From an uncultured Syntrophaceae bacterium (GTDB lineage Bacteria; Desulfobacterota; Syntrophia; Syntrophales; UBA2192): DNA of 64,000 bases. The translations under genes were made by a program, and so were the position numbers. The notes below the pieces were generated by a model. That model did no database searches and had not been told where the DNA came from. It worked only from the letters and a program-made list of their open reading frames with translations. This document shows, piece by piece, positions 1-64,000 of the stretch; positions within the stretch are counted from its first letter, which is position 1, and each line of letters starts with the position of its first letter. The stretch is taken from positions 51,797-115,796 of the forward strand of contig CAZJPV010000001.1 of NCBI GenBank assembly GCA_964547985.1. Direction: 5' to 3'.

Positions 1-1
1 T

Positions 2-661
2 CCCGCCTATTTGGCCGGCATACAGGAAGGGGACCGGATCATTGCCATCGAGGGAAAGGCGGTTTCCCGCTGGGGCGATCTCGCCGAAATCATCACGCAA
101 AGCGGGGGGCGTGAGCTGGTGATCACGCTGGCCAGGATCGACAAACGATTCGAAGTCCGGCTGAAGCCTGAACTCGCGACGGGCAAAAACATCTTCGGAG
201 AGGATGTGGAATCCTACCGCATTGGTGTGAGCTCCTCGACGAACACCTTCATCGAAAGGCAGAACCCCTTCGCGGCGCTCTGGTCCGGCATCCTCCAGAC
301 CTGGACCATCACGGAGTTGACGCTTTTGAGCGTTGTCAAAATGGTTGAAGGGGTCGTCTCCCCGAAGAATCTGGGGGGACCCATCCTCATCGCGCAGATG
401 GCCGGCGTCCAGGCGAAAAAAGGGATCATGAACTTTGTCTTCTTTATGGGACTTCTGAGCATCAACCTGGGCGTTCTCAACCTCTTTCCCATTCCGGTGC
501 TGGATGGGGGTCACCTTTTTTTCTACCTGATCGAGGCCGTGACGGGCAAGGAGGTCAACATCAAGTGGCGGGAAAGGGCCCAGCAGGTCGGATTTGCGAT
601 CCTCATTATGCTCATTATCTTTGTCTTTTACAACGATATCCTGAGGCTCTTTGGTGAGTAA
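2..661 (+). CDS. rseP: RIP metalloprotease RseP (5'-truncated by window edge)
   Basis: PDZ domain followed by GPILIAQMAG and NLFPIPVLDGGH (M50 NxxPxxxLDGG motif); frame open from window start. Confidence 0.93.
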   Translation, partial: PAYLAGIQEGDRIIAIEGKAVSRWGDLAEIITQSGGRELVITLARIDKRFEVRLKPELATGKNIFGEDVESYRIGVSSSTNTFIERQNPFAALWSGILQTWTITELTLLSVVKMVEGVVSPKNLGGPILIAQMAGVQAKKGIMNFVFFMGLLSINLGVLNLFPIPVLDGGHLFFYLIEAVTGKEVNIKWRERAQQVGFAILIMLIIFVFYNDILRLFGE

Positions 662-662
662 G

Positions 663-1358
663 ATGGTCACCCTCGCCATCGATACGGCGACCCGGTCCGC
701 GGGTGTCGCGCTTCTCGAGGACGAAAACATCCTGGCGGAGTATTTCATCCGGCTTCGCCTCACCCATTCCGAATGCGTACTTCCTGCCGTCGAGGGGATC
801 CTCTCCAAGGCCGGAATGGGCATGGGTGACGTTCATCTCTTTGCTCTCACCCATGGGCCCGGTTCCTTCACGGGGCTTCGGGTGGGGGCAGGGATCGTCA
901 AAGGGCTGGCCCTGAGCACGGGCGGATCCATCGTCGGCGTATCCACCCTGGATGCCCTGGCGCAAAATCTGGCTTTTGCGTCTTGCCTGGTCTGTCCCAT
1001 CCTGGACGCGAAAAAAGGGCAGATTTACACTTCTCTTTACCGGCCGGCGGGAAAAGGACGACTCGAGAAGATCGAACCTGATCGGGCCGTAGACCCTGCC
1101 GTTTTTTTAAGACCGATCAGAGACCCTGTCATTTTCCTCGGAGACGGTGTGCCCGTATACGGCGATTTAATCCGGGAACTGCTTCCTTCAAGGGCCTTTT
1201 TTGCGCCGGCGAATTTTCAATGGATAAGACCCTCGGCCGTTGCTCTCCTGGGGCTGGAAAAGTATCGAAGGGGGGAGACCGTTGATCCGATGAGCTTTGT
1301 GCCCCGATACATCCGTCGGTCCGAGGCGGAGATCAGGACCTCCGGCGAGCGCACGTGA
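663..1358 (+). CDS. tsaB: tRNA threonylcarbamoyladenosine biosynthesis protein TsaB
   Basis: LAIDTAT, HSE, GPGSFTGLRVG, LDAKKGQIY, PRYIRRSEAE motifs; ATG at 663 right after rseP stop. Confidence 0.95.
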   Translation: MVTLAIDTATRSAGVALLEDENILAEYFIRLRLTHSECVLPAVEGILSKAGMGMGDVHLFALTHGPGSFTGLRVGAGIVKGLALSTGGSIVGVSTLDALAQNLAFASCLVCPILDAKKGQIYTSLYRPAGKGRLEKIEPDRAVDPAVFLRPIRDPVIFLGDGVPVYGDLIRELLPSRAFFAPANFQWIRPSAVALLGLEKYRRGETVDPMSFVPRYIRRSEAEIRTSGERT

Positions 1359-1424
1359 AATTTGTTTTTTTAAGGACGGCTGATTTATGGTATAAGGAAA
1401 GACTCTCAGAAAGGAAGGGTGTCC

Positions 1425-1643
1425 ATGGAAAAGCCGGAAGAAATGTTAATTGCCAAATACATTCATCAGGATGATGAGCTGCGAAAATCGGTGGAGGAAC
1501 ACCGAAATTTTGAAGCCGCCCTCGAGAATTTTAACAAGAGGCTCTACCTGACACCGGGAGAGGAGATGGAGAAGAAAAAATTGCAGAAATTGAAGCTTCT
1601 GAGTAAAGACAAAATATTCCAGCTTCTTGCGAAATATCGATAG
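1425..1643 (+). CDS. DUF465/YdcH-like small coiled-coil protein
   Basis: EEHRNFE...LQKLKLLSKDKI pattern; SD aaggaaggg; tggTATAAG just upstream. Confidence 0.8.
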   Translation: MEKPEEMLIAKYIHQDDELRKSVEEHRNFEAALENFNKRLYLTPGEEMEKKKLQKLKLLSKDKIFQLLAKYR

Positions 1644-1680
1644 GTTGGTTCATTTCAATCCATGGTATAAGAGACGGCGG

Positions 1681-2337
1681 ATGGAGGAGAAAAAAGGTTT
1701 CATCGTCAAGGAAGGCCTAAACTTCGTTTATGTAACGGTTCTGGTAGGTATCCTGGCGGCACTGATGGGCTTTTGGGGCTTCGCGATCCTTTGCTTTCTG
1801 GGTTCCCTTTTCTGTGCTTTTTTCTTTCGGAACCCGGAGAGGCACCCGCCCGAGGACGAGCGGGTTTTTGTGTCCCCGGCTGACGGGAAGGTTCTCCGGA
1901 TCGACGAGGTGGATATGACCGATCTCATTGAGGGTCCCTACAAGAAAATCAGTGTCTTCATGAACGTCTTCAACGTACACGTGAATCGCATCCCTTACCC
2001 GGGCAGGGTCGAGCGGGTGATCTACCGGGCGGGAAAATTTCTTTCGGCCAATCTGGACAAGGCATCGGAGGATAACGAGAAAAACGCCGTCGTCATTGCA
2101 ACAAACGACGGCCGGAAGTTCATGACGGTACAGATCGCCGGTCTCATCGCCCGGCGAATCATCTGCTGGTTATCAGAGGGAATGAGTGTGAACCGGGGCG
2201 AGCGTTTCGGATTGATTTGCTTCGGCTCACGTGTTGAAGTCTTTCTGCCACCCGGCGCATCTGTCCTGGTCAAAGCGGGGCAGAAGGTCAAGGCCGGTGA
2301 AACCCCCTTAGGATACGACCATGAGAAACAGAGATAA
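1681..2337 (+). CDS. psd: Phosphatidylserine decarboxylase proenzyme (short type)
   Basis: FFRNPER, SPADGKV, FMNVFNVHVNRIP, QIAGLIARRI, FGSRVE autocleavage site. Confidence 0.95.
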   Translation: MEEKKGFIVKEGLNFVYVTVLVGILAALMGFWGFAILCFLGSLFCAFFFRNPERHPPEDERVFVSPADGKVLRIDEVDMTDLIEGPYKKISVFMNVFNVHVNRIPYPGRVERVIYRAGKFLSANLDKASEDNEKNAVVIATNDGRKFMTVQIAGLIARRIICWLSEGMSVNRGERFGLICFGSRVEVFLPPGASVLVKAGQKVKAGETPLGYDHEKQR

Positions 2338-3148
2338 ATTCAGGAGAGATCGGTTTTTCAGGAGAGGCCGGTTTTTCAAAAAGGAAAAAATGAAAAGGGG
2401 CATTTACATATTGCCCAATCTCTTTACGACGGCAAGCCTCTTTGCCGGTGTGTATTCCGTGGTTGCTTCGATCACGGGACAGTTTGTCCATGCGGCGGTG
2501 GCGATTCCCATATCGTTGATTCTCGACGGGCTGGACGGGAGAATCGCCCGGATGACCCGGACGACTTCCAGGTTCGGCGTCGAGTATGACTCCCTGGCCG
2601 ATCTCGTGGCCTTCGGTGTGGCACCGGCGGTTCTGGCCTACACCTGGTCCCTTTCCACATACGGAAGGTGGGGATGGCTTATCGCAGCGCTCTTTGTCAC
2701 CTGCGGAGCCCTGAGACTCGCCCGCTTCAACATCCAGATCGGGGTCATCGACAGCAAAGTTTTTAACGGTCTCGCCATTCCGGCGGCGGCCCTGGTCGTG
2801 GCCACAACGGTCATGCTGTACGACTATATCGGCGGCGTGGGACCCTTTCATCATCCGGCCATCCTCGGGGGCATTATTGTCGTGGCCTTGCTGATGGTGA
2901 GCAACGTCAAGTACTACAGTTTCAAGGACCTGAACCTTTTCAAGCGTGAACCCTTCATGTCCTTCATCTTGCTGGTGCTGCTTCTCATCGTTGTCGTTGC
3001 TGAGCCCCAGGTGATGCTCTTCACCTTTGCCGTCAGCTATGCCGCCTCCGGTCCGATATGGCTCGTCTTTAAACTTGCGAAGAAAATCACCCACGGAGAG
3101 GTCAAGAAAGAAGAAATCGGTGACCAACAGAGCAAGCCGCTGACGTAG
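2321..3148 (+). CDS. pssA: CDP-diacylglycerol--serine O-phosphatidyltransferase
   Basis: LPNLFT; DGLDGRIAR...FGVEYDSLADLVAFG CDP-alcohol motif; LRLARFN. Start could be 2390. Confidence 0.95.
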   Translation: MRNRDKFRRDRFFRRGRFFKKEKMKRGIYILPNLFTTASLFAGVYSVVASITGQFVHAAVAIPISLILDGLDGRIARMTRTTSRFGVEYDSLADLVAFGVAPAVLAYTWSLSTYGRWGWLIAALFVTCGALRLARFNIQIGVIDSKVFNGLAIPAAALVVATTVMLYDYIGGVGPFHHPAILGGIIVVALLMVSNVKYYSFKDLNLFKREPFMSFILLVLLLIVVVAEPQVMLFTFAVSYAASGPIWLVFKLAKKITHGEVKKEEIGDQQSKPLT

Positions 3149-3205
3149 AGCTGAAAAACAAGGCTTTGGCTCTGGATGAATTACCTGAGGAGGATCGATT
3201 GGATC

Positions 3206-4225
3206 ATGCGGAGTTATAACGTGGCCGTCGTCGGGGCGACGGGGGCCGTCGGCAATGAAATGATTTCCATTCTGGAAGAGAGAAATTTCCCGGTCAAGAC
3301 CTTAACCCTTCTTGCCTCTGAGCGATCGCTCGGCAAGGAACTGGCATTCAGGGGGAAGAAGCACCCCGTGAAGGTTCTGGGTGAGCATTCCTTCGGGGGG
3401 ATCGACGTCGGGCTCTTCTCGGCCGGGGGAAGCATCAGCCAGAAGTTTGCACCCATCGCTGCCGCTGCAGGTTGCGTCGTCATCGACAACACGAGTGCTT
3501 TCCGTTACGAGCCGGATATCCCGTTGGTGGTCCCGGAGGTGAATCCGGAGAAGATCGCCGAATACAGAAAAAGGGGGATCATTGCCAACCCGAACTGCTC
3601 GACCATACAGATGGTCGTGGTGTTGAAACCCCTGCACGACGTGGCGAGAATTAAGAGGGTGGTCGTGTCGACCTATCAGGCTGTGTCGGGGACGGGCAAG
3701 AAAGCCATGGAGGAACTCGCCGAACAGACGAGGGCGATCATGAACTTCCAGGATCCCGTTGCGAAAGTCTATCCTTATCAGATCGCCTTTAACTGCCTCC
3801 CGCACATCGACGTTTTTCTCGAGAACGGATACACCAAGGAAGAAATGAAGATGGTCTGGGAGACGCAAAAAATCATGGGCGATGATTCCATCGCGGTGAC
3901 GGCGACCACCATCCGCGTTCCCGTGTTCCGGGCGCACTCGGAGTCGGTCAACATCGAAACGGAAAAAAAGATCACGGCAAAAGAAGCAAAGGAACTGCTT
4001 TCCAGAGCGCCGGGTATCGTGGTTGTCGATGACCCGGGCAAGCGGGAATACCCCCTGGCCATCCATGCCGCAGGGAAGGATGAAACATTCGTCGGGAGAA
4101 TCCGGGAAGACACATCCATTGTCAACGGACTCAACCTCTGGATTGTTTCGGACAACCTCCGGAAAGGCGCCGCCTTGAATGCTGTTCAGATTGCCGAGAT
4201 CCTGGTGCGGGATTACTTGAAATAA
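3206..4225 (+). CDS. asd: Aspartate-semialdehyde dehydrogenase
   Basis: VGATGAVG, IANPNCSTIQM, STYQAVSG, DNLRKGAALNAVQIAE. Confidence 0.97.
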   Translation: MRSYNVAVVGATGAVGNEMISILEERNFPVKTLTLLASERSLGKELAFRGKKHPVKVLGEHSFGGIDVGLFSAGGSISQKFAPIAAAAGCVVIDNTSAFRYEPDIPLVVPEVNPEKIAEYRKRGIIANPNCSTIQMVVVLKPLHDVARIKRVVVSTYQAVSGTGKKAMEELAEQTRAIMNFQDPVAKVYPYQIAFNCLPHIDVFLENGYTKEEMKMVWETQKIMGDDSIAVTATTIRVPVFRAHSESVNIETEKKITAKEAKELLSRAPGIVVVDDPGKREYPLAIHAAGKDETFVGRIREDTSIVNGLNLWIVSDNLRKGAALNAVQIAEILVRDYLK

Positions 4226-4323
4226 AGGCTCAAGGTAAAAGGCTTGAGGAAGAGGGCTTTTCACGAGGAGATCGAACCTCGGCGAATAAGCATAAGCCTC
4301 GCGCCTTCAGATTGTGTCTCATC

Positions 4324-4878
4324 ATGCGAATTATCGGAGGCCGGGCAAGAGGTCTTACCCTGTATGCGCCGAAAGGCCTTTCCGTGAGGCCAACCTCCGA
4401 TCGGGTCAAAGAATCTATCTTTGACATACTGTCCTCTATGGAAGGCCTATCCTTCCTCGATCTGTATGCCGGTTCCGGCAACATGGGCCTCGAGGCCCTG
4501 AGCAGGGGCGCATCCAGGGTCGTGTTTATCGAGAATAACCGATCCTGCGTTGAGACCATCCGAAGAAATTTGTCTGTGATGCATACCGAGAGTTCCTCCG
4601 AAGTGATCGAGGCATCCGTGGAGCAGGGCATCCGGCGGCTTCTGCGAAGACAGGAAGACTTTGACATTATTTTTGCCGACCCGCCCTACGGGGGGGGGTA
4701 TGTCGAGAAGACGCTGGATCTTTTGAGGCGAGGATATTTGCTTTTTCGCGATTCGGGCCTATTGGTCCTGCAGCATGCCGTCAGGGAAGAGTTAAAAGGG
4801 GATCCAGCGCCCTTCCTGTTGGAACGGAGAAGGAGATACGGGGGGACAGTGGTTTCTTTTTTCAAAGGGGAGAGGTGA
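4324..4878 (+). CDS. rsmD: 16S rRNA (guanine(966)-N2)-methyltransferase
   Basis: MRIIGG, RPTSDRVKE, LDLYAGSG, EALSRGA, DPPY. Confidence 0.95.
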   Translation: MRIIGGRARGLTLYAPKGLSVRPTSDRVKESIFDILSSMEGLSFLDLYAGSGNMGLEALSRGASRVVFIENNRSCVETIRRNLSVMHTESSSEVIEASVEQGIRRLLRRQEDFDIIFADPPYGGGYVEKTLDLLRRGYLLFRDSGLLVLQHAVREELKGDPAPFLLERRRRYGGTVVSFFKGER

Positions 4879-4887
4879 GGAGCGCAC

Positions 4888-5391
4888 ATGGAAAAGCTTG
4901 CGGTCTATCCGGGGTCTTTTGACCCCATCACGAACGGTCATGTCGACATCATCCGGCGCGGGTTGAGGTTCTTCGACCGGCTCATCATCCTGATTGCCTA
5001 CAACCCGAATAAAAGCGGCCTCTTCTCCGTAGAGGAGCGGATGGAAATGATCCGAACGGTCATCGGTGCCGACCCCAGGGTCACGATCGACAGTTCCCCC
5101 GGACTCATGGTCAATTATGCGAAAGAAAAAGGCGCCCAGGTGATCCTGCGGGGGCTGAGGGCCCTGTCGGATTTTGAATACGAATTTCAGATGGCCCTCA
5201 TCAATCGGCGGCTGGACCGTGACATCGAGACCGTTTTTTTCATGACGGGCTACAAATGGTTTTACACGAGCTCCAATCTGATCAAGGAGGCCGCCAGCCA
5301 CGGCGGGTCCGTGCGTGGACTCGTTCCCGACATCGTCCTCCAGAGATTGGAGGAGAAGTACGAATCGCAGTTCAAGGGGCGTAAGGGATGA
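4888..5391 (+). CDS. coaD: Pantetheine-phosphate adenylyltransferase
   Basis: YPGSFDPITNGH, RGLRALSDFEYE. Confidence 0.97.
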   Translation: MEKLAVYPGSFDPITNGHVDIIRRGLRFFDRLIILIAYNPNKSGLFSVEERMEMIRTVIGADPRVTIDSSPGLMVNYAKEKGAQVILRGLRALSDFEYEFQMALINRRLDRDIETVFFMTGYKWFYTSSNLIKEAASHGGSVRGLVPDIVLQRLEEKYESQFKGRKG

Positions 5392-6581
5392 AGCTGGCAA
5401 CGAGGGTGACAAAGATCAAGCCGTCGCCGACGCTGGCGGTGACCATGCGCGCAAGGGCCCTGCAGGCCCAGGGGAAGGACATCATCGGGTTCGGAGCGGG
5501 GGAACCGGACTTCGACACACCCGAAAACATCAAGCAGGCGGCCATCAAGGCCATCCGGGAGGGATTCACCAAGTACACGCCCGTCGGCGGCATCGATGAG
5601 CTAAAGGACGCCATCATCACCAAGCTGAAGCGGGACAATGGCCTGACCTACAAGCGATCACAGATTGTTGTCTCCTGCGGTGCCAAGCACACGCTGTACA
5701 ATATCGCCCAGGCTCTCTTCGAGAAAGGCGACGAGGTGATCATCCCTTCGCCCTACTGGGTTTCTTACCCGGATATCGTCCTTCTGGCCGGCGCGAAGCC
5801 CGTTATCGTGGATACAACGGCATCGACAGGTTTCAAACTCACGCCGGAAAAGCTCGAGAAGGCCATCAGGAAGAAAACCAGGGCCGTTATCATCAACAGC
5901 CCCTCGAACCCGACGGGGGCCACCTACAGCCTGAAGGAGCTGGAGGGGCTCGCGGAAGTCATCCTTTCAAAGGGCATCCTGGTGATCTCCGATGACATTT
6001 ACGAGAGAATTCTCTACGACGGTCTTCAATTCCATAACATGGCCAATGTCAGCGAAGCGATGAAGGACCGGTGCATCGTCGTCAACGGCGTCTCCAAGGC
6101 CTATGCCATGACCGGCTGGAGAATCGGCTATGCGGCAGGTCCCGAAATTATCATCTCGGCCGTCACGGAAATGCAGAGCCAGAGCACCTCGAATGCGACC
6201 TCCATTTCCCAGAAGGCATCCGTGGAAGCCCTGGCCGGTGATCAGAAAACCGTTTCCGTGATGGCCGCGGAGTTCGAAAAGAGACGGAATTACATCGTGG
6301 GCCGGCTCAACGAGATCAAGGGCATGAGCTGTATGAAACCCCCCGGTGCTTTTTACGTCTTCCCCAGGGTATCCCGCCTTTACGGGACCGGATACGGGGG
6401 CAGGAAAATCGCCCATTCGGTTGATCTTTCGGAATTTCTCCTCGAGGAAGCGGGGGTCGCCGTGGTTCCGGGATCGGCCTTTGGGAATGACCATCACATT
6501 CGCCTTTCCTATGCCACTTCGATGAAGAATATCGAGGAGGGTGTCCGTCGGATCAAGGTGGTCGTAGGGAAATTGACGTAA
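5388..6581 (+). CDS. aspC: PLP-dependent class I aminotransferase (aspartate aminotransferase-like)
   Basis: GEPDFDTP, NSPSNPTG, SDDIY, SKAYAMTGWRIG, RLSYA. Confidence 0.9.
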   Translation: MKLATRVTKIKPSPTLAVTMRARALQAQGKDIIGFGAGEPDFDTPENIKQAAIKAIREGFTKYTPVGGIDELKDAIITKLKRDNGLTYKRSQIVVSCGAKHTLYNIAQALFEKGDEVIIPSPYWVSYPDIVLLAGAKPVIVDTTASTGFKLTPEKLEKAIRKKTRAVIINSPSNPTGATYSLKELEGLAEVILSKGILVISDDIYERILYDGLQFHNMANVSEAMKDRCIVVNGVSKAYAMTGWRIGYAAGPEIIISAVTEMQSQSTSNATSISQKASVEALAGDQKTVSVMAAEFEKRRNYIVGRLNEIKGMSCMKPPGAFYVFPRVSRLYGTGYGGRKIAHSVDLSEFLLEEAGVAVVPGSAFGNDHHIRLSYATSMKNIEEGVRRIKVVVGKLT

Positions 6582-6605
6582 GATAACAGGGGGATTCATC
6601 ATACC

Positions 6606-8000
6606 ATGGGCGGTCTTTTCGGTATCGTTTCGACGCATCAATGTTCCAAAGCTCTTTTTTATGGAACGGACTATCATTCCCACCTGGGCACGGAAAATGG
6701 CGGCCTGGCCATTTTGGGAGAAAGAGGATTCTTCAACACCATCCACAGCATCAGTCAGGCTCAGTTCAAATCGAAATTCGCCGATGACTACAAACAGATG
6801 AACGGGAGCATGGGCATTGGCTCGATCAACAATGATGCGCCCCAACCGCTCATCATCCGGTCCAAGTTCGGCACTTTCGCCATCGCGGCGACGGGTCTCG
6901 TGACCAACAAGGATGCTCTCACGCAGGAGCTTTTATCGGCGGGGGTCACATTCAATGAGATGACCGGCGGGGGCGTCAACATGGTGGAGCTGATTGCTCG
7001 ATTGATCAACAAGGGGACTTCTCTTGTTGACGGAATCACCCGGGGGCAGAACCTGATCGAGGGCTCCATCTGCATTCTGGTTCTCAAGGATGAGGGGATC
7101 TACGCAGCAAGGGATCGGTTTGGAAGGTTCCCCCTGGCCATCGGTGTAAACGAGGCCGGGGAGCGAGTCGTGGCCACAGAGGCCAGTGCCTTTCAGAATC
7201 TGGGATTTCAGCTCATCCGTTGCCTGGAACCCGGGGAGATCGTGCTTCTTTCCCCGCACGAATTCAAAGAACTGAAAAAGGGAAACCCCGTCAAACAGGT
7301 CTGTGCATTCCTGTGGATTTATACGGGGGATCCCTCGTCATCCTACGAGGGGATCAGCGTAGAGCAAGCAAGAGAACGATGCGGGAGGGCGCTCGCGAGG
7401 GGCGACAACACCCAGGCCGACATGGTCACCGGCATTCCGGATTCGGGTATCGGTCACGCCATCGGTTATGCCATGGCGTCTGGTATTCCCTATCGAAGAC
7501 CGCTCGTGAAATACACACCCGGCTATGGCCGGAGCTATACACCGCCGTCGCAGGACATCCGTGACCTTGTCGCCACCATGAAGCTTATCGCCGTGAAGGA
7601 TGTCATTAAGGGGAGTCGCATGATTGTCTGCGACGACTCTATCGTCCGCGGAACACAGATTAAAAATTACACGATCCGGAAACTCTGGGACAACGGCGCG
7701 AGCGAAATTTATCTCAGGGTTGCCTGTCCACCCTTGATGTTTCCGTGTCGATATGGCGCATCGACCCGGAGCAAATCGGAACTGGCGTCTCGCAGGGCGA
7801 TCAGGGCCCTGGAGGGAAACGATATCGAGGATATCGAAGAATACCTGGATGTCCGAACGGAAAAATACAAAAAGATGGTCGAGTGGATTCGAAAGGACCT
7901 GAACCTCACCTCCCTCAAGTATCTGGCGATCGAGGACATCATCCAAGCCATCGGTTTGCCGGAAAAGGACCTCTGCCTGTATTGTTGGCGGGGCCGGTAG
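6606..8000 (+). CDS. purF: Amidophosphoribosyltransferase, variant lacking the N-terminal Cys nucleophile
   Basis: PRPP motif DDSIVRGTQ, GIPDSG, Fe-S Cys (CAF, PCRYG, CLYC); N-terminus is MGGLFG instead of MCG. Confidence 0.88.
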   Translation: MGGLFGIVSTHQCSKALFYGTDYHSHLGTENGGLAILGERGFFNTIHSISQAQFKSKFADDYKQMNGSMGIGSINNDAPQPLIIRSKFGTFAIAATGLVTNKDALTQELLSAGVTFNEMTGGGVNMVELIARLINKGTSLVDGITRGQNLIEGSICILVLKDEGIYAARDRFGRFPLAIGVNEAGERVVATEASAFQNLGFQLIRCLEPGEIVLLSPHEFKELKKGNPVKQVCAFLWIYTGDPSSSYEGISVEQARERCGRALARGDNTQADMVTGIPDSGIGHAIGYAMASGIPYRRPLVKYTPGYGRSYTPPSQDIRDLVATMKLIAVKDVIKGSRMIVCDDSIVRGTQIKNYTIRKLWDNGASEIYLRVACPPLMFPCRYGASTRSKSELASRRAIRALEGNDIEDIEEYLDVRTEKYKKMVEWIRKDLNLTSLKYLAIEDIIQAIGLPEKDLCLYCWRGR

Positions 8001-8268
8001 ATTTTCCGGGAAAGATACAAAGTACCAAAGACGAATTTTGTTCCGTCGGTTCAAGACTAGATCTATGGGTTCGGGTCATTTTTGCTCCGGCAGGGATATC
8101 CCCGGACCGTCATCCTCCCGCAGCGATCCCGAAGGGCTGGCCCCTTACGGCCCGGAGATATACATCCATTTCCCGATAAATCGGGATGCCCGGTGCGGAT
8201 CAGCCCTGCAGGGTTCTGGATTGCTTTTGTAACCCCGTGTGATTATTTTAAATAGTGATGGATCGAAG

Positions 8269-9384
8269 ATGAAGCAGGAGCAGATAAACCCGAGTTCGCT
8301 CGGACAAAAAAGAAAACGGACGAAAGCCGTCTTTGTGGGTTCCGTGAAGATTGGCGGTGATGCGCCTGTGGTCGTCCAGTCGATGACCTCCACGGACACG
8401 CGGGATGCCAAGGCGACGATCCGTCAGATCAAAGCGCTTGAGTTCTGCGGCTGTGAGGTCGTCCGGCTTGCCATTCCCGACGAAGAAGCCCTCGGGGCCT
8501 TCGGCGTGATCCGCAAGGCCGTGAAGCTACCCCTCATTGCGGACATCCATTTCAATTACCGCCTCGCGATCGGGGCGTTGGAAAAAGGGGCCGATGGGAT
8601 TCGGATCAACCCGGGTAACTTAAGCCGCGCCCGTATCCGGGAGGTCGTGATGGCCGCCATCGGGCGCAAGGCCGTCATCCGCATCGGGGTGAATTCCGGG
8701 TCTCTGCAGAAGGACATTCTCGCTCGGTATGGCGGACCCACCGCCGAGGCCCTCGTGGAGAGCGCCATGGAAAACATCGCTCTCCTTGAAGACCTGGGCT
8801 CTGCGGCCATCAAGGTTTCTCTCAAGTCCTCCGATGTGCCCACGATGGTGAGGGCCTACCGTCTCGTGTCGAAAAGGACACGCTACCCGCTCCACCTGGG
8901 TGTGACGGAAGCAGGCGGGGTCCTCGGTTCGGCCGTCAAGTCGTCCCTCGGCATCGGGATTCTCCTGAGCGAAGGGATCGGTGACACGATCCGGGTGTCC
9001 GTCACGGGTGATCCCGTTGATGAAGTGAGAATCGCCTATGGAATTTTAAGGGCCCTGGGCATACGGCAGGTGGGTCCTGACATCGTCTCCTGCCCGACCT
9101 GCGGCCGCTGCGAGATTGATCTGGTCAGCCTCGTGAACGAGGTCGAAAGAAGGCTGGCGGGCATGAAAGACCCTCTCAAGATCGCCCTGATGGGATGTGC
9201 CGTCAACGGCCCGGGGGAGGCTTCAGAGGCGGATATCGGTATTGCCGGGGGAAAGGGCTCGGGACTTCTCTTCAAAAAAGGAAGGGTGATCCGGAGGGTC
9301 CGGGAAAAGGAATTTATATCAGCACTCATGGATGAGATTGACAAGATGATTGCCGAAAGGGGGAGAAAACATGCGATACTCTGA
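8269..9384 (+). CDS. ispG: HMB-PP synthase (flavodoxin/ferredoxin)
   Basis: VQSMT, ADIHF, RINPGN, HLGVTEAG, SCPTCGRC, MGCAVNGPGE. Confidence 0.97.
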   Translation: MKQEQINPSSLGQKRKRTKAVFVGSVKIGGDAPVVVQSMTSTDTRDAKATIRQIKALEFCGCEVVRLAIPDEEALGAFGVIRKAVKLPLIADIHFNYRLAIGALEKGADGIRINPGNLSRARIREVVMAAIGRKAVIRIGVNSGSLQKDILARYGGPTAEALVESAMENIALLEDLGSAAIKVSLKSSDVPTMVRAYRLVSKRTRYPLHLGVTEAGGVLGSAVKSSLGIGILLSEGIGDTIRVSVTGDPVDEVRIAYGILRALGIRQVGPDIVSCPTCGRCEIDLVSLVNEVERRLAGMKDPLKIALMGCAVNGPGEASEADIGIAGGKGSGLLFKKGRVIRRVREKEFISALMDEIDKMIAERGRKHAIL

Positions 9385-11095
9385 AATGTTCCTGCCGACT
9401 GTGAGGGAAACACCGTCGGATGCGGAAATCGCGAGCCATAAGCTCATGATCAGAGCGGGATTGATCCGGAAGCTCGCGACAGGCATCTACTCGGTTTTAC
9501 CGCTCGGTTACCGTGTCGTCAAGAAGGTGGAGGCGATCATCCGTGAGGAGATGGATCGTGCCGGTGCCCAGGAGGTGTATCTTCCGGCCGTGCAGCCCGC
9601 CGAGCTCTGGCAGGAATCGGGACGCTGGAAAATGTACGGCAAAGAGCTCCTTCGGTTCAAAGACCGGCACAACCGTGAATGCTGTATCGGTCCGACGCAC
9701 GAGGAGGTCATTACGGATCTGGTGCGCAACGAAATCAAGACCTATCGTCAACTGCCCCGGAATCTTTACCAGATCCAGACGAAATTCAGGGATGAGATCC
9801 GGCCTCGGTTCGGCGTCATGCGATGCCGGGAGTTTGACATGAAGGATGCCTACAGCTTTGACATCGACTCGGAGGGCGCGGACATTAGCTACCAGAAAAT
9901 GTACGACGCCTATAGCCGGATTTTCAGCCGCATGGGTCTTAAGTTCAGAGCCGTTGAAGCGGACACGGGCAATATCGGCGGCAGTTTTTCCCACGAGTTT
10001 ATGGTGATTGCCGATACGGGGGAGGACGCGCTCATCTTCTGCACGAAATGCAGCTACGCCGCAAACCTGGAAAAAGCCGAAGTGGCCAAGCCGGAAAAGA
10101 AAGCCGTGAACCCTTCCGCCTTTCTTACCCTCGAGACGGTTCACACACCGAATGTCCGCACGATCGAGGAAGTCAGCAAGTTCCTCAGGGTCAAGCCGGG
10201 AGAAATCGTGAAGACCCTCATTTTCCAGGCAGACAGCAAGCCCGTTGCCGTCCTCATCCGCGGTGACGAAGAAGTGAACGAGGCCAAACTGAGAAGTTTT
10301 CTCGGCTGTGACATCCTGGAACTGGCCACCGATGATGTTGTCCTGGCGGTCACCGGATCACCAAAAGGCTTTGCCGGCGCCATCGGGGTCAAGGCGGACA
10401 TCTATGCCGACTACTCCCTGATGAACATGGTTAATTTCGTCATGGGCGCGAACAAGGAAGACTATCACGTCAGGAATGTTAACAACGGCCGAGATTTCCA
10501 GGTCAAGGCCTTTGCCGACCTGCGGGTCATCCTCAAGACGGATCCCTGTCCGAGATGCGGGAGTCGCCTCCGGTTCGCCAAAGGGATCGAGGTGGGGCAC
10601 GTCTTCAAGCTGGGGGACAAATACAGCAAGGCCATGCGGGCCACCTATCTCGACAAGAACGGCAGGGAACAGTACATGGTCATGGGCTGCTACGGCATCG
10701 GTGTCGGGAGGACCGTCGCGGCGATTATTGAACAGAATAACGACGACAAGGGGATCGTCTGGCCCATGTCGGTTTCCCCTTTTCAGGTGATGGTGGTCAC
10801 CGTTAACGTCAATGAAAAAGCCCTGGCGGAAGCAGCGGAACACCTCTACGGGGCGCTCAGGAAGAAAGGCGTCGAGGTTCTTCTGGATGATCGGGATGAG
10901 CGGGCGGGCGTGAAATTCAACGACGCCGACCTCATCGGGATCCCTCTTCGCATCACCCTGGGCCCCAAAAAACTCGCTGAGGGTGAGGCGGAGGTCCTGG
11001 TCCGGAAGACCGGTAAGACGAAGTCGTTGAAGCTGGAGAAGATCCCGGCCACTATATCCGGCATGGTCAAAAGAGGACTGCGAAAGCATACATGA
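9371..11095 (+). CDS. proS: Proline--tRNA ligase (with INS editing domain)
   Basis: GPTHEE, QTKFRDEIRPRFG, GIEVGHVFKLG, MGCYGIG, DADLIGIP. Confidence 0.97.
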   Translation: MRYSEMFLPTVRETPSDAEIASHKLMIRAGLIRKLATGIYSVLPLGYRVVKKVEAIIREEMDRAGAQEVYLPAVQPAELWQESGRWKMYGKELLRFKDRHNRECCIGPTHEEVITDLVRNEIKTYRQLPRNLYQIQTKFRDEIRPRFGVMRCREFDMKDAYSFDIDSEGADISYQKMYDAYSRIFSRMGLKFRAVEADTGNIGGSFSHEFMVIADTGEDALIFCTKCSYAANLEKAEVAKPEKKAVNPSAFLTLETVHTPNVRTIEEVSKFLRVKPGEIVKTLIFQADSKPVAVLIRGDEEVNEAKLRSFLGCDILELATDDVVLAVTGSPKGFAGAIGVKADIYADYSLMNMVNFVMGANKEDYHVRNVNNGRDFQVKAFADLRVILKTDPCPRCGSRLRFAKGIEVGHVFKLGDKYSKAMRATYLDKNGREQYMVMGCYGIGVGRTVAAIIEQNNDDKGIVWPMSVSPFQVMVVTVNVNEKALAEAAEHLYGALRKKGVEVLLDDRDERAGVKFNDADLIGIPLRITLGPKKLAEGEAEVLVRKTGKTKSLKLEKIPATISGMVKRGLRKHT

Positions 11096-13266
11096 TCCGA
11101 ATCACGGACATCCTGGACAAAGTGCAGCGATATGTCGAACCGGCCGATCTGGAGATGATCGAAAAAGCCTACATCTATTCGGCCGCGGTTCACCAGGGAC
11201 AGCTCCGGCTTTCGGGAGAGCCTTACATGACCCATCCCATGGAAGTGGCGAACATGCTGGCCGATATGCACATGGATGCCGCTTCCATCGCGACGGGCAT
11301 CCTTCATGACACCGTCGAGGACACCCTGGCGTCGCTCGAGGAAATCGAAAAGGCCTTCGGACAGGATGTGGCTTTCCTGGTCGACGGTCTCACGAAGATC
11401 AGTAAGATCACGCTGGCCAGCCAGGAGGAACGGCAGGCGGAAAATTTCAGGAAGATGATCCTGGCCATGTCATCGGACATCCGGATCATCCTGGTGAGAC
11501 TTGCCGACCGGCTCCACAATATGCGCACACTGCAATATCAGGCGCAGGACAGGCAAGAATACATCGCCCGCGAAACGCTCGATCTCTATGCGCCCCTCGC
11601 CAGCCGGCTGGGCATCAACTGGATGAAAACGGAACTGGAGGATCTCGCCTTCATGCACCTCCATCCGGTGGAATTTCAGGATCTGGCCCGGCGGATCGCT
11701 ATGAAGAGGGAAGGGCGCGAAAAGTACACGAAGGAAATCCGGGAGATCATCGAAAAGGAAATCCAGAACTACGACCTGAAGGCCGAGGTCGAGGGCAGGG
11801 CCAAGCATTATTTCAGTATCTACCAGAAGATGCAGGAGCAACAGATTGACTTTGACGAAGTCTACGATCTTCTCGCCTTCCGGATCATCCTGGACTCCAA
11901 CAAGGTGAAGGAGTGCTACGAAGCCCTGAGCGTTGTTCACGCGCTGTGGAAACCCGTCCCCGGCCGTTTCAAGGATTACATCGCTATGCCCAAGGCGAAC
12001 AACTATCGGTCTCTGCACACCACCGTCATCGGCCCCTACGGGGAGCGGGTGGAGATCCAGATCAGGACCCGGGAGATGCACCTGTGGGCCGAATCGGGAA
12101 TCGCGGCTCACTGGCGATACAAGGAGGGCGACCTGCTCCGGGGGAGGGATGAAGAGCAGATCCGAAAGCTCCGGGACCTTCTCGAGGTTCAGCAGGACCT
12201 GAAGGACCCGAGGGAGTTCATGCGAAATTTGAAGGTCGCTCTTTTTCCAGACGAGGTTTACGTTTTCACCCCGAAAGGGGAGGTCAGGGCTTTCCCGAAA
12301 GGGGCAACACCCATTGACTTCGCCTACAGCATCCACACGGATGTGGGGAATCAATGCATCGGGGGGCGCGTGAACCGGAACCTGGTTCCCCTCAAGTATG
12401 AACTTCGGAACGGTGACACAGTTGAAATCGTTACACAAACGGGTCATCACCCCAGTAAGGATTGGCTCAAGTACGCCGTGACCCCTCGGGCCATATCGAA
12501 GATCAAGGCCTGGATCAAGACGGAGGAGAGGAACCGCAGTATCGCCCTGGGTCGCGACATCCTGGATAAGGAGTTCAAGAAGCACCACATGAAGTTTGCC
12601 CAGGTCCTCAAATCCGACGAACTGAAAAAGCTCTGCGAAGAGCAGTCCGTGACGGATATCGACGACGTCATGGCACTCATCGGCTACGGAAAGGTCTCGG
12701 CCCGCGCGATTGTGAACCGTTTTCTGCCCGGAGAAGAGAAGCGGGAAGATTCGCTTCCGGAAAAGATCCTCAAGAAGTTCAGAAAACCGGAATCGGCCGG
12801 AATTTCGATTACCGGCATCGACGACATCATGGTCAAGTTCGCCAAGTGCTGCAACCCCCTTCCGGGGGATGAGGTTATCGGGCACATTTCCCGGGGCAGG
12901 GGAATGATTGTTCACACGACCAATTGCCCGATGGTCCATGACCTCGACCCGGAACGGCTCCTCGAGGTTCAGTGGAACGTACGGGACAAGCAAACTTACC
13001 CCGTCCACACGCGGGTGGTCTGTCATGACAAGAAGGGCCTTCTGGCGGAACTGAGTGCCAGCATCTCATCGGTCGACATCAATATTAGCCATGCCACCGT
13101 CGACACGACCCCGGATAAGATCGCCGTCTGTGAGTTCGACCTCGAGGTCCGTGACCTCAAGCACTTTAACGAGGTGGTGTCTGCCCTGAAAAAACTCAAA
13201 AGCGTCATCTCCGTTGAACGGGTGCGGGTCTCGGATGTTAAAACGGACAAGAAAAAGATGCACTGA
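11092..13266 (+). CDS. rel: Bifunctional (p)ppGpp synthetase/hydrolase (long RSH)
   Basis: HD domain (SGEPY, HDTVED), RFKD synthetase motif, AAHWRYK, TGS (DFAYSIHT), CCNP and ACT domain. Confidence 0.96.
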   Translation: MIRITDILDKVQRYVEPADLEMIEKAYIYSAAVHQGQLRLSGEPYMTHPMEVANMLADMHMDAASIATGILHDTVEDTLASLEEIEKAFGQDVAFLVDGLTKISKITLASQEERQAENFRKMILAMSSDIRIILVRLADRLHNMRTLQYQAQDRQEYIARETLDLYAPLASRLGINWMKTELEDLAFMHLHPVEFQDLARRIAMKREGREKYTKEIREIIEKEIQNYDLKAEVEGRAKHYFSIYQKMQEQQIDFDEVYDLLAFRIILDSNKVKECYEALSVVHALWKPVPGRFKDYIAMPKANNYRSLHTTVIGPYGERVEIQIRTREMHLWAESGIAAHWRYKEGDLLRGRDEEQIRKLRDLLEVQQDLKDPREFMRNLKVALFPDEVYVFTPKGEVRAFPKGATPIDFAYSIHTDVGNQCIGGRVNRNLVPLKYELRNGDTVEIVTQTGHHPSKDWLKYAVTPRAISKIKAWIKTEERNRSIALGRDILDKEFKKHHMKFAQVLKSDELKKLCEEQSVTDIDDVMALIGYGKVSARAIVNRFLPGEEKREDSLPEKILKKFRKPESAGISITGIDDIMVKFAKCCNPLPGDEVIGHISRGRGMIVHTTNCPMVHDLDPERLLEVQWNVRDKQTYPVHTRVVCHDKKGLLAELSASISSVDINISHATVDTTPDKIAVCEFDLEVRDLKHFNEVVSALKKLKSVISVERVRVSDVKTDKKKMH

Positions 13267-13280
13267 AACGGGCTTGCCCG

Positions 13281-13310
13281 TTGACAGTGAGCGAGGGATT
13301 GCTGTATAAG
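13281..13310 (+). promoter_or_regulatory. Putative sigma70 promoter for amidase-rph-rdgB
   Basis: TTGACA at 13281, 18-nt spacer, TATAAG. Confidence 0.5.
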
Positions 13311-13349
13311 CTTCTACCTTCAAACCCATCGCAGAGAGAAGCCTTCTTT

Positions 13350-14054
13350 ATGAAAAAAGCCGACTTTTCGATTGTTTTGTCGTTGGTCTTGATTCTCGGC
13401 GTGTGTCTCCTCCCCCCGAGCGCCGCAGCCAAGGACAGGGAAGGACGCTATGTCGTCCTGATCGATCCGGCCCATGGCGGGAGGGATGATGGGGTCAGAC
13501 TGTCGACGGGTCTTTTCGAGAAGGACGTGACCCTGACCATCGCTCGGCTTATCCAAAAGGACTTCGAAGGATCCAAGACGATACGGATACGGCTTTCGAG
13601 GATGGGGGATACCGATGTGCCCCGCTCCGACCGAGTCAGGGAAGCTATCAAATCGGAAGCGGATCTGTTTTTGAGCATCCATGTCAATGCGGGTTTCGAC
13701 AGGGAATCTTCCGGCTTTGAGGTCTATTTTCAGGGATTCCGCACATCGGCGTCTGCCAAGGGGGATAAGAGTGCGTCACAAGAAATTGTAAAAGACATGG
13801 TCCGGACCAAACGCCTCAACGAAAGTGTCCGTTTTGCCAAAATCCTCCAGGCCAAAATGGACAAGGTCTTCCCAAGGATGGACCGCGGGCTTCGTGAAGG
13901 GCCTGTCCTGGTTCTGCAGGGTCTCAACATCCCGGCGATCGCCCTGGAAGTCGGTTTTGCGACGAATGCGAAGGACCGCAAGAAACTGACCGACGAGGGG
14001 ATGCAGCGGTTCGTTTCCCACGCGATGAGCGAATCGATCAAGGAATTCTTCTAG
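13350..14054 (+). CDS. N-acetylmuramoyl-L-alanine amidase (Amidase_3), exported
   Basis: Signal peptide; IDPAHGG, EKDVTL, SIHVNA, LEVGF Zn ligands. Confidence 0.9.
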   Translation: MKKADFSIVLSLVLILGVCLLPPSAAAKDREGRYVVLIDPAHGGRDDGVRLSTGLFEKDVTLTIARLIQKDFEGSKTIRIRLSRMGDTDVPRSDRVREAIKSEADLFLSIHVNAGFDRESSGFEVYFQGFRTSASAKGDKSASQEIVKDMVRTKRLNESVRFAKILQAKMDKVFPRMDRGLREGPVLVLQGLNIPAIALEVGFATNAKDRKKLTDEGMQRFVSHAMSESIKEFF

Positions 14055-14780
14055 ATGAGAGCTAACGGCCGCCAGTGGAACGAGATGCGGGAAGTGAAGT
14101 TCGCCAAGAGCTTCCTCAAGTACCCCGCGGGGTCCATTCTGATCGAGATGGGGAATACGAAGGTCATTTGCACGGCCTCCATCGATGAAGGGGTCCCGCC
14201 CTTTCTTAAAAACACGGGGAGGGGATGGATCACCGCGGAATATTCCATGATCCCCGGATCGACGCATGTCAGGACGGCACGGGAAGCGGTGAGAGGGAGA
14301 CAGGGCGGAAGGACCCTCGAGATCCAGAGACTCATCGGTCGATCCCTGCGGGCCGTCACGGATCTCACTGCTTTCGGGGAGAGGACCATTGTCGTCGATT
14401 GCGACGTCATCCAGGCCGACGGGGGCACCCGCACCGCTTCCATCACCGGCGGCTGTCTCGCCCTGATCCAGGCCTTCGGGGGACTCAAAAAGCAGGGGGT
14501 AATCCATCGCATGCCGGTGAAAAATTTCGTCTCTGCCGTGAGTGTGGGCCTCGTGGAGGGGCAGGTTCTTCTGGATCTCGACTATGCAGAGGATTCTTCG
14601 GCCGAGGTGGACATGAATTTCGTGATGACGAGAAACGGCCTTTTCGTCGAGATCCAGGGCACAGCGGAAGCGACACCCTTTTCCAGGGATCTGCATGATC
14701 GGATGATCGACCTCGCGCTTCTGGGGAGCGCCTATCTGACCGGCAAGCAGATCGAACTTGCGGAGGACGTGATCAGCTGA
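14055..14780 (+). CDS. rph: Ribonuclease PH
   Basis: [42 protein letters not shown]. Confidence 0.97.
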
Positions 14781-15385
14781 AAATTGTACTGGCATCAAAA
14801 AATAAGGGTAAAATCGACGAACTCAAATCAATGCTCCGGGATTGCGATGTGGAGATCCTTTCCCTGGAGGACTTTCCGGACATCCCGGACATTGAGGAAG
14901 ACGGGAAGAGCTTTTTTGAGAACGCCCTGATAAAGGCCAGAACGGTTTCACGTATTACAGGGGAGACGGTGCTTGCCGACGACTCGGGTCTCGAGGTGGA
15001 CGCTCTGGGCAGCGCACCCGGCATCTACTCCTCACGGTACGCCGGCCCGGACGCGACAGACGAAAAAAATATCCGGAAGCTTCTCGCTGAGCTCCAAGAG
15101 GTTGGTGCCGAAAACCGGGCCGCCGCATTCCGATGTGTCATCGTTCTTTTCCGGCCAGACGGGACGTTTGAGACCTTCGAAGGCTGCTGGCCCGGGAGGA
15201 TTCTATTCGAGCCGAGGGGAAAAGGAGGTTTCGGGTATGATCCGGTCTTCGAAGATTCGAAGCTCGGTCTTACGGCGGCGGAACTTTCACCGGACGTTAA
15301 AAATGCCATCAGCCATCGGGGGCAAGCCTTGACCCGGTTCAGGGAATGGATGGAAAAGACAGAGGTTAAGAGGACCAGAGGTTAA
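14777..15385 (+). CDS. rdgB: XTP/dITP diphosphatase (Ham1), probable CTG start
   Basis: [11 protein letters not shown] lies upstream of the first ATG (14831); [35 protein letters not shown]. Confidence 0.93.
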
Positions 15386-15473
15386 GAAGATTAGAAGTTA
15401 TGAAGATGAGATGAATGTGACAGAAAGCGTAGGATGATGGTCTCTTCCTGATCTTCTCAACTTCATAACTTCT
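15361..15473. repeat. 8-nt periodic GA-rich repeat with 19-bp inverted repeat
   Basis: Units agaggtta/agaggacc/agaggtta/agaagatt/agaagtta/tgaagatg; 15393-15411 matches the reverse complement of 15455-15473 with one mismatch. Confidence 0.7.
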
Positions 15474-15484
15474 TCATAGAACAG

Positions 15485-15561
<77 letters not shown>

Positions 15562-15571
15562 GAAAGTCCGG

Positions 15572-15602
15572 GGGCTCCGGCTCGTGTCGAAGCCCTTTTT
15601 TC
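15572..15602 (+). terminator. Putative intrinsic terminator after tRNA-Pro
   Basis: gggctccggc-tcgt-gtcgaagccc stem followed by T7. Confidence 0.65.
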
Positions 15603-15740
15603 ACGCGGAATGCGGTTCGGAATCCGTTATGCGGTGTTTATGTCACCTTTCGATTCGAATTGAGTATCACGGCCTTTTCTGCTAAATGGACAGATGAGAG
15701 AAGCGCCGTTACATGAAACGCTGTGGCAAGGGGATGGGTG

Positions 15741-16298
15741 ATGAGGTTTTTGTCGGCGGTCTTAAGTGTTCTTCTGGTTGTCATGGGATGCACACAGATC
15801 CCTGAGGGCCTGGAGCCCGTAAAGGGTTTCGATGTTGAAAGGTATCTCGGCAAATGGTACGAGATCGCAAGACTCGACCACTCCTTCGAACGCAATATGA
15901 GCAATGTGACGGCCGAATACTCACGGGGAAGCGGGGAGGAGATCCAGGTCCTGAACAGGGGCTTTGACATTCAAGAAGGGCAGTGGCGGGAAATCAGGGG
16001 TGTGGCCTGTTTTATCGGCGAGAAGAATATCGGGAGTCTCGAGGTATCCTTTTTCGGCCCTTTCTGGGGAGGATACCACATTATAGTTCTGGAGCGGGAA
16101 AACTACGGTTACGCCATGGTCACGGGTCCCAGCCGGTCCTATCTGTGGATTCTCTCCCGGGAAAAGACGCTGGACGAGCCGGTCCTCGCCGACCTGATTT
16201 CGAGAGCCAGGGCCTGGGGATTTGACACAGACCGGTTGATTTTCGTGGAGCACGACATGCCGGCCATGAATGTGTCCGATGCTCGAATGCATGGTTAG
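15741..16298 (+). CDS. blc: Bacterial lipocalin lipoprotein
   Basis: Lipobox VMGC; RYLGKWYEIARLDHSFER, LEVSFFGPF, YLWILSR. Confidence 0.92.
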   Translation: MRFLSAVLSVLLVVMGCTQIPEGLEPVKGFDVERYLGKWYEIARLDHSFERNMSNVTAEYSRGSGEEIQVLNRGFDIQEGQWREIRGVACFIGEKNIGSLEVSFFGPFWGGYHIIVLERENYGYAMVTGPSRSYLWILSREKTLDEPVLADLISRARAWGFDTDRLIFVEHDMPAMNVSDARMHG

Positions 16299-16322
16299 AT
16301 CTATTTTTCCGAGAGGTCAGAT

Positions 16323-17789
16323 ATGAGCAGGGAACATGTCCTGTCGATCATGAAGGGGTTCATCTTGATCGGAGTGGCGCTCCTGGTCGTGTCCTGTGCC
16401 GTCAACCCCGTCACCGGAGAGAGGGATCTCATGCTGGTCAGCGAAGAGGATGAAGTCAAACTCGGCCGGCAGACCGATGTCGGGGTGACTCAGGAGTACG
16501 GTCTCTACGATGATCAGAGGATGACGGACTATGTCAATGAAATGGGCCAGCGACTGGGCAAACTCTCACACCGTCCGGAGCTGGACTGGCATTTCAAGGT
16601 CCTCGACGCTTCCGTGGTCAACGCGTTTGCCGCCCCCGGGGGCTATGTTTATTTGACCCGGGGAATCCTCGCCACACTGAACAGCGAGGCGGAACTCGCG
16701 GGGGTCATGGGCCATGAGATTGGCCATGTCACGGCCCGTCATTCAGCACAGCAGATCAGCAAGGCCCAGATGGCTCAAGTCGGCCTGACCGGGTTATCCA
16801 TCGGCCTCGGAGTATTGGGCATCCCGGGCCTGTCGAACCTCGCGGAGCTCGGCGTTGGGGTCCTTTTTTTGAAATTCAGCAGGGACGACGAGCGGGAAGC
16901 CGACACATTGAGTATCGAATATGCCACGAAGGCGGGATACGATGCCTCTCAGATGGCAGGCTTTTTCGAAACGCTCCAGCGTATGGATTCAACATCGGAC
17001 CGCAGCGGACTGCCGAGCTGGTTCTCTACGCACCCGAGTCCCGAAGACCGAGAGAAGGCCATCCGGATCCAGTCGAAACAAATGCAGCAGAAAATGGGCC
17101 TCAGGGATCCAAAGATTGACCGGGAAGATTACTTGAGATCGATCGACGGTATCATCTACGGCGATGACCCGAGGCAGGGATACGCGGAAGGAAGTGTTTA
17201 TTACCACCCCGGAATGCGATTCCAGTTTCCCGTGCCGGCGGAGTGGAAGGTCAATGACACCCCGGCCGCAGTCCAGATGGTGAGCCAGAAGAAAGACGCC
17301 GTGATCCTCTTTTCCGGGGCGCCCGGGACGACGCCGCCCGACGCGGCACAAAAGTTTGTTTCCAAGACCAAGGCCAGTGTCCTCAGGAGCGATGAAACCC
17401 ACGTTCACGGATACCCAGCCCGGCGGGTCCTCTCCGATGTGACGAGCCAGAAGGGGACCATCAGGGTCCTGTCCTTCTTCATTCAGAAAGAAGAGGCCAT
17501 TTTCGCATTTCACGGCATGAGTTCCCAGCGCACTTTTCTCCAGTATGAACAGACTTTCAGTGACACATTCAGCGGGTTTGAAGAATTAAAGGATTCCAAG
17601 AAGCTAAACGTGCAGCCGGACCGTATCAGGCACCGGATCACAAAGAAGACGGACACCATCGAGAATGCCCTCCGGACGCTCGGTATCCCCGGTGATAAAG
17701 TGAAGGAGGTGTTGGTTCTCAACGGCATGACACCGGGACAGACCCTTCCCGCCGGCACGCTGATCAAAGTCGTCGATTATGGACGATAA
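16323..17789 (+). CDS. M48 family Zn-metalloprotease lipoprotein (BepA-like N-terminus, LysM-like C-terminus)
   Basis: Lipobox VVSC-AVNPVTG; NAFAAPGG, HEIGH, FSRDDEREAD, STHP. Confidence 0.9.
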   Translation: MSREHVLSIMKGFILIGVALLVVSCAVNPVTGERDLMLVSEEDEVKLGRQTDVGVTQEYGLYDDQRMTDYVNEMGQRLGKLSHRPELDWHFKVLDASVVNAFAAPGGYVYLTRGILATLNSEAELAGVMGHEIGHVTARHSAQQISKAQMAQVGLTGLSIGLGVLGIPGLSNLAELGVGVLFLKFSRDDEREADTLSIEYATKAGYDASQMAGFFETLQRMDSTSDRSGLPSWFSTHPSPEDREKAIRIQSKQMQQKMGLRDPKIDREDYLRSIDGIIYGDDPRQGYAEGSVYYHPGMRFQFPVPAEWKVNDTPAAVQMVSQKKDAVILFSGAPGTTPPDAAQKFVSKTKASVLRSDETHVHGYPARRVLSDVTSQKGTIRVLSFFIQKEEAIFAFHGMSSQRTFLQYEQTFSDTFSGFEELKDSKKLNVQPDRIRHRITKKTDTIENALRTLGIPGDKVKEVLVLNGMTPGQTLPAGTLIKVVDYGR

Positions 17790-17863
17790 GAATCGGAATT
17801 TTATGCAGGGGTGAAGACCACGGAAGACCGGGGCTCGGGGGTTGGATCATCAGAGCCGTTCGG

Positions 17864-17890
17864 AGGCCGTCCTATCGGATGGCCTTTTTT
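17864..17890 (+). terminator. Intrinsic terminator after M48 gene
   Basis: aggccgtcc-tatc-ggatggcct followed by T-run, between convergent genes. Confidence 0.8.
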
Positions 17891-18375
17891 CAGAACCGGA
17901 TTTTGTCACCGACCTTGACACCCTTTTTCCTGAACCAGCCCCGGTTCACCTCGAGGGCGTAGAGGACAGGAGAGCGTGAACTGCAGGTCTTCTCCGAGAG
18001 AGGGGTCAAGGGGAGGATCTCCGTGATCATTCCATCGGCAGAGATAAAGGCGATGTCAAGAGGAATGGTCGTATTCTTCATCCAGAAGGCAAGGTGCTGC
18101 GCTTTTTCATAGACGAAAAGCATCCCCCGGTTCCAGGGGAGACTTTCCCTGAACATGAGTCCCCGGGCCTGTACTTCCGGTGTGGAGACGACCTCGACCC
18201 AGAGAACGGCAGAACCGACGGAAATCCTTGCCAGGCGAGAATCGGCAGGCAGGGTCGCCTGAGTGCTGCCTGCCTCGGGTGTCGAAACCTGGCAGAAGAC
18301 CGCCGTCTGTAAAAATGAGAAGAAACACAAGAGGGCTATGGGCCACACATTCGACCGGTTCATAAAGCCTGTCAT
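17890..18375 (-). CDS. DUF192 family protein
   Basis: RGLMFR, GMLFVY, FWMKNTTIPLDIAF, ALEVNRGW; signal peptide. Confidence 0.92.
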   Translation of the reverse strand: MTGFMNRSNVWPIALLCFFSFLQTAVFCQVSTPEAGSTQATLPADSRLARISVGSAVLWVEVVSTPEVQARGLMFRESLPWNRGMLFVYEKAQHLAFWMKNTTIPLDIAFISADGMITEILPLTPLSEKTCSSRSPVLYALEVNRGWFRKKGVKVGDKIRF

Positions 18376-19745
18376 CCTCTTTGGGTTTTTGCACCCAGTT
18401 TGAGCAGGATGGCGTTGAGTATGTCCTCGACCATCTTTCGCTCGACCTGGAGGGTTTCAGGGGTGGATGCCTCGAAACGCAGCACCAGGACCGGTTGGGT
18501 ATTTGAAGCCCTCACGAGCCCCCAGCCGTCGTTGAAGATGATGCGCACGCCGTCGATCTCGATCGTCTTGTAATCCTTCCGGAAATATTTCTTGATCTCC
18601 TGGGTGGCCTTGAACTTCAACTCATCAGGGCAGTCGATCCGGATCTCCGGCGTGGTGTAGCTCTTCGGTACGTCGGCAAGAAGCTCGCTTAATTTCTGTT
18701 CCGTCCCCGACAGGATTTCCAGCAGCCTCACGGCTGCGTACAGGGCATCATCGTATCCGAAGTAACGGTCGGCAAAGAAGAGGTGACCGCTCATTTCGCC
18801 TGCCAGCACGGCTTTCTCCTCCTTCATTTTCCCCTTGATCAGGGAATGACCCGCCTTCCACATCACAGACCGTCCGCCGTGCTTCTCGATGTCGTCGTAG
18901 AGCCGCTGGGAGCATTTCACCTCCCCGATGATGGTGGCACCGGGCCTTTCCTTCAAGACAAAGCGGGAAAATAGAAGCAGCAGCTCATCTCCCCAGAGGA
19001 TCTCCCCCCGGTCGGTCACGACGCCGATCCGGTCGCCGTCACCGTCGAGACCGATGCCGACATCGGCTTTTTCTTGAAGAACGCCCTGGATGAGTTCCTT
19101 CAGATTTGCCGGGACGGTGGGATCGGGGAAGTGGTTTGGAAAACGGCCGTCCATGTCACAATAGAGGCACGTGACCCGGCAGCCGAGTTTCTTCAGGATC
19201 GGCGCGATAAAATATCCGCCCATACCATTTCCACCATCGACGATGACCCTGAGTCCCCTGCGGAGTTTCACATTCTTAAAGAGGAAATCCCCGTACGCCT
19301 CTGTCACTTCGGCCGTCCTGGCGGCACCACGACCGGCGACGTACACCCCTCTTTCCATGATCCGTCTCAAAGCCTGAATATCTTCGCCGTAGATCGTGTC
19401 CGGACCCACACAGATCTTGAAGCCGTTGAACTCCGGCGGGTTGTGGCTTCCCGTCACCATCACGCCGCCGTCGCTGTTGTAGTGACGAATAGCAAAATAA
19501 AGCATGGGGGTGGCACAGAGACCTACGTCGGTAACGTTCATCCCCGTGGCCATCAGTCCTTCCTTCATGGCACCGGCGTATTCTTCCGAGCTGAGGCGGC
19601 AATCTCTTCCCAGGACCATCGTCCGGACCCCTCTTTCGGCCCCGAACGTGCCGATGGTCTGCCCAAGGTTGTAGACCAATTCGAAGTCGAGGTCCCGTCC
19701 GACCAGACCCCGGACATCGTATTCCCGAAATATTTCCGGATTCAT
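18372..19745 (-). CDS. Phosphomannomutase/phosphoglucomutase (AlgC type)
   Basis: IFREYDVRG, TGSHNP, DGDGDR, GEMSGH, RASNTQP. Confidence 0.95.
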   Translation of the reverse strand: MNPEIFREYDVRGLVGRDLDFELVYNLGQTIGTFGAERGVRTMVLGRDCRLSSEEYAGAMKEGLMATGMNVTDVGLCATPMLYFAIRHYNSDGGVMVTGSHNPPEFNGFKICVGPDTIYGEDIQALRRIMERGVYVAGRGAARTAEVTEAYGDFLFKNVKLRRGLRVIVDGGNGMGGYFIAPILKKLGCRVTCLYCDMDGRFPNHFPDPTVPANLKELIQGVLQEKADVGIGLDGDGDRIGVVTDRGEILWGDELLLLFSRFVLKERPGATIIGEVKCSQRLYDDIEKHGGRSVMWKAGHSLIKGKMKEEKAVLAGEMSGHLFFADRYFGYDDALYAAVRLLEILSGTEQKLSELLADVPKSYTTPEIRIDCPDELKFKATQEIKKYFRKDYKTIEIDGVRIIFNDGWGLVRASNTQPVLVLRFEASTPETLQVERKMVEDILNAILLKLGAKTQRG

Positions 19746-19870
19746 TGATTGCTCCGTTGAAAAATTTCAGGATGAATACCATAAAACCGCTGTGAGCACA
19801 ACCAATGAAGGGTGTTTTCAGCGGGTCTCCTGACCTCGCATTTGTCTGACGTAAAGACACCTTTTTCTTC

Positions 19871-19899
19871 TTGACATTTAAAAAAGCTTCGTTTATGAA
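19871..19899 (+). promoter_or_regulatory. Putative sigma70 promoter of the leader/ABC operon
   Basis: TTGACA, 17 nt, TATGAA, about 35 nt upstream of the leader ATG. Confidence 0.55.
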
Positions 19900-19934
19900 T
19901 AAACCCATAAAAAACAAAGGGAAGTAAACTCGAA

Positions 19935-20015
19935 ATGTCATACAGCAAAGGCAGCCTCCTCGGCTTTTTTAGCTTTTTCGGCTTTTTTGGCGAGGTCTGC
20001 CTGATGCGCTCATGA
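19935..20015 (+). CDS. Phe-rich attenuator leader peptide MSYSKGSLLGFFSFFGFFGEVCLMRS (PheL-like)
   Basis: Translated by hand; 6 Phe codons in three pairs (19965-19988); aaaggga upstream; overlaps the alternative helices. Confidence 0.8.
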   Translation: MSYSKGSLLGFFSFFGFFGEVCLMRS

Positions 20016-20109
20016 CATGAACTTCTGAGAAATTGAGCCGCGGGTAGACCGGAAAAGGGACCGCGGCTTTTTTATAGTTCAAGGCCGTGGGTAATCCCGC
20101 GGCCTTTTT
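19949..20109 (+). promoter_or_regulatory. Ribosome-dependent transcription attenuator with two tandem terminators
   Basis: 1:2 = 19949-58/19992-20002; 2:3 = 19994-20012/20034-50; 3:4 terminator = 20036-43/20061-68 + T6; 5:6 terminator = 20081-91/20096-106 + T-run; 4:5 = 20061-70/20081-90. Confidence 0.8.
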
Positions 20110-20137
20110 AATTTCGTTCATTGAGGAGGGATGAAAG

Positions 20138-21343
20138 ATGAAGAGATATCTTCTTATGACGACCGTTATGGTTATGATGCTTGCGGCACTTTGCCTGCCG
20201 GCGCAGGCATCAGCCGCCGAGATGATCAAGGTCGGCGCCGCTATCAATCTCACGGGCCCCGCTTCGACCTGGGGGCAGTTTCACGCCAAAGGGCAGCAGG
20301 ATTATTTCCGCTACGTCAACGAAGTCAAGGGCGGTGTCGCGGGCAGGAAGATCGACATGGTTCTCGTCGACACGGCTTACAAGGTTTCGGAGGCTGTAAC
20401 AGCGGTCAGAAAATTTGCGACCCAGGACCATGTGGACATGATCGCCACCTGGGGAGCCGGTGAGGGACTCGCCGCAAAACCGATCGTCCAGAAATACAAG
20501 ATACCCACCATCAACTATTCGACGAGCTGGGAGATCCTGGAGGCGCCAATTGAATACATGTATCTCCCCTTCGGGAGCTATCGGCTCGACTGCTACGCTG
20601 TCCTGGAATACATCCGCGCAACCCACAAGGGAGCCGAAACGCCGAAGGTCGGGCTTCTCACCTACAATAACGCCTACGGCCGATCCATCCACAAGCCCAG
20701 CCAGGAATACGCAACGAAAATCGGGGTCAACATCGTCGCCATCGAGGAATTCCCACCCAAGACGGTGGACCTGACCACGGAGCTTTTGCGTCTGAAAAAA
20801 GCGGGGGCGGATTACGTCTTCATGCAGATGCTTCCGGCGACCATCGTCACGGCCTTTAAAAGTGCGGATCGCATGGGTTACAACCCCCAGTTCTTCGGGA
20901 CCTGGACCTCCACGGACCCCGACTTCTTCAAACTGGGGAAAGGACTGATCCGAAATCGATTGAAGATCCAGTTTTCCGGAGGGCTGCCGGCGGATAAATC
21001 GAAGGGGATGGCGCTCATGAGAGATCTGTGGAAGCGCTACAAGACGGTGGATCGTTTCGACGCGGCCTACTGGGAAGGAGTCGTCGTCGGCATGATCATG
21101 GAGAGAGCCTTTCAGCGTGCCCATGAGAAATACGGCAAGGTCAACCGAGAGACGATCAACATGGCCATGGAATCATTCAAGGACGAGGATTTCGGCGGCC
21201 TGATGCCGAAGCTTACCTACACGAAAACGGATCATGAGGGGTCCTTCGCGGGAAGGATCGTGCAGGTGAAAGAGGATGGCAATTTCATTCCCCGGACAAA
21301 CTTCTACAGTCCGGGCAGAGAAAAAATGAAACTTCTGAAATAG
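20138..21343 (+). CDS. ABC transporter substrate-binding protein (LivJ/K-type, HAAT family)
   Basis: Signal peptide; IKVG..NLTGP, YVNEVKGGVAGRKI, YNNAYGR; SD gaggaggg. Confidence 0.9.
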   Translation: MKRYLLMTTVMVMMLAALCLPAQASAAEMIKVGAAINLTGPASTWGQFHAKGQQDYFRYVNEVKGGVAGRKIDMVLVDTAYKVSEAVTAVRKFATQDHVDMIATWGAGEGLAAKPIVQKYKIPTINYSTSWEILEAPIEYMYLPFGSYRLDCYAVLEYIRATHKGAETPKVGLLTYNNAYGRSIHKPSQEYATKIGVNIVAIEEFPPKTVDLTTELLRLKKAGADYVFMQMLPATIVTAFKSADRMGYNPQFFGTWTSTDPDFFKLGKGLIRNRLKIQFSGGLPADKSKGMALMRDLWKRYKTVDRFDAAYWEGVVVGMIMERAFQRAHEKYGKVNRETINMAMESFKDEDFGGLMPKLTYTKTDHEGSFAGRIVQVKEDGNFIPRTNFYSPGREKMKLLK

Positions 21344-21359
21344 CGGGGCCCGAGTATTC

Positions 21360-22205
21360 ATGAAGGCATTTCGAGGTCAGCCCAGCATTTATGCGGAGAC
21401 GTTGAACCAGGAAAGAAAGGCCGAGCTTTTCGTGAAGGGTTTGACGCTTCGCTTCGGCGGGGTCGTGGCACTGAGTGCCATCGACCTGGACGTCCAAACA
21501 GGCGAACTCGTCTCTATCATCGGTCCCAACGGTGCGGGGAAGACCAGTCTCCTCAACTGCATCACGGGTTACTATCGGGGTCAGGAGGGGCAGATTCTTT
21601 TCAATGCCAAGGACATCACGAGTCTACCGACCCACAGTCTGATCGAACATGGCATCGGAAGGACTTTTCAGAACATCGAGCTTTTTCCCGGCATGACGGT
21701 TCTTTCCAATCTCCTGCTCGCCCGCCATGTCCACTGTCGCTATCCATTCGGACAGGCGGCCTTCTTCACGAAGAAAGTCAGACAGGAGGAGGTCCGGCAT
21801 CGGGAGGTCCTCGAGGAGATCATCGATTTTCTGGAGATTCAGCCGATTCGGCACAAACTGGTGGGCTCACTCCCCTACGGGCTCCGGAAGCGATTGGAGC
21901 TGGGCAGGGCCCTGGCACTGGAGCCCAAACTTCTCATTCTGGATGAGCCCTTTGCAGGGATGAACCTCGAAGAAAAGGAAGACATGGTCCGCTTCCTTGT
22001 CGAACTGAACGAAACCTGGCGTCAGACGATGATCCTGGTCGAACATGACATGTCGATCGTGATGAGCATATCGAAAAGAGTAACCGTACTTAATTTCGGT
22101 GTGAAAATCGCAGAGGGATCACCGGAGCATGTCCAGTCGCACCCGGAAGTCGTTCGGGCCTATCTCGGCGGAGACGGGGAAAGAGGTACAGGGGAGGGCG
22201 GCTGA
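21360..22205 (+). CDS. ABC transporter ATP-binding protein (LivG-like)
   Basis: GPNGAGKTS, RTFQNIELF, LPYG, LILDEP, VEHDM, VVRAYLG. Confidence 0.92.
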   Translation: MKAFRGQPSIYAETLNQERKAELFVKGLTLRFGGVVALSAIDLDVQTGELVSIIGPNGAGKTSLLNCITGYYRGQEGQILFNAKDITSLPTHSLIEHGIGRTFQNIELFPGMTVLSNLLLARHVHCRYPFGQAAFFTKKVRQEEVRHREVLEEIIDFLEIQPIRHKLVGSLPYGLRKRLELGRALALEPKLLILDEPFAGMNLEEKEDMVRFLVELNETWRQTMILVEHDMSIVMSISKRVTVLNFGVKIAEGSPEHVQSHPEVVRAYLGGDGERGTGEGG

Positions 22206-22209
22206 ATCG

Positions 22210-24156
22210 ATGGCAAAAGCTGCAGATCTGATCAGGGTGGCTCCCGATGTCCTTGTATCATTCGGGCGTCTCACCCTTCCGCAGGTCCTGGCCGATCAGG
22301 CCAGAAGGATGGACCCTTCACGGGTTGCCATCCGTGAGAAGGCCTACGGCATCTGGAAAACCTACAATTGGCAGACCTACCTGGACTATGTCCGTCAGAC
22401 GGCCCTCGGTCTCGCCTCCCTGGGACTTCGCAGGGGTGAAAACATCGGCATCGTCACAAACAATCACCCGGAGTGGCTTTTCAGCGAGGTCGGTGGGCAA
22501 TCGGCGGGGGCCGTCACCATGAATCTCTTCACCTCGTCGGCTCCCGAGGAACTGGCAACGGCTCTGAGCCGGATCAGGGCGACCATCGTCATTGTCCAGG
22601 ACCAGGAACAGGTGGACAAGCTCCTGGAGATGAAGGCCAGACTGGGCCATATCCGGCAGGTCATCTACGTCGACCCCACCGGGATGCGAAGATATGTAAA
22701 CGATCCATGGCTCATTTCCTACAGCGAGCTTCTGGACCGGGGCAGAAGACTCGACCTCGAGGAACCGGAACGATTTTCCAGGGAACTGGCCCGTGGGAAG
22801 GCAGGTGACGTAGCCCTCATGATCCAGACCTCCGGCACGACGGGCATCCCGAAGCTCGCCATGCTCAGTCACCGCAGCTTTACCGAGATGGCCCGTCAAT
22901 GGCTCGAGACGGCGCCCATCGGCATCGGGTCCAACTGGATCTCCATCACGCCACCCGCCTGGATCGTCGATCAGATGTGGGGCGTCGGGATAACCCTCGC
23001 CGGCGGCATGACCATGAATTTCCCCGAAACTCTGGAGACGGTGGATGAGGATTTCCGTGAAATCGGCCCCTCCGTGATCATCACCTCCTCCCGTTTCTGG
23101 GAGGATCTGGCTTCGAAAATCCGGGTCAAGATGGACGATGCCGGATGGGTCAAAAAAAAGATTTTCAAAATCGCTGAAAGGATCGGAATGAAGGTCGTGG
23201 ACCTCGAGTCCCGCAAAGAGTCCATCCCCGCCTGTCTCGGGTTTCTCAACGCCGTGGCCTCCCGGCTCGCCTTCCAACCCCTTTTGGACCGCGTGGGCTG
23301 CTCGCAGATGGTCAGCGCCTACACGGGGGGTCATCCGATCAGCCCTCAGGTGATCCGGTTCTTCCGGGCCATCGGTCTCAACCTCAAGCAGTGTTATGGC
23401 CTGACGGAATCGGGGGGCATCTTCCAGGTCCAGCCCGACGGGGAGTTCAAGCTCGAGACGGTTGGGAAACCCCTGCCGCGGACGGAGGTGCGGCTCTCCC
23501 CCGACCAGGAAGTCCTCGTCAAGAGCCATTCGGTCTTCGTCGGCTATTACAATGACTATCAGGCCACCGAAGCGGCATTCACGAACGGCTGGCTCCGGAC
23601 CGGTGATGCCGGATATCTGGACGAAGATGGTCATCTTCTGATCATCGGGAGAAAGGAAGACATTATCCGCAACAAGCAGGGAGCGGCATTTTCGCCCGAT
23701 TTTGTCGAGACGCGCCTGAAATTCAGCCCCTATATCAAGGAAGCGGTTGTTTTCGGCGAAAGCCGGCCCTATCTCACGGCGCTCGTCAATATCGACATGG
23801 GAAACGTGGGCAACTGGGCGGAAGACCGCATGATCCCCTACACGACCTACACGGACCTCACGCAGCAGATGGAGGTGGAAAAACTCATCCACGGCGAGGT
23901 TCAGGAGGTCAACGGGCAGCTTCCCGACCCCATGAAGATCCGCAAGTTCATTCTGCTCTACAAGCTCCTCGATGCCGATGACGAGGAATTGACGCGGACC
24001 GGAAAAGTGCGCAGGCGATTTGTTTACGGCCTCTATATCAAGCTGATCGAGGCCATGTACGAAAATAAGGATTCCCTGGAAGTCCGGGGGCAGGTCCGTT
24101 ATCGCGACGGACAGGTCGGCACACTGGAAACCAGGGTTCGGGTGATCACGACATAG
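22210..24156 (+). CDS. AMP-forming acyl-CoA synthetase (long-chain-type ANL family)
   Basis: TSGTTGIPK, YGLTE, GWLRTGDAG, ELTRTGKVRR. Confidence 0.9.
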   Translation: MAKAADLIRVAPDVLVSFGRLTLPQVLADQARRMDPSRVAIREKAYGIWKTYNWQTYLDYVRQTALGLASLGLRRGENIGIVTNNHPEWLFSEVGGQSAGAVTMNLFTSSAPEELATALSRIRATIVIVQDQEQVDKLLEMKARLGHIRQVIYVDPTGMRRYVNDPWLISYSELLDRGRRLDLEEPERFSRELARGKAGDVALMIQTSGTTGIPKLAMLSHRSFTEMARQWLETAPIGIGSNWISITPPAWIVDQMWGVGITLAGGMTMNFPETLETVDEDFREIGPSVIITSSRFWEDLASKIRVKMDDAGWVKKKIFKIAERIGMKVVDLESRKESIPACLGFLNAVASRLAFQPLLDRVGCSQMVSAYTGGHPISPQVIRFFRAIGLNLKQCYGLTESGGIFQVQPDGEFKLETVGKPLPRTEVRLSPDQEVLVKSHSVFVGYYNDYQATEAAFTNGWLRTGDAGYLDEDGHLLIIGRKEDIIRNKQGAAFSPDFVETRLKFSPYIKEAVVFGESRPYLTALVNIDMGNVGNWAEDRMIPYTTYTDLTQQMEVEKLIHGEVQEVNGQLPDPMKIRKFILLYKLLDADDEELTRTGKVRRRFVYGLYIKLIEAMYENKDSLEVRGQVRYRDGQVGTLETRVRVITT

Positions 24157-24171
24157 AAAGGTGTGACCGGT

Positions 24172-25050
24172 ATGGACTTCTTTATTCAACTTCTGGTGAA
24201 CGGCATCAGCATCGGTTTCCTCTACGGCCTCTCCGCCATGGGATTCGTGATGATCTTCAAGGCATCGAGTGTCCTCAATTTCGCGCACGGCGAGCTTTTG
24301 GCCCTAGGGGCCTTTTTGTTCCTTGCCCTCGTGACGTGGGCGGAGCTTCCCGTGGCGGCCGCCTTCATCTTGACCCTGGCCGGGACGTTCGTGTTCGGTT
24401 TTATTGTTGAACGCCTCTTTCTCCGCCCGCTCATCGGGGAACCCCTGATCGAGATCATCATGCTGACCGTGGGGCTTGCCGCCATGTTCAAAGGCGCACT
24501 TCTTCTCATCTGGGGCGGGAATCTTTATACCTATCCCGATCTATTACCCGAGTTTCTCGCATGGAGCTGGGGCGTCGTTCAGGTGCCACCGGTTTATGTC
24601 TCGGCTATTTTCATGGGCATCGTCTTCCTTTTGCTCTTCGGGCTCTTCTTCAAATACTCCTCCCAGGGGATCTACATGCGCTCCGTGGCGGATAACCAGC
24701 CGGCGGCTCTCTCCCTGGGTGTTCACGTGCGGCGGGTTTTCGCCCTGTCGTGGGCGATCGCGGCCCTGGTGGCGGGAATCAGCGGGATCATCCTCGGTCT
24801 CATCAACGGCATCAACGTCCACGAGTTGAGCTCCATCGGCCTCAAGGTCTTTCCCGTGGTCATTCTCGGCGGGCTCGACAGCATCAGCGGGGCCATCATC
24901 GGCGGTATTATCATCGGTCTGCTGGAGACCATGACGGGAGGCTATCTGTCACCGTCGCTGCGGGACGTGATTCCCTACATCGCTCTGGTCGCGATTCTGC
25001 TGGTCCGGCCCTATGGACTCTTCGGTCTCGTGGAAATCGAGCGGGTTTGA
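24172..25050 (+). CDS. ABC transporter permease (LivH-like)
   Basis: VLNFAHGE, GIYMRSVADN, VILGGLDS, VRPYGLFG. Confidence 0.92.
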   Translation: MDFFIQLLVNGISIGFLYGLSAMGFVMIFKASSVLNFAHGELLALGAFLFLALVTWAELPVAAAFILTLAGTFVFGFIVERLFLRPLIGEPLIEIIMLTVGLAAMFKGALLLIWGGNLYTYPDLLPEFLAWSWGVVQVPPVYVSAIFMGIVFLLLFGLFFKYSSQGIYMRSVADNQPAALSLGVHVRRVFALSWAIAALVAGISGIILGLINGINVHELSSIGLKVFPVVILGGLDSISGAIIGGIIIGLLETMTGGYLSPSLRDVIPYIALVAILLVRPYGLFGLVEIERV

Positions 25051-25064
25051 GGGGAGGCTGGAAA

Positions 25065-26138
25065 ATGCTTCGAAGATTCAGGTTCCATCCCTGCGGTAAC
25101 TACAGGGACCATTACGAAAAGGAGCTTACGATTTTCGAGACGGACTTCGGCCGCCTCTGGATGACCATCGGCCTCTGTGTGCTTTTCGGCCTCGTGCCCT
25201 TTCTGCTGGGTTCCTATCCGCTTTACATTATCAATATGATCGGTATAGCCGCCATCGCGGCTTTGGGACTCAACATCCTCGTGGGATACACAGGGCTCAT
25301 CTCCCTGGGACACGGGGCCTTCTTCGGCGTGGGCGCTTATGCCGCAGCCATTCTCGCGACGGAATGGAACTTTCCGATCCTTCTCGCACTTCCCGCCGCG
25401 GGCCTTATAACGGCGCTGGTGGGCATGATCTTCGGCCTGCCCTCCGTGCGGTTGAAAGGGCTTTATCTCACTATTGCCACCCTGGCCGGCCAGTTCATTA
25501 TTGAATATATCCTCCTCCACTGGGAGGGTCTCACCAAGGGCACCATGGGCATCATCCTCCCCGAGGCAGGGATCTTCGGCTTAACCGTAACCGGTGACAG
25601 GGGTTATTTCTTCCTGATTTATCTCTGCCTCGTCCTGATGACGTGGCTTGCCGTAAATCTCGTGCGTACGAAGTTCGGAAGGGCTTTCATCGCCATCCGG
25701 GACAACGACCGTGCCGCAGAGGGGATGGGCATCCCCGTCTTCCGTTACAAGCTTCTTTCCTTCGGGATCAGCTCGTTCTACGCGGGGCTCGCAGGCGCCC
25801 TTTTTGCCTATTACATGATCAGCATTACCACGGAACCATTCAATCTCATGCTTTCCGTCGAATACATCGCCATGATTATTATCGGGGGCCTCGGCAGCAT
25901 CACGGGGACCATTTTCGGGGCCATCTTCATCACCGGGCTGAACGAAGCCCTGCGGTGGTACACAGACTGGCTCATCAACGTGGGGGGTATTACCGGTGTG
26001 GAGCTCACGGTTGCTCCCCTGAGGGAGTTTGCCTTCGGTCTGGCCATAGTACTTTTCATTCTTTTCGAGCCCAAGGGCTTGGCGGAGCTCTGGCGAATCA
26101 TCCGCTCCAGTTTCAGACTCTGGCCCTTTTCCTATTGA
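25065..26138 (+). CDS. ABC transporter permease (LivM-like)
   Basis: GYTGLISLGHGAF, RLKGLYLTIATL, GRAFIAIRDN, IIGGLGS; SD ggggagg before ATG 25065. Confidence 0.92.
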   Translation: MLRRFRFHPCGNYRDHYEKELTIFETDFGRLWMTIGLCVLFGLVPFLLGSYPLYIINMIGIAAIAALGLNILVGYTGLISLGHGAFFGVGAYAAAILATEWNFPILLALPAAGLITALVGMIFGLPSVRLKGLYLTIATLAGQFIIEYILLHWEGLTKGTMGIILPEAGIFGLTVTGDRGYFFLIYLCLVLMTWLAVNLVRTKFGRAFIAIRDNDRAAEGMGIPVFRYKLLSFGISSFYAGLAGALFAYYMISITTEPFNLMLSVEYIAMIIIGGLGSITGTIFGAIFITGLNEALRWYTDWLINVGGITGVELTVAPLREFAFGLAIVLFILFEPKGLAELWRIIRSSFRLWPFSY

Positions 26139-26147
26139 GGTGCCTTC

Positions 26148-26951
26148 GTGAACGACAAGATCCTATTACAGATCAACAACATCGGCGTCGTATATTCTGA
26201 CGTGATTCAAGTCCTGAAAGGCGTTTCGCTATCCGTGCCGGAAAACCGGATCATCTCGCTTTTGGGGAGCAACGGCGCCGGAAAGTCCACCACCCTCAAG
26301 GCCATTTCGGGCCTCCTCAAGACTGAAAACGGCAAGGTCACGGAGGGCTCCATTCTTTACGACGGGACCGAGATTCACAACCTTCCGCCCGAGACAATCA
26401 CCCGCCAGGGGATCATCCAGGTCCTGGAGGGTCGACAGCCTTTTAAATACCTCACCATCGAAGAGAATCTCCGTGTGGGGACGGCCACTCGCTTCGGGAA
26501 ACCTTACAAGGAAGACCTGGATCTGGTGTATGCCTATTTCCCGGTCCTGGTGAAACGGAGAAAGACCCTTGCGGGTTACTGCAGCGGCGGGGAGCTTCAG
26601 ATGCTCGTCATCGGCCGAGCTCTCATGGCCCACCCAAAGCTTCTGCTCCTCGATGAACCTTCGCTGGGGCTCGCACCGATGGTGGTTCAGGAAATCTTCA
26701 GGATCATCCGGCGCATTAACGAAGAGCAGGGGACGACCATTGTCCTTGTCGAGCAAAACGCCAACATGGCCCTTCAGATCGCCCATCGCGGCTATGTGAT
26801 GGAAAACGGCAAGATCGTCATGGAGGGCGATGCTGCCGAGTTGCGAGAAAACCCGGATGTCAAGGAATTCTATCTCGGCATGGGCGCGACGGGGATAGCG
26901 AAATCTTACCAGGATGTGAAGGCCTATAAGCGAAGAAAGAGGTGGCTCTAA
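26148..26951 (+). CDS. ABC transporter ATP-binding protein (LivF-like)
   Basis: GSNGAGKST, SGGELQML, LLDEPSLGLAP, EQNA, VKEFYLG. Confidence 0.92.
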   Translation: MNDKILLQINNIGVVYSDVIQVLKGVSLSVPENRIISLLGSNGAGKSTTLKAISGLLKTENGKVTEGSILYDGTEIHNLPPETITRQGIIQVLEGRQPFKYLTIEENLRVGTATRFGKPYKEDLDLVYAYFPVLVKRRKTLAGYCSGGELQMLVIGRALMAHPKLLLLDEPSLGLAPMVVQEIFRIIRRINEEQGTTIVLVEQNANMALQIAHRGYVMENGKIVMEGDAAELRENPDVKEFYLGMGATGIAKSYQDVKAYKRRKRWL

Positions 26952-26953
26952 AA

Positions 26954-27062
26954 GGTCTATTTGGTCTGTTTAGTCTCTTCAGTCTGTCTGGTCACTAGGT
27001 CCGGACAGGATAGTCATCTTACGACAAAATAGACCAGAAAGACGAAAAAGACCAGATAGACC
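26954..27062. repeat. 9-nt periodic repeat array forming a 40-bp imperfect inverted repeat
   Basis: Left arm 26954-26993 (ggtctattt/ggtctgttt/agtctcttc/agtctgtct) and right arm 27023-27062; 30/40 matches counted by hand. Confidence 0.75.
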
Positions 27063-27088
27063 CATCAGGCGTGAACAGGGAGGTGGAA

Positions 27089-28348
27089 ATGAAAATAGGG
27101 GGGACCCGGCGAGTCTTTTACGACGAGAAAGAGACGAGGTCGATCGCGAGGAGGAAACGTGACCAGAATACAAAACTGGCCCGGATGATCCGGAGGGCCT
27201 ATGAAAAATCGAAGGGCTACCGTAAGATGCTCGATGATCACGGGATTGACCCATCAAAGATCCGGTCGGTAAAGGATCTGGAGAGGCTACCGGTCATTTC
27301 CCGACCAAAACTCATCGAGATGGAAATGGGAGATCCCCCTTACGGAGGATTCGAAAACCCGACAGCGGCCGTCGATCGGGTTTTTATCTCGCCCGGTCCC
27401 GTCTACGAGCCCCACCTCCCGGAAGACGACCCCCTGTGGGCACGGGCTTACTGGGCCGCGGGCTTCAGGCCGGGTGACATCGTCCTCAACGCCTTTTCTT
27501 ACCACCTCGTCGCTGCGGGTCTCACCTTCCACGGCGGACTTCGCCGGGTCGGCGCCACCGTCATTCCCTCCGGAACGACAAGCAGTGACATTCAGGTTCA
27601 GCTCCTGCGCGATCTCAGGATCACAGGCTTTACGGGGACACCCAGTTTTCTTGCGGCCCTCATCAAACGCGCCGAGGAACTCGGTTTTGATTTCCGGAAA
27701 GACTTCACGCTCCGGCGTTCGAGCTTCGCAGCCGAGCCGTTGGAAGCCTCGCTCCGCAGACGTTTCGAACAGGACTACAGCATCGACACCTATCAAATGT
27801 ATGGCGCCACAGAGGTGGGCGATGTGGCTTACGAGTGTCCGGAAAAAAAGGGGTGGCACATTTGTGAAGAGGTCATCGTCGAGATCGTCGATCCGGAGAC
27901 GGGAAAAGCCGTTTCGAACAATGAGCTGGGAGAGGTTGTTGTCACGAGACCGAACGACATATTCTATCTCTTCCGTTTTGCCACCGGTGACCTCTCATCC
28001 ATCATCGAAGAACCCTGTCCCTGCGGAAGGACCTCCCATCGGCTGAACGGCATCACCGGCAGGGTAGGGGACGCCGTCAAGGTCCGGGGGATGTTCGTCA
28101 CGCCAAGCCAGCTCAAGAAAATCGGGGAGCTACTGCCGGGGATTAAATTCCAGTTAGGGGTTGATCGTAGGGCGCACAGGGACATCCTGAAGGTTCATCT
28201 GGAAAGAACGGGAGACGAGGCGGCACTGCGGTCACGGTTCGAAAAGGCCTTCCGGAATCTTTGCACTGTGAGCATTGATGAATGTGAATGGGTCGAAACC
28301 GGGACGCTGGATGGCGATCTCATAAAGGATCGCCGTCACTGGAAATAG
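27089..28348 (+). CDS. Phenylacetate-CoA ligase (PaaK)-like adenylate-forming protein with divergent P-loop
   Basis: PaaK-type N-terminus (IRSVKDLERLP), GFRPGD, YGATEVG, EIVDPETG, RFATGD, GRVGDAVKVRGMFV; FISPGPVYEP in place of SSGTTG. Confidence 0.8.
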   Translation: MKIGGTRRVFYDEKETRSIARRKRDQNTKLARMIRRAYEKSKGYRKMLDDHGIDPSKIRSVKDLERLPVISRPKLIEMEMGDPPYGGFENPTAAVDRVFISPGPVYEPHLPEDDPLWARAYWAAGFRPGDIVLNAFSYHLVAAGLTFHGGLRRVGATVIPSGTTSSDIQVQLLRDLRITGFTGTPSFLAALIKRAEELGFDFRKDFTLRRSSFAAEPLEASLRRRFEQDYSIDTYQMYGATEVGDVAYECPEKKGWHICEEVIVEIVDPETGKAVSNNELGEVVVTRPNDIFYLFRFATGDLSSIIEEPCPCGRTSHRLNGITGRVGDAVKVRGMFVTPSQLKKIGELLPGIKFQLGVDRRAHRDILKVHLERTGDEAALRSRFEKAFRNLCTVSIDECEWVETGTLDGDLIKDRRHWK

Positions 28349-28390
28349 CCTGATGGGACCAATGCCAAATAAGCTATTTATTACGATAAC

Positions 28391-28858
28391 TTATTTTATA
28401 ATATCAAGAATTTCCTTTATGTCAGGAACCTGCTTGATTGGATAAACCTTCACGAAGAGGATTTTTCCCTTTTCATCCATGGCGATATTGCAGCGTTCCG
28501 AAAACCCGTTCTGCTCGCGGAAGACACCAAAGGATTTTGCCACTTCCCCGTGGGGCCAGAAATCGGCAAGGAGTCTTGTTTTTTTGATGCCGAGGCTTTC
28601 CGCCCAGGCCTTCTTGCAGGGGACACTGTCGATGCTCATCCCCACCGCCATGGCGTTTGATTTTTCAAATCGGTCAATGTTCTTCTCGAGTTCCTGCATC
28701 TGTGTCGCGCAGATCGACGTCCAGGCCAGGGGGTGGAAGGATAAAAGAATCTTCTTCCCCGCGAATTCGGAAAGGCGAAAAGACTGACCCATCTGATCAC
28801 TCAGGATAAAATCCTTTGCTTTCTCTCCAATCGCTACTACCTTTTGTTCCGCCATCAT
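28391..28858 (-). CDS. Peroxiredoxin (AhpC/TSA, AhpE-like)
   Basis: FHPLAWTSIC (PxxxTxxC), LLADFWPHGEVA, FSER. Confidence 0.9.
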   Translation of the reverse strand: MMAEQKVVAIGEKAKDFILSDQMGQSFRLSEFAGKKILLSFHPLAWTSICATQMQELEKNIDRFEKSNAMAVGMSIDSVPCKKAWAESLGIKKTRLLADFWPHGEVAKSFGVFREQNGFSERCNIAMDEKGKILFVKVYPIKQVPDIKEILDIIK

Positions 28859-28914
28859 CTCCCTCCTTTCTTTACACGGGCAGGTTCCAGCGGGAAACCC
28901 TCTCACCCCGACGT

Positions 28915-29439
28915 TTACCCGCCGTCCACCATCAGGCGCTCCCTCCTCCGGTACCAGGAATCCGGACTTACATAAAACTCCTCCGTGTCCTTGAGAGAAA
29001 GATAATGTTCCCGCTCGATCTTTGACAGGAGGTCAAAAAAGGACTTTTCACTCGTTTCCGTGGACGCATCGCGAAGCTTCGCGTAGTACTTCTCTCCCTT
29101 GGCTTCAAAATCCAGTGCAACGCGGATGGCCTTGAGATCATCATCCTCACCCGGCGGAGCCTTATCCACTTTTTTGACGACGTCTTTCAACACATCCCTG
29201 ACCACGGTCCCTTTGACCGTCAGAGGAAGAGATGCCGGCCACTTGCCCTGTTTCTGCCAGGCCTTGTGCAATGCCTTCAGCCGTTCGTAGTGTTCGAGTT
29301 CATCGTCGGCAATTTGTTTGAACATGGCCTTGCCGAGGGGATTCTTCGTTCGCTTGGCATTTTTCATGTAGAATTCCCGTTCGGTCATTTCATTTTTCAG
29401 GGCAATTTCAATGGCACTTAACCGTTCTTCCTTCTTCAT
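28915..29439 (-). CDS. Ferritin-like/rubrerythrin-domain di-iron protein
   Basis: E..FY, ADDELEH, EAKGEKYY, IEREH (two ExxH); C-terminus VDGG. Confidence 0.85.
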   Translation of the reverse strand: MKKEERLSAIEIALKNEMTEREFYMKNAKRTKNPLGKAMFKQIADDELEHYERLKALHKAWQKQGKWPASLPLTVKGTVVRDVLKDVVKKVDKAPPGEDDDLKAIRVALDFEAKGEKYYAKLRDASTETSEKSFFDLLSKIEREHYLSLKDTEEFYVSPDSWYRRRERLMVDGG

Positions 29440-29503
29440 CTGTCTTCTCCTTCCCGACGTTGTTGTATGAGAGTTTTTCTTCTCATGAAGGACTTATTTT
29501 TTT

Positions 29504-29512
29504 ATTATACCA
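29504..29512 (-). promoter_or_regulatory. Extended -10 promoter for ferritin-like/peroxiredoxin genes
   Basis: Reverse strand reads TGGTATAAT; an atgaga-N8-tctcat palindrome lies at 29467-29486. Confidence 0.6.
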
Positions 29513-29764
29513 GAACCGCAGGCCGTTCAAAAAGCGATTTGTGCGTTACCGCTGACGGGATTATTCCGCCGGGATTTGGAGGTGAAATGGACCTCTCAAA
29601 ACCGAACTTCCTTATTCCTTCCGGTTTCTTATAGACCGTCTTATGGTCATGGAGGCGCGTCGCGACTTTTAAAGCCGGCCTGAAATCCCCCTTGTCAAAT
29701 GACCCCCTGTCGTGTATGAATGCCCGTAAAAATGGCAAAACTGCGAGTTCCAAACACCCTCGCC

Positions 29765-30772
29765 ATGACCAGGAAAATGATTTACGCAACCGCTTTCGTC
29801 ATCCTTGGTGTGCTGGTTGTTCTACTCTACCCCATCCTGAAGATCAAGATGAGTTCCTCCGTCCATCCGCCACGCGAGGATGCCTTCACCGACGTCGAAG
29901 TCAAAAGGCTCTACGAACATGTGCAAAACTTGAGTGTCCGGATCGGGTCCAGAAACTTTTACGAGTATGACAGGCTGGCCCAGGCAGAAGATTACATCAA
30001 AGAGGTCCTGGAAAATATGGGGTTCGCATACAGCCTGCAGAGTTATGAATACAAGGGGAAAATCTTCAAAAATATCATTGTGACGCTTTCAGGCCAAGGC
30101 CATGACGATGGCTCGGTCATTATCGGCGCGCACTACGACACGGTGTTCGGTACGCCCGGTGCCGACGACAACGCAAGCGCCGTGGCCGTTCTTCTCGAGA
30201 TCTGTCGCCTCCTGCAGGATCACAAACCAATGAGGACGCTCCGGTTCGTTTTCTTCACGCTGGAGGAGCCGCCACTCTTTCGATCGAGGCATCAGGGAAG
30301 CTACATCTACGCCAGGCATTTGAAGGAAAAGAAAGAGGCGGTCCACGCCATGCTGTGCCTCGAGATGCTCGGGTATTTCAACAACAAGGATGGCGGTCAG
30401 GCCTATCCCGTGCCGGGCATGAACCTCCTATACCCCTCAACACCCGACTTCGTCAGCATCGTGGGGAATCTGCAATCGAGGGCGCTGGTTGAAAAAGTCA
30501 GGGATTCGATTAAAAGAGGATCGACGATTCACGTGGAGGGGATCGCAACACTCCCCTATGTGCCCGGTGTGGATTTCTCGGACCACCGGTCCTTCTGGAA
30601 GATGGGCTATCCAGCCGTCATGATTACCGATACGGCCTTTTACCGGAACCCGAACTACCACACGGAAAATGACACCATCGACACCCTCAATTTCGTGAAG
30701 ATGGCCAGCTTGCTCAAGGGGCTGGTTCAGGTATCCGTGGATCTTGCGGGTACCGAGCCTGCCGAGCCGTAA
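29765..30772 (+). CDS. M28 family peptidase, membrane-anchored
   Basis: GAHYDT, PGADDNASAVA, FTLEEPP, LEMLG, SDHRSF, YHTENDT. Confidence 0.9.
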   Translation: MTRKMIYATAFVILGVLVVLLYPILKIKMSSSVHPPREDAFTDVEVKRLYEHVQNLSVRIGSRNFYEYDRLAQAEDYIKEVLENMGFAYSLQSYEYKGKIFKNIIVTLSGQGHDDGSVIIGAHYDTVFGTPGADDNASAVAVLLEICRLLQDHKPMRTLRFVFFTLEEPPLFRSRHQGSYIYARHLKEKKEAVHAMLCLEMLGYFNNKDGGQAYPVPGMNLLYPSTPDFVSIVGNLQSRALVEKVRDSIKRGSTIHVEGIATLPYVPGVDFSDHRSFWKMGYPAVMITDTAFYRNPNYHTENDTIDTLNFVKMASLLKGLVQVSVDLAGTEPAEP

Positions 30773-30774
30773 GA

Positions 30775-31242
30775 TCAGCCGCCCGCCAGCTGGGGGAAGG
30801 CGGTATTGACATAGAGATACTCAACCTTTTCCTTGTGCTTGAGTTCTTCGTTCGCCATTCTGAGCAGCAGCTCTTTGACCTCGCCGGCGGGATGTAAGTT
30901 TGCGAGACCCTTGTAAAAGTCATGGGAGTGCTGTTCGCGGAAGGCGGCCACCAGGTAGATATCCTTCGTTTTCATGTCTTTTTTCGGATCGGGGGCTTCC
31001 AGGTGCTGGACGACCTTATAGTCCAAGGGCTCGCTCATGGCCAATCCCCCTGTATAACACCCGCCCTGGCGGAAATTTTCGAGGAATTCCTTGTGTTTTT
31101 TCTCTTCCCGGGCGAGGAAGCGTAAGGTGTCTTTCGCCTCCTTGTCCTCGACGATACCGGCGAGATCCATGTAAAAAGCGAAGGCTTCTTCCTCTTGCTT
31201 GATCGCAACCTCTACAGCCTCGACAAGTTTTTCACATCCCAT
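30775..31242 (-). CDS. Ferritin-like/rubrerythrin-domain di-iron protein
   Basis: EEEAFAFY, EEKKH, EQHSHDFY, EELKH; C-terminus TAFPQLAGG. Confidence 0.85.
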   Translation of the reverse strand: MGCEKLVEAVEVAIKQEEEAFAFYMDLAGIVEDKEAKDTLRFLAREEKKHKEFLENFRQGGCYTGGLAMSEPLDYKVVQHLEAPDPKKDMKTKDIYLVAAFREQHSHDFYKGLANLHPAGEVKELLLRMANEELKHKEKVEYLYVNTAFPQLAGG

Positions 31243-31368
31243 ACCATCGCCTCCCCAACGGGTCATTTTCGCATAAATTAATCCGCTTCCCTTCAAAGGT
31301 CAACCTAAAAAAGGTAAAAAAAAGAAGTCTGGACGGACAAGGAAGGCCATCATCGGGGGGAGGGGACA

Positions 31369-33096
31369 TCAGGTGATCGCGGTTGTCGCCATGTCCTTCA
31401 TCTTGAGTTGGATGGACGAGGCCCCGTTCCAATAATTGATCTGGGGTGTGAAAGCAATGTCCATCGAAGCGCCGCTCAGCGCCTCGATGATGTGACCCTT
31501 GTTGAACCAGATGGAATTGCAGGACACACCATTTCCGAACACCCTCATCCGGAGGTGCTTGTTGCCCACGATGGAGGGGGAGGAGATTTGCACATTCCGG
31601 ACACAGATGACCGGTTCGGGATTCATGTGTCCGAAGGGGGCCAATCCCTCCAGCTGGGAAAGAAAACTATGATTGACCTCACTTAAAGAACAGAGGGCGT
31701 CGATCACGGTCTGCGGTGTAAGACCGACAACGGGCACCTCTTTCCTGGTGATCTCATTGAGAAGAGCCGTAAATGGTTCGATATTCTCTTCGCGAATCGA
31801 TATTCCGGCTGCGTAACGGTGACCTCCAAAGGACAGAAGCAGGGATTCACACTGTTTCAGCCCCCGGTACAGGTTGAACTCGGCGATGCTTCTTCCTGAT
31901 CCCTTGCCGATGCCGTTCCTGAGGCTGATGAGGATCGTCGGCCTGTAAAAACGATCCACGACACGGGAGGCCACGATGCCAATCACGCCCGGATGCCAGT
32001 CGGGGGAGGACAGGACCAGGGCACCCCTGTCTTGAAGGTCTCGGACCGAGTCGATCCGATCGAAAATATCGTCGAAGATGATCTTTTCCAGCCTTTGACG
32101 TTCGCGGTTATGCGATTCAAGCCGGGCAGCGATTTCAGAGGCCTCGGCGGCGTCCTGGCTCAGAAGTAGCCTCACGGCGTCTTCGGGCGACCCGATACGG
32201 CCGGCAGCATTGATACGGGGGATGAGCGAGAAAGAAGCCACACCGGCATCGATCACACTGCTCCCAAGTCCGGCCAACTCCCTCAAGGCTTTGATGCCCA
32301 CCCTCTGATTCTCATTGATCAGGTCAAGCCCGATTTTGGTCAATATTCTGTTTTCATCGATGAGGGGCACAATGTCACCGATGGTTCCCAGCGCCACGAG
32401 GTCAAGATATTCCCTGAGGTTGGGATAGGGCCGGTGGCTCCAGAACCCTCCCTGACGGAGACTTCCCCTGAGGGCGATCAAGAAGTTGAAGACGATGCCC
32501 ACGCCGGCGAGCTGCTTGAAAGGAAAGGGACAATCGTTCCGGTTGGGGTTCACCACCGCCACAGCATCAGGCATCTCGTCGGGTACCTCATGATGATCGA
32601 GGATCACGCAATCGATGCCGAGCGATCGGGCATAGGTCACCTCGTCATAATCCGAGGTGCCGCAATCCACCGTAATGATCAGCGTGACACCCTCTCGATG
32701 CAGTTTATCGATGGCTTCCCGGTTGAGGCCATATCCCTCATCGACCCGATCGGGGATGTAGTGAAGGGTTTTATCGTGAATCTGACTCAGGAACCTGAAA
32801 AGGATCGCCACGGAGGTGATCCCGTCGATATCATAGTCGCCGAAAACGGCCACTTTTTCTTCTCCGAGGATCGATCGGATAACCCGATCAACGCCTGTTT
32901 TCATGTCCTTCATCAGGAAGGGATTGTGAAGGTCTTTGAGGGAAGGGTGGAGATAACGCCGGGCCTCATCCGAGTTTCGGATGTCACGGTTGATCAGGAT
33001 CTGTGCGATAACGGGATGAATTCCGAGCTCCTCGACAAGACGGTCTCTGATTTCCTCCCTGGGCTCGTGTATCCGCCAGCGGGTTGTGGGTATCAT
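31369..33096 (-). CDS. recJ: ssDNA-specific exonuclease RecJ
   Basis: GDYDIDG, TVDCG, LDHH, PRINAAGR, GSGRS, GGHRYAAG. Confidence 0.96.
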   Translation of the reverse strand: MIPTTRWRIHEPREEIRDRLVEELGIHPVIAQILINRDIRNSDEARRYLHPSLKDLHNPFLMKDMKTGVDRVIRSILGEEKVAVFGDYDIDGITSVAILFRFLSQIHDKTLHYIPDRVDEGYGLNREAIDKLHREGVTLIITVDCGTSDYDEVTYARSLGIDCVILDHHEVPDEMPDAVAVVNPNRNDCPFPFKQLAGVGIVFNFLIALRGSLRQGGFWSHRPYPNLREYLDLVALGTIGDIVPLIDENRILTKIGLDLINENQRVGIKALRELAGLGSSVIDAGVASFSLIPRINAAGRIGSPEDAVRLLLSQDAAEASEIAARLESHNRERQRLEKIIFDDIFDRIDSVRDLQDRGALVLSSPDWHPGVIGIVASRVVDRFYRPTILISLRNGIGKGSGRSIAEFNLYRGLKQCESLLLSFGGHRYAAGISIREENIEPFTALLNEITRKEVPVVGLTPQTVIDALCSLSEVNHSFLSQLEGLAPFGHMNPEPVICVRNVQISSPSIVGNKHLRMRVFGNGVSCNSIWFNKGHIIEALSGASMDIAFTPQINYWNGASSIQLKMKDMATTAIT

Positions 33097-33271
33097 GGAA
33101 GACTTCCGGATCTTCAGTTCGTTCGCGTGCGAAAGAATGCATCTTGCAGGTCATTGCGAAACCGAGCGTCATTCTATCAGCCAAGAACATCCTGTCAAGA
33201 GGATTTCCTTTCTCCTTGATCTTTCCCCCCCTCGATGTTAGTCAGAAACCGGTCCTGGAAGGATGCGTGTC

Positions 33272-33589
33272 ATGCATAGAGTTGTGATGAAATACCTATG
33301 TGTGAAACCGGAAGAAATCGCCTACTTCCAGTTTCTGCTCGAAGGCTACGAAGGCATCGGCACCCTCACGACCCTGGAACCGGAAATAGGCATGGTCCGG
33401 TTCTCAATCCCCGACGGGTGTCTGGCCGATGCGGAGGAAGTCCTGCGCCTGGTCGGGCAGGAAATAGCCGTGAAAGAAGTACCACTCGATTTCGTCATCG
33501 CGCAGGGCAAGAGGCGCAGGGATGATCAATCTGAGACGGGATGGTTCACGAAATATTTCAGGGGGCACGGCGGCACTCCGAGAAAATGA
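33272..33589 (+). CDS. DUF4911-like protein
   Basis: EIAYFQFLLEGYEGIGTLTTL pattern typical of this family. Confidence 0.7.
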   Translation: MHRVVMKYLCVKPEEIAYFQFLLEGYEGIGTLTTLEPEIGMVRFSIPDGCLADAEEVLRLVGQEIAVKEVPLDFVIAQGKRRRDDQSETGWFTKYFRGHGGTPRK

Positions 33590-33638
33590 CGATCCGGCCG
33601 AACGGATCAATCGATGTCGGATTCGGTGAAAAGCGTTT

Positions 33639-34424
33639 ATGCTTCTCCACACCCACACGTGGATTCTCCGTGAATTCATGCGAGGATATGCCGGCGGCGA
33701 CAGGGACCTCGACATGTTTATCTACAATGTCATCCCGGACATTCTTCCCATTCACGAGTCCATCACATCCCAGATGACCCACAGGATCTCGAGATTTCGG
33801 GTCACACCCGCGGAGTTTAAGAAAGCCGTTTTCACGCAGTTTCACCTCATGGTCGATGACGTGGCTCACTATGGGAACATCACCGCAAATGGATCTGACG
33901 AGTTTCATTCCAATGCGGGGGGGTATGCCTATGAAAAGGGAAGGGTCCTCCTCCCGCGGATTATGGATTTTCATCGACAGATTGGAAAGACAATCAGCCT
34001 GGATTCGGCCATCTATCGTTCCCACATGATCATCGAAATGGCCTTCGATCTTTTGCTGTTCGAGCGGGAGGGGAGCCTTTTAGGTCTCTTCACGGAAGCG
34101 CTCGATGACAGCATGAGGCACAAGAGGGCTGAGATGATCTCGACCCTTCAATGGCTCCTGGATATCCCCGCGAAGCTTCTTGAGGCCGCCATGGCTGAGG
34201 GTTTCGCGGCCTACGGGGGGGACCGGATCTACCGGACCATGAGCCTGGAGGGACGCACCCGTCTCTACATCGAAAAATTCGAATACGACTTGGAAGACGG
34301 AAAAGTCCGGAGGGGGGTGGAGAATTTGGTCAGCCGGGGGATGGAACTTTCTGAGGATTATGAAACTTTTCTGGCTCACACGCTGAAGGTCATCAAGGAT
34401 GCGGGCTTCCTGCCCGCACTATAG
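33639..34424 (+). CDS. Hypothetical protein, Zn-dependent phospholipase C/P1-nuclease-like fold
   Basis: N-terminal [25 protein letters not shown] metal-ligand spacing. Confidence 0.6.
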
Positions 34425-34616
34425 GGCCTTTTTCACAGCCCCCGATCGCAGGCACCGGGTGCAGACTTTTTTCCTCTTTACCGATCCCGTCTTTTCGTCG
34501 ACGACCTGTATTTTCTGAAGGTTCGGATACCAGATTCGCTTTGTCTTGTTGTTGGCGTGGCTTACATTATGACCCACAACGGGGCCCTTCCCACAGACAT
34601 CACAGACTCGTGCCAT
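34419..34616 (-). CDS. rpmB: 50S ribosomal protein L28 (Zn-binding form)
   Basis: [31 protein letters not shown]. Confidence 0.97.
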
Positions 34617-34682
34617 GGTCAACTCCTCGTGTAGATTAGAGGTGCTTATCTAAAGCATTCAGGGGAAATTTGCAAGTGTTTT

Positions 34683-35993
34683 TTAGCCCTTCATGGAAAA
34701 GGGCTGTCCCGTCGATTCCAAGACCTGCATCCACATGTTCCCGCTCGGATCGATCGTTTTTCTCTGTGAGGACACAGCTTTGAAAGGCAGGTGGACGAAC
34801 TCATCGTTGACCAGACCCACTAGCATGCCTGTTTTGCCGGCCATACCGGCGTGGACGGCATATTGACCGAGCACGCCGCACAGGATACTGTCGCTCGCGT
34901 TGGCGGGCACGCTTCGTATCATGTAGCTCGGATCGATGTACTTGAGATTCACCTCAACGCCGATTTTTTTGAAGTGCAGCTCGATCCGCTCTCTCAGGAA
35001 AAGCCCGATGTCCCGAAGCTTCAAATTTCCCGAGGCGTCTTTCCCGGGGGGGAAGGCGCTGGGCGGGATGAGATCCTGACCGGCCCCTTCAGCAACGATG
35101 ATGACCGCGTGCTTACGGCTGAGAAGTCGCTTCTCCAGGCATTTCAAAAAACCCTTTTCCCCCTCCAGGTCGAAGGGAATTTCCGGGATCAGGACAAAAT
35201 TGGCATCCCCCTGGGCCAGGGCGGCGCTGGCCGCAATGTGGCCGGACTGGCGTCCCATAAGCTTGACCAGCCCGATACCCATGGGGGCCCCTTTGGCTTC
35301 TACATGGGCGCACTGAATGATCTTTACGGCCTCGGAAATGGCCGTGTCAAAGCCGAAGCTCTTCTGGATAAGAACGAGATCGTTGTCGATGGTTTTAGGA
35401 ATCCCGATGACGCTGATTTTTAGATTCCGCTTCGTGACCTCCCGGGTGATCAACTCGGCCGCGCTCATCGTCCCGTCACCGCCGATCATGAAAAAAACGT
35501 TGATATTCATCCGCTCCAGGGCATCGACCATCTCGCCGATCTTCTGATCGCCTCGGGAAGAGGCCAGGATACTTCCCCCGAGGTCCTGTATCTCCTTCAC
35601 CATCTCGAAGGTCAGCTCCATCATTTCGTGGCCGTATCTGGGGATGAGACCCTGGAAGCCGTATCGGATCCCGATGATATTCTGGACCCCATAGCGAAAA
35701 TGGAGCTCCATGACGATGGCGCGGATCACATCGTTGATCCCGGGGCAGAGACCGCCGCAGGAAGCGATGGCCGCTTTGACCTTGGGCGGGTCGAAATAGA
35801 TCGTCTCGCGGGGGCCGGCAACCTCCATGGAAATCGGAACGTCCCTGGATTTCACACGAGTGCCCTGGCGTTTGAGATAAATGTCGTAGATGATCCGTTC
35901 GTCATCCGCCTTGAAATAACCCACCATGAGAGGTGATGGAATTTTTCGTTCTCCGAGATCCTGGATTTTGAAATCCTGCATCTGTCTCTTCAT
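34683..35993 (-). CDS. pfk: ATP-dependent 6-phosphofructokinase (group X type)
   Basis: CGGLCPG, SSRG, GGDGT, PKTIDND, LMGR, YIDPSY. Confidence 0.93.
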   Translation of the reverse strand: MKRQMQDFKIQDLGERKIPSPLMVGYFKADDERIIYDIYLKRQGTRVKSRDVPISMEVAGPRETIYFDPPKVKAAIASCGGLCPGINDVIRAIVMELHFRYGVQNIIGIRYGFQGLIPRYGHEMMELTFEMVKEIQDLGGSILASSRGDQKIGEMVDALERMNINVFFMIGGDGTMSAAELITREVTKRNLKISVIGIPKTIDNDLVLIQKSFGFDTAISEAVKIIQCAHVEAKGAPMGIGLVKLMGRQSGHIAASAALAQGDANFVLIPEIPFDLEGEKGFLKCLEKRLLSRKHAVIIVAEGAGQDLIPPSAFPPGKDASGNLKLRDIGLFLRERIELHFKKIGVEVNLKYIDPSYMIRSVPANASDSILCGVLGQYAVHAGMAGKTGMLVGLVNDEFVHLPFKAVSSQRKTIDPSGNMWMQVLESTGQPFSMKG

Positions 35994-37444
35994 GCGTCTA
36001 GACCTCCCGTGGCAAGACGCCCTGCCTGAATTCCGGAGAGGATTTCCCCCTCGAAGCCAAGACCGGGTAGAATGAATCCGCCGGTCATGAAGACGTTTTT
36101 GAGGGGCGTCCTCCCGGTCATCTTGAAGATACCAAGATCGGGCATTTTTTTAAACCGGTATTTTGGATTCACAACCGGGGTGCGGAGTCGGCACAGGCGA
36201 ATGGAGTCTTGAAGGCTCATGACATTGATGTTTTCTTCCAGAAAGGGGAGAAAGCCCCTGAGTCTTTCCAAAATGGTTTGCGAGACACCCTCCAGAACGT
36301 TGTCATCCAGCTCCGTGGCGAGCCGGTCAAGAAAAACCGTTGCCGAAAGAGAGCGCTTGCCGGACGGGGCCAGTTCCGTGTCGCCCGTGGCGCTTGTCTC
36401 GAGAAAGACTAGACGCCCGTGCAGGGAACTCTGGCCGTCCGGAATCACGACGACGTACTCCGACATCCTTTCGGGTATACCCTTTTCATCGATCCCGAGA
36501 TGGATCGTAAAAGGATACAGAGTTCCCTCCAGGCGTTCAAGGGTCTCTTTGAACCTGCGAAATCTCCGTTCCCGAAAAATCATCGACCTCAATCCCGGCC
36601 ACTTCGTACTCACCAGAAGCTGCCTTCCAATTATCGTCGTATCCTGTCCGCCCCGTCGAATCTTCATCTCCACTTTCGTGCCCGGTTGGATATCCGAAAC
36701 GGCGCCTCCCTCGATGAGATCCCCCCTGAGGGATTCGAATCTTTCATCCAGGCATTGTAAAAAAAGATGCTTTCCCCCTTGAAAGTAATAGGTCCCCATC
36801 AGGGGAAGAATCAAAAGCCTGGCCGTGACGAGCGGCACGCGCTCCCCGATCTGCAGATTCGACAACACGAAACATCCCGCCTCGAGGAGATTCCTCGGCA
36901 ATGAATTTTTCGGTAAAGTTCTCGAAAATCTTGAGGAAAAAAGGATTTCCCGTGTCACCATGGCCTCCACCCTGGCCATCCGGTTTTTCATCGAATCCTG
37001 GAGGGACTGAAGGGATAGAGAAGCAAAGCCTGTTAGATGCTGATCCAGGAACAGATTGTCTTTGAGTGCCTTTCGATAGAGACGCTCGATACCCTCCTTT
37101 TCTTCCGGAAACTCCCGGACAAGGTCCTGCAGGAGTTCCTCTCTTTCCAGGAAGAGATCCAGCCGGTGACGCGGATGGATGATCTGCAAAGACGGGTTCA
37201 GGGGAGCAACCCTTGATAATACGGAGGAGGGGGTATTCCATTCCCTGAGAAGTCTGCCAAGGAACTGCGTATCACCGAAGCCGGACCAGGGAAAAGGATC
37301 GACGTTAAAGGTGTAGTTTCCCATTCTGAAGCACTCGAGGGGTGCCCCCTCTCTCACCAGGGCCGTTTTCAGGCCCTGTCGGGCGGAGATGACGGCTGCG
37401 AGCAACGAACTGATGTCCTGTCCTATGACGATGGTGTCGTACAT
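35990..37444 (-). CDS. Phytoene desaturase-like FAD oxidoreductase fold, degenerate
   Basis: YDTIVIG N-terminus, YFQGG, RTPLKNVFMTG..PGLGFEG..SG C-terminus; GxGxxG replaced by GQDISS. Confidence 0.7.
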   Translation of the reverse strand: MYDTIVIGQDISSLLAAVISARQGLKTALVREGAPLECFRMGNYTFNVDPFPWSGFGDTQFLGRLLREWNTPSSVLSRVAPLNPSLQIIHPRHRLDLFLEREELLQDLVREFPEEKEGIERLYRKALKDNLFLDQHLTGFASLSLQSLQDSMKNRMARVEAMVTREILFSSRFSRTLPKNSLPRNLLEAGCFVLSNLQIGERVPLVTARLLILPLMGTYYFQGGKHLFLQCLDERFESLRGDLIEGGAVSDIQPGTKVEMKIRRGGQDTTIIGRQLLVSTKWPGLRSMIFRERRFRRFKETLERLEGTLYPFTIHLGIDEKGIPERMSEYVVVIPDGQSSLHGRLVFLETSATGDTELAPSGKRSLSATVFLDRLATELDDNVLEGVSQTILERLRGFLPFLEENINVMSLQDSIRLCRLRTPVVNPKYRFKKMPDLGIFKMTGRTPLKNVFMTGGFILPGLGFEGEILSGIQAGRLATGGLDA

Positions 37445-37508
37445 GCCATACCCACTTTGTGTTCGACCGGTGTCGGGGTTGTGACCTTGGGGTTCACGAA
37501 TCGTGCAT

Positions 37509-38174
37509 CTAAAAATTAACGAGGGGGGGGTTGTGGAGAGGATGGGGATCGGTCTGCTTGTGACCTTTCACGCGGACCTTCCGCCCGACGACTTCCAGCT
37601 TTTCTTCCGCGTAGAGCTGAATGGCCTTGGGATAGATCCGATGTTCCTCTTTCAGGATTCTCTGTGCCAGAATCTCATCGGTGTCCTGATCATAGACCGG
37701 CACAATGGCCTGGATGATGATGGGCCCCGTGTCGACGCCTTCATCGGCAAAATGAACCGTACAGCCGGAGAACTTGACCCCGTAATCGAACGCCTTTTTC
37801 TGTGCATGCATGCCCGGGAAAGACGGAAGAATGGCCGGGTGAATGTTCATGATCCTCATGGGAAAGGCGTTAAGAAATAAAGGCGAGAGGATCCGCATGA
37901 AACCGGCCATGATGACAAGTTCGACGCCGCTCACATTGAGCACCTCGATCATCTTGCGGTCGAAACTCTCCCGGGTATTGAAATCCCGGTGCTCCATAAC
38001 GGTATAGGGAATGCCGTGTTTTCTTGCCCTGACCAGGGCATAGGCCTCGGGATTGTTGCTGATCATCATCCGGATTTCCGCATCGAGAAGGCCTTTTTCG
38101 ATGTGATCGATAATGGATTGAAGATTCGACCCGCTTCCCGATACGAGGACACCCAGTCTCACCCTGCGCTTCAT
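37509..38174 (-). CDS. purN: Phosphoribosylglycinamide formyltransferase
   Basis: SGSGSNLQ, AGFMRIL, NIHP, GCTVHF, DTGPII. Confidence 0.97.
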   Translation of the reverse strand: MKRRVRLGVLVSGSGSNLQSIIDHIEKGLLDAEIRMMISNNPEAYALVRARKHGIPYTVMEHRDFNTRESFDRKMIEVLNVSGVELVIMAGFMRILSPLFLNAFPMRIMNIHPAILPSFPGMHAQKKAFDYGVKFSGCTVHFADEGVDTGPIIIQAIVPVYDQDTDEILAQRILKEEHRIYPKAIQLYAEEKLEVVGRKVRVKGHKQTDPHPLHNPPLVNF

Positions 38175-38178
38175 AGGC

Positions 38179-39222
38179 TCACACAATACATATAGCCGGC
38201 TTTGACGGATCCCTTTTGTCAATGGTGCCGATGAGGTAGGCCTCTTCGCCAAGGGCGACGAGCCTTTCCATGACCTCCGGACATTCTTTGTCGGTAACGA
38301 TGATCATGAGGCCGATGCCCATGTTGAACACCCTGAGCATCTCCATCTCCTCAATGTCCCCTCCTGCCTGAAGGATCTTGAAGATGGGAAGTACCGGCCA
38401 GCTCCCCCGTCGAATAACGGCCTGGCATCGTTCGGGTAGAATCCGCGGCACATTGTCTAAAAAACCGCCTCCCGTGATATGGATGAGACCTTTGATATTG
38501 AAGTTCTTGACCAGATTGAGGATGGCCTTGGCGTAAATTTTGGTGGGCTTCAGAAGTTCCACATCGACGGTTTCATCCAGCCCTTTGGTACGGTCGTGGA
38601 TGCCGAGCTTCATCCGTTCAAACAAAACCTTCCTTGCCAGAGAGAAACCATTGCTGTGGATGCCCGTCGAAGCGAGGCCGATGATCCTGTCGCCGATACC
38701 GATCTTTGAGCCGTCCACGAGTCTGTCGGCATCGACAATCCCCACGCAGAAACCCACAAGTTCATAGTCCCCAGGGGCAAAAAATCCGGGCATCTCGGCG
38801 GTCTCCCCGCCGATCAGGGCACAACCCGCATCCCGGCACCCCTTGACGATTCCCTCGATGATCTGAACGCCCGTTTCGACACTGATCTTGTTTGTCGAGA
38901 TGTAATCGAGAAAAAACAGGGGTTCGGCACCCTGCACCAGCACGTCGTTGGCGGACATGGCGACAAGGTCAATCCCAATGGTATTGAAGCGGTTCGCCAT
39001 CTGGGCGATCTTGAGTTTGGTCCCGACACCATCTGTCGAGGAGACAAGGATGGGATCCTTGTATCGGGTTTTTTCCAGGTGAAAAAGGCCGCCGAATCCG
39101 CCAAGGCCGCCGATGACCTCTTTTCTAAATGTGGTCCGGATAAGCGGCTTGATGGCGTCGATAAACTCGTTTGCCCTGTCAATGTCCACACCGGCATCTT
39201 TGTATGACGTCTTTTCCGACAT
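38179..39222 (-). CDS. purM: Phosphoribosylformylglycinamidine cyclo-ligase (AIR synthase)
   Basis: YKDAGVD, TDGVGTK, GGETAEMPG, HSNGFSL, HITGGG, FNMGIG. Confidence 0.97.
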   Translation of the reverse strand: MSEKTSYKDAGVDIDRANEFIDAIKPLIRTTFRKEVIGGLGGFGGLFHLEKTRYKDPILVSSTDGVGTKLKIAQMANRFNTIGIDLVAMSANDVLVQGAEPLFFLDYISTNKISVETGVQIIEGIVKGCRDAGCALIGGETAEMPGFFAPGDYELVGFCVGIVDADRLVDGSKIGIGDRIIGLASTGIHSNGFSLARKVLFERMKLGIHDRTKGLDETVDVELLKPTKIYAKAILNLVKNFNIKGLIHITGGGFLDNVPRILPERCQAVIRRGSWPVLPIFKILQAGGDIEEMEMLRVFNMGIGLMIIVTDKECPEVMERLVALGEEAYLIGTIDKRDPSKPAICIV

Positions 39223-39519
39223 AGGCACTCCGGCTTTATCCGCCCCGAATGATGAACCCCAAGCCAGGTCCCTCAGGTCAGCGGAATCTTGTGGTTCAGG
39301 CTTCGGGGACAGGGATCCCCCTCAGGGTCTTTGATTTGGCTGGGGGTGAGATCCGGGAAGAAGAGATAAGGCCACTTGAAATTTCTTCCAGGCATTTTAG
39401 TGAGTTCGTAACTTAAAACGACTTAAAAGTCAATTCTTTCCTTGAGAATCATCAGGATTTTTGCTAAGGGATGGCCGATCTTTATGATTGAAATCATTTA
39501 TTATTTAACCTGATTCCGG

Positions 39520-42015
39520 GTGCAGGCACCGTCCATGATGGAAGACCCGAGCAGACTGATCGAAAAAATGGAAGGACCGCTTCGATTTTTCTCCCGTGAG
39601 GACTTCAGAAGTCTTCACCTGCTGAAGGATTTCGAAGCGTCCATGGAAAGGCTATTGTCAGCCCTGAGAAAGGCCTGCCGCACCGGCAGGATATCCTCTT
39701 CCGTGAGCAACAGCAACCGAATTGAAGAGATTGTCCGGGACTTGGAACGACATTTCGAGGGGTTCGATACCCTGCCGGTCGATGATAAGAAATCAAGAAT
39801 CCAAGGCGCCCTGGCGCTCGTGGACAGCCTGAAAACCCTTATTCCGTCGCAAGGAGAAAGTTCCGCAGGGGATGCGGAAACCCATGACCATGGACAGGCA
39901 GCGTTTCATCGATCAGCCTTCGAGAAGTTGTCGCTTCCCGTCCAATACGTGAAGGGGGTCGGTCCGAAGCTAAGCGCCCTTCTGGGGAAAAAGGGTCTTA
40001 TAACCGTCGAGGACATGATCTATTTTCTCCCCCGCAAGTATGAGGACCGACGTTTCGTGAGAAGCATATCGGCGACCCGGCCGGGTATGAAAGAGACGAT
40101 TGTTGGGGAGGTCCAGTCGGCGCAGATCCGGCTGTACCGTAAGAAGAGGGTGTTCGAGGTGCAGGTGGCCGACGGGACGGGGGCACTGACCGCCAAATGG
40201 TTTCACGGGAATTACCCTTTTCTGAAAAAGATCTTTGAAAAAGGCAAACGGATCATCTTCACAGGCGAGATCAAGGGATTCCTCTTTGAGAAGGAGCTGA
40301 TCCATCCGGACTTCGAAGTGCTCGAAGAAGACGATGATCATCTGCTCCACTTCAAGAGGATTGTGCCGATCTACTCTGAAACAGAGGGTCTGGGGCAGAA
40401 GAATCTCCGGCGGATCATGAAGCGTGTTGTGGATGATTTCACCGGCTATGTCCTGAGTCCTCTGCCGGAGGACATTCTGCAACGACAGGGTCTGCAGGAC
40501 ATGCATCGATCCATCCGGGCGGTACACTTCCCCGAGGGTGACAGTGATGTCGAAGCGCTCAACCGCATGAACTCTGAAGCGCACCGGCGGATGATCTTCG
40601 ATGAGTTTTTCTTTTTCGAACTGGGCATGGCCCTACGAAAAAAGGGGACCCTCCTTCACGTGGGTATCCCGATGCGACCAAAGGGAGAGGGCCTGAAGAG
40701 ATTTCTGCAGAGGCTTCCCTTTGAGCTCACAGCCGCGCAACGGCGTGTCATCGGTGAGATTACGGGGGATATGGAAAAAAGCATCCCGATGCACAGGCTG
40801 CTCCAGGGGGATGTGGGATGCGGGAAGACCGTCGTCTCCATGGCGGCAATGATCGTCGCCTGCGAAAGCGGCTATCAGGCCGCCATCATGGCGCCCACAG
40901 AAATCCTGGCCGAACAGCACCACCGGAACATCACGAATTGGGCGGCCGCCCAGGGGTTCAATACGGTGATCCTGACGGGAAGCCTGAAGGCCTCCGATCG
41001 GAAAAAAGCCTTTAAGGGGATCGAGCGGGGCGAGGTAGACATTATCGTGGGTACCCACGCCCTGATACAGGAGGAAGTGAAATTCCACAGGCTCGGGCTT
41101 GTCATCGTGGATGAACAACATCGGTTCGGCGTGATACAGCGGGCCCTTCTGCGGGAAAAGGGCGTTCATCCCCATATCCTCGTGATGACAGCCACGCCCA
41201 TACCCCGGACGCTTGCCATGACGGTCTATGGCGATCTCGACGTCTCCGTAATCGACGAAATGCCACCGGGGAAAAAACCGGTCAAAACCAGGATCTTTTA
41301 TGAAAAAGAACGGCAACGGGTCTATGACATCATCCGCAAGGAGATGGTGAAGGGGAATCAGGTTTTTGTCGTCTATCCGCTCGTGGAGGAGTCGGAAAAT
41401 GTCGATCTCCGGGACGCCACAAAAATGGCGGAGCACCTTCAGAAAGACGTTTACCCCGAATTCAAGGTCGGCCTTATCCACGGCCGCATGAAAGGTCGGG
41501 AAAAAGACAGGATTATGGAACGGTTCATCGGGAAAGAAATTCATCTGCTCGTCTCGACCACCGTGATCGAGGTCGGTATCGACATCCCCCAGGCTTCGCT
41601 CATGGTGATCGAGCATGCCGAACGTTTCGGGCTCGCCCAGCTCCACCAGCTCAGGGGAAGGGTAGGGCGCGGGGACATTCCCTCTTACTGTGTCCTGATA
41701 TCCGGCCTTCCCGTGTCGGACCTCTCAACGAGGCGGCTCCGTGTCATGGAAGAAACCACGGACGGGTTCAGGATCGCGGAGGAAGATCTGACCATCCGGG
41801 GGCCCGGGGAGTTTCTCGGCACGCGTCAGTCGGGACTGCCGGATTTCAGGGTTGCCAATATCCTTCGTGACGGCAGAATATTAAACGAAGCGCGGCAGGA
41901 GGCTTTCCGGCTCGTCGAGAGAGACGCCTTTCTGGAGAAGCCCGAACACGGGCTGCTGAAGGAGGTGCTCCTTCGTCGATGGGAGGGCCGGCTGGATCTT
42001 GCCTGGACAGGCTGA
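39520..42015 (+). CDS. recG: ATP-dependent DNA helicase RecG (long N-terminus)
   Basis: VKGVGP, QGDVGCGKT, DEQHRFG, TATPIPRT, QLRGRVGRG, RGPGEFLGTRQSG. Start uncertain (39520 or 39535). Confidence 0.96.
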   Translation: MQAPSMMEDPSRLIEKMEGPLRFFSREDFRSLHLLKDFEASMERLLSALRKACRTGRISSSVSNSNRIEEIVRDLERHFEGFDTLPVDDKKSRIQGALALVDSLKTLIPSQGESSAGDAETHDHGQAAFHRSAFEKLSLPVQYVKGVGPKLSALLGKKGLITVEDMIYFLPRKYEDRRFVRSISATRPGMKETIVGEVQSAQIRLYRKKRVFEVQVADGTGALTAKWFHGNYPFLKKIFEKGKRIIFTGEIKGFLFEKELIHPDFEVLEEDDDHLLHFKRIVPIYSETEGLGQKNLRRIMKRVVDDFTGYVLSPLPEDILQRQGLQDMHRSIRAVHFPEGDSDVEALNRMNSEAHRRMIFDEFFFFELGMALRKKGTLLHVGIPMRPKGEGLKRFLQRLPFELTAAQRRVIGEITGDMEKSIPMHRLLQGDVGCGKTVVSMAAMIVACESGYQAAIMAPTEILAEQHHRNITNWAAAQGFNTVILTGSLKASDRKKAFKGIERGEVDIIVGTHALIQEEVKFHRLGLVIVDEQHRFGVIQRALLREKGVHPHILVMTATPIPRTLAMTVYGDLDVSVIDEMPPGKKPVKTRIFYEKERQRVYDIIRKEMVKGNQVFVVYPLVEESENVDLRDATKMAEHLQKDVYPEFKVGLIHGRMKGREKDRIMERFIGKEIHLLVSTTVIEVGIDIPQASLMVIEHAERFGLAQLHQLRGRVGRGDIPSYCVLISGLPVSDLSTRRLRVMEETTDGFRIAEEDLTIRGPGEFLGTRQSGLPDFRVANILRDGRILNEARQEAFRLVERDAFLEKPEHGLLKEVLLRRWEGRLDLAWTG

Positions 42016-42148
42016 GGTTGCCGAAATACTTTTTGACAAGTTGCTTAAATTATTGTAAAAACTCATTTTTATTTTTAGCCCGAGCAAAGCCCCGGCGTGA
42101 AGTCGCCGTTTCGAGGGCTTTCATAAAAACAGCGTGGGGTCAAGAGCG

Positions 42149-43468
42149 ATGAAAAACATATATGTCGGCCTAATCGGTTTTGGAACCATCGGGACAGGTG
42201 TCGCTAGGCTCCTTCAACAGAACGGCCACCTGATCGAGAAGCGCCTCGGCGCGCGAATCGTTCTAAAAAAGATTGCGGACATCGACACGACAACCCCGAG
42301 GCCCGTGACGGTCGAAAAGGGCATTCTCATCAGGGATGCGAACAAGATCCTTGAAGACCCCGAAATATCCGTTCTTATTGAACTCATCGGCGGTTATGAG
42401 CCCGCACGATCCTTCGTTCTGAAGGCCATGCGGAACAAGAAGCACGTGATCACGGCCAACAAGGCGCTCCTGGCCACTCATGGAAACGAAATCTTCCGCG
42501 TGGCCGAGGAGGAGGGGGTGAATATCGGTTTCGAGGCCAGTGTGGGAGGAACGATCCCCATCATTAAGACCATCAAGGAAAGCCTGGTAGGTAACCGCAT
42601 CCGATCCGTCTTCGGGATTATGAACGGCACGACCAACTATATCCTGAGCAAAATGACCGATGAAAGGAAGAACTTCAAAACGGTCCTCAAGGAGGCGCAG
42701 GCCCTGGGGTTCGCCGAGGCCGACCCTACCTTCGACATCGAGGGCATCGACACAGCCCACAAACTGACGATCCTTCTGTCGCTTTCCTACGGGAAGAAGG
42801 TCAACCTGGAAGACATCTATCGTGAGGGCATCACGGAGATCAGCCAGATGGACATCGAGTACGCCAAGGAGCTGGGCTACCGGATCAAGCTCTTGGCCAT
42901 CGCCATTCAGCGGGAGGACCGGGTTGAGGCCAGGATTCATCCGACGATGATTCCCTTCGGCCACCTGCTCGCCAGTGTCAATGGAAATTTCAACGCCTTT
43001 CACGTAATCGGCGACGCCTCCGATTCCGTATTCCTTTATGGGCAGGGCTCCGGCATGATGCCGACGGCCAGTGCGGTCGTCAGTGACCTGGTGGATATAT
43101 CCAGGGATATGCTCAAGAAGATCTCGAGACGCGTTCCCCCCCGATCCATCCAGGAGCGGGCCATCGAAAACATCCAACTAATGCCCATGGAGGACATCAG
43201 CACCAGTTACTATTTCCGCTTTTCCGCCGTCGACCGTCCAGGGGTCCTCTCGAAGGTCTCGGGGATCCTGGGCCAGCACAACATCAGCATTGCGGCCGTC
43301 ATACAGAAAGGACGGACAGCGGACAGCGTCGGTGCCGTACCCGTCGTCATGACAACGCACCGGTCGATGGAACGGGATGTCCAGGCGGCCCTGAGAGAAA
43401 TCGATCGACTGGACGTGGTCCGACGGAAGACCGTCCGGATTCGAGTCGAGGATGAAAATCTGCAATGA
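42149..43468 (+). CDS. hom: Homoserine dehydrogenase with C-terminal ACT domain
   Basis: GFGTIG, TANK, EASVGG, NGTTNY, GFAEADP, DRPGVLSKV; TTGACA at 42033 upstream. Confidence 0.96.
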   Translation: MKNIYVGLIGFGTIGTGVARLLQQNGHLIEKRLGARIVLKKIADIDTTTPRPVTVEKGILIRDANKILEDPEISVLIELIGGYEPARSFVLKAMRNKKHVITANKALLATHGNEIFRVAEEEGVNIGFEASVGGTIPIIKTIKESLVGNRIRSVFGIMNGTTNYILSKMTDERKNFKTVLKEAQALGFAEADPTFDIEGIDTAHKLTILLSLSYGKKVNLEDIYREGITEISQMDIEYAKELGYRIKLLAIAIQREDRVEARIHPTMIPFGHLLASVNGNFNAFHVIGDASDSVFLYGQGSGMMPTASAVVSDLVDISRDMLKKISRRVPPRSIQERAIENIQLMPMEDISTSYYFRFSAVDRPGVLSKVSGILGQHNISIAAVIQKGRTADSVGAVPVVMTTHRSMERDVQAALREIDRLDVVRRKTVRIRVEDENLQ

Positions 43469-44694
43469 AATATGTCATTCTACTTGGGGACGGCATGGCC
43501 GATCACCCCATCGAAAAACTCGGGTGGAAAACACCGTTGGAATACGCCAGGACACCCAACATGGACCGCCTTTCCCGGTCCGGTACCACCGGGATGGTGA
43601 AAACGATCCCGAACGGTTTCCCGCCGGGAAGCGATGTGGCGAACCTCAGCGTTCTGGGGTACGATCCCAAACGATATTTCACCGGACGCGGGCCCCTGGA
43701 AGCGGCCAGTATGGGCATCAGGCTTCAGCCCGGCGATGTGGCCTTCCGCTGCAACCTCGTCAACCTGAGCCTCGACGGAAAAGAGCGGATGGTCGATTTT
43801 ACCTCCGGACACATCTCCTCAGGGGAGGCCCGGAGGATCATCATTGACCTGAACCGGGCGATTGGCTCGGAAACCATTCATTTCTATCCCGGCGTGGGTT
43901 ACAGGCACCTCTGCGTCTGGAAGGGGGGGCCGGCCTCGGTGAAGACCACTCCCCCCCATGACATCACCGGGCAGGAAATCGCCGATTACCTCCCCGCGGG
44001 TGATGGATCCGCTCCCGCCCGCGACCTGATGATGAAATCTCGAAGCACTCTGAAGGATCACCCCGTGAACCGGGACCGTGTCGGGCGCGGTCTGAAACCT
44101 GCCAATTCGATCTGGCTCTGGGGACAGGGCGGGGCGCCTGCCTTTCAGACCCTCTCTGAAAAGTACGGGCTCCGGGGTATCATGATCTCGGCCGTCGATC
44201 TTTTGAACGGCATTGCCGTCTGCGCCGGCATGGAGGTCATCCGCATCCAGGGGGCCACGGGATACACCGACACGAACTACGTGGGCAAGGCAAAAGGCGC
44301 GCTTTCGGCCCTGCGGGACCGGGACCTTGCCTTCGTCCATGTGGAAGCACCCGATGAGATGGGGCACGAGGGGAACATCGAAGGGAAGGTGAAGGCCATC
44401 GAGGACTTCGACGAGAAGGTTGTGGGGACCGTCCTCGGAGAAATTGGCACGCTGAATGATTTCCGAATCCTCGTGCTTAGCGACCACCCGACGCCGATCA
44501 GTCACCGGACCCACGTGGCGGAGCCCAGTCCCTTCGTGGTCTACTCCTCGGTGAAGGAAGAAAACCTCAAAAACTGTCCGGTCTTCGGCGAGACCTGCGC
44601 AAAGAGGGATGGGATCATGGTCGCGCCCGGATACACCCTGATGGATGCCTTCATCAAGGATTGGAGAAGGTTCGTTGACAGCAAACGCCGTTAA
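43465..44694 (+). CDS. apgM: ApgM-type cofactor-independent phosphoglycerate mutase family (possible homoserine kinase subfamily)
   Basis: GDGMAD, PGSDVAN, GRGPLEA, HVEAPDEMGH, SDHPTP; ATGA-coupled to hom. Confidence 0.88.
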   Translation: MKYVILLGDGMADHPIEKLGWKTPLEYARTPNMDRLSRSGTTGMVKTIPNGFPPGSDVANLSVLGYDPKRYFTGRGPLEAASMGIRLQPGDVAFRCNLVNLSLDGKERMVDFTSGHISSGEARRIIIDLNRAIGSETIHFYPGVGYRHLCVWKGGPASVKTTPPHDITGQEIADYLPAGDGSAPARDLMMKSRSTLKDHPVNRDRVGRGLKPANSIWLWGQGGAPAFQTLSEKYGLRGIMISAVDLLNGIAVCAGMEVIRIQGATGYTDTNYVGKAKGALSALRDRDLAFVHVEAPDEMGHEGNIEGKVKAIEDFDEKVVGTVLGEIGTLNDFRILVLSDHPTPISHRTHVAEPSPFVVYSSVKEENLKNCPVFGETCAKRDGIMVAPGYTLMDAFIKDWRRFVDSKRR

Positions 44695-45097
44695 AATCAG
44701 GGTCATCTATGCAGATACCGACGCCATGGGCATCGCCTATCACACGAACTACATCCGGTGGTTTGAGATCGGCAGGACGGAACTCCTGCGGGAGAGGGGC
44801 ATCGTGTACCGTGAACTCGAATCAGAGGGCTTTTATCTGCCGCTGACGGAACTCTACTGCCATTATCTGAAACCGGCGAAATACGACGATGTCATCCGGA
44901 TAGAGACAAGCATCAACTACTTCAGGAGAGCCAGCATCAAGTTCGATTACGAGATATGGGATGAAGCAAGAGAGAGCTGTCTGGTCGAGGGATCCACGAT
45001 CCACGCCTTCCTCAACCGCGATGGGAAGATCGTCCGGCCTCCCCGGGCCATTGCAGATAAAATAAATACCATCCTGTCCTCTCAGCCGAAGTCTTAA
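44675..45097 (+). CDS. 4HBT/YbgC-family acyl-CoA thioesterase
   Basis: RVIYADTDAMGIAYHTNYIRWFEIGR; TTG start with ggagaagg SD. Confidence 0.9.
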   Translation: MTANAVKIRVIYADTDAMGIAYHTNYIRWFEIGRTELLRERGIVYRELESEGFYLPLTELYCHYLKPAKYDDVIRIETSINYFRRASIKFDYEIWDEARESCLVEGSTIHAFLNRDGKIVRPPRAIADKINTILSSQPKS

Positions 45098-45144
45098 ATC
45101 CAGACGATAAAAAGACGTTTCCATTTCATATTTGGGGTGATGAC

Positions 45145-45837
45145 ATGTCAGCCAGGGTGACGAGAAAAGACATTGAGAAGCCCGATCCGTTTTTTGAATT
45201 CATGGAGCGGATATACGGGTATCTCGCAAAGCACAAGAAAAAGTTTTACATCGCCGCGGGCGTTCTCGCCGGCCTTCTGGTTCTTGCAACGGGTGCGTTT
45301 TTCTACTCGCGCCATGTGGAACAGCAGGCGGAGAAACTGTACCTGAAGGCCTATGAGCTCCAGTACTCAACGACCGCTCGTGACAGCAGTAGGGGATCTC
45401 TCGCCCCGGTTCTGGCGGCCTACGAGGAGGTGATCCGAACCCACCCGAGGAGCCTTGCTGCGGCCAACGCCCATTACATGCTGGGAAACCTTTACTACCG
45501 AATCGGCGACTACGATCGATCGCAGTCGTCCTTTGAGGCCTTTCTGGATAAAGCGACCCGGAAGCATGTGCTGATCCCCTTCGCCTACACGGGTCTGGGT
45601 TATTGTCATGAAGCGAAACAGGAGTACGAGAAGGCCCTCGTAGCATTTGAAAAGGCCGCCAAGAAAGATGCCGGGGGGCTTCTAACGGGGGTTAGCTACG
45701 GCAATATGGCCCGTATCTATGAAGAGATGAAAGATCCGAAAAAGGCGCTGGAATTCTACCAGAAGGCTCTCGAGAATATCAGCGATCCCTCGATGGCGGC
45801 CTTCATCAAGCGAAAGATCGCTTCACTCAGCGGATAA
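45145..45837 (+). CDS. Membrane-anchored TPR protein (YfgM-like)
   Basis: KPDPF N-terminus, one TM helix, repeated TPR (A..LG..Y...G). Confidence 0.8.
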   Translation: MSARVTRKDIEKPDPFFEFMERIYGYLAKHKKKFYIAAGVLAGLLVLATGAFFYSRHVEQQAEKLYLKAYELQYSTTARDSSRGSLAPVLAAYEEVIRTHPRSLAAANAHYMLGNLYYRIGDYDRSQSSFEAFLDKATRKHVLIPFAYTGLGYCHEAKQEYEKALVAFEKAAKKDAGGLLTGVSYGNMARIYEEMKDPKKALEFYQKALENISDPSMAAFIKRKIASLSG

Positions 45838-45858
45838 AAAGCCAGGAGATGAAAGGGA

Positions 45859-47649
45859 ATGCATAAGCAGCTGATGTCCGGCAACGAGGCCATTGCCAGA
45901 GGAGCCTTCGAACACGGGGTGACCTTTGCCGCAGGGTATCCCGGGACGCCGAGCACGGAAATCATGGAAGCCTTTTCGAGGTACAAGGGTGTCTACGCCG
46001 AGTGGTCCCCGAATGAAAAGGTCGCCCTCGAGGTTGCCATCGGGGCAGCCCTCGCCGGCTTGAAGGCCATGGCGGTCATGAAACACGTCGGTGTCAACGT
46101 GGCAGCCGATCCCCTGTTCACGGTGAGCTATACGGGAACGAACGGTGCGCTGGTGATTATCACGGCCGACGACCCCTCTCTGCACAGCTCTCAGAACGAG
46201 CAGGACAACAGAAACTACGCGAAATTTGCCAAGATCCCGATGTTGGAGCCCTCCGACAGTCAGGAGGCCAAGACGTTCATCAAGATCGCCATGGATATCA
46301 GCGAGAAATTCGATAGCCCCGTCTTTCTCCGGACGACGACCCGCGTTTCACACTCGAAGTCCGTTGTGGGGCTCGAGGAGCCCACGAACGGCGAGGACCG
46401 GAGGGTCATCAAGTTTGATCCGGCAAAGTATGTCATGGTTCCCGCTCATGCCCGGGTCCGGCGGGTGGCCGTGGAGAAGAGGATGGAACAGCTGAATGAA
46501 TGGGCCGAAACCTTCCCGGAAAACCGCATGGAGATCCAAAACACCGCCATCGGGATCATCACCGCCGGGATGTCATACAACTATGCCAAGGATGTCTTTC
46601 CCGGCTACTCCTATCTCAAGCTCGGGATGGTTCACCCCCTCCCGGAGAAGATGATCCGGACGTTTGCCTCAAAGGTGAAGGAGCTCTATGTCGTGGAGGA
46701 GCTGGATCCTTTCATCGAGGAACAGGTCCGCGCCATGGGGATCCCCGTGACGGGCAAGAAGGTCTTCCCCTATACCAGCGAGTTCGACCCGGGCGTGGTG
46801 GAAGAGGGGATCAAAGCGCACAAGCGGGGGCGGAAGCCGCCGCCGGCCGTCCCGTCGAGGCCACCCAACCTCTGTCCGGGCTGCCCGCACAGAGGCCTCT
46901 TCTATGCGCTTGGAGAGACGAAGGCCTTCGTCACAGGCGACATCGGTTGTTATACCCTCTCCTTCATGAAGCCCCTGCAGGGACTTCACACCTGCATCTG
47001 CATGGGGGCCAGCATCGGTATGGCTCACGGGATGAGCAAGGCCCTGGGGGAGAAAGGGAAGGGGAAGATCGTCGGGGTCATCGGCGATTCGACCTTCGTC
47101 CACTCCGGCATCACGCCGCTTCTCAACATGGCGTACAACAAAAGCGATGCGGTCATCATCATCGCCGATAACCGGACAACGGCCATGACGGGCATGCAGG
47201 ACCACCCGGCGACAGGCACGACCCTCCAGGGAGAAAAAACGAAGGAACTCGACTTTGCAGCCCTGGCAAAAGTTCTCGGCATCGAGAGCGTCCGTGTCAT
47301 TCATCCCCTGAACATAAAAGAAACGACGGCGGTCCTGAAAGAAGAACTCGGGAAGGAAGGCCCATCCGTGATTGTTTCCCGGGGCCCCTGCATCTTTTTG
47401 CAGCGTGAACGGCTCAAATCCATCAAGCCTTTCACGGTCGATACCGATGTCTGCACCGGCTGCCAGCTCTGCCTGGGTCTGGGATGCCCGGCCATCTCGT
47501 GGAAGAAAGAGGAAGCGGGTCTGGTCCCTCGAACCGGGAAGAAGCGCAAAGGTTTTGCATCGATCGATGAAGCCCTCTGCGTCCAATGCAGCCTCTGCTT
47601 CCAGGTGTGCAGGGCCGATGCCATCAAATCCGCCGGAGGTCCGTCATGA
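45859..47649 (+). CDS. iorA: Indolepyruvate:ferredoxin oxidoreductase alpha subunit
   Basis: GNEAIARG, YPGTPSTE, MKHVGVNVAAD, SSQNEQD, LCPGCPH, GDIGC, GDSTF, 2x ferredoxin Cys motifs. Confidence 0.95.
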   Translation: MHKQLMSGNEAIARGAFEHGVTFAAGYPGTPSTEIMEAFSRYKGVYAEWSPNEKVALEVAIGAALAGLKAMAVMKHVGVNVAADPLFTVSYTGTNGALVIITADDPSLHSSQNEQDNRNYAKFAKIPMLEPSDSQEAKTFIKIAMDISEKFDSPVFLRTTTRVSHSKSVVGLEEPTNGEDRRVIKFDPAKYVMVPAHARVRRVAVEKRMEQLNEWAETFPENRMEIQNTAIGIITAGMSYNYAKDVFPGYSYLKLGMVHPLPEKMIRTFASKVKELYVVEELDPFIEEQVRAMGIPVTGKKVFPYTSEFDPGVVEEGIKAHKRGRKPPPAVPSRPPNLCPGCPHRGLFYALGETKAFVTGDIGCYTLSFMKPLQGLHTCICMGASIGMAHGMSKALGEKGKGKIVGVIGDSTFVHSGITPLLNMAYNKSDAVIIIADNRTTAMTGMQDHPATGTTLQGEKTKELDFAALAKVLGIESVRVIHPLNIKETTAVLKEELGKEGPSVIVSRGPCIFLQRERLKSIKPFTVDTDVCTGCQLCLGLGCPAISWKKEEAGLVPRTGKKRKGFASIDEALCVQCSLCFQVCRADAIKSAGGPS

Positions 47650-48230
47650 AAGATTCCGTGACCAGCCTACTTCTTGCCGGTGTGGGCGGACAAGGCATCC
47701 TGCTCGCGAGCGACATCATCTGCAAGGTCATGATGAAGGCCGGACTGGATGTCAAAAAAAGCGAGGTCCACGGTATGGCCCAGCGGGGCGGATGCGTGAC
47801 CAGTCACGTCCGTTACGGTCGGAAGGTATACTCCCCCATCGCAAAAGAGGGCGATGTGAACGTCCTTATTTCCTTCGAAAAACTTGAGACCCTGCGATAC
47901 CTGAACTTCTTGACGGCGGGCGGCAGGGTCATCATCAACGAGGAAGAAATCCTTCCGCCCTCCGTAAACCTGGGTGAGACCGCCTACCCCGTCGACGCCG
48001 TGGACATCGTCCGGAGCCAGTTCAAGGATGTTCTGGTCGTGAATGCCCCGGCACTGGCCCGGAAGGCGGGAAATATCCGGGCGGTCAGCACCGTCATGCT
48101 CGGCGCCCTTTCCAAGTACCTCCTCGAGGCCTCACCGGACGACTGGAAAAGCGTCATCGGTAAAGAATTCTCCGAGAAACTGGTTCCCGCCAACCTGAAG
48201 GCCTTCGACCTTGGAAGAGAAACGGCCTGA
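47646..48230 (+). CDS. iorB: Indolepyruvate:ferredoxin oxidoreductase beta subunit
   Basis: GVGGQG, SEVHGMAQRGG, NLKAFDLG. Confidence 0.95.
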   Translation: MKDSVTSLLLAGVGGQGILLASDIICKVMMKAGLDVKKSEVHGMAQRGGCVTSHVRYGRKVYSPIAKEGDVNVLISFEKLETLRYLNFLTAGGRVIINEEEILPPSVNLGETAYPVDAVDIVRSQFKDVLVVNAPALARKAGNIRAVSTVMLGALSKYLLEASPDDWKSVIGKEFSEKLVPANLKAFDLGRETA

Positions 48231-48248
48231 AAAACCGGAAAAAGAGCG

Positions 48249-49161
48249 ATGATAAGGAGGGGCCTTTCTCCTCGTTGCCGTCATGCTTTTCTCAGCCGAA
48301 GGCGGGATTGCACAGGACGCAGGGGAGGGCGAGGCAACGAAAGTCTTCGGATTTGCCGAACGTCTCTTCGAAGAGGGGGACTATTACCGGGCCATCACGG
48401 AGTTCAAGCGTTTCATCTTTCTGTTCCCCGAGTCAAAATACACCGAAAGAAGCTTCTTCAGGATCGGGGAGAGCTATTTCAGGGCCAGGAAATGGGAAGA
48501 GGCCAAAGAATCTTTCGATCTCTTCGTCAAGAAATTCCCCCGGAGCCTTCTGCGGGACGAAGCCCTGTACCATCAAGGGATCGCGGAAAAGAACCTCAAG
48601 AACTACAGCGAAGCTCTTTCCATCTTTCAAGGTCTCGCGGCGCGCGCCAGCGGTGACCTGAGGGATCGGGCCATCGTCCAGAGCGCCCTGGTCCTTGTCG
48701 AAACGGCTGACTACAGGGGCGCCGTCACAAGCCTCTCATTTATCCCGGCGGAAAGTTCCCTGTCAGAATCGGCCAGGAGTTTTTCAGAAGGGCTTGCCCG
48801 GGTCGAATCGCTGCCGCAAAAATCACCGGAGACGGCAGGTGTAATCGCCACCCTGATCCCCGGGTCGGGTCATCTTTACACCGAAAGACCGCGAGATGTT
48901 CTCGTCGCCTTTCTTCTCAACGGGACCTTCATCTGGGCGGCGATTGAACTCTTCGATCACGAAGACTATGCCTTGGGAGGGATCGTGACCTTTGTCGAGC
49001 TTGGCTGGTACACGGGGAATATCTACAGCGCCGTCAGCAGCGCCCATAAATACAACGAGAGGACACGCGAGGATTATATCGACAGCCTGAAGAAGAAAAG
49101 CGGGTTCAATCATTCCTTCAATCGAAATAGCGGTTTTATCCTTTACAGCCTGAGGTATTAA
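48249..49161 (+). CDS. Exported TPR protein with C-terminal membrane domain; apparent +1 frameshift in the signal peptide
   Basis: Main ORF 48283-49161 has BamD-like TPRs and PGSGHLY. Removing one G from the 48259-62 run joins ATG 48249 to give MIRRAFLLVAVMLFSAEGGIA. Confidence 0.65.
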
Positions 49162-49577
49162 TGTATAAATTATATTCGACTTTGCTGACATTTTTAATCC
49201 TGGCGTTAACGGTTGTTCCTTGCGCGGGCAGTGACGGAGACGATTTCGGTCCATGGTCTTATATGATGCCTGTCGCACACTCGGCATCGGGAAGAGAGTC
49301 ATGGGGAGCTGAAGCCGCGATTTTTTGCCTCCGGATGTTCAGCGAATACATCTCTCCCGTGGACGGGGATCGTTGCACGATGTAACCGACCTGTGCCTTA
49401 TACAGTGTCCAGGCCTATCGAAAGCACGGTTTTGTCATCGGGACGGTCATGACGGCCGACCGCCTGATACATGAAATGGACGAGACCGAGAGGGCTCCGA
49501 TTGTTTTCAAGCACGGGGTAGGGCGGTTTAATGACTCCGTGGAAGCAAATGATTTCTGGTGGTATAAAGATAAATAA
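49161..49577 (+). pseudogene. YidD-like (membrane insertion efficiency factor) gene with in-frame TAA
   Basis: ISPVDGDRCTM*PTCALYSVQAYRKHG...ADRL: TAA at 49383-85 falls at the Tyr of the C.(F/M)YPTC motif; frame continues to TAA 49577. Confidence 0.8.
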
Positions 49578-49619
49578 ACAATATCTATTACTTATATAAA
49601 TTTCATCAAACAGCACTTT

Positions 49620-50585
49620 ATGAATGACGATTATTACAAAGCCCTTGGTCTCGACAGAAGTGCCTCGACAGAGGACATCAAGAAGGCCTATCGCAGGCTT
49701 GCCCTCAAGTATCATCCGGATCGAAACCCCTCGGACAAGAAAAACGCGGAGGAAAAGTTCAAAAAAATCAGTGAAGCCTACGCGGTGCTGAGTGACCCCG
49801 AGAAGCGGAAGCAGTACGACAGCTTCGGATCAGATGCCTTCCGCCAGAAGTACACGCAGGAAGACATCTTCAGGGGCTTTGACCTGAACGAGATCTTGAG
49901 AGACCTCGGCTTTGGAGGTCTGGGTGGCGAGTTTACCTGGTTCGGTGGAGGCGGTGGCCCGAGAAGAAGAACCTACCGACAGCAGCAGCCAGGCGGCAGC
50001 GATCCATTCGGAGATCTATTCCGGGATCAGCAGGCCTACTCCTACCGTGAAGCTCCCCCTCAAAAAGGACAGGATATTGAATACAACTTATCCATATCAT
50101 TAGAAGAATCTGCATCGGGTGCCGAAAAGAAAATCACGGTCAGAAAGGGACAAAAACTCGATGAGATTAAAGTCAAGATCCCGGCCGGCATTTCATCGGG
50201 AAAGAAATTGAGAATTGCCGGAAAGGGGCTTCAGGATCCGTCAGGAGGAATGCCCGGCGATCTTTTTCTAAGTATACAGGTCATGCCCCATCACAAATTC
50301 GCGCGTGAAGGGGACGATTTATTGATCGAGAAATCAATCCCTTATTCAAAAGCTGTTCTTGGGACGACTCTAGAGGTAGAGACACTCGAGGGACCCGTAA
50401 AGAGAATCAAGGTACCGGCTGGAGCGCAGAACAGCACGAAGATTCGGATGAGAGGCTTCGGCATCAAGCACATGAAAGGCGAAGGAAAGGGAGACCTCTA
50501 CGTGAAGATAAACGTAGACGTCCCGAAGAAAGTCACAGAAAAACAGGCTGCGCTCGTACGGAAGCTATCGGAAGAAGGCCTGTAA
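49620..50585 (+). CDS. DnaJ class II co-chaperone (CbpA-like, no Zn finger)
   Basis: DYYKALG, YHPDRN, G/F region, VKIPAG, GDLYV. Confidence 0.93.
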
Positions 50586-50721
50586 AGCCGCGAGTCAACA
50601 AATCCCGCCGAAAACCACTCTTTTAAGAAGAGGGGAAAGACCATTGCCAAATAATCCAGAGGCATGAAGTCGGTAAATTCAACGTCTGATAAGATATGTT
50701 ATGTAAACTTGTATTGTGCAC

Positions 50722-51456
50722 CTACATTCTATCGATTTGTATATCCCCCCCCACACCCAGTGAATCTCCTGATATGATAATGATACCCCAAACACCGCTA
50801 ATCTTCAAGCCATCCTCTATGGCCTTCTTGATATCCTCTTTCCTCTTGACTCGATTCCCGATGAACGTTGCAACCGCGTCTGCAAGAATCGCGGATTGAG
50901 ATGTCACGCACACTGCATCGGCAATTCCGAAGCTCAAGGAATGACCGACCGAGGCCGAAGACGTACAGACACCCATGGGCGTTTCCTCAGGCATTACGCG
51001 GATCGCCACTTTCATGCTCAGAGGTGAATCTGCTGCAAATATGCCTACCCTGAGCGCTTTGTTTGTTCTGATAAACACATCGCCGCCGTTTTCTACGATG
51101 GCATTCTCCGAATATTTAAGAAGATCAAAACCGACACATTCAGCCAGGGCTCCGGCGACGGATGCCATAGGGCCCACATGGGCTATTTTTGTGAATTTGA
51201 GCATTTCACGCACGATCTCCGGTGCCCTCGAATCTTCCCCGAGAGGCGTCAGGGATGATAAGAAGTCCGGTCTCTTTTTTATGTATTCTTCAATAAAATT
51301 GCGGTGTTTTATAACAGATTGTAAGGCTTTGTCTGACAGGTCGGTGTCGGTCCGGATGTAGAGATCCGTCTCGGACACCTTGATCTGATAGGGCTTCAAA
51401 AAATCTTCTTTAATCAGGCTCCTGTAATGCTTATCCTTATATAATACATGAGACAT
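50722..51456 (-). CDS. UPF0280/ApbE-like protein
   Basis: ETDLYI, VGPMASVAGA, VENGGD, CTSSASVGHSLSFG.ADAV, ADAVAT..GN. Confidence 0.88.
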   Translation of the reverse strand: MSHVLYKDKHYRSLIKEDFLKPYQIKVSETDLYIRTDTDLSDKALQSVIKHRNFIEEYIKKRPDFLSSLTPLGEDSRAPEIVREMLKFTKIAHVGPMASVAGALAECVGFDLLKYSENAIVENGGDVFIRTNKALRVGIFAADSPLSMKVAIRVMPEETPMGVCTSSASVGHSLSFGIADAVCVTSQSAILADAVATFIGNRVKRKEDIKKAIEDGLKISGVWGIIIISGDSLGVGGDIQIDRM

Positions 51457-51494
51457 TTCTTTAAATAGAAGGAAAAATCTGAAACCTATCGTAT

Positions 51495-54400
51495 TTATTG
51501 AAATTTTGTTGAACCAGGACCGAGTATGTCATCGGCATCCTTCTTGATCCCTTCCGAGATACTCAATCTCAAACCGTCCCCGAGGTAGACAACCGTTTCG
51601 CTCCGGTCAGGAAGAATAATATGAAGGTAGCCGTCGAACCGACCACTGTGCTTGCTGAGGACACCCCGGAGGGATTCGATGTCCCCGGAGCCTTTGATGG
51701 TGGCGTTCACATAGAAATGGACGGAATTGTAGGGCATCTCCAAGACCTCTGACAGCAGCTTCACCTCCGTCAGGATGACTTTTGTGCTCTCTTCACCCAC
51801 ATCGAGGGTCCCCTTCAGGTGCAGAGGGGCTTCACCCTTGAGAAGGTCCATGTAATTTCGGTAGACATCGGCAAAGGCAATGGTGCCGATAGACCCTTTC
51901 ATATCCTCGATGGTCACGTAGGCCATGATCTCTTTTCTCTTCGTCGTCACCTCACGGATGTTGCTCACAATACCGGCGAACGTAATGCTCTCCCTGTCTT
52001 TTCTCTCCAGAATCGTCTCGGTATCGCAATCGACGATTTTATAGAGTGTGTCGGCATAGCGAAGAAGCGGATGGCCGGTGATGTAGAAACCGAGGGTTTC
52101 TTTTTCGTGCAAAAGCAGCTCCTGGTGATCCCACTCCGGCACCCGGGGGATTAGCTCTCCCTCCCGTTTTTCGTCCCTCCGTTCCTGGTCCTCCTCGTGG
52201 GCATCGAAGAGATGAACCTGATCGCGGTCCCCTGCCCTCTGGCCCCGCGAGGTCATTTCGATGATTTTCTCGTAACCGTCCATGAGCGGTCGACGCCGGT
52301 ATTTCATGAGGTCGAAGGCCCCGCACTTGATCAGGCTCTCCACGACCCGCTTGTTGATCTTCCGGAGGTCTACACGGGTACAAAAGTCGTAGAACGTCTT
52401 GAACTTGCCGTCTTTTGTCCGGGACTCGATGATGGAATCCACGGCGCTTTCCCCCACGTTCTTGACGGCGGCAAGCCCGAAACGGATGTGATCACCGGCA
52501 ACGCTGAAGTCTCTCATGGACTCGTTGATGTCCGGTGGAAGCACGTTGATTCCCATTTCCTTGCAGACGCTGATGTACTTGATGACCTTGTCCCGGTTGC
52601 TCTTTTCGCTCGTGAGCAGGGCCGCCATGAACTCCACGGGGAAATGCGCCTTCAGATAGGCGGTCTGATAGGAAATCATGGCGTAGGCCGTGCTGTGAGA
52701 TTTGTTGAAGCCGTAACCGGCAAAGGTCTCCATCTGTTCGAAGATTTTCTTCGCCTTGCTTTCGGGAATTTTGTTTTTCCTAGCCCCGGCGATGAATTTC
52801 GGCTTCTCCTTTTCCATATCCGCGGTATTCTTCTTGCTCATCGCCTTTCGGAAGGTGTCGGCCTCACCCATCGTGTAACTGGCGAGGACACTGGCGATCT
52901 GCATGACCTGTTCCTGGTAGACGATGACGCCGTAGGTCTCCTTCAGGATGCTTTCCAGCTGTGGGACCTCATAGGTGATCTTGGTTTTTCCCTGTTTGCG
53001 CGAGATGTACTCCTGCACCATCCCGCTCTTCAGAGGACCCGGCCGATAGAGGGCGATGAGGGCGATCACGTCCTCGATACAGTCCGGTTTCATACTGACC
53101 AGGATCTCCTTCATCCCGCGGCTTTCCAGCTGGAAGACGCCGTCCGTTTCACCCTGTGACAGGAGCTGATAGGTCTTTCGGTCATCGAGCGGCATCTGCT
53201 GGACGTCGAGATCCACCCCTTTCCCTTCCCGGGCGAACCGGAGGCTGTCCCGGATGACGGTGAGCGTCTTGAGACCCAGAAAGTCGAATTTCGTGAGCCC
53301 CACGGCTTGGAGGTCGTTCATGGAGAACTGGGTCACCACGTCGTCCTTCGGGCTCTTGCACAGTGGGACGCGCTCCAGGAGGGGCTTGTCGGAGATGACA
53401 ACCCCGGCGGCATGGGTCGATGAATGGCGATTGAGGCCCTCCAGGGACCTCGAGAGGGAAAGAAGTTTCCGGACCTTCTCGTTCTTTTTCTGCTCCTCCT
53501 GGAGACGGGGCTCCATTTTGATGGCTTCGTCAAGGGTGATATTGAGCACGTTGGGGATCATCTTGGCGATCCGGTCCACCTCTCCGTAGGAAAAATTCAG
53601 GGCCCTTCCCACATCCCGGACGACGGCCTTCGCCTGCATTTTTCCGAAGGTGATGATCTGTGCGACGCGATCCGCCCCGTACTTCTCCGTGACATAACGG
53701 ATGATCTCGTCCCGGCCGTCCTGACAGAAATCGATGTCGATGTCGGGCATGCTCTTGCGGTCGGGGTTCAGGAAACGCTCGAAGAAGAGCCCGTATCGAA
53801 TCGGGTCGATGTCCGTGATGCCCAGGGCATAGGCCACCAGGCTTCCGGCCACGGAACCCCTTCCGGGTCCCACGGGAATATTGCGGTCTTTGGCGTGTCG
53901 GACAAAATCGGCAACGATCAGGAAATAGCCCGCGAAACCCATGGACTTGATGATCTCCAGCTCTGTTCCAAGGCGTTTTTCATAGGCCCCACGGGACACA
54001 TCGCCCCCGCCCTTCGTGATTTCGTTCCACCTCTGCTCGAGACCGTGTCGTGCCAGCGTTTTCATCTGATCGTCGAGAGAGACGGTCGGGTCCGTCTCGT
54101 AGTGCGGCAGATAGAGTTCATCGAAGGGGATCGTGAGATTGCATCGCTCGGCAATGGAAATTGTGTTTTCGACGGCCGTCGGGCAATAAGCGAAGAGGTT
54201 TTTCATTTCATCGGGCGACCGGAAGTAGAATTGATCGGTGGCAAAACGCATCCGGCCGGGATCTTCGAGGGTTTTCCCCGTCTGGATGCACAAAAGCACA
54301 TCATGGGCCTCTGCGTCGGTCCGTTCCAGATAGTGGCAATCGTTTGTCGCAACGACGGGGATGGCGCACTTTCCGGATATCCGGAGCAAACCTTCGTTGA

Positions 54401-54965
54401 CCAGTCGCTGTTCCGGAATGCCGTTTTCCATCATCTCCAGATAGTAATTGTCGGCTCCGAATATGTTCCGGTATCCCAGTGCCGCTTTTTCCGCCCCTTT
54501 CTCGTCTCCCCTGAGGAGGTAATCCGCGACCTCGCCGTGCAGACAGGCACTCAGGGCGATGAGTCCTTCGCTGTGTTTTGACAGCAGATCCTTGTCAACC
54601 CTGGGCCGGTAGTAAAACCCTTCGAGGAATCCCAGAGATGTCAGCTTGATCAGGTTTTTATAACCCTGAAAATTTTTAACCAGGACGATGAGATGGCGGG
54701 CTGTTTCGCCGGCATTATCGACGCTTTTGTCAAGCCGGCTTTTAGGGGCGATGTAGAGTTCGCAACCGATAATCGGTTTGATCCCCTGACGATAGGCGGA
54801 CTGATAGAAATCCACGACGCCGTATATGTTGCCGTGGTCCGTCATCGCCACGGCGGGCATTTTGAGCGCCCGGGCCTTTTTCAGGACATCCTGAAGGCGG
54901 ATCGTGCCGTCCAGGAGACTGTACTGCGTGTGGACATGAAGGTGGACAAAATCCTGATGTTTCAT
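51495..54965 (-). CDS. dnaE: DNA polymerase III alpha subunit
   Basis: PHP HLHVHTQYSLLDG, GPGRGS, PDIDIDF, KFDFLGL, YGFNKSH; no intein-size insertion. Confidence 0.98.
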   Translation of the reverse strand: MKHQDFVHLHVHTQYSLLDGTIRLQDVLKKARALKMPAVAMTDHGNIYGVVDFYQSAYRQGIKPIIGCELYIAPKSRLDKSVDNAGETARHLIVLVKNFQGYKNLIKLTSLGFLEGFYYRPRVDKDLLSKHSEGLIALSACLHGEVADYLLRGDEKGAEKAALGYRNIFGADNYYLEMMENGIPEQRLVNEGLLRISGKCAIPVVATNDCHYLERTDAEAHDVLLCIQTGKTLEDPGRMRFATDQFYFRSPDEMKNLFAYCPTAVENTISIAERCNLTIPFDELYLPHYETDPTVSLDDQMKTLARHGLEQRWNEITKGGGDVSRGAYEKRLGTELEIIKSMGFAGYFLIVADFVRHAKDRNIPVGPGRGSVAGSLVAYALGITDIDPIRYGLFFERFLNPDRKSMPDIDIDFCQDGRDEIIRYVTEKYGADRVAQIITFGKMQAKAVVRDVGRALNFSYGEVDRIAKMIPNVLNITLDEAIKMEPRLQEEQKKNEKVRKLLSLSRSLEGLNRHSSTHAAGVVISDKPLLERVPLCKSPKDDVVTQFSMNDLQAVGLTKFDFLGLKTLTVIRDSLRFAREGKGVDLDVQQMPLDDRKTYQLLSQGETDGVFQLESRGMKEILVSMKPDCIEDVIALIALYRPGPLKSGMVQEYISRKQGKTKITYEVPQLESILKETYGVIVYQEQVMQIASVLASYTMGEADTFRKAMSKKNTADMEKEKPKFIAGARKNKIPESKAKKIFEQMETFAGYGFNKSHSTAYAMISYQTAYLKAHFPVEFMAALLTSEKSNRDKVIKYISVCKEMGINVLPPDINESMRDFSVAGDHIRFGLAAVKNVGESAVDSIIESRTKDGKFKTFYDFCTRVDLRKINKRVVESLIKCGAFDLMKYRRRPLMDGYEKIIEMTSRGQRAGDRDQVHLFDAHEEDQERRDEKREGELIPRVPEWDHQELLLHEKETLGFYITGHPLLRYADTLYKIVDCDTETILERKDRESITFAGIVSNIREVTTKRKEIMAYVTIEDMKGSIGTIAFADVYRNYMDLLKGEAPLHLKGTLDVGEESTKVILTEVKLLSEVLEMPYNSVHFYVNATIKGSGDIESLRGVLSKHSGRFDGYLHIILPDRSETVVYLGDGLRLSISEGIKKDADDILGPGSTKFQ

Positions 54966-54986
54966 TAAATTACAGATGCTCCGTCG

Positions 54987-56456
<1,470 letters not shown>

Positions 56457-56500
56457 TCATGAAATGCAAAGATACCCGCCTATGGCGGGTTTCAATTAGA

Positions 56501-57037
56501 TCACCCCGGACCTGAAGACCGATCCTCCGATCCCCCCGGAACCTGATCTCTGTCCTTTGATTTTTGATCCCCTATATAATATTTTTGCCCGTTCAGGGCG
56601 AGAAAGAAATCCGCCCTGCCCTCCTCCTGCGCGAAATAATCGGCCATCTGATAATAACTTGCCCGAAGAAATCTGGCCGGGAAGCGTTTCTCCTTCACGG
56701 CGCAGTAAAGAACATTTTCACGGCCGATCCGGAGCGTTTCCGGTGCGAGTTCTTCGCAGCTGTCATCATTCAGGCGTATGTTAATCTTTTCGTCACCGCC
56801 AGCCTCCAATCCCGTATGGTACACGGACCGGACCACATAAGCCGTGTCTTCCACCTCGACAGAGGCGATATCATTCGCATATTGGATATAATATCCCCCC
56901 GACTCATCGAGGTGGAGGTTCTGATAAAAGAGGTTGACGATTTCCCTTCGGAACATCTCCACCCCTTTGTAGTACCACACGCCTTCCTTGTCGATCCGGA
57001 TGTAGCTGGGGGGTAAATCCCGGGCTTTGACTGTCAT
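56501..57037 (-). CDS. DUF1285-like protein
   Basis: IRIDKEGVWYYKG, VEVEDTAY, LYCAVK..ARFLRASYY. Confidence 0.75.
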   Translation of the reverse strand: MTVKARDLPPSYIRIDKEGVWYYKGVEMFRREIVNLFYQNLHLDESGGYYIQYANDIASVEVEDTAYVVRSVYHTGLEAGGDEKINIRLNDDSCEELAPETLRIGRENVLYCAVKEKRFPARFLRASYYQMADYFAQEEGRADFFLALNGQKYYIGDQKSKDRDQVPGGSEDRSSGPG

Positions 57038-57115
57038 GAGAAAATGCTCTGAGAATCCTTGTTTTTGAGATTCATCCTCCAACGCGACGAACGTCAAAGG
57101 GATGCCCTGTCAAAA

Positions 57116-57586
57116 TCATCCTTGCCGTTGAGTGCCACCCCGAAGCGCATCGCTGTCCAGCAGGATCGTCACGGGACCGTCATTGACGAGACTGACCTTC
57201 ATCATGACCTGGAATTCACCCTCCTGAACACGATTCATCCGCGCCCGGGCCGTCTCAACGAAGTGGTGGTAGAGATGCCTGGCGGTTTGCGGCTCTGCGG
57301 CATCGGTAAAAGAGGGTCTCCGCCCCTTCCGGCAATCCGCCCATAGAGTGAACTGAGAGACCACCAGCATCTCCCCTTGGGTCTCGAGGAGGGAGAGGTT
57401 CATCTTGCGTTCGGCATCTTCAAAAATTCGGAGGTTGATGATTTTGTCCAGAAGGTATTCGGCATCTTCTTTTGTGTCGTTTCTTCCGACGCCGAGCAGT
57501 ACGAGAACCCCCTGATTGATCCGGGAAATTTCTTTCTGATCCACCGTGATCGAAGCCCCGTCGACTCGCTGGATGAGCGCTCTCAT
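57116..57586 (-). CDS. dtd: D-aminoacyl-tRNA deacylase
   Basis: MRALIQRV, LRIFED, SQFTL, KGRRPSF, NDGPVT. Confidence 0.97.
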   Translation of the reverse strand: MRALIQRVDGASITVDQKEISRINQGVLVLLGVGRNDTKEDAEYLLDKIINLRIFEDAERKMNLSLLETQGEMLVVSQFTLWADCRKGRRPSFTDAAEPQTARHLYHHFVETARARMNRVQEGEFQVMMKVSLVNDGPVTILLDSDALRGGTQRQG

Positions 57587-57732
57587 GGAAAGAATCCGTC
57601 GCGTTGAATTGGGGCGATGTTAACAATAAACGCCCTTTGCTTCAAGCCTTTTCTCCCGCCGCGGCGTGAAGAGGGATCGCACGGTCGCGCTTTTGTCTTG
57701 TCCACCCGGCCGCAACTTGCTATATTGCCGTC

Positions 57733-59091
57733 GTGGCCGGAAAAAAGAAAAGATGTCTGCTGATCAACCCCTGGATCTACGATTTCGCCGCCTACGACTT
57801 CTGGTTAAAACCGCTCGGCCTCCTGTACCTTGCTTCCATCTTGAGAGAAAATGGTTGTGAAATTGCCTTTCTGGACTGCCTGAACCCCCTTCACCCGGCT
57901 CTCCCGTCGGAAGGGCGTATCAAGGCTTCCAAAAGAACACCCTCGGGCCGCGGGAGTCTCCCGAAGGAATTCATCACGCGTCCGGAAGCCCTCACGTCGA
58001 TCCCCCGAAGATACAAGCGCTACGGCATCAGCCCCGACATCTTCCGCGATGACCTCCGTGCGGAGGAACGGCCGGATGTGGTCCTTGTCACCTCCATGAT
58101 GACTTACTGGTATCCCGGTGTCTTTTCTGTCATCCGGCAGGTCCGTGACGTCTTCCCCGGTGTGCCGGTGGTTCTCGGGGGAATTTACACCACTCTATGC
58201 CGGGAGCACGCCGCCCGATACGCCGGTGCCGATTATGTTCTCCCCGGCGAGGGTGAATTATCCCTGGCCCGTCTGCTCAGGGTTCTCTTCAACGACGAGC
58301 CGGCCTTCGATATTCGGGACAAAGACCTGGATGACCTCCCCTACCCTGCCTTTGATCTCATGCCTGTAAAGGATCAGTTCCCGATCATGACGTCAAGGGG
58401 CTGCCCCTTCCGTTGCACCTATTGCGCATCTCACCTTCTGAGCAGCCGTTTCACTTTCAGGGATCCCATCCGGGTTGTCGACGAGATCGACCACTGGTAT
58501 CATCGGTACGGCATCAGAAACTTCAGCTTTTACGACGACGCCCTCCTCATTGAGGCCCGGCAGCGGGCGGTCCCCATGATGCGAGAGATCATCCGGCGCG
58601 GCCTGGATTGCGATTTCCACTGTCCGAACGGTCTTCACCTGCGGGGGATCACCGCCGAGGTCGGCTGGCTGCTTTACCGATCGCGTTTCCGGACCATCCG
58701 CTTCGGCCTCGAAACCGCCTGCGCAAAGCGTCAAAGTGAAACAGGCGGCAAGGTCACAAATGAGGAACTCCGCTCCGCCGTGGCGTACCTCACGGAAGCG
58801 GGCTACCGCCCGGAGGATATCGGCGTTTATCTTCTCTGCGGACTGCCGGACCAGGCGGCCGGGGAAATCAGAGAAAGTGTTGATCTCGTAAAATCTTATG
58901 GGGCCAGGCCAATCCTAGCGGAGTTTTCACCGATCCCCGGAACGCCGATATGGGAAGATGCCCTGAGGGTTTCACCCTACCCGATCGCCGAAGAACCCCT
59001 TTTCCATAACAACACCCTGCTGCCCTGCCGGAGCGACAGCCTGACCCCGGGGACTTTTCAGGACCTCAAGAGACGCTGTCGGGCCGGATAG
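57733..59091 (+). CDS. B12-binding-domain radical SAM protein
   Basis: LLINPWIYDF..PLGLLY, TSMMTYWYPG, VLGGIY, SRGCPFRCTYC, FYDD. Confidence 0.88.
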   Translation: MAGKKKRCLLINPWIYDFAAYDFWLKPLGLLYLASILRENGCEIAFLDCLNPLHPALPSEGRIKASKRTPSGRGSLPKEFITRPEALTSIPRRYKRYGISPDIFRDDLRAEERPDVVLVTSMMTYWYPGVFSVIRQVRDVFPGVPVVLGGIYTTLCREHAARYAGADYVLPGEGELSLARLLRVLFNDEPAFDIRDKDLDDLPYPAFDLMPVKDQFPIMTSRGCPFRCTYCASHLLSSRFTFRDPIRVVDEIDHWYHRYGIRNFSFYDDALLIEARQRAVPMMREIIRRGLDCDFHCPNGLHLRGITAEVGWLLYRSRFRTIRFGLETACAKRQSETGGKVTNEELRSAVAYLTEAGYRPEDIGVYLLCGLPDQAAGEIRESVDLVKSYGARPILAEFSPIPGTPIWEDALRVSPYPIAEEPLFHNNTLLPCRSDSLTPGTFQDLKRRCRAG

Positions 59092-59162
59092 CAGCCCCCC
59101 TTTTCCTCTTGCATCGATCAGGAAAAGCCATTATATCTTTACGCAGGCATGGGCCGTTTTTT

Positions 59163-59384
59163 ATGACTCACATCTTCTGGATAAAGCAAATCACCATCGC
59201 CCTTTTTTCCCTTTTTTTTCTCTCGTTCGGAGTCTATCTTTTTCTCTCGGCCTATGGCATGAAAAACCCGCATGAATTCATCATGACCTTTTTCGGGTCG
59301 AACCTCATCATCCTGATCAGCCTGGTGGGACTCATCTATCCGGCCGTCAGGATTTTCTTGCACCTGAAGTCTCTGAAACCGTGA
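59163..59384 (+). CDS. Small two-TM hypothetical membrane protein
   Basis: Two hydrophobic segments joined by AYGMKNPHEF; stop 4 nt before the next ATG. Confidence 0.6.
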   Translation: MTHIFWIKQITIALFSLFFLSFGVYLFLSAYGMKNPHEFIMTFFGSNLIILISLVGLIYPAVRIFLHLKSLKP

Positions 59385-59388
59385 AATC

Positions 59389-60921
59389 ATGAATGACCTG
59401 AATCTCCACAAAAAACAAAAACCTCTGGTATTCACGCTGCTCTTCTCCCTCCTCCTGGCGCTCCTGTGCTTTTTCGGGCCATCCCATTCCCTGGCCTATG
59501 ATCTCGAGAAAAAGGTTTTGAAATACGAACTGGAGAACGGTCTCGTGGTTCTCATTCTGGAGAGGCACATCAGCCCTACCGTATCCTTTTATATCCGTCA
59601 CCGTGTCGGCGCCCTCCAGGAGGGGGACGGGTCGACGGGGGCCGCACACCTTCTGGAGCACATGCTTTTCAAGGGAACGAAGACAATCGGGACGAAAAAT
59701 TACCGGCAGGAAAAGAGGCTTCTCGACGAAATCCGCAAGACCGGAAACGCCCTGGATCACGAGCGGCTTAAGGGCGAGCAAGCGGACCGAGTGACCATCG
59801 ACCGGCTGTCTGTAAAGCTTCGCCACCTTCAGTCTCAGGCCAAGGCCTTGATGGTCGATAACGAAATCGATAGGCTTTACACCGAAAACGGCGGTGTGGA
59901 TCTCAACGCCTCCACAGGACAGGACGTGACATCCTACCATGTCAGCCTCCCGGCCAACAAGATGGAGCTCTGGGCCCGGGTCGAATCCGACCGGATGATG
60001 AACCCCGTGTTCCGTGAATTCTACTCGGAGCGGGATGTCGTGATGGAAGAGAGAAAACAGACGATTGAGTCAGTACCCCAGCGGAAACTCATGGAACTTC
60101 TTCTGGCCACAGCCTTCAAGGCCCATCCCTACCGAAGGCCCATCATCGGGTGGCCTTCGGATGTGCAGGCTCTCTCTATGGACTACCTCGAGTGGTTTTC
60201 CAGAACCTATCACGCGCCGAACAATACCGTCATCGCCGTTGTGGGTGATGTGGACCCGGTCAAGACACTGGGCATCGTCAAGAAATATTTCGGCACGATC
60301 AGCAGGGTCAACCTGCCTCCCCTTCGAATCACGGCGGAGCCGCCCCAGCAGGGTGAGCAGCGCGTCGAGCTGCTGGCCGATGCCAATCCCTATCTCCTCA
60401 TGGGTTACCACAAGCCGACCCTGCCCTCCTTCGACGATTATGTCTTCGATGTCATCGACGCACTCCTCACCCGGGGCCGGACATCGCGTCTATACAGGAC
60501 CCTCGTCGAAGAGCGCGGCATCGCGGAGAGCATCGACACAGCCAACGGCCTTCCCGGCTCGAAACACCCCAACCTGTTCGTCATCATGGCCACCCCCAGG
60601 CACCCGAACACGGTGGAGGAACTCGAAGCGGCGATTCATGCGGAAACCGAAAAACTCAAGAAGGAGCCCGTCTCCCCCCGTGAGCTCGAAAAGGTCGTGA
60701 ACCAGTTCCGGGCGGACCTGATCCGTGATCTCGACTCCAACAACGGCCTTGCAAGCAAACTGTCCTACTATGAGGCCATCACCGGGGATTTTCGCTACAT
60801 CACGCGTCACATTCAGGTCGTCGAGTCGATCAAGTCCGCAGACGTCATGAAAGCGGCCCGGACTTATTTTGTCCCGGAAAACAGGACCGTCGCGACCCTG
60901 GTCCGAAGGGAAAAACCATGA
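59389..60921 (+). CDS. M16B zinc peptidase, catalytic subunit, exported
   Basis: Signal peptide; LENGL, HLLEH (HxxEH), NASTGQDVT, HPYRRPIIGW. Confidence 0.92.
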   Translation: MNDLNLHKKQKPLVFTLLFSLLLALLCFFGPSHSLAYDLEKKVLKYELENGLVVLILERHISPTVSFYIRHRVGALQEGDGSTGAAHLLEHMLFKGTKTIGTKNYRQEKRLLDEIRKTGNALDHERLKGEQADRVTIDRLSVKLRHLQSQAKALMVDNEIDRLYTENGGVDLNASTGQDVTSYHVSLPANKMELWARVESDRMMNPVFREFYSERDVVMEERKQTIESVPQRKLMELLLATAFKAHPYRRPIIGWPSDVQALSMDYLEWFSRTYHAPNNTVIAVVGDVDPVKTLGIVKKYFGTISRVNLPPLRITAEPPQQGEQRVELLADANPYLLMGYHKPTLPSFDDYVFDVIDALLTRGRTSRLYRTLVEERGIAESIDTANGLPGSKHPNLFVIMATPRHPNTVEELEAAIHAETEKLKKEPVSPRELEKVVNQFRADLIRDLDSNNGLASKLSYYEAITGDFRYITRHIQVVESIKSADVMKAARTYFVPENRTVATLVRREKP

Positions 60922-62333
60922 TCATGAAACGTCTTCTTCCCGCCCTCCTGATGGCGGCCCTTCTGACCCCCTTTTGCGACGGGTTCTGCGCGCCGCCCCT
61001 GCCCGATCCGCAGCGGCTCAAATACCCCCCGCTTACCTTCATGCCCCCCGAACCGGAAAGAGTCGAGCTTGAGAACGGCATGGTCCTCTACGTCCTTGAG
61101 GATCGCGAATTGCCCGTCGTCCATGTCTCGGCCGTCATCAGGGCCGGATCAGCCTATGACCCGGAGGGTCGGGAGGGACTCGCCGAGCTCACGGCCCACG
61201 TCATGAGAACGGGCGGTACCCGCAGCATGACGGGCGACGAGATCGATGACCTCCTGGAATTCACGGCCGCATCCATATCAGTCTCAGCCGGGTCCGACGC
61301 CGCCTCGGCAGATCTTTTCGTCTTGAAAAAAGATTACGACAGGGTTTTTCAGATATTTTCAGACATTCTGATCCACCCCGTTTTCGATGAAAGAAAGCTT
61401 GAACTCGCCAAGGGCCTCAAAATAGAGGATCTGAGACGGATCGCGGACGTCCCGCAAAGGCTCGCCTTCCGGGAATTTCGGAAAGTGCTCTACAGCGGCA
61501 ATCCCCGGGGAAGGCTCTCCACCATTGAGTCCGTCGGGCGTATCCAGAAAGACGACCTGGAGGGATTCCACAAGCGGTTTTTCCTTCCGCGAAACATCAT
61601 GATGGCCGTCTCAGGTGATGTTGACGGGAAGGAAGTCATTGAAAAGTTTCGCCGCCACTTCGCAGGCTGGCACGATGCCGGGAGGGTTCACCCTGTTCTG
61701 CCCCCGGGGGAAAAGCACTCTTCCCCCATCTATTACCTCCATAAAGAGGGCCCCCAGTCGACGATCATCGTGGGGTTTCTGGCCCCCGAGAAAAAGAGTC
61801 CCGATTCGTATCCCTTCACCCTTCTCGATTTCATCGTGGGAAGCGGCGGTTTCAGGTCCAGGATCTTTCAGGAGATCCGCAGCAACATGGGTCTCGCTTA
61901 CAGTACCGGCAGTTATTATGAGGGCAGAGAGGGATACGGTGTCTTCGGGTCCTATGCCATCACCAAATCGGAAACGACAGGCACGGTTCTTGCCCGGCTC
62001 TGGCAAATCCTGCAGGATGCCGGTCGCCGGAAGGTACTGGAAGGCGAACTGACGTGGGCCAAGAACGCCATCGTCAACAGTTTCATTTTTTCTTTCAGCT
62101 CCACCGACCTGATTGCGACACAGCAGATGATGATCGAATTCCACGGCCTTCCCCCCGATTATCTCCGTACCTATCGAGGCCGGATCGAAGCGGTAAATCG
62201 TGACGACGTCCTCCGGGTTGCGGGGCAGTACCTCCGTGATGGTCGGGCGACAACCCTCGTCGTCGGCAATGAACAAAACTTCGACCGTCCCCTTTCGACA
62301 TTCGGGGACATCCATAAAATCGATTGGAAATAG
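60918..62333 (+). CDS. M16B peptidase partner subunit (non-catalytic), exported
   Basis: LENGM, GLAELTAHVM (no HxxEH), SRIFQEIRSNMGLAY R/Y pair. Confidence 0.88.
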   Translation: MIMKRLLPALLMAALLTPFCDGFCAPPLPDPQRLKYPPLTFMPPEPERVELENGMVLYVLEDRELPVVHVSAVIRAGSAYDPEGREGLAELTAHVMRTGGTRSMTGDEIDDLLEFTAASISVSAGSDAASADLFVLKKDYDRVFQIFSDILIHPVFDERKLELAKGLKIEDLRRIADVPQRLAFREFRKVLYSGNPRGRLSTIESVGRIQKDDLEGFHKRFFLPRNIMMAVSGDVDGKEVIEKFRRHFAGWHDAGRVHPVLPPGEKHSSPIYYLHKEGPQSTIIVGFLAPEKKSPDSYPFTLLDFIVGSGGFRSRIFQEIRSNMGLAYSTGSYYEGREGYGVFGSYAITKSETTGTVLARLWQILQDAGRRKVLEGELTWAKNAIVNSFIFSFSSTDLIATQQMMIEFHGLPPDYLRTYRGRIEAVNRDDVLRVAGQYLRDGRATTLVVGNEQNFDRPLSTFGDIHKIDWK

Positions 62334-62336
62334 GCG

Positions 62337-63578
62337 ATGATCGATCAGACACTCCATCAGAGGATCGCGGCACGGATTCAGGCCTGCCGTGACGACATGG
62401 TCCGGATGCAGATCGAGCTGACGTCCATCCCGGCCCTCGCCCCGGAAAACGGCGGGGACGGAGAGGAGAAAAAGGCAACCTTTCTCATGGAGCGGCTCCG
62501 CACCCTGGGATTCAACCACATCGATGAGCACTCGGCCCCGGATGACCGGGTCCCCTGCGGATTCAGGCCTAATATCGCCGTTCACCTCCGGGGAAAGCGA
62601 AGCGACGGAAAGGTCTGGATCTTCACCCACCTCGACGTGGTCCCTCCCGGTGACAGGACGGCATGGGAGACCGATCCGTACCGGGCCTTCGAGCGAAACG
62701 GTCGAATATACGGGCGGGGGACGGAGGACAATCAGCAAGACATGGTGGCTTCGATCTTCGCTGCCAAAGCCTTTCTCGACGAGGGCATTCAACCCGAACG
62801 TTCGATCGGGCTCATCTTTGTGGCCGATGAAGAAATGGGAAGCAAATGGGGGATCGAGCACCTGATTCGCCATGGTAAAATTCCCATCCAGAAAACCGAT
62901 ATCCTGGTCATACCCGACTTCGGCAACGATGAGGGTTCCATGATCGAGGTGGCGGAAAAGAGCATGCTCTGGGTCCGATTCCAGACGAAGGGAAAGCAGT
63001 GCCATGCCAGCAAGCCCTCTCTCGGGAAGAACGCATTCCTGGCGGCTTCCCACCTCGTCGTCCGTCTGCAGACACTTCACGCCCTCTTCGATGCCGTCGA
63101 TCCGGTCTATGAACCTCCCGGGAGCACCTTCGAACCTACGAAAAAAGAAGCCAATGTCCCGAACGTCAATACCATCCCGGGCGACGATGTCTTCCACCTG
63201 GACTGCAGAATCCTTCCTCAGTATGCCCTGGACGATGTGCTGGAACGGATGCGGGGCCTGGCAGATGAAATTGAAAGGGCCTTTGGTGTCACAGTCGAAA
63301 TCTCGCCGATTCAGAAAAATCAGGCCCCCCCGCCCACGCCTGACGACGCCCCCGTTGTCCGCGCCCTTCAGGCCGCTGTTAAAGACGTCTACGGCGTTTC
63401 GGCATCTCCCGTCGGCATCGGCGGCGGGACAGTGGCAGCCTTCTTCCGGAAAGAGGGGTTTCCTGCTGCCGTGTGGTGCCGGATCGGCCAGAACGCCCAT
63501 CAGCCCAATGAAAGCTGCCTCATTGAAAACATGCTGGGCAACGCCAAGGTCTATAGCCACCTCTTTCTCCAGGTGTGA
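62337..63578 (+). CDS. M20 family metallohydrolase (DapE/ArgE-like)
   Basis: HLDVVP, GRGTEDN, ADEEMG, GKQCHAS, GGGT, AHQPNE. Confidence 0.9.
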   Translation: MIDQTLHQRIAARIQACRDDMVRMQIELTSIPALAPENGGDGEEKKATFLMERLRTLGFNHIDEHSAPDDRVPCGFRPNIAVHLRGKRSDGKVWIFTHLDVVPPGDRTAWETDPYRAFERNGRIYGRGTEDNQQDMVASIFAAKAFLDEGIQPERSIGLIFVADEEMGSKWGIEHLIRHGKIPIQKTDILVIPDFGNDEGSMIEVAEKSMLWVRFQTKGKQCHASKPSLGKNAFLAASHLVVRLQTLHALFDAVDPVYEPPGSTFEPTKKEANVPNVNTIPGDDVFHLDCRILPQYALDDVLERMRGLADEIERAFGVTVEISPIQKNQAPPPTPDDAPVVRALQAAVKDVYGVSASPVGIGGGTVAAFFRKEGFPAAVWCRIGQNAHQPNESCLIENMLGNAKVYSHLFLQV

Positions 63579-63660
63579 AAAGAACCGGAAACCTGTTGCA
63601 TTCAAGACGCTAACGTGCTAGCATTCTTACGAAAATCACACAGGAGCACTGGATTCTTTA

Positions 63661-64000
63661 TTGAAGGCACAACTGGAAGATTTATCCCTCCGCAAATTAA
63701 GCTTCCCGAATAACAATGTCCTGCGCCTTCTTTTCGGCGAACGCGATCAGCACATCAAACTCATAGAAAAAATGCAGAAGGTGAAGATCTCCGTGCGGGG
63801 GAATCACATCTCTCTTTCGGGGGAGAGTCTTGACGTCGATCTCACGGAGAAACTCCTCGTGCAGCTATACAGCCTCATCGAAAAAGGATACCCCGTCTTT
63901 TCGACGGATATCGACTTCGCCCTCCGGATCCTGACGGAAAACCGCTCGACCCATCTCGAAGATATTTTTCTCGACCGGGTTTTCATCTCCTCGAAAAAGC
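63661..64000 (+). CDS. PhoH-family protein, N-terminal KH-like part (3'-truncated)
   Basis: Hand translation from TTG: ...LLFGERDQHIKLIEK...ISVRGNHISLSG...LVQLYSLIEKGY; frame open to the window end. Confidence 0.7.
   Translation, partial: MKAQLEDLSLRKLSFPNNNVLRLLFGERDQHIKLIEKMQKVKISVRGNHISLSGESLDVDLTEKLLVQLYSLIEKGYPVFSTDIDFALRILTENRSTHLEDIFLDRVFISSKK

Follow-up and report, generated by a model that had tools for sequence, protein, structure and literature searches.

A Predicted Six-Segment Phenylalanine Attenuator with Two Terminator-Like Hairpins, Conserved in Syntrophales

Introduction

Can one stalled ribosome switch two terminators standing in series? The question is raised by a leader within a stretch of 64,000 nucleotides from an uncultured Syntrophaceae bacterium, the whole of which is called the window here. 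Two terminator-like hairpins, T1 and T2, are located there between a phenylalanine-rich leader open reading frame (ORF) and the first gene of a transporter operon. Textbooks describe leader-peptide attenuation, and nearly all cases known to us are one-terminator leaders from Proteobacteria and Actinobacteria. A sequence-only reading of the locus had divided the leader into six RNA segments. It assigned pairs 3:4 (T1) and 5:6 (T2) to the OFF state and pairs 2:3 and 4:5 to the ON state, and suggested that the ribosome acts on both hairpins through this relay.

Results

Leader Region and Operon

A promoter-like site is located at 19871-19899 (+) and consists, by direct reading, of TTGACA (19871-19876), a 17-nt spacer and TATGAA (19894-19899). 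We infer this site by eye because the consensus scan did not list TTGACA-17-TATGAA. The same-genus orthologues L002-L004 have retained both TTGACA and the TATGAAT downstream of it. The leader ORF, MSYSKGSLLGFFSFFGFFGEVCLMRS, spans 19935-20015 (+) and is comprised of 26 codons of which six encode Phe (19965-19970, 19974-19979, and 19983-19988). The Shine-Dalgarno-like sequence AAGGGAAG was read directly at 19917-19924 (+), and GGAGG-like words are present at the equivalent place in same-genus orthologues. A Phe-rich ORF ending in ...EVC(L/P)... was found in 19 of the first 20 loci examined. At the orthologous binding-protein locus L009 (1754-1954, -) the leader ORF is divergent, with many F, Y, and W residues (MCFFMVWADKDWGIYDFYFCFSPEERCPIHA), and T1 occurs without T2.

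Three of the parts expected of a ribosome-mediated attenuator are present. A short ORF enriched in Phe codons is predicted together with its ribosome-binding site, terminator-like hairpins with T-runs are predicted between this ORF and the first structural gene, and the antiterminator helix 2:3 excludes 3:4, with segment 2 overlapping the end of the leader ORF. In the minimum-energy fold of 19900-20140, segment 1 (19949-19962, +) is paired to 19991-20002. This 1:2 helix is paired in only 39% of cells on the orthologue alignment A2, because those columns are poorly aligned. Segment 2, the 5' arm of the antiterminator, lies at 19994-20012 (+) in the last leader codons, and its 3' end lies just ahead of the stop codon. 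The 2:3 helix has an energy of -25.2 kcal/mol. A four-codon frame, ATG AAC TTC TGA, is located at 20018-20029 (+), just past the leader stop codon and between segments 2 and 3.

The putatively regulated operon (20138-28348, +) was classed by Pfam and NCBIfam as a LIV-type ABC transporter/CoA-ligase operon. Its first gene is preceded by the Shine-Dalgarno sequence GAGGAGG (20124-20130, +; direct reading), which is conserved in alignment A1. Pfam matches on the plus strand identify a Peripla_BP_6 binding protein (20138-21343), a LivG-like ATPase (21360-22205), an AMP-binding ligase (22129-24156), two BPD_transp_2 permeases (24163-25050 and, as listed, 24750-26138) and a LivF-like ATPase (26148-26951). 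The last gene encodes a PaaK-like AMP-binding ligase (27071-28348, +) which the NCBIfam PaaK models match below their cut-offs. The seven genes are probably carried on one transcript, as judged from their spacing. Under Phe control, such an operon might serve to take up phenylalanine itself or, as a precursor, aryl acids such as phenylacetate. Upstream, a phosphoglucomutase family gene (18372-19745, -; Pfam) is divergently oriented. A tRNA gene was predicted at 15485-15558 (+) of the window (Rfam tRNA, 67.4 bits). A search of sequencing runs for RNA from window positions 19700-20700 returned none.

Two Hairpins and Their Alternative Pairing

T1, the 3:4 hairpin, is a predicted terminator-like structure at 20035-20069 (+), or 20035-20073 with its T-run. 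Its stem of 9 bp joins 20035-20043 to 20061-20069 and, by direct reading, TTTTTT follows at 20068-20073. T2, the 5:6 hairpin, is also predicted to be terminator-like and occupies 20081-20106 (+), or 20081-20109 with its T-run. Its stem of 11 bp joins 20081-20091 to 20096-20106 with one G-U pair and the loop TAAT, and is followed by TTTTT (20105-20109). Direct reading thus bore out the second hairpin and T-run that the sequence-only reading had placed at 20081-20109. Folded alone, T1 has an energy of -19.9 kcal/mol (z -3.3) and T2 of -22.0 kcal/mol (z -5.8), values equaled by none of 200 shuffles in either case. The consensus terminator scan listed T2 as terminator-like and missed T1 due to its 17-nt loop. 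The resemblance noted earlier between the hairpins was also found, as the 5' arms of both contain GCCG(C/T)GGGTA, and the suggestion that one arose by duplication of the other is compatible with the data.

Segment 3 (20034-20050, +) can pair with segment 2 or, via 20035-20043, with segment 4. Segment 4 (20061-20070, +) is made up of the 3' arm of T1 and the first U residues, and its partner is segment 3 or segment 5. Segment 5 (20081-20091, +) is the 5' arm of T2. The claimed complementarity of segments 4 and 5 was reproduced in full: 20061-20070 pairs with 20081-20090 over 10 bp including two G-U pairs, at -15.1 kcal/mol, and two of 200 shuffles were equal. A weak U-tract had been described after this helix; no U-tract is present 3' of 4:5.

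The duplex of segment 4 with the T2 5' arm (-17.5 kcal/mol) was compared to a background built from 329 terminator-like hairpins in this genome, of which the 5' arms were used (mean -8.1, sd 3.2). Three of the 329 arms reach -17.5 kcal/mol, including that of T2 and that of its counterpart in a paralogous attenuator. The T1/T2/4:5 feature is real, conserved, and beyond chance. The GGCCGUGG stem was ruled out as the usual terminator of the genome, since the word is present in only six of the 329 hairpins. A terminator for convergent genes was also ruled out because the upstream gene is divergent.

Conservation in Orthologous Leaders

Leader DNA was matched in 159 of 339 Syntrophales genomes. Alignment A2 was drawn from 110 loci, of which 109 matched and 103 were distinct, and one of these could not be parsed, giving 102 leaders. 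T2 was called where a hairpin of -8 kcal/mol or better was directly followed by at least four T. Absence of T2 from orthologous leaders had been named beforehand as evidence against the proposal, and T2 was found in 98 of the 102 distinct leaders. It is missing in L011, L075, L100, and L110. T1 without T2 was also seen in the binding-protein loci titled Smithella/Smithellaceae (L124, L126, L129, L131, and L133) and in L157, all with 7-9 T after T1 by direct reading. Its absence from 4/102 leaders and from the Smithella-type loci means that T2 is dispensable. Two copies of the Phe leader with the binding-protein gene are present in some relatives (G018 contig C9, two places), and G275, G276, G216, G315, and G318 have two leader matches each.

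The proposed anatomy, with 3:4 and 5:6 as one set and 2:3 and 4:5 as the other, holds across the 102 leaders. Paired cells amount to 92.8% for 2:3 (17 pairs, four with changes on both sides), 94.5% for 3:4 (a consensus stem of 13 pairs, four changed on both sides) and 95.2% for 4:5. The value of 85.3% for 5:6 is lowered by loop misalignment. As a control the partner was slid by one to three columns, which gave 33-44% pairing. Median energies in the orthologues are -27.4 (2:3), -24.9 (3:4), -15.3 (4:5), and -15.9 kcal/mol (5:6), so 4:5 and 5:6 are near-equal in energy in typical orthologues. The GGCCGTG of segment 5 is at least 90% invariant. T2 always lies 7-23 nt past T1. The T-run after T1 has a median length of six in the 98 leaders with T2. 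In six leaders of a neighboring genus the U-tract of T1 is broken (CCTTTCTG or GCTTTTCTG) and T2 is followed by 7-8 T. Regulation in those six leaders must therefore reach T2.

Similar Attenuators in the Same Genome

We found the T1 and T2 layout in a further four leader-peptide attenuators of the genome, either paralogous or analogous and all outside the window. They are located at L166:255-470 (+) before a DAHP synthase gene, L167:245-450 (+) before the anthranilate synthase component I gene trpE, L288 at about 120-385 (+) before a TrpB-like gene, and L287:1815-2075 (-) before ilvB, the large subunit gene of acetolactate synthase; downstream genes were identified by NCBIfam. The DAHP synthase leader (aro) reads ...SYWWFGFYYYGGQVCP... 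with W/F/Y codons, the trpE leader ...SWWWQRF..., the TrpB-like leader ...GWWWCP... and the Val/Ile-rich ilvB leader ...VVVGVVVVVIV... The codon runs fit the genes behind them. The 4:5 duplexes have energies of -18.1 (DAHP synthase), -13.3 (trpE), -18.4 (TrpB-like), and -15.2 kcal/mol (ilvB), against background means of -5.4 to -8.4. Background arms as good number 1, 3, 0, and 10 of 329, respectively. Among the 339 genomes a matching leader was found in 222 for aro, 29 for trp, and 190 for ilvB. The median 4:5 duplex is -14.2 kcal/mol for trp (23 of 27 parsed) and -14.3 kcal/mol for ilvB (30 of 30 parsed).

Automated scans differed in what they recovered. A terminator finder limited to perfect stems and loops of 3-9 recovered no tandem pairs and overlooked T1. 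A looser version gave 82 tandem pairs, most of them within genes. After filtering for 4:5 only the Phe, aro, and trp leaders were left, along with three weak pairs and a pairing of the trp leader's 1:2-type hairpin with its T1. Of 43 matches to a loose regular expression for the module, three were real. The ilvB and TrpB-like leaders were recognized by eye among the listed motifs.

An intergenic repeat of about 100 nt is dispersed through the genome in at least 13 copies, one of them directly past T2 of the trp leader, at about 448-540 of L167 (G000 contig C10 from 26947). The repeat also follows T1 in L110 and L118, including a Phe leader of another genome in which T2 is missing.

Allowed Changes in Segments 4 and 5

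In Phe and trp leaders segment 4 reads CC(A/G)CGGC and segment 5 GGCCGUGG, and in Phe leaders the base facing the segment-4 C is G in 101 of 102. In aro leaders segment 4 reads CCAUGGC and the base opposite the U in segment 5 is A (62) or G (26). With CCAUGG in T1 in place of CCACGG, the T2 arm reads GGCCAUGG or GGCCGUGG and never carries a mismatching base. C-A or A-C combinations were present in none of the 132 leaders parsed with T2, as counted by a parser able to read only purine-pyrimidine at these two positions. The parser was given 160 leaders, of which 10 failed and 18 were without a T2 call; several of the 18 have an imperfect T2.

The aro leaders were examined further in alignment A3 (90 leaders). 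T1 is paired in 93.7% and T2 in 94.7% of cells, and 15 of their pairs are changed on both sides, a number matched by none of 500 shuffles. The 4:5 helix is paired in 96.4% of cells, but this was reached by 168 of 500 column shuffles, and 4:5 covariation within the 90 aro leaders did not rise above the shuffles. In the Phe family only three of the ten 4:5 pairs are changed on both sides. Segment 4 hardly varies, so the support for 4:5 comes from conservation and from one switch between families, in comparisons whose related leader sequences are not independent. A central 4:5 mismatch is present in L229, L261, L265, and L266. These mismatches follow compensated changes inside T1 or T2, and 3:4 and 5:6 are kept.

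The lower part of the T2 5' arm, opposite segment 4, is near-invariant. Beyond the 4:5 helix the T2 stem varies with compensation, as in aro columns 188:206 (CG 39, UA 20, GU 7, and AU 4). The lower stem of the ilvB T2, GCCGC/GCGGC, faces segment 4 and is constant in 30/30 leaders, while the upper stem differs in nearly all.

Folding Energies of the Alternative States

All five helices (1:2, 2:3, 3:4, 4:5, and 5:6) can fold in the window. With a ribosome mask on 19950-19982, 2:3 is kept in the minimum-energy fold after T1 is complete, and with the 3' end at 20094 the minimum-energy fold is 2:3 with 4:5. These masked folds are equilibrium snapshots and not kinetics. Among the window states 2:3 with 5:6 (-47.2 kcal/mol) beats 2:3 with 4:5 (-40.3 kcal/mol) by about 7 kcal/mol. 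Given the greater stability of 5:6 (-22.0) over 4:5 (-15.1), a relay is only possible if the RNA is kinetically trapped.

Discussion

Proposed Relay

The locus is, as predicted from its sequence, a conserved six-segment attenuator. The sensor would be a ribosome-mediated leader-peptide attenuator responding to charged tRNA-Phe, in which six RNA segments would pair domino-like and control two intrinsic terminators in series. When Phe is plentiful, the ribosome at the stop codon would cover segment 2, or in the absence of translation 1:2 would form. The 3:4 hairpin would then close and stop most polymerases, and those that leak past T1 would meet 5:6. When Phe is scarce, a ribosome stalled on the first Phe codons would cover segment 1, and segment 2 would take segment 3. 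Segment 4, left without a partner, would capture segment 5 once it is transcribed and before segment 6 exists. T2 could not then close in time, and polymerase would enter the transporter operon. Because the helices are chained, one ribosome decision would set both terminators. This would probably lower the basal level and leave the induced level unharmed, and a longer window over which the stall must persist may be a further gain.

That a single stalled ribosome disarms both terminators is considered probable. The earlier suggestion of such a relay is favored by the repetition of the layout in four further attenuators and by the masked fold at 20094. Within-family covariation of 4:5 and the preference for 5:6 once segment 6 is out do not favor it. 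Since 5:6 wins at equilibrium, the antiterminator must win by forming first. We infer that T1 and T2 terminate and that 4:5 forms in vivo and delays 5:6 for long enough.

A more specific version of the relay is tentatively offered. T2 may be a later, second checkpoint on the same ribosome decision, a kinetic proofreading of starvation that forms the standard design of Syntrophales amino-acid attenuators. A ribosome that resumes early would release segment 3, segment 4 would be retaken and segment 5, now free, would let T2 close. The 4:5 helix would last only as long as 2:3, so early resumption of translation would re-close T2 and a persistent stall would be demanded.

Alternative Explanations

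The main rival account is that T2 is an unconditional fail-safe which stops a fixed share of polymerases in the ON and OFF states alike, with 4:5 a by-product of the copying of T1. The stems of T1 and T2 are near-copies, and stems so nearly identical would give 4:5 complementarity after a duplication kept by other constraints. The shuffle results for 4:5 within families, the thermodynamic preference for 5:6 in the window and the lineages that tolerate a 4:5 mismatch or lack T2 all agree with this account. Selection for the hairpin alone should, however, let the whole stem drift with compensation, and only the part outside 4:5 does so. The base facing the segment-4 U is polymorphic (A/G) whereas that facing C is fixed as G in nearly every Phe leader. 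A hairpin as strong as T2, with its perfect GC-rich stem and 5-8 U, would shut down five operons if it acted unconditionally 15 nt upstream of the ribosome-binding site. Where the U-tract of T1 is broken, termination would fall mainly to T2, which must then be regulated. The fail-safe is for these reasons judged unlikely.

Control of T2 by a trans-acting factor in place of segment 4, such as an RNA-binding antiterminator or a processing enzyme that recognizes GGCC(G/A)UGG hairpins, is less credible still. In its favor, conservation of the lower T1 and T2 stems extends to their sequence and not just their structure across four operon families, and GCC(A/G)(T/C)GG occurs in only 6/329 terminator-like hairpins, most of them in attenuators. 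No candidate gene was found adjoining any locus, and amino-acid specificity, already provided by the leader codons, would not come from a common factor. The ilvB lower stem differs (GCCGC) and still keeps its 4:5 complementarity, and the A/G polymorphism obeys base-pairing with segment 4.

Stable 5' hairpins can protect mRNAs, but a role for T2 outside attenuation, as a stabilizing 5' stem-loop, a processing site of read-through mRNA or the terminator of other transcription, has no specific point in its favor and is very improbable given the full terminator signature with a U-run directly after the stem in the 98 leaders, the constant placement of T2 shortly past T1, and the divergent phosphoglucomutase family neighbor, which leaves no other transcript to be ended at T2.

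Comparison with Known Attenuators

The relay reading has a formal parallel in the his operon leader (hisL) of Salmonella and E. coli. That leader has segments A-F, in which A:B, C:D, and E:F alternate with B:C and D:E. The Phe leader likewise has a leader peptide with a run of regulatory codons, two alternative pairing sets (1:2, 3:4, and 5:6 vs. 2:3 and 4:5) and six segments that would relay the ribosome position to the last hairpin. There is no sequence relation between the two. In hisL the last helix, E:F, is the sole terminator, whereas here the middle helix 3:4 is also terminator-like with a tract of six U (20068-20073), giving two stop points. A six-segment relay in which the middle helix is itself a terminator would be a new form of his-type relay attenuation.

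Tandem riboswitches and tandem T-boxes also have two terminators per leader, which sharpen the response, and each terminator has its own sensor domain. T1 and T2 are separated by 11 nt in the window, and in the orthologues the gap between the arms is 7-16 nt. This spacing leaves no room for a second sensor, and the Phe leader has a single one. Phe leaders are covered in Rfam by the family Phe_leader. A cmscan search of window positions 15000-25000 (E ≤ 1) gave no match to Phe_leader, Trp_leader, His_leader, or other Rfam leader families, and returned the tRNA only.

As in the pheA (pheL) and pheST attenuators of Gammaproteobacteria (PMC3082878), a short ORF with a Phe run is placed to control a downstream terminator. 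Those attenuators have four segments and one terminator and regulate biosynthesis or a tRNA synthetase and not a transporter. The need for the antiterminator to form first and pre-empt a more stable terminator is shared with trpL of E. coli, where a 1:2 pause hairpin synchronizes ribosome and polymerase (PMC4615214). The trpL leader has one terminator, and the "first" and "second terminator hairpin" named in that paper are 1:2 and 3:4 (PMC4615214). The nearest case found in the literature is the rimP-leader of some Gammaproteobacteria, which has a second terminator in tandem and a potential antiterminator (PMC2965389). In the sections of that article considered here a leader peptide sensor or a 4:5-type relay is not described, and the stem motifs are mutually inverse and not alike (PMC2965389). 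The portion of PMC1262725 that was searched contained no match to the terms sought. A literature search with supplementary files and most subscription journals outside its range returned no account of two relayed terminators in a leader-peptide attenuator and no work on leaders from Syntrophales.

Conclusion

These leaders suggest that a whole order of syntrophic bacteria has a modular version of the attenuator for at least five operons, in which one sensing event may be passed to two terminators. Several leader families are added beyond those in Rfam, where the search covered the Phe leader window only. The LIV-type transporter/aryl-CoA-ligase operon is marked by its leader as a likely part of a phenylalanine supply system. 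If the relay works it would offer a simple route to less leakiness without lost induction, or to the demand for a sustained signal, and would be useful for understanding regulation in slow-growing anaerobes and for the design of synthetic RNA switches. If T2 does act as a second checkpoint, the response would be steeper and less noisy than that of any single-terminator attenuator.

Follow-up and report, generated by a model that had tools for sequence, protein, structure and literature searches.

Amino-acid operons of enterobacteria can be controlled by leader-peptide transcription attenuators, as in pheA, pheST and trp. The annotation of E. coli LivJ/K-HMGF, a system under Lrp/leucine control, is that of a transporter for branched-chain amino acids and phenylalanine (Phe), the latter being imported as such. 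According to the available text of one study, COG0683 binding proteins often have aromatic or fatty acids, and not Leu, Ile or Val, as ligands, those of Rhodopseudomonas palustris bind fatty and dicarboxylic acids, and some of the latter (CouP/RPA1789 and RPA3723/3724) are encoded near CoA ligases (PMC3223731). In Methanococcus maripaludis, as described in the accessible part of one paper, aromatic amino acids are made from aryl acids via IOR (PMC4162585). Finally, Bacillus FadR (YsiA) is a TetR-type repressor responsive to long-chain acyl-CoA.

Here we describe an operon (19935-28348) lying in a 64,000-nucleotide stretch of DNA from an uncultured Syntrophaceae bacterium, hereafter the window, in which a leader is followed by genes for a binding protein, LivG, an acyl-CoA synthetase, LivH, LivM, LivF and a PaaK-like protein (Table 1). 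All elements named in the first-pass annotation were found where it had placed them or a few bases off. All five component types of the HAAT/Liv-type transporter proposed earlier were recovered with Pfam/NCBIfam models, the ABC importer being complete, and the acyl-CoA synthetase described as embedded among the transporter genes does lie between livG and livH, with AMP-binding domains. The synthetase start given is the likely one, five bases past the livG stop, and that of livM was chosen partly from relatives; the public-record start of the PaaK-like protein gives 419 aa.

Table 1. Features of the operon, its leader region and the candidate downstream genes (window coordinates).
Feature	Position	Strand	Basis or remark
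Class I/II aminotransferase	5388..6581	+	Aminotran_1_2, E 2e-83
Promoter-like TTGACA, 17-nt spacer, TATGAA	19871..19899	+	upstream of leader; direct sequence reading
Leader ORF MSYSKGSLLGFFSFFGFFGEVCLMRS, 26 codons	19935..20015	+	Phe at codons 11, 12, 14, 15, 17, 18
Segment 1, GGCAG	19950..19954	+	just 5' of Phe codons; can pair with segment 2
Segment 2, GGTCTGCC, codons Glu-Val-Cys	19994..20001	+	antiterminator 5' strand
Terminator 1	stem 20037-20067, T-run 20068-20073	+	sequence reading and fold
Segment 3, GGGTAGACC	20042-20050	+	within 5' arm of terminator 1
Second hairpin with T-run, terminator-like	20081..20111	+	11 pairs, 8 G-C
HAAT periplasmic binding protein, 401 aa	20138..21343	+	Pfam Peripla_BP_6, E 7.1e-56
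LivG-type ABC ATPase	21360..22205	+	ABC_tran and BCA_ABC_TP_C tail; LivG model 253 bits, below cut-off 362
Acyl-CoA synthetase, ANL family, FadD11-like	22210..24156	+	AMP-binding and AMP-binding_C_3; longest ORF from 22129
LivH-type permease	24163..25050	+	BPD_transp_2
LivM-type permease	25062..26138	+	BPD_transp_2; likely start; longest ORF from 24750
LivF-type ABC ATPase	26148..26951	+	ABC_tran; LivF model 220 bits, below cut-off 441
PaaK-fold protein without ATP P-loop	27089..28348	+	alternative start 27071
iorA	45859-47649	+	TIGR03336, 704.4 bits, cut-off 650.9
iorB	47586-48230	+	NF005322, 240.2 bits, cut-off 237

The Phe-specific leader-peptide attenuator upstream of the operon is real and is kept across Syntrophales, and the view of the operon as Phe-attenuated is upheld by the six Phe codons read in the 26-codon leader, by the terminator/antiterminator arrangement and by compensatory changes in the terminator. 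A consensus promoter scan missed the hexamers upstream of the leader, because it accepts the second one only with T as its sixth base. Phe-rich homologous leaders precede 25 of 30 loci of relatives, and 24 of the 25 public loci in which the identity of the binding protein reaches 68% or more. The leader region, in which two hairpins with T-runs lie downstream of the ORF, has a folding energy of -87.3 kcal/mol (z = -5.86), a value that none of 200 shuffled sequences reaches; its minimum-free-energy structure pairs GGCAG (19950-19954) with 19996-20001, and this motif is visible at the same place in most rows of the leader alignment. Forty distinct leader regions were collected. Segment 2 is unchanged in 39 of 39 aligned leaders, and the terminator 1 helix is 94.9% paired in 39 sequences, with two-sided (compensatory) changes in five of its 11 pairs, values reached by none of 500 shuffles. 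For the antiterminator formed by segments 2 and 3, 98.6% of cells are paired, and its changes in the aligned leaders are one-sided only, with no covariation. The second hairpin was found in most relatives, with 86.5% pairing, weakly above shuffles.

The checks for pheA/aro genes and for other leaders that the first-pass annotation had suggested were run on the genome. The de novo Phe pathway is complete, and the organism is no Phe auxotroph. An eight-gene shikimate/pheA operon (aroF-aroB-pheA-aroD-aroE-aroA-aroK-aroC) lies elsewhere in the genome, preceded by a homologous attenuator, the sole other of the same build, whose leader is kept in 28 of 30 loci of relatives. Since this sister leader mixes Phe, Trp and Tyr codons, the importer operon responds to Phe alone. 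An Ile-rich leader also stands upstream of citramalate synthase, and leader attenuation is this organism's general device for biosynthetic supply.

The best explanation, to which we give a probability of roughly 45%, is that the operon serves the Phe-starvation-induced uptake and activation of an external carboxylic acid convertible to Phe, with phenylacetate as the likeliest substrate. When Phe-tRNA is scarce, the ribosome would stall at the leader Phe codons, whereupon GGTCTGCC would pair with the terminator 5' arm and transcription would read through. The ABC importer would then take up the candidate acid, the embedded synthetase would trap it as a CoA thioester, IorAB would carry out the reductive carboxylation of arylacetyl-CoA to phenylpyruvate, and an aminotransferase would finish Phe synthesis. 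For a sediment syntroph, an importer with a built-in CoA ligase that is turned on only at Phe shortage would fit the scavenging of a phenylacetate-like precursor.

The embedded synthetase has an intact P-loop (TSGTTGIPK) and its best family match is FadD11, at 261 bits far below the cut-off of 950; it adjoins livG in all complete type-1 loci and in 13 of 20 fetched loci of a paralogous operon type, and complete related loci all have it between livG and livH. For the PaaK-like protein (AF2 model, pLDDT 89.2), the fold and homology claimed earlier hold but the ligase role probably does not. The fold is common to BT_0428 and PaaK2 (TM 0.87-0.89), identity to PaaK-type ligases is 27-31%, and A5 (YGATE), A7 (TGD) and A8 (GRxxDxxKxxG) are kept as in these enzymes. 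However, SPGPVYEP stands at the place of PaaK SSGTTGKP, a replacement by which the equivalents of PaaK1 Ser94, Thr96 and Thr97, which bind ATP phosphates (PMC8388817), are lost, and the A10 lysine is not conserved. With these features missing, and at 184 bits against the PaaK cut-off of 646, the protein is therefore probably no phenylacetate-CoA ligase. Possible roles are those of an accessory, product-sensing or thioester-state-only partner. Its family is large, uncharacterised and tied to HAAT/synthetase operons, where its genes nearly always adjoin livF, and has its own invariant motif (SPGP) and an invariant His. One member is fused to an esterase-type alpha/beta-hydrolase.

The candidate downstream enzyme, an indolepyruvate/arylpyruvate:ferredoxin oxidoreductase encoded by iorA-iorB (45859..48230), lies outside the operon. 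As the first-pass annotation had noted, no paaK stands beside the window iorAB, and both neighbours encode TPR proteins. A window-type iorA scores above the cut-off in 33 of 37 relatives with the binding protein, compared with 0 of 4 without it. The operon and iorAB are about 17.5 kb apart, and the same arrangement, with roughly 11-28 kb between the two, is syntenic in relatives, so this co-occurrence may stem from a common block of chromosome; nor are the relatives independent of one another. In three loci (L062, L063 and L080) a divergent ligase-iorA-iorB unit adjoins the related operon; with 799 bits the L062 iorA exceeds the cut-off of 651, and in L080 a leader homologue containing four Phe codons is present as well. 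The genome itself has two iorAB sets, and contig C14 carries a canonical paaK-iorAB-TRAP cluster without a leader, which is the more obvious aryl-acid route and could do aryl-acid salvage alone. The aminotransferase, called class I earlier and confirmed as class I/II, best matches aspartate transaminase among NCBIfam models (488 bits, below the cut-off of 617) and has four weaker paralogues in the genome; it is a possible unspecific last step, unlinked to the operon.

In regards to the substrate, the binding protein (AF2 model, pLDDT 90.9) has orthologues of 68-97% identity in 37 of 41 Syntrophales genomes. Its nearest structures are 3LKB, the closest solved relative by both sequence and fold, crystallised with valine, and then 4N03, a fatty-acid binder. 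LivJ Ser79, Tyr202 and Glu226, which we take to be the contacts to the alpha-amino and alpha-carboxylate groups of the amino acid, are replaced by Ala, Leu and Trp, whereas another HAAT binding protein of the organism, encoded on contig C37, retains Ser, Tyr and Asp in the corresponding positions. The imported substrate is probably an acid rather than an amino acid. The alternative that survives best, although we consider it unlikely, is a Phe-specific importer of L-phenylalanine whose attenuator matches uptake to need, with the synthetase and PaaK-like protein accessory or unrelated. The HAAT architecture is complete, the E. coli Liv annotation includes phenylalanine and a Phe-only leader is what would be expected; 3LKB, moreover, holds valine while also lacking a Glu226 equivalent, so amino-acid binding is compatible with the loss of that residue. 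However, an L-Phe importer leaves unexplained both the strictly kept embedded synthetase and the livF-linked PaaK-like protein; all three LivJ contacts are absent here and present in the C37 protein, and orthologues near FadR boxes or ligase-iorAB genes fit acids better than amino acids.

In other orders, orthologous operons (binding proteins 61-68% identical) have no Phe leader. Five related loci carry a Bacillus-type FadR box matching WTGAATGAMTANTCATTCAN, near a FadR-like regulator, whose 186.5 bits narrowly miss the cut-off of 200, and near etfBA, which adjoins the operon in three to four related loci; the boxes point to a predicted fatty acyl-CoA control there. These regulators, boxes and etfBA genes would suit an operon by which hydrophobic compounds or fatty acids in general are taken up and activated, and in which the Phe leader is an indirect or other link and not a matter of Phe supply, as would the fatty-acid ligases that are the synthetase's top matches, the fatty-acid binder that comes second among the binding protein's structural neighbours and the ligands given for R. 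palustris in the available text. We hold this reading to be rather doubtful, a step below Phe import. There is no known logic for a six-Phe-codon attenuator on such a system, the sister attenuator of the same organism serves the aromatic pathway and the Ile leader citramalate synthase, and its own genome has no FadR box, nor does a FadR-like regulator adjoin the operon. The three putative ligand loops also differ systematically between leader loci and FadR-type loci (ATWGAGEG, NYSTSWE and SY(R/K)xDC with the leader; ATWDAGSG, NYSTYQG and SY(I/V)xDS without), which suggests a putative shift in specificity.

Least probable is another phenyl compound needing CoA chemistry (3-phenylpropionate, cinnamate, phenyllactate, an omega-phenylalkanoate or a Phe conjugate), on whose CoA ester the PaaK-like protein would do a second, non-adenylating step: two ANL-fold proteins are encoded, of which only one looks able to adenylate, the invariant SPGP and His argue for an activity of the PaaK-like family's own and the hydrolase fusion would fit, but that fusion is a single case, known routes from these compounds to Phe all pass via phenylacetyl-CoA or phenylpyruvate, and no additional pathway genes lie within the operon.

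The aryl-acid route proposed at first pass is partly supported. The Phe attenuator, the embedded P-loop synthetase, the binding protein without LivJ contacts, the three ligase-iorAB loci and the iorA co-occurrence speak for it, whereas the PaaK-like protein should not count as a phenylacetate-CoA ligase. The route is weakened by the absence of Phe auxotrophy, by the C14 cluster, by the FadR boxes in other orders and by closest solved binding proteins that hold valine or a fatty acid.

Compared with the known systems, the operons of other orders resemble the Bacillus FadR regulon in their FadR-like regulator, etfBA and boxes fitting WTGAATGAMTANTCATTCAN, whereas the window operon is under a Phe leader and has no box. 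As in the accessible account of M. maripaludis (PMC4162585), the route proposed here would run from aryl acid to aryl-acetyl-CoA, by IOR to arylpyruvate and on to the amino acid; in contrast, our organism is a bacterium and its route is proposed from genes, and in the literature, as far as its available text goes, we found no ABC importer described for M. maripaludis that is dedicated, under Phe attenuation and fitted with an embedded ligase. The R. palustris COG0683 proteins are structural neighbours of the window binding protein (TM 0.71-0.75, identity 17-20%), but their systems differ in their catabolic context and have neither a synthetase embedded at the same position nor a leader peptide. 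With E. coli LivJ/LivK-LivHMGF the operon shares a Peripla_BP_6 binding protein, two BPD_transp_2 permeases and LivG- and LivF-type ATPases, although all its components fall below the equivalog cut-offs, the binding protein is 19-20% identical, an acyl-CoA synthetase gene separates livG from livH, livF is followed by a PaaK-fold gene, and control is by the Phe leader. Finally, like the enterobacterial pheA, pheST and trp leaders, the attenuator has a short ORF, clustered regulatory codons, a U-tract and mutually exclusive antiterminator and terminator helices. Unlike them, it belongs to a host in Thermodesulfobacteriota, has a second hairpin, targets a transporter/ligase operon and not a biosynthetic or tRNA-synthetase gene, and has its GGTCTGCC core in common with the sister attenuator of the aro operon.

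The first-pass annotation had described the transporter operon as attenuated by phenylalanine, and its upstream region bears this out, with a leader ORF holding six Phe codons and, between leader and first gene, a conserved intrinsic terminator. The terminator consists of a stem, 94.9% paired over the alignment, and a T-run, and its helix shows compensatory changes at 5 of 11 pairs, a number that none of 500 shuffles reached. The leader region folds with a z-score of -5.86 (0 of 200 shuffles equally stable), and the ORF is kept among relatives together with its start and stop codons, with TTT and TTC varying, its translation being predicted from sequence. Of 30 loci from relatives, 25 have a homologous leader rich in Phe (two of the five misses have too little upstream sequence), as do 24 of the 25 public loci with binding proteins of 68% identity or more; among the more distant public loci a weak version was seen in one of 21 (locus L080). 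The Phe attenuator upstream of the transporter operon is real.

The antiterminator pairs GGTCTGCC, which encodes Glu-Val-Cys and is invariant across 39 distinct aligned leader regions, with GGG(C/T)AGACC in the 5′ arm of the terminator (98.6% of cells paired); as there is hardly any variation in either strand, the support for this helix comes from conservation and not covariation. According to folding, the GGCAG immediately 5′ of the Phe codons is able to pair with GGTCTGCC too. A ribosome stalling at the Phe codons would release GGTCTGCC and allow the antiterminator to form, and one arriving at the leader stop codon would mask it and let the terminator form. The antiterminator geometry agrees with this attenuation model as far as sequence goes and the layout is the classic one, from which we infer read-through by leader stalling as the mechanism in this operon. 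A helix formed by the 3′ arm of terminator 1 with the 5′ arm of hairpin 2 would disable both terminators at once, but its pairing of 84.6% was equalled by 146 of 500 shuffles and it is not supported. At the gathering threshold the sole Rfam match in the whole window is a tRNA gene at 15485-15558 (+), and thus no riboswitch or T-box is present there.

A regular-expression scan of the same genome for the GGTCTGCC core gave seven matches, two of which only have a leader ORF and an intergenic site: the transporter operon and an operon on contig C10. The leader of the latter mixes Phe, Trp and Tyr codons, a mixture kept in 28 of 30 relatives' loci, and the genes run in the order DAHP synthase (aroF), aroB, prephenate dehydratase (pheA), aroD, aroE, aroA, a shikimate-kinase-like gene (aroK) and chorismate synthase (aroC); six of the eight exceed a curated cut-off, with aroE above it in one model and the kinase in none. 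The pheA and aro genes that the first-pass annotation had proposed to look for are therefore present as an eight-gene operon, and with these de novo genes the organism is no Phe auxotroph. The transporter operon, for its part, is wired to Phe only. On contig C8 an Ile-rich leader ORF lies directly 5′ of a citramalate synthase gene (TIGR00977, 703 bits vs. a cut-off of 450) and is probably an Ile attenuator. The attenuator on the aro operon, together with the Ile leader on citramalate synthase, indicates that this lineage controls amino-acid supply by leader attenuation. We reject a catabolic role of the transporter operon for Phe, as the direction of its attenuator argues for supply. A scan for short ORFs rich in a single residue returned 126 candidates, mostly noise, and missed the mixed Phe/Trp/Tyr leader; a short ORF at C25 1980-2075 starts MTTTTTPTTTEK and has 8 Thr in 10 residues, and the next ORF is unlike a thr gene. 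Paralogous operons of the same type (type 1) with Trp-, Tyr- or Leu-rich leaders, a search for which had also been proposed, are missing from the genome, as no paralogue of the binding protein exceeds 23% identity there.

The genome, whose contig C1 contains the window, measures 2.6 Mb in 117 contigs, is rated 100% complete with 2.3% contamination, and its nearest public relatives carry the labels Syntrophales, Syntrophaceae or Smithella MAGs. The operon is flanked by a divergent phosphoglucomutase gene on one side and by convergent peroxiredoxin and rubrerythrin genes on the other. Its previously described composition, a HAAT transporter with an embedded acyl-CoA synthetase and a PaaK-family gene, was recovered with Pfam and NCBIfam, Pfam identifying all five parts of a Liv-type importer (a Peripla_BP_6 protein, two BPD_transp_2 permeases and the LivG and LivF ATPases). 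The top NCBIfam matches of the transporter genes are LivG, LivF, LivH and LivM, and since every one falls under the curated E. coli Liv equivalog cut-off, the family is clear and the substrate label is not.

Features of the transporter operon and of related elements elsewhere in the genome (positions without a contig name are those of the window)
Feature	Position	Strand	Basis or detail
Promoter-like TTGACA-17-TATGAA	upstream of leader ORF	+	sequence
Leader ORF, 26 codons, MSYSKGSLLGFFSFFGFFGEVCLMRS	19935-20015	+	six Phe codons among codons 11-18
Two hairpins with T-runs	3′ of leader ORF	+	sequence, fold
Pairing partner of GGTCTGCC in the window attenuator			GGGTAGACC
Peripla_BP_6 binding protein	20138-21343	+	Pfam, NCBIfam
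LivG-type ATPase	21360-22205	+	Pfam, NCBIfam
ANL acyl-CoA synthetase	22210 (probable start)-24156	+	Pfam, NCBIfam
LivH-type permease	24163-25050	+	Pfam, NCBIfam
LivM-type permease	25062 (probable start)-26138	+	Pfam, NCBIfam
LivF-type ATPase	26148-26951	+	Pfam, NCBIfam
PaaK-family protein	27089-28348	+	Pfam, NCBIfam
Second attenuator	C10 about 17960-18170 (L175 about 160-370)		GGTCTGCC core, two hairpins, leader MMDRQRSSNSYWWFGFYYYGGQVCPSARRTLT
Ile-rich leader ORF	C8 54038-54106 (L173 139-207)		MIRNIISIIRPIIIIVIQDTSG
Canonical-P-loop PaaK paralogue, iorA, iorB, DctPQM-type TRAP transporter	C14 37827-44601 (L174)		

The embedded synthetase is an ANL protein by Pfam and alignment, with AMP-binding and AMP-binding_C_3 domains and the P-loop TSGTTGIPK, and it looks competent as a CoA ligase. 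Its top NCBIfam match is the FadD11 model (261 bits vs. a cut-off of 950), and none of its solved relatives is better than E 1e-25. The gene comes after livG in every complete related locus, and this constant position together with the intact P-loop speaks for a carboxylic acid as the solute taken up, to be trapped in the form of its CoA ester. Salvage of an aryl acid to Phe, as put forward in the first-pass annotation, is to us the most economical reading of the operon, at a probability of about 0.45, with activation assigned to the embedded synthetase and not to the PaaK-like protein.

The closest solved relative of the binding protein is Thermus 3LKB, which has valine in the crystal (E 2.7e-33, TM 0.83), followed by the fatty-acid binder 4N03 (TM 0.82), and the R. 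palustris aromatic-acid binders stand at TM 0.71-0.75; with valine-bound, fatty-acid and aromatic-acid proteins in that order, structure does not settle the ligand. Ser79, Thr102, Tyr202 and Glu226 of LivJ (the numbering matches the E. coli LivJ sequence retrieved) are, we presume, the contacts to the alpha-amino and alpha-carboxylate groups. Their counterparts in the binding protein are Ala107, Thr129, Leu232 and Trp256, so that the LivJ-type amino-acid contact set is missing in this alignment (A4), which is uncertain at about 20% identity. A second HAAT binding protein of the genome, on contig C37, has Ser, Thr, Tyr and Asp at those positions. 3LKB, with its bound valine, likewise has no equivalent of Glu226, and the loss of the LivJ contacts is therefore moderate evidence at best. 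Direct import of Phe by the transporter, which the valine-bound relative and the Phe-specific control would suit and against which the embedded ligase and the lost contacts speak, seems to us unlikely. A LivJ-like binding-protein gene at C37 8920-9936 (L120) contains a TAG in frame close to the 5′ end, which may mean a shorter gene, a pseudogene or an error in assembly. Three putative ligand loops of the operon's binding protein differ cleanly between the loci with a leader and those without, which suggests that specificity changed together with control. According to one study (PMC3223731), the ligands of R. palustris COG0683 proteins are often aromatic, dicarboxylic or fatty acids and not Leu/Ile/Val.

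Among 41 Syntrophales genomes of relatives, 37 have an orthologue of the binding protein. The six-gene core was also found in Desulfarculaceae, Desulfobacterales, SAR324 and further Thermodesulfobacteriota, with binding proteins 58-68% identical, and the Phe leader is absent from these loci apart from the weak one in L080. In four of them (L061, L071, L073 and L081) a gene for a FadR-like TetR regulator (186.5 bits vs. a cut-off of 200) and etfA are divergent from the operon, with etfB in three of the four, and a palindrome that fits the Bacillus FadR box, WTGAATGAMTANTCATTCAN, occurs in five (L060, L061, L067, L071 and L083). These neighbours and the similarity to 4N03 would fit uptake of a fatty or hydrophobic acid; a search for the FadR box in the genome under study found none, and for this operon we regard such a substrate as quite unlikely. 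In three loci (L062, L063 and L080) the operon's divergent neighbours are genes for a FadD-like ligase, iorA and iorB, L080 thus having both these neighbours and the weak Phe leader. With 799 bits the L062 iorA is above its cut-off, and the three iorA products are 40-42% identical to that of the window and 37-39% to a second iorA on contig C14, thus appearing only slightly nearer to the former. That the substrate is another phenyl compound is, in our view, very unlikely. Five related loci have TRAP transporter genes in the vicinity. On one contig two tandem copies of the binding protein-LivG-synthetase-LivH-LivM-LivF operon were seen (L038 1266-16875), and contig C9 of genome G018 also gave two matches.

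A second type of operon, in the order LivG, synthetase, LivH, LivM, binding protein, LivF and PaaK-like gene, was present in 13 of 20 larger stretches. As both types keep them, livG-synthetase and livF-PaaK-like are conserved gene pairs of two paralogous systems. No amino-acid-rich leader was found at the type-2 operons of other genomes. Five of these (L154, L156, L158, L162 and L165) share an element, TTTCACATTTTACGTAAACTGGCA, just 5′ of TTGACA and about 150-250 nt upstream of livG, which may be a transcription-factor site.

The aryl-acid reading, a salvage route to Phe of the Methanococcus maripaludis type, calls for an indolepyruvate-type enzyme downstream, and the iorAB of the window passes both cut-offs (TIGR03336, 704.4 vs. 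650.9; NF005322, 240.2 vs. 237); its neighbours on both sides are TPR genes, in agreement with the earlier remark that no paaK adjoins it. An iorA above the cut-off was found in 33 of the 41 relatives, and all four relatives without a binding-protein orthologue (G024, G031, G032 and G038) are also without such an iorA, G032 being fragmented and ambiguous. In many relatives the operon and iorAB share a contig, at a distance of roughly 11-28 kb, and this shared synteny, with shared ancestry, weakens the co-occurrence count. For taking up an aryl acid and carboxylating it reductively, the C14 cluster, upstream of which no leader peptide was found, is a more conventional candidate than the transporter operon. 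The genome's candidates for an aryl-acetate CoA ligase are the embedded synthetase, with its P-loop, and the canonical PaaK beside the C14 iorAB, the PaaK-like gene of the operon having no P-loop. Two more canonical PaaK paralogues were seen at C27 848-2847 and C67 7952-9909, each followed by a small protein that on reading its sequence resembles ACT domains.

The resemblance of the operon's last gene product to PaaK, noted in the first-pass annotation, stands: it aligns with PaaK1, PaaK2 and BT_0428 at E about 1e-44, its AF2 model (pLDDT 89.2) has the PaaK fold with an N-terminal microdomain (TM 0.89 to 4R1L_A and 0.87 to 2Y4O_A), and the A5, A7 and A8 motifs are visible in the alignment. In score and P-loop it differs from PaaK, the protein reaching 184.1 bits against a TIGR02155 (PaaK) cut-off of 646.3 and 217.2 against 700 for the haloarchaeal PaaK model, and having SPGPVYEP at the place of the P-loop vs. 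SSGTTGKP in PaaK. According to PMC8388817, the phosphates of ATP are held in PaaK1 by Ser94, Thr96 and Thr97. The canonical P-loop is absent from all 22 operon-linked proteins, including a clade with the PaaK-like gene upstream of the binding protein (L070-L079), and kept in all six unlinked paralogues; the A10 lysine segment is EGKA(K/R)RV in the canonical paralogues, and in the operon-linked proteins this segment is shorter, with a Lys nearby in some only. By its motifs, the PaaK-like protein is no standard ligase.

In an alignment of 130 rows (126 representatives at 50% identity and four proteins of this genome) the P-loop place reads S/T-PGP in 84, belongs to other classes in 37, mostly short-loop variants of S/T-PGP, and is canonical in nine, three of them our own controls; this conservation led us to reject a decayed pseudogene. 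Matches at E 1e-60 or better occur in 101 of 301 sampled genomes of the phylum, and among the best 29 non-self loci a HAAT gene lies within 1.5 kb of the PaaK-like gene in 25, mostly with livF directly upstream. The model fits thioester-state structures (6HE0, 2Y4O) better than an ATP-state one (2Y27), which we take as a lead only. No fused long forms were found at E 1e-40, which is weak evidence; a single protein, P0178 (710 aa), has a P-loop-less PaaK-like domain fused to Abhydrolase_3 (esterase/lipase-type).

A bolder version of the aryl-acid reading, which we consider unlikely, would make the HAAT transporter, the synthetase and the P-loop-less protein one import-and-trap machine, captured in Syntrophales for scavenging phenylacetate under Phe starvation. 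In both operon types each ATPase gene is followed by its own ANL-fold gene, livG by the synthetase and livF by the PaaK-like gene; the P-loop-less protein would perform a non-adenylating step, possibly a thioester-state reaction, or a sensor function by which the acyl-CoA product gates transport. The widespread module would in Syntrophales have come under a copy of the aromatic-pathway attenuator that answers to Phe alone, with the binding pocket remodelled, and Phe starvation would induce high-affinity uptake of phenylacetate from neighbouring fermenters, followed by reductive carboxylation by IorAB.

Since syntrophs live near the thermodynamic limit, sparing aromatic amino acid synthesis by using a neighbour's waste would, if true, be real cross-feeding, and since the regulation supplies a read-out of its own, the idea is directly testable. 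The literature searched, the main texts of a part of PubMed Central, yielded no paper on the operon type, the leader or the P-loop-less family. Three findings are strong and look new: attenuation of a transporter/ligase operon by Phe only, the sister attenuator of the aro operon, and a P-loop-less PaaK-fold family at such transporters. The two homologous attenuators, conserved across the order, distinguish a signal of 'Phe only' from one of 'any aromatic amino acid'. Should Phe or a fatty acid turn out to be the ligand, the value would be reduced to the regulatory finding and the corrected annotation. The usual branched-chain amino acid label is probably wrong for this widespread type of transporter, in which a CoA ligase is embedded, and the large, uncharacterised P-loop-less PaaK-fold family, for which the ESM Atlas gave nothing beyond generic names, is currently annotated as 'AMP-binding protein' or 'phenylacetate-CoA ligase'.
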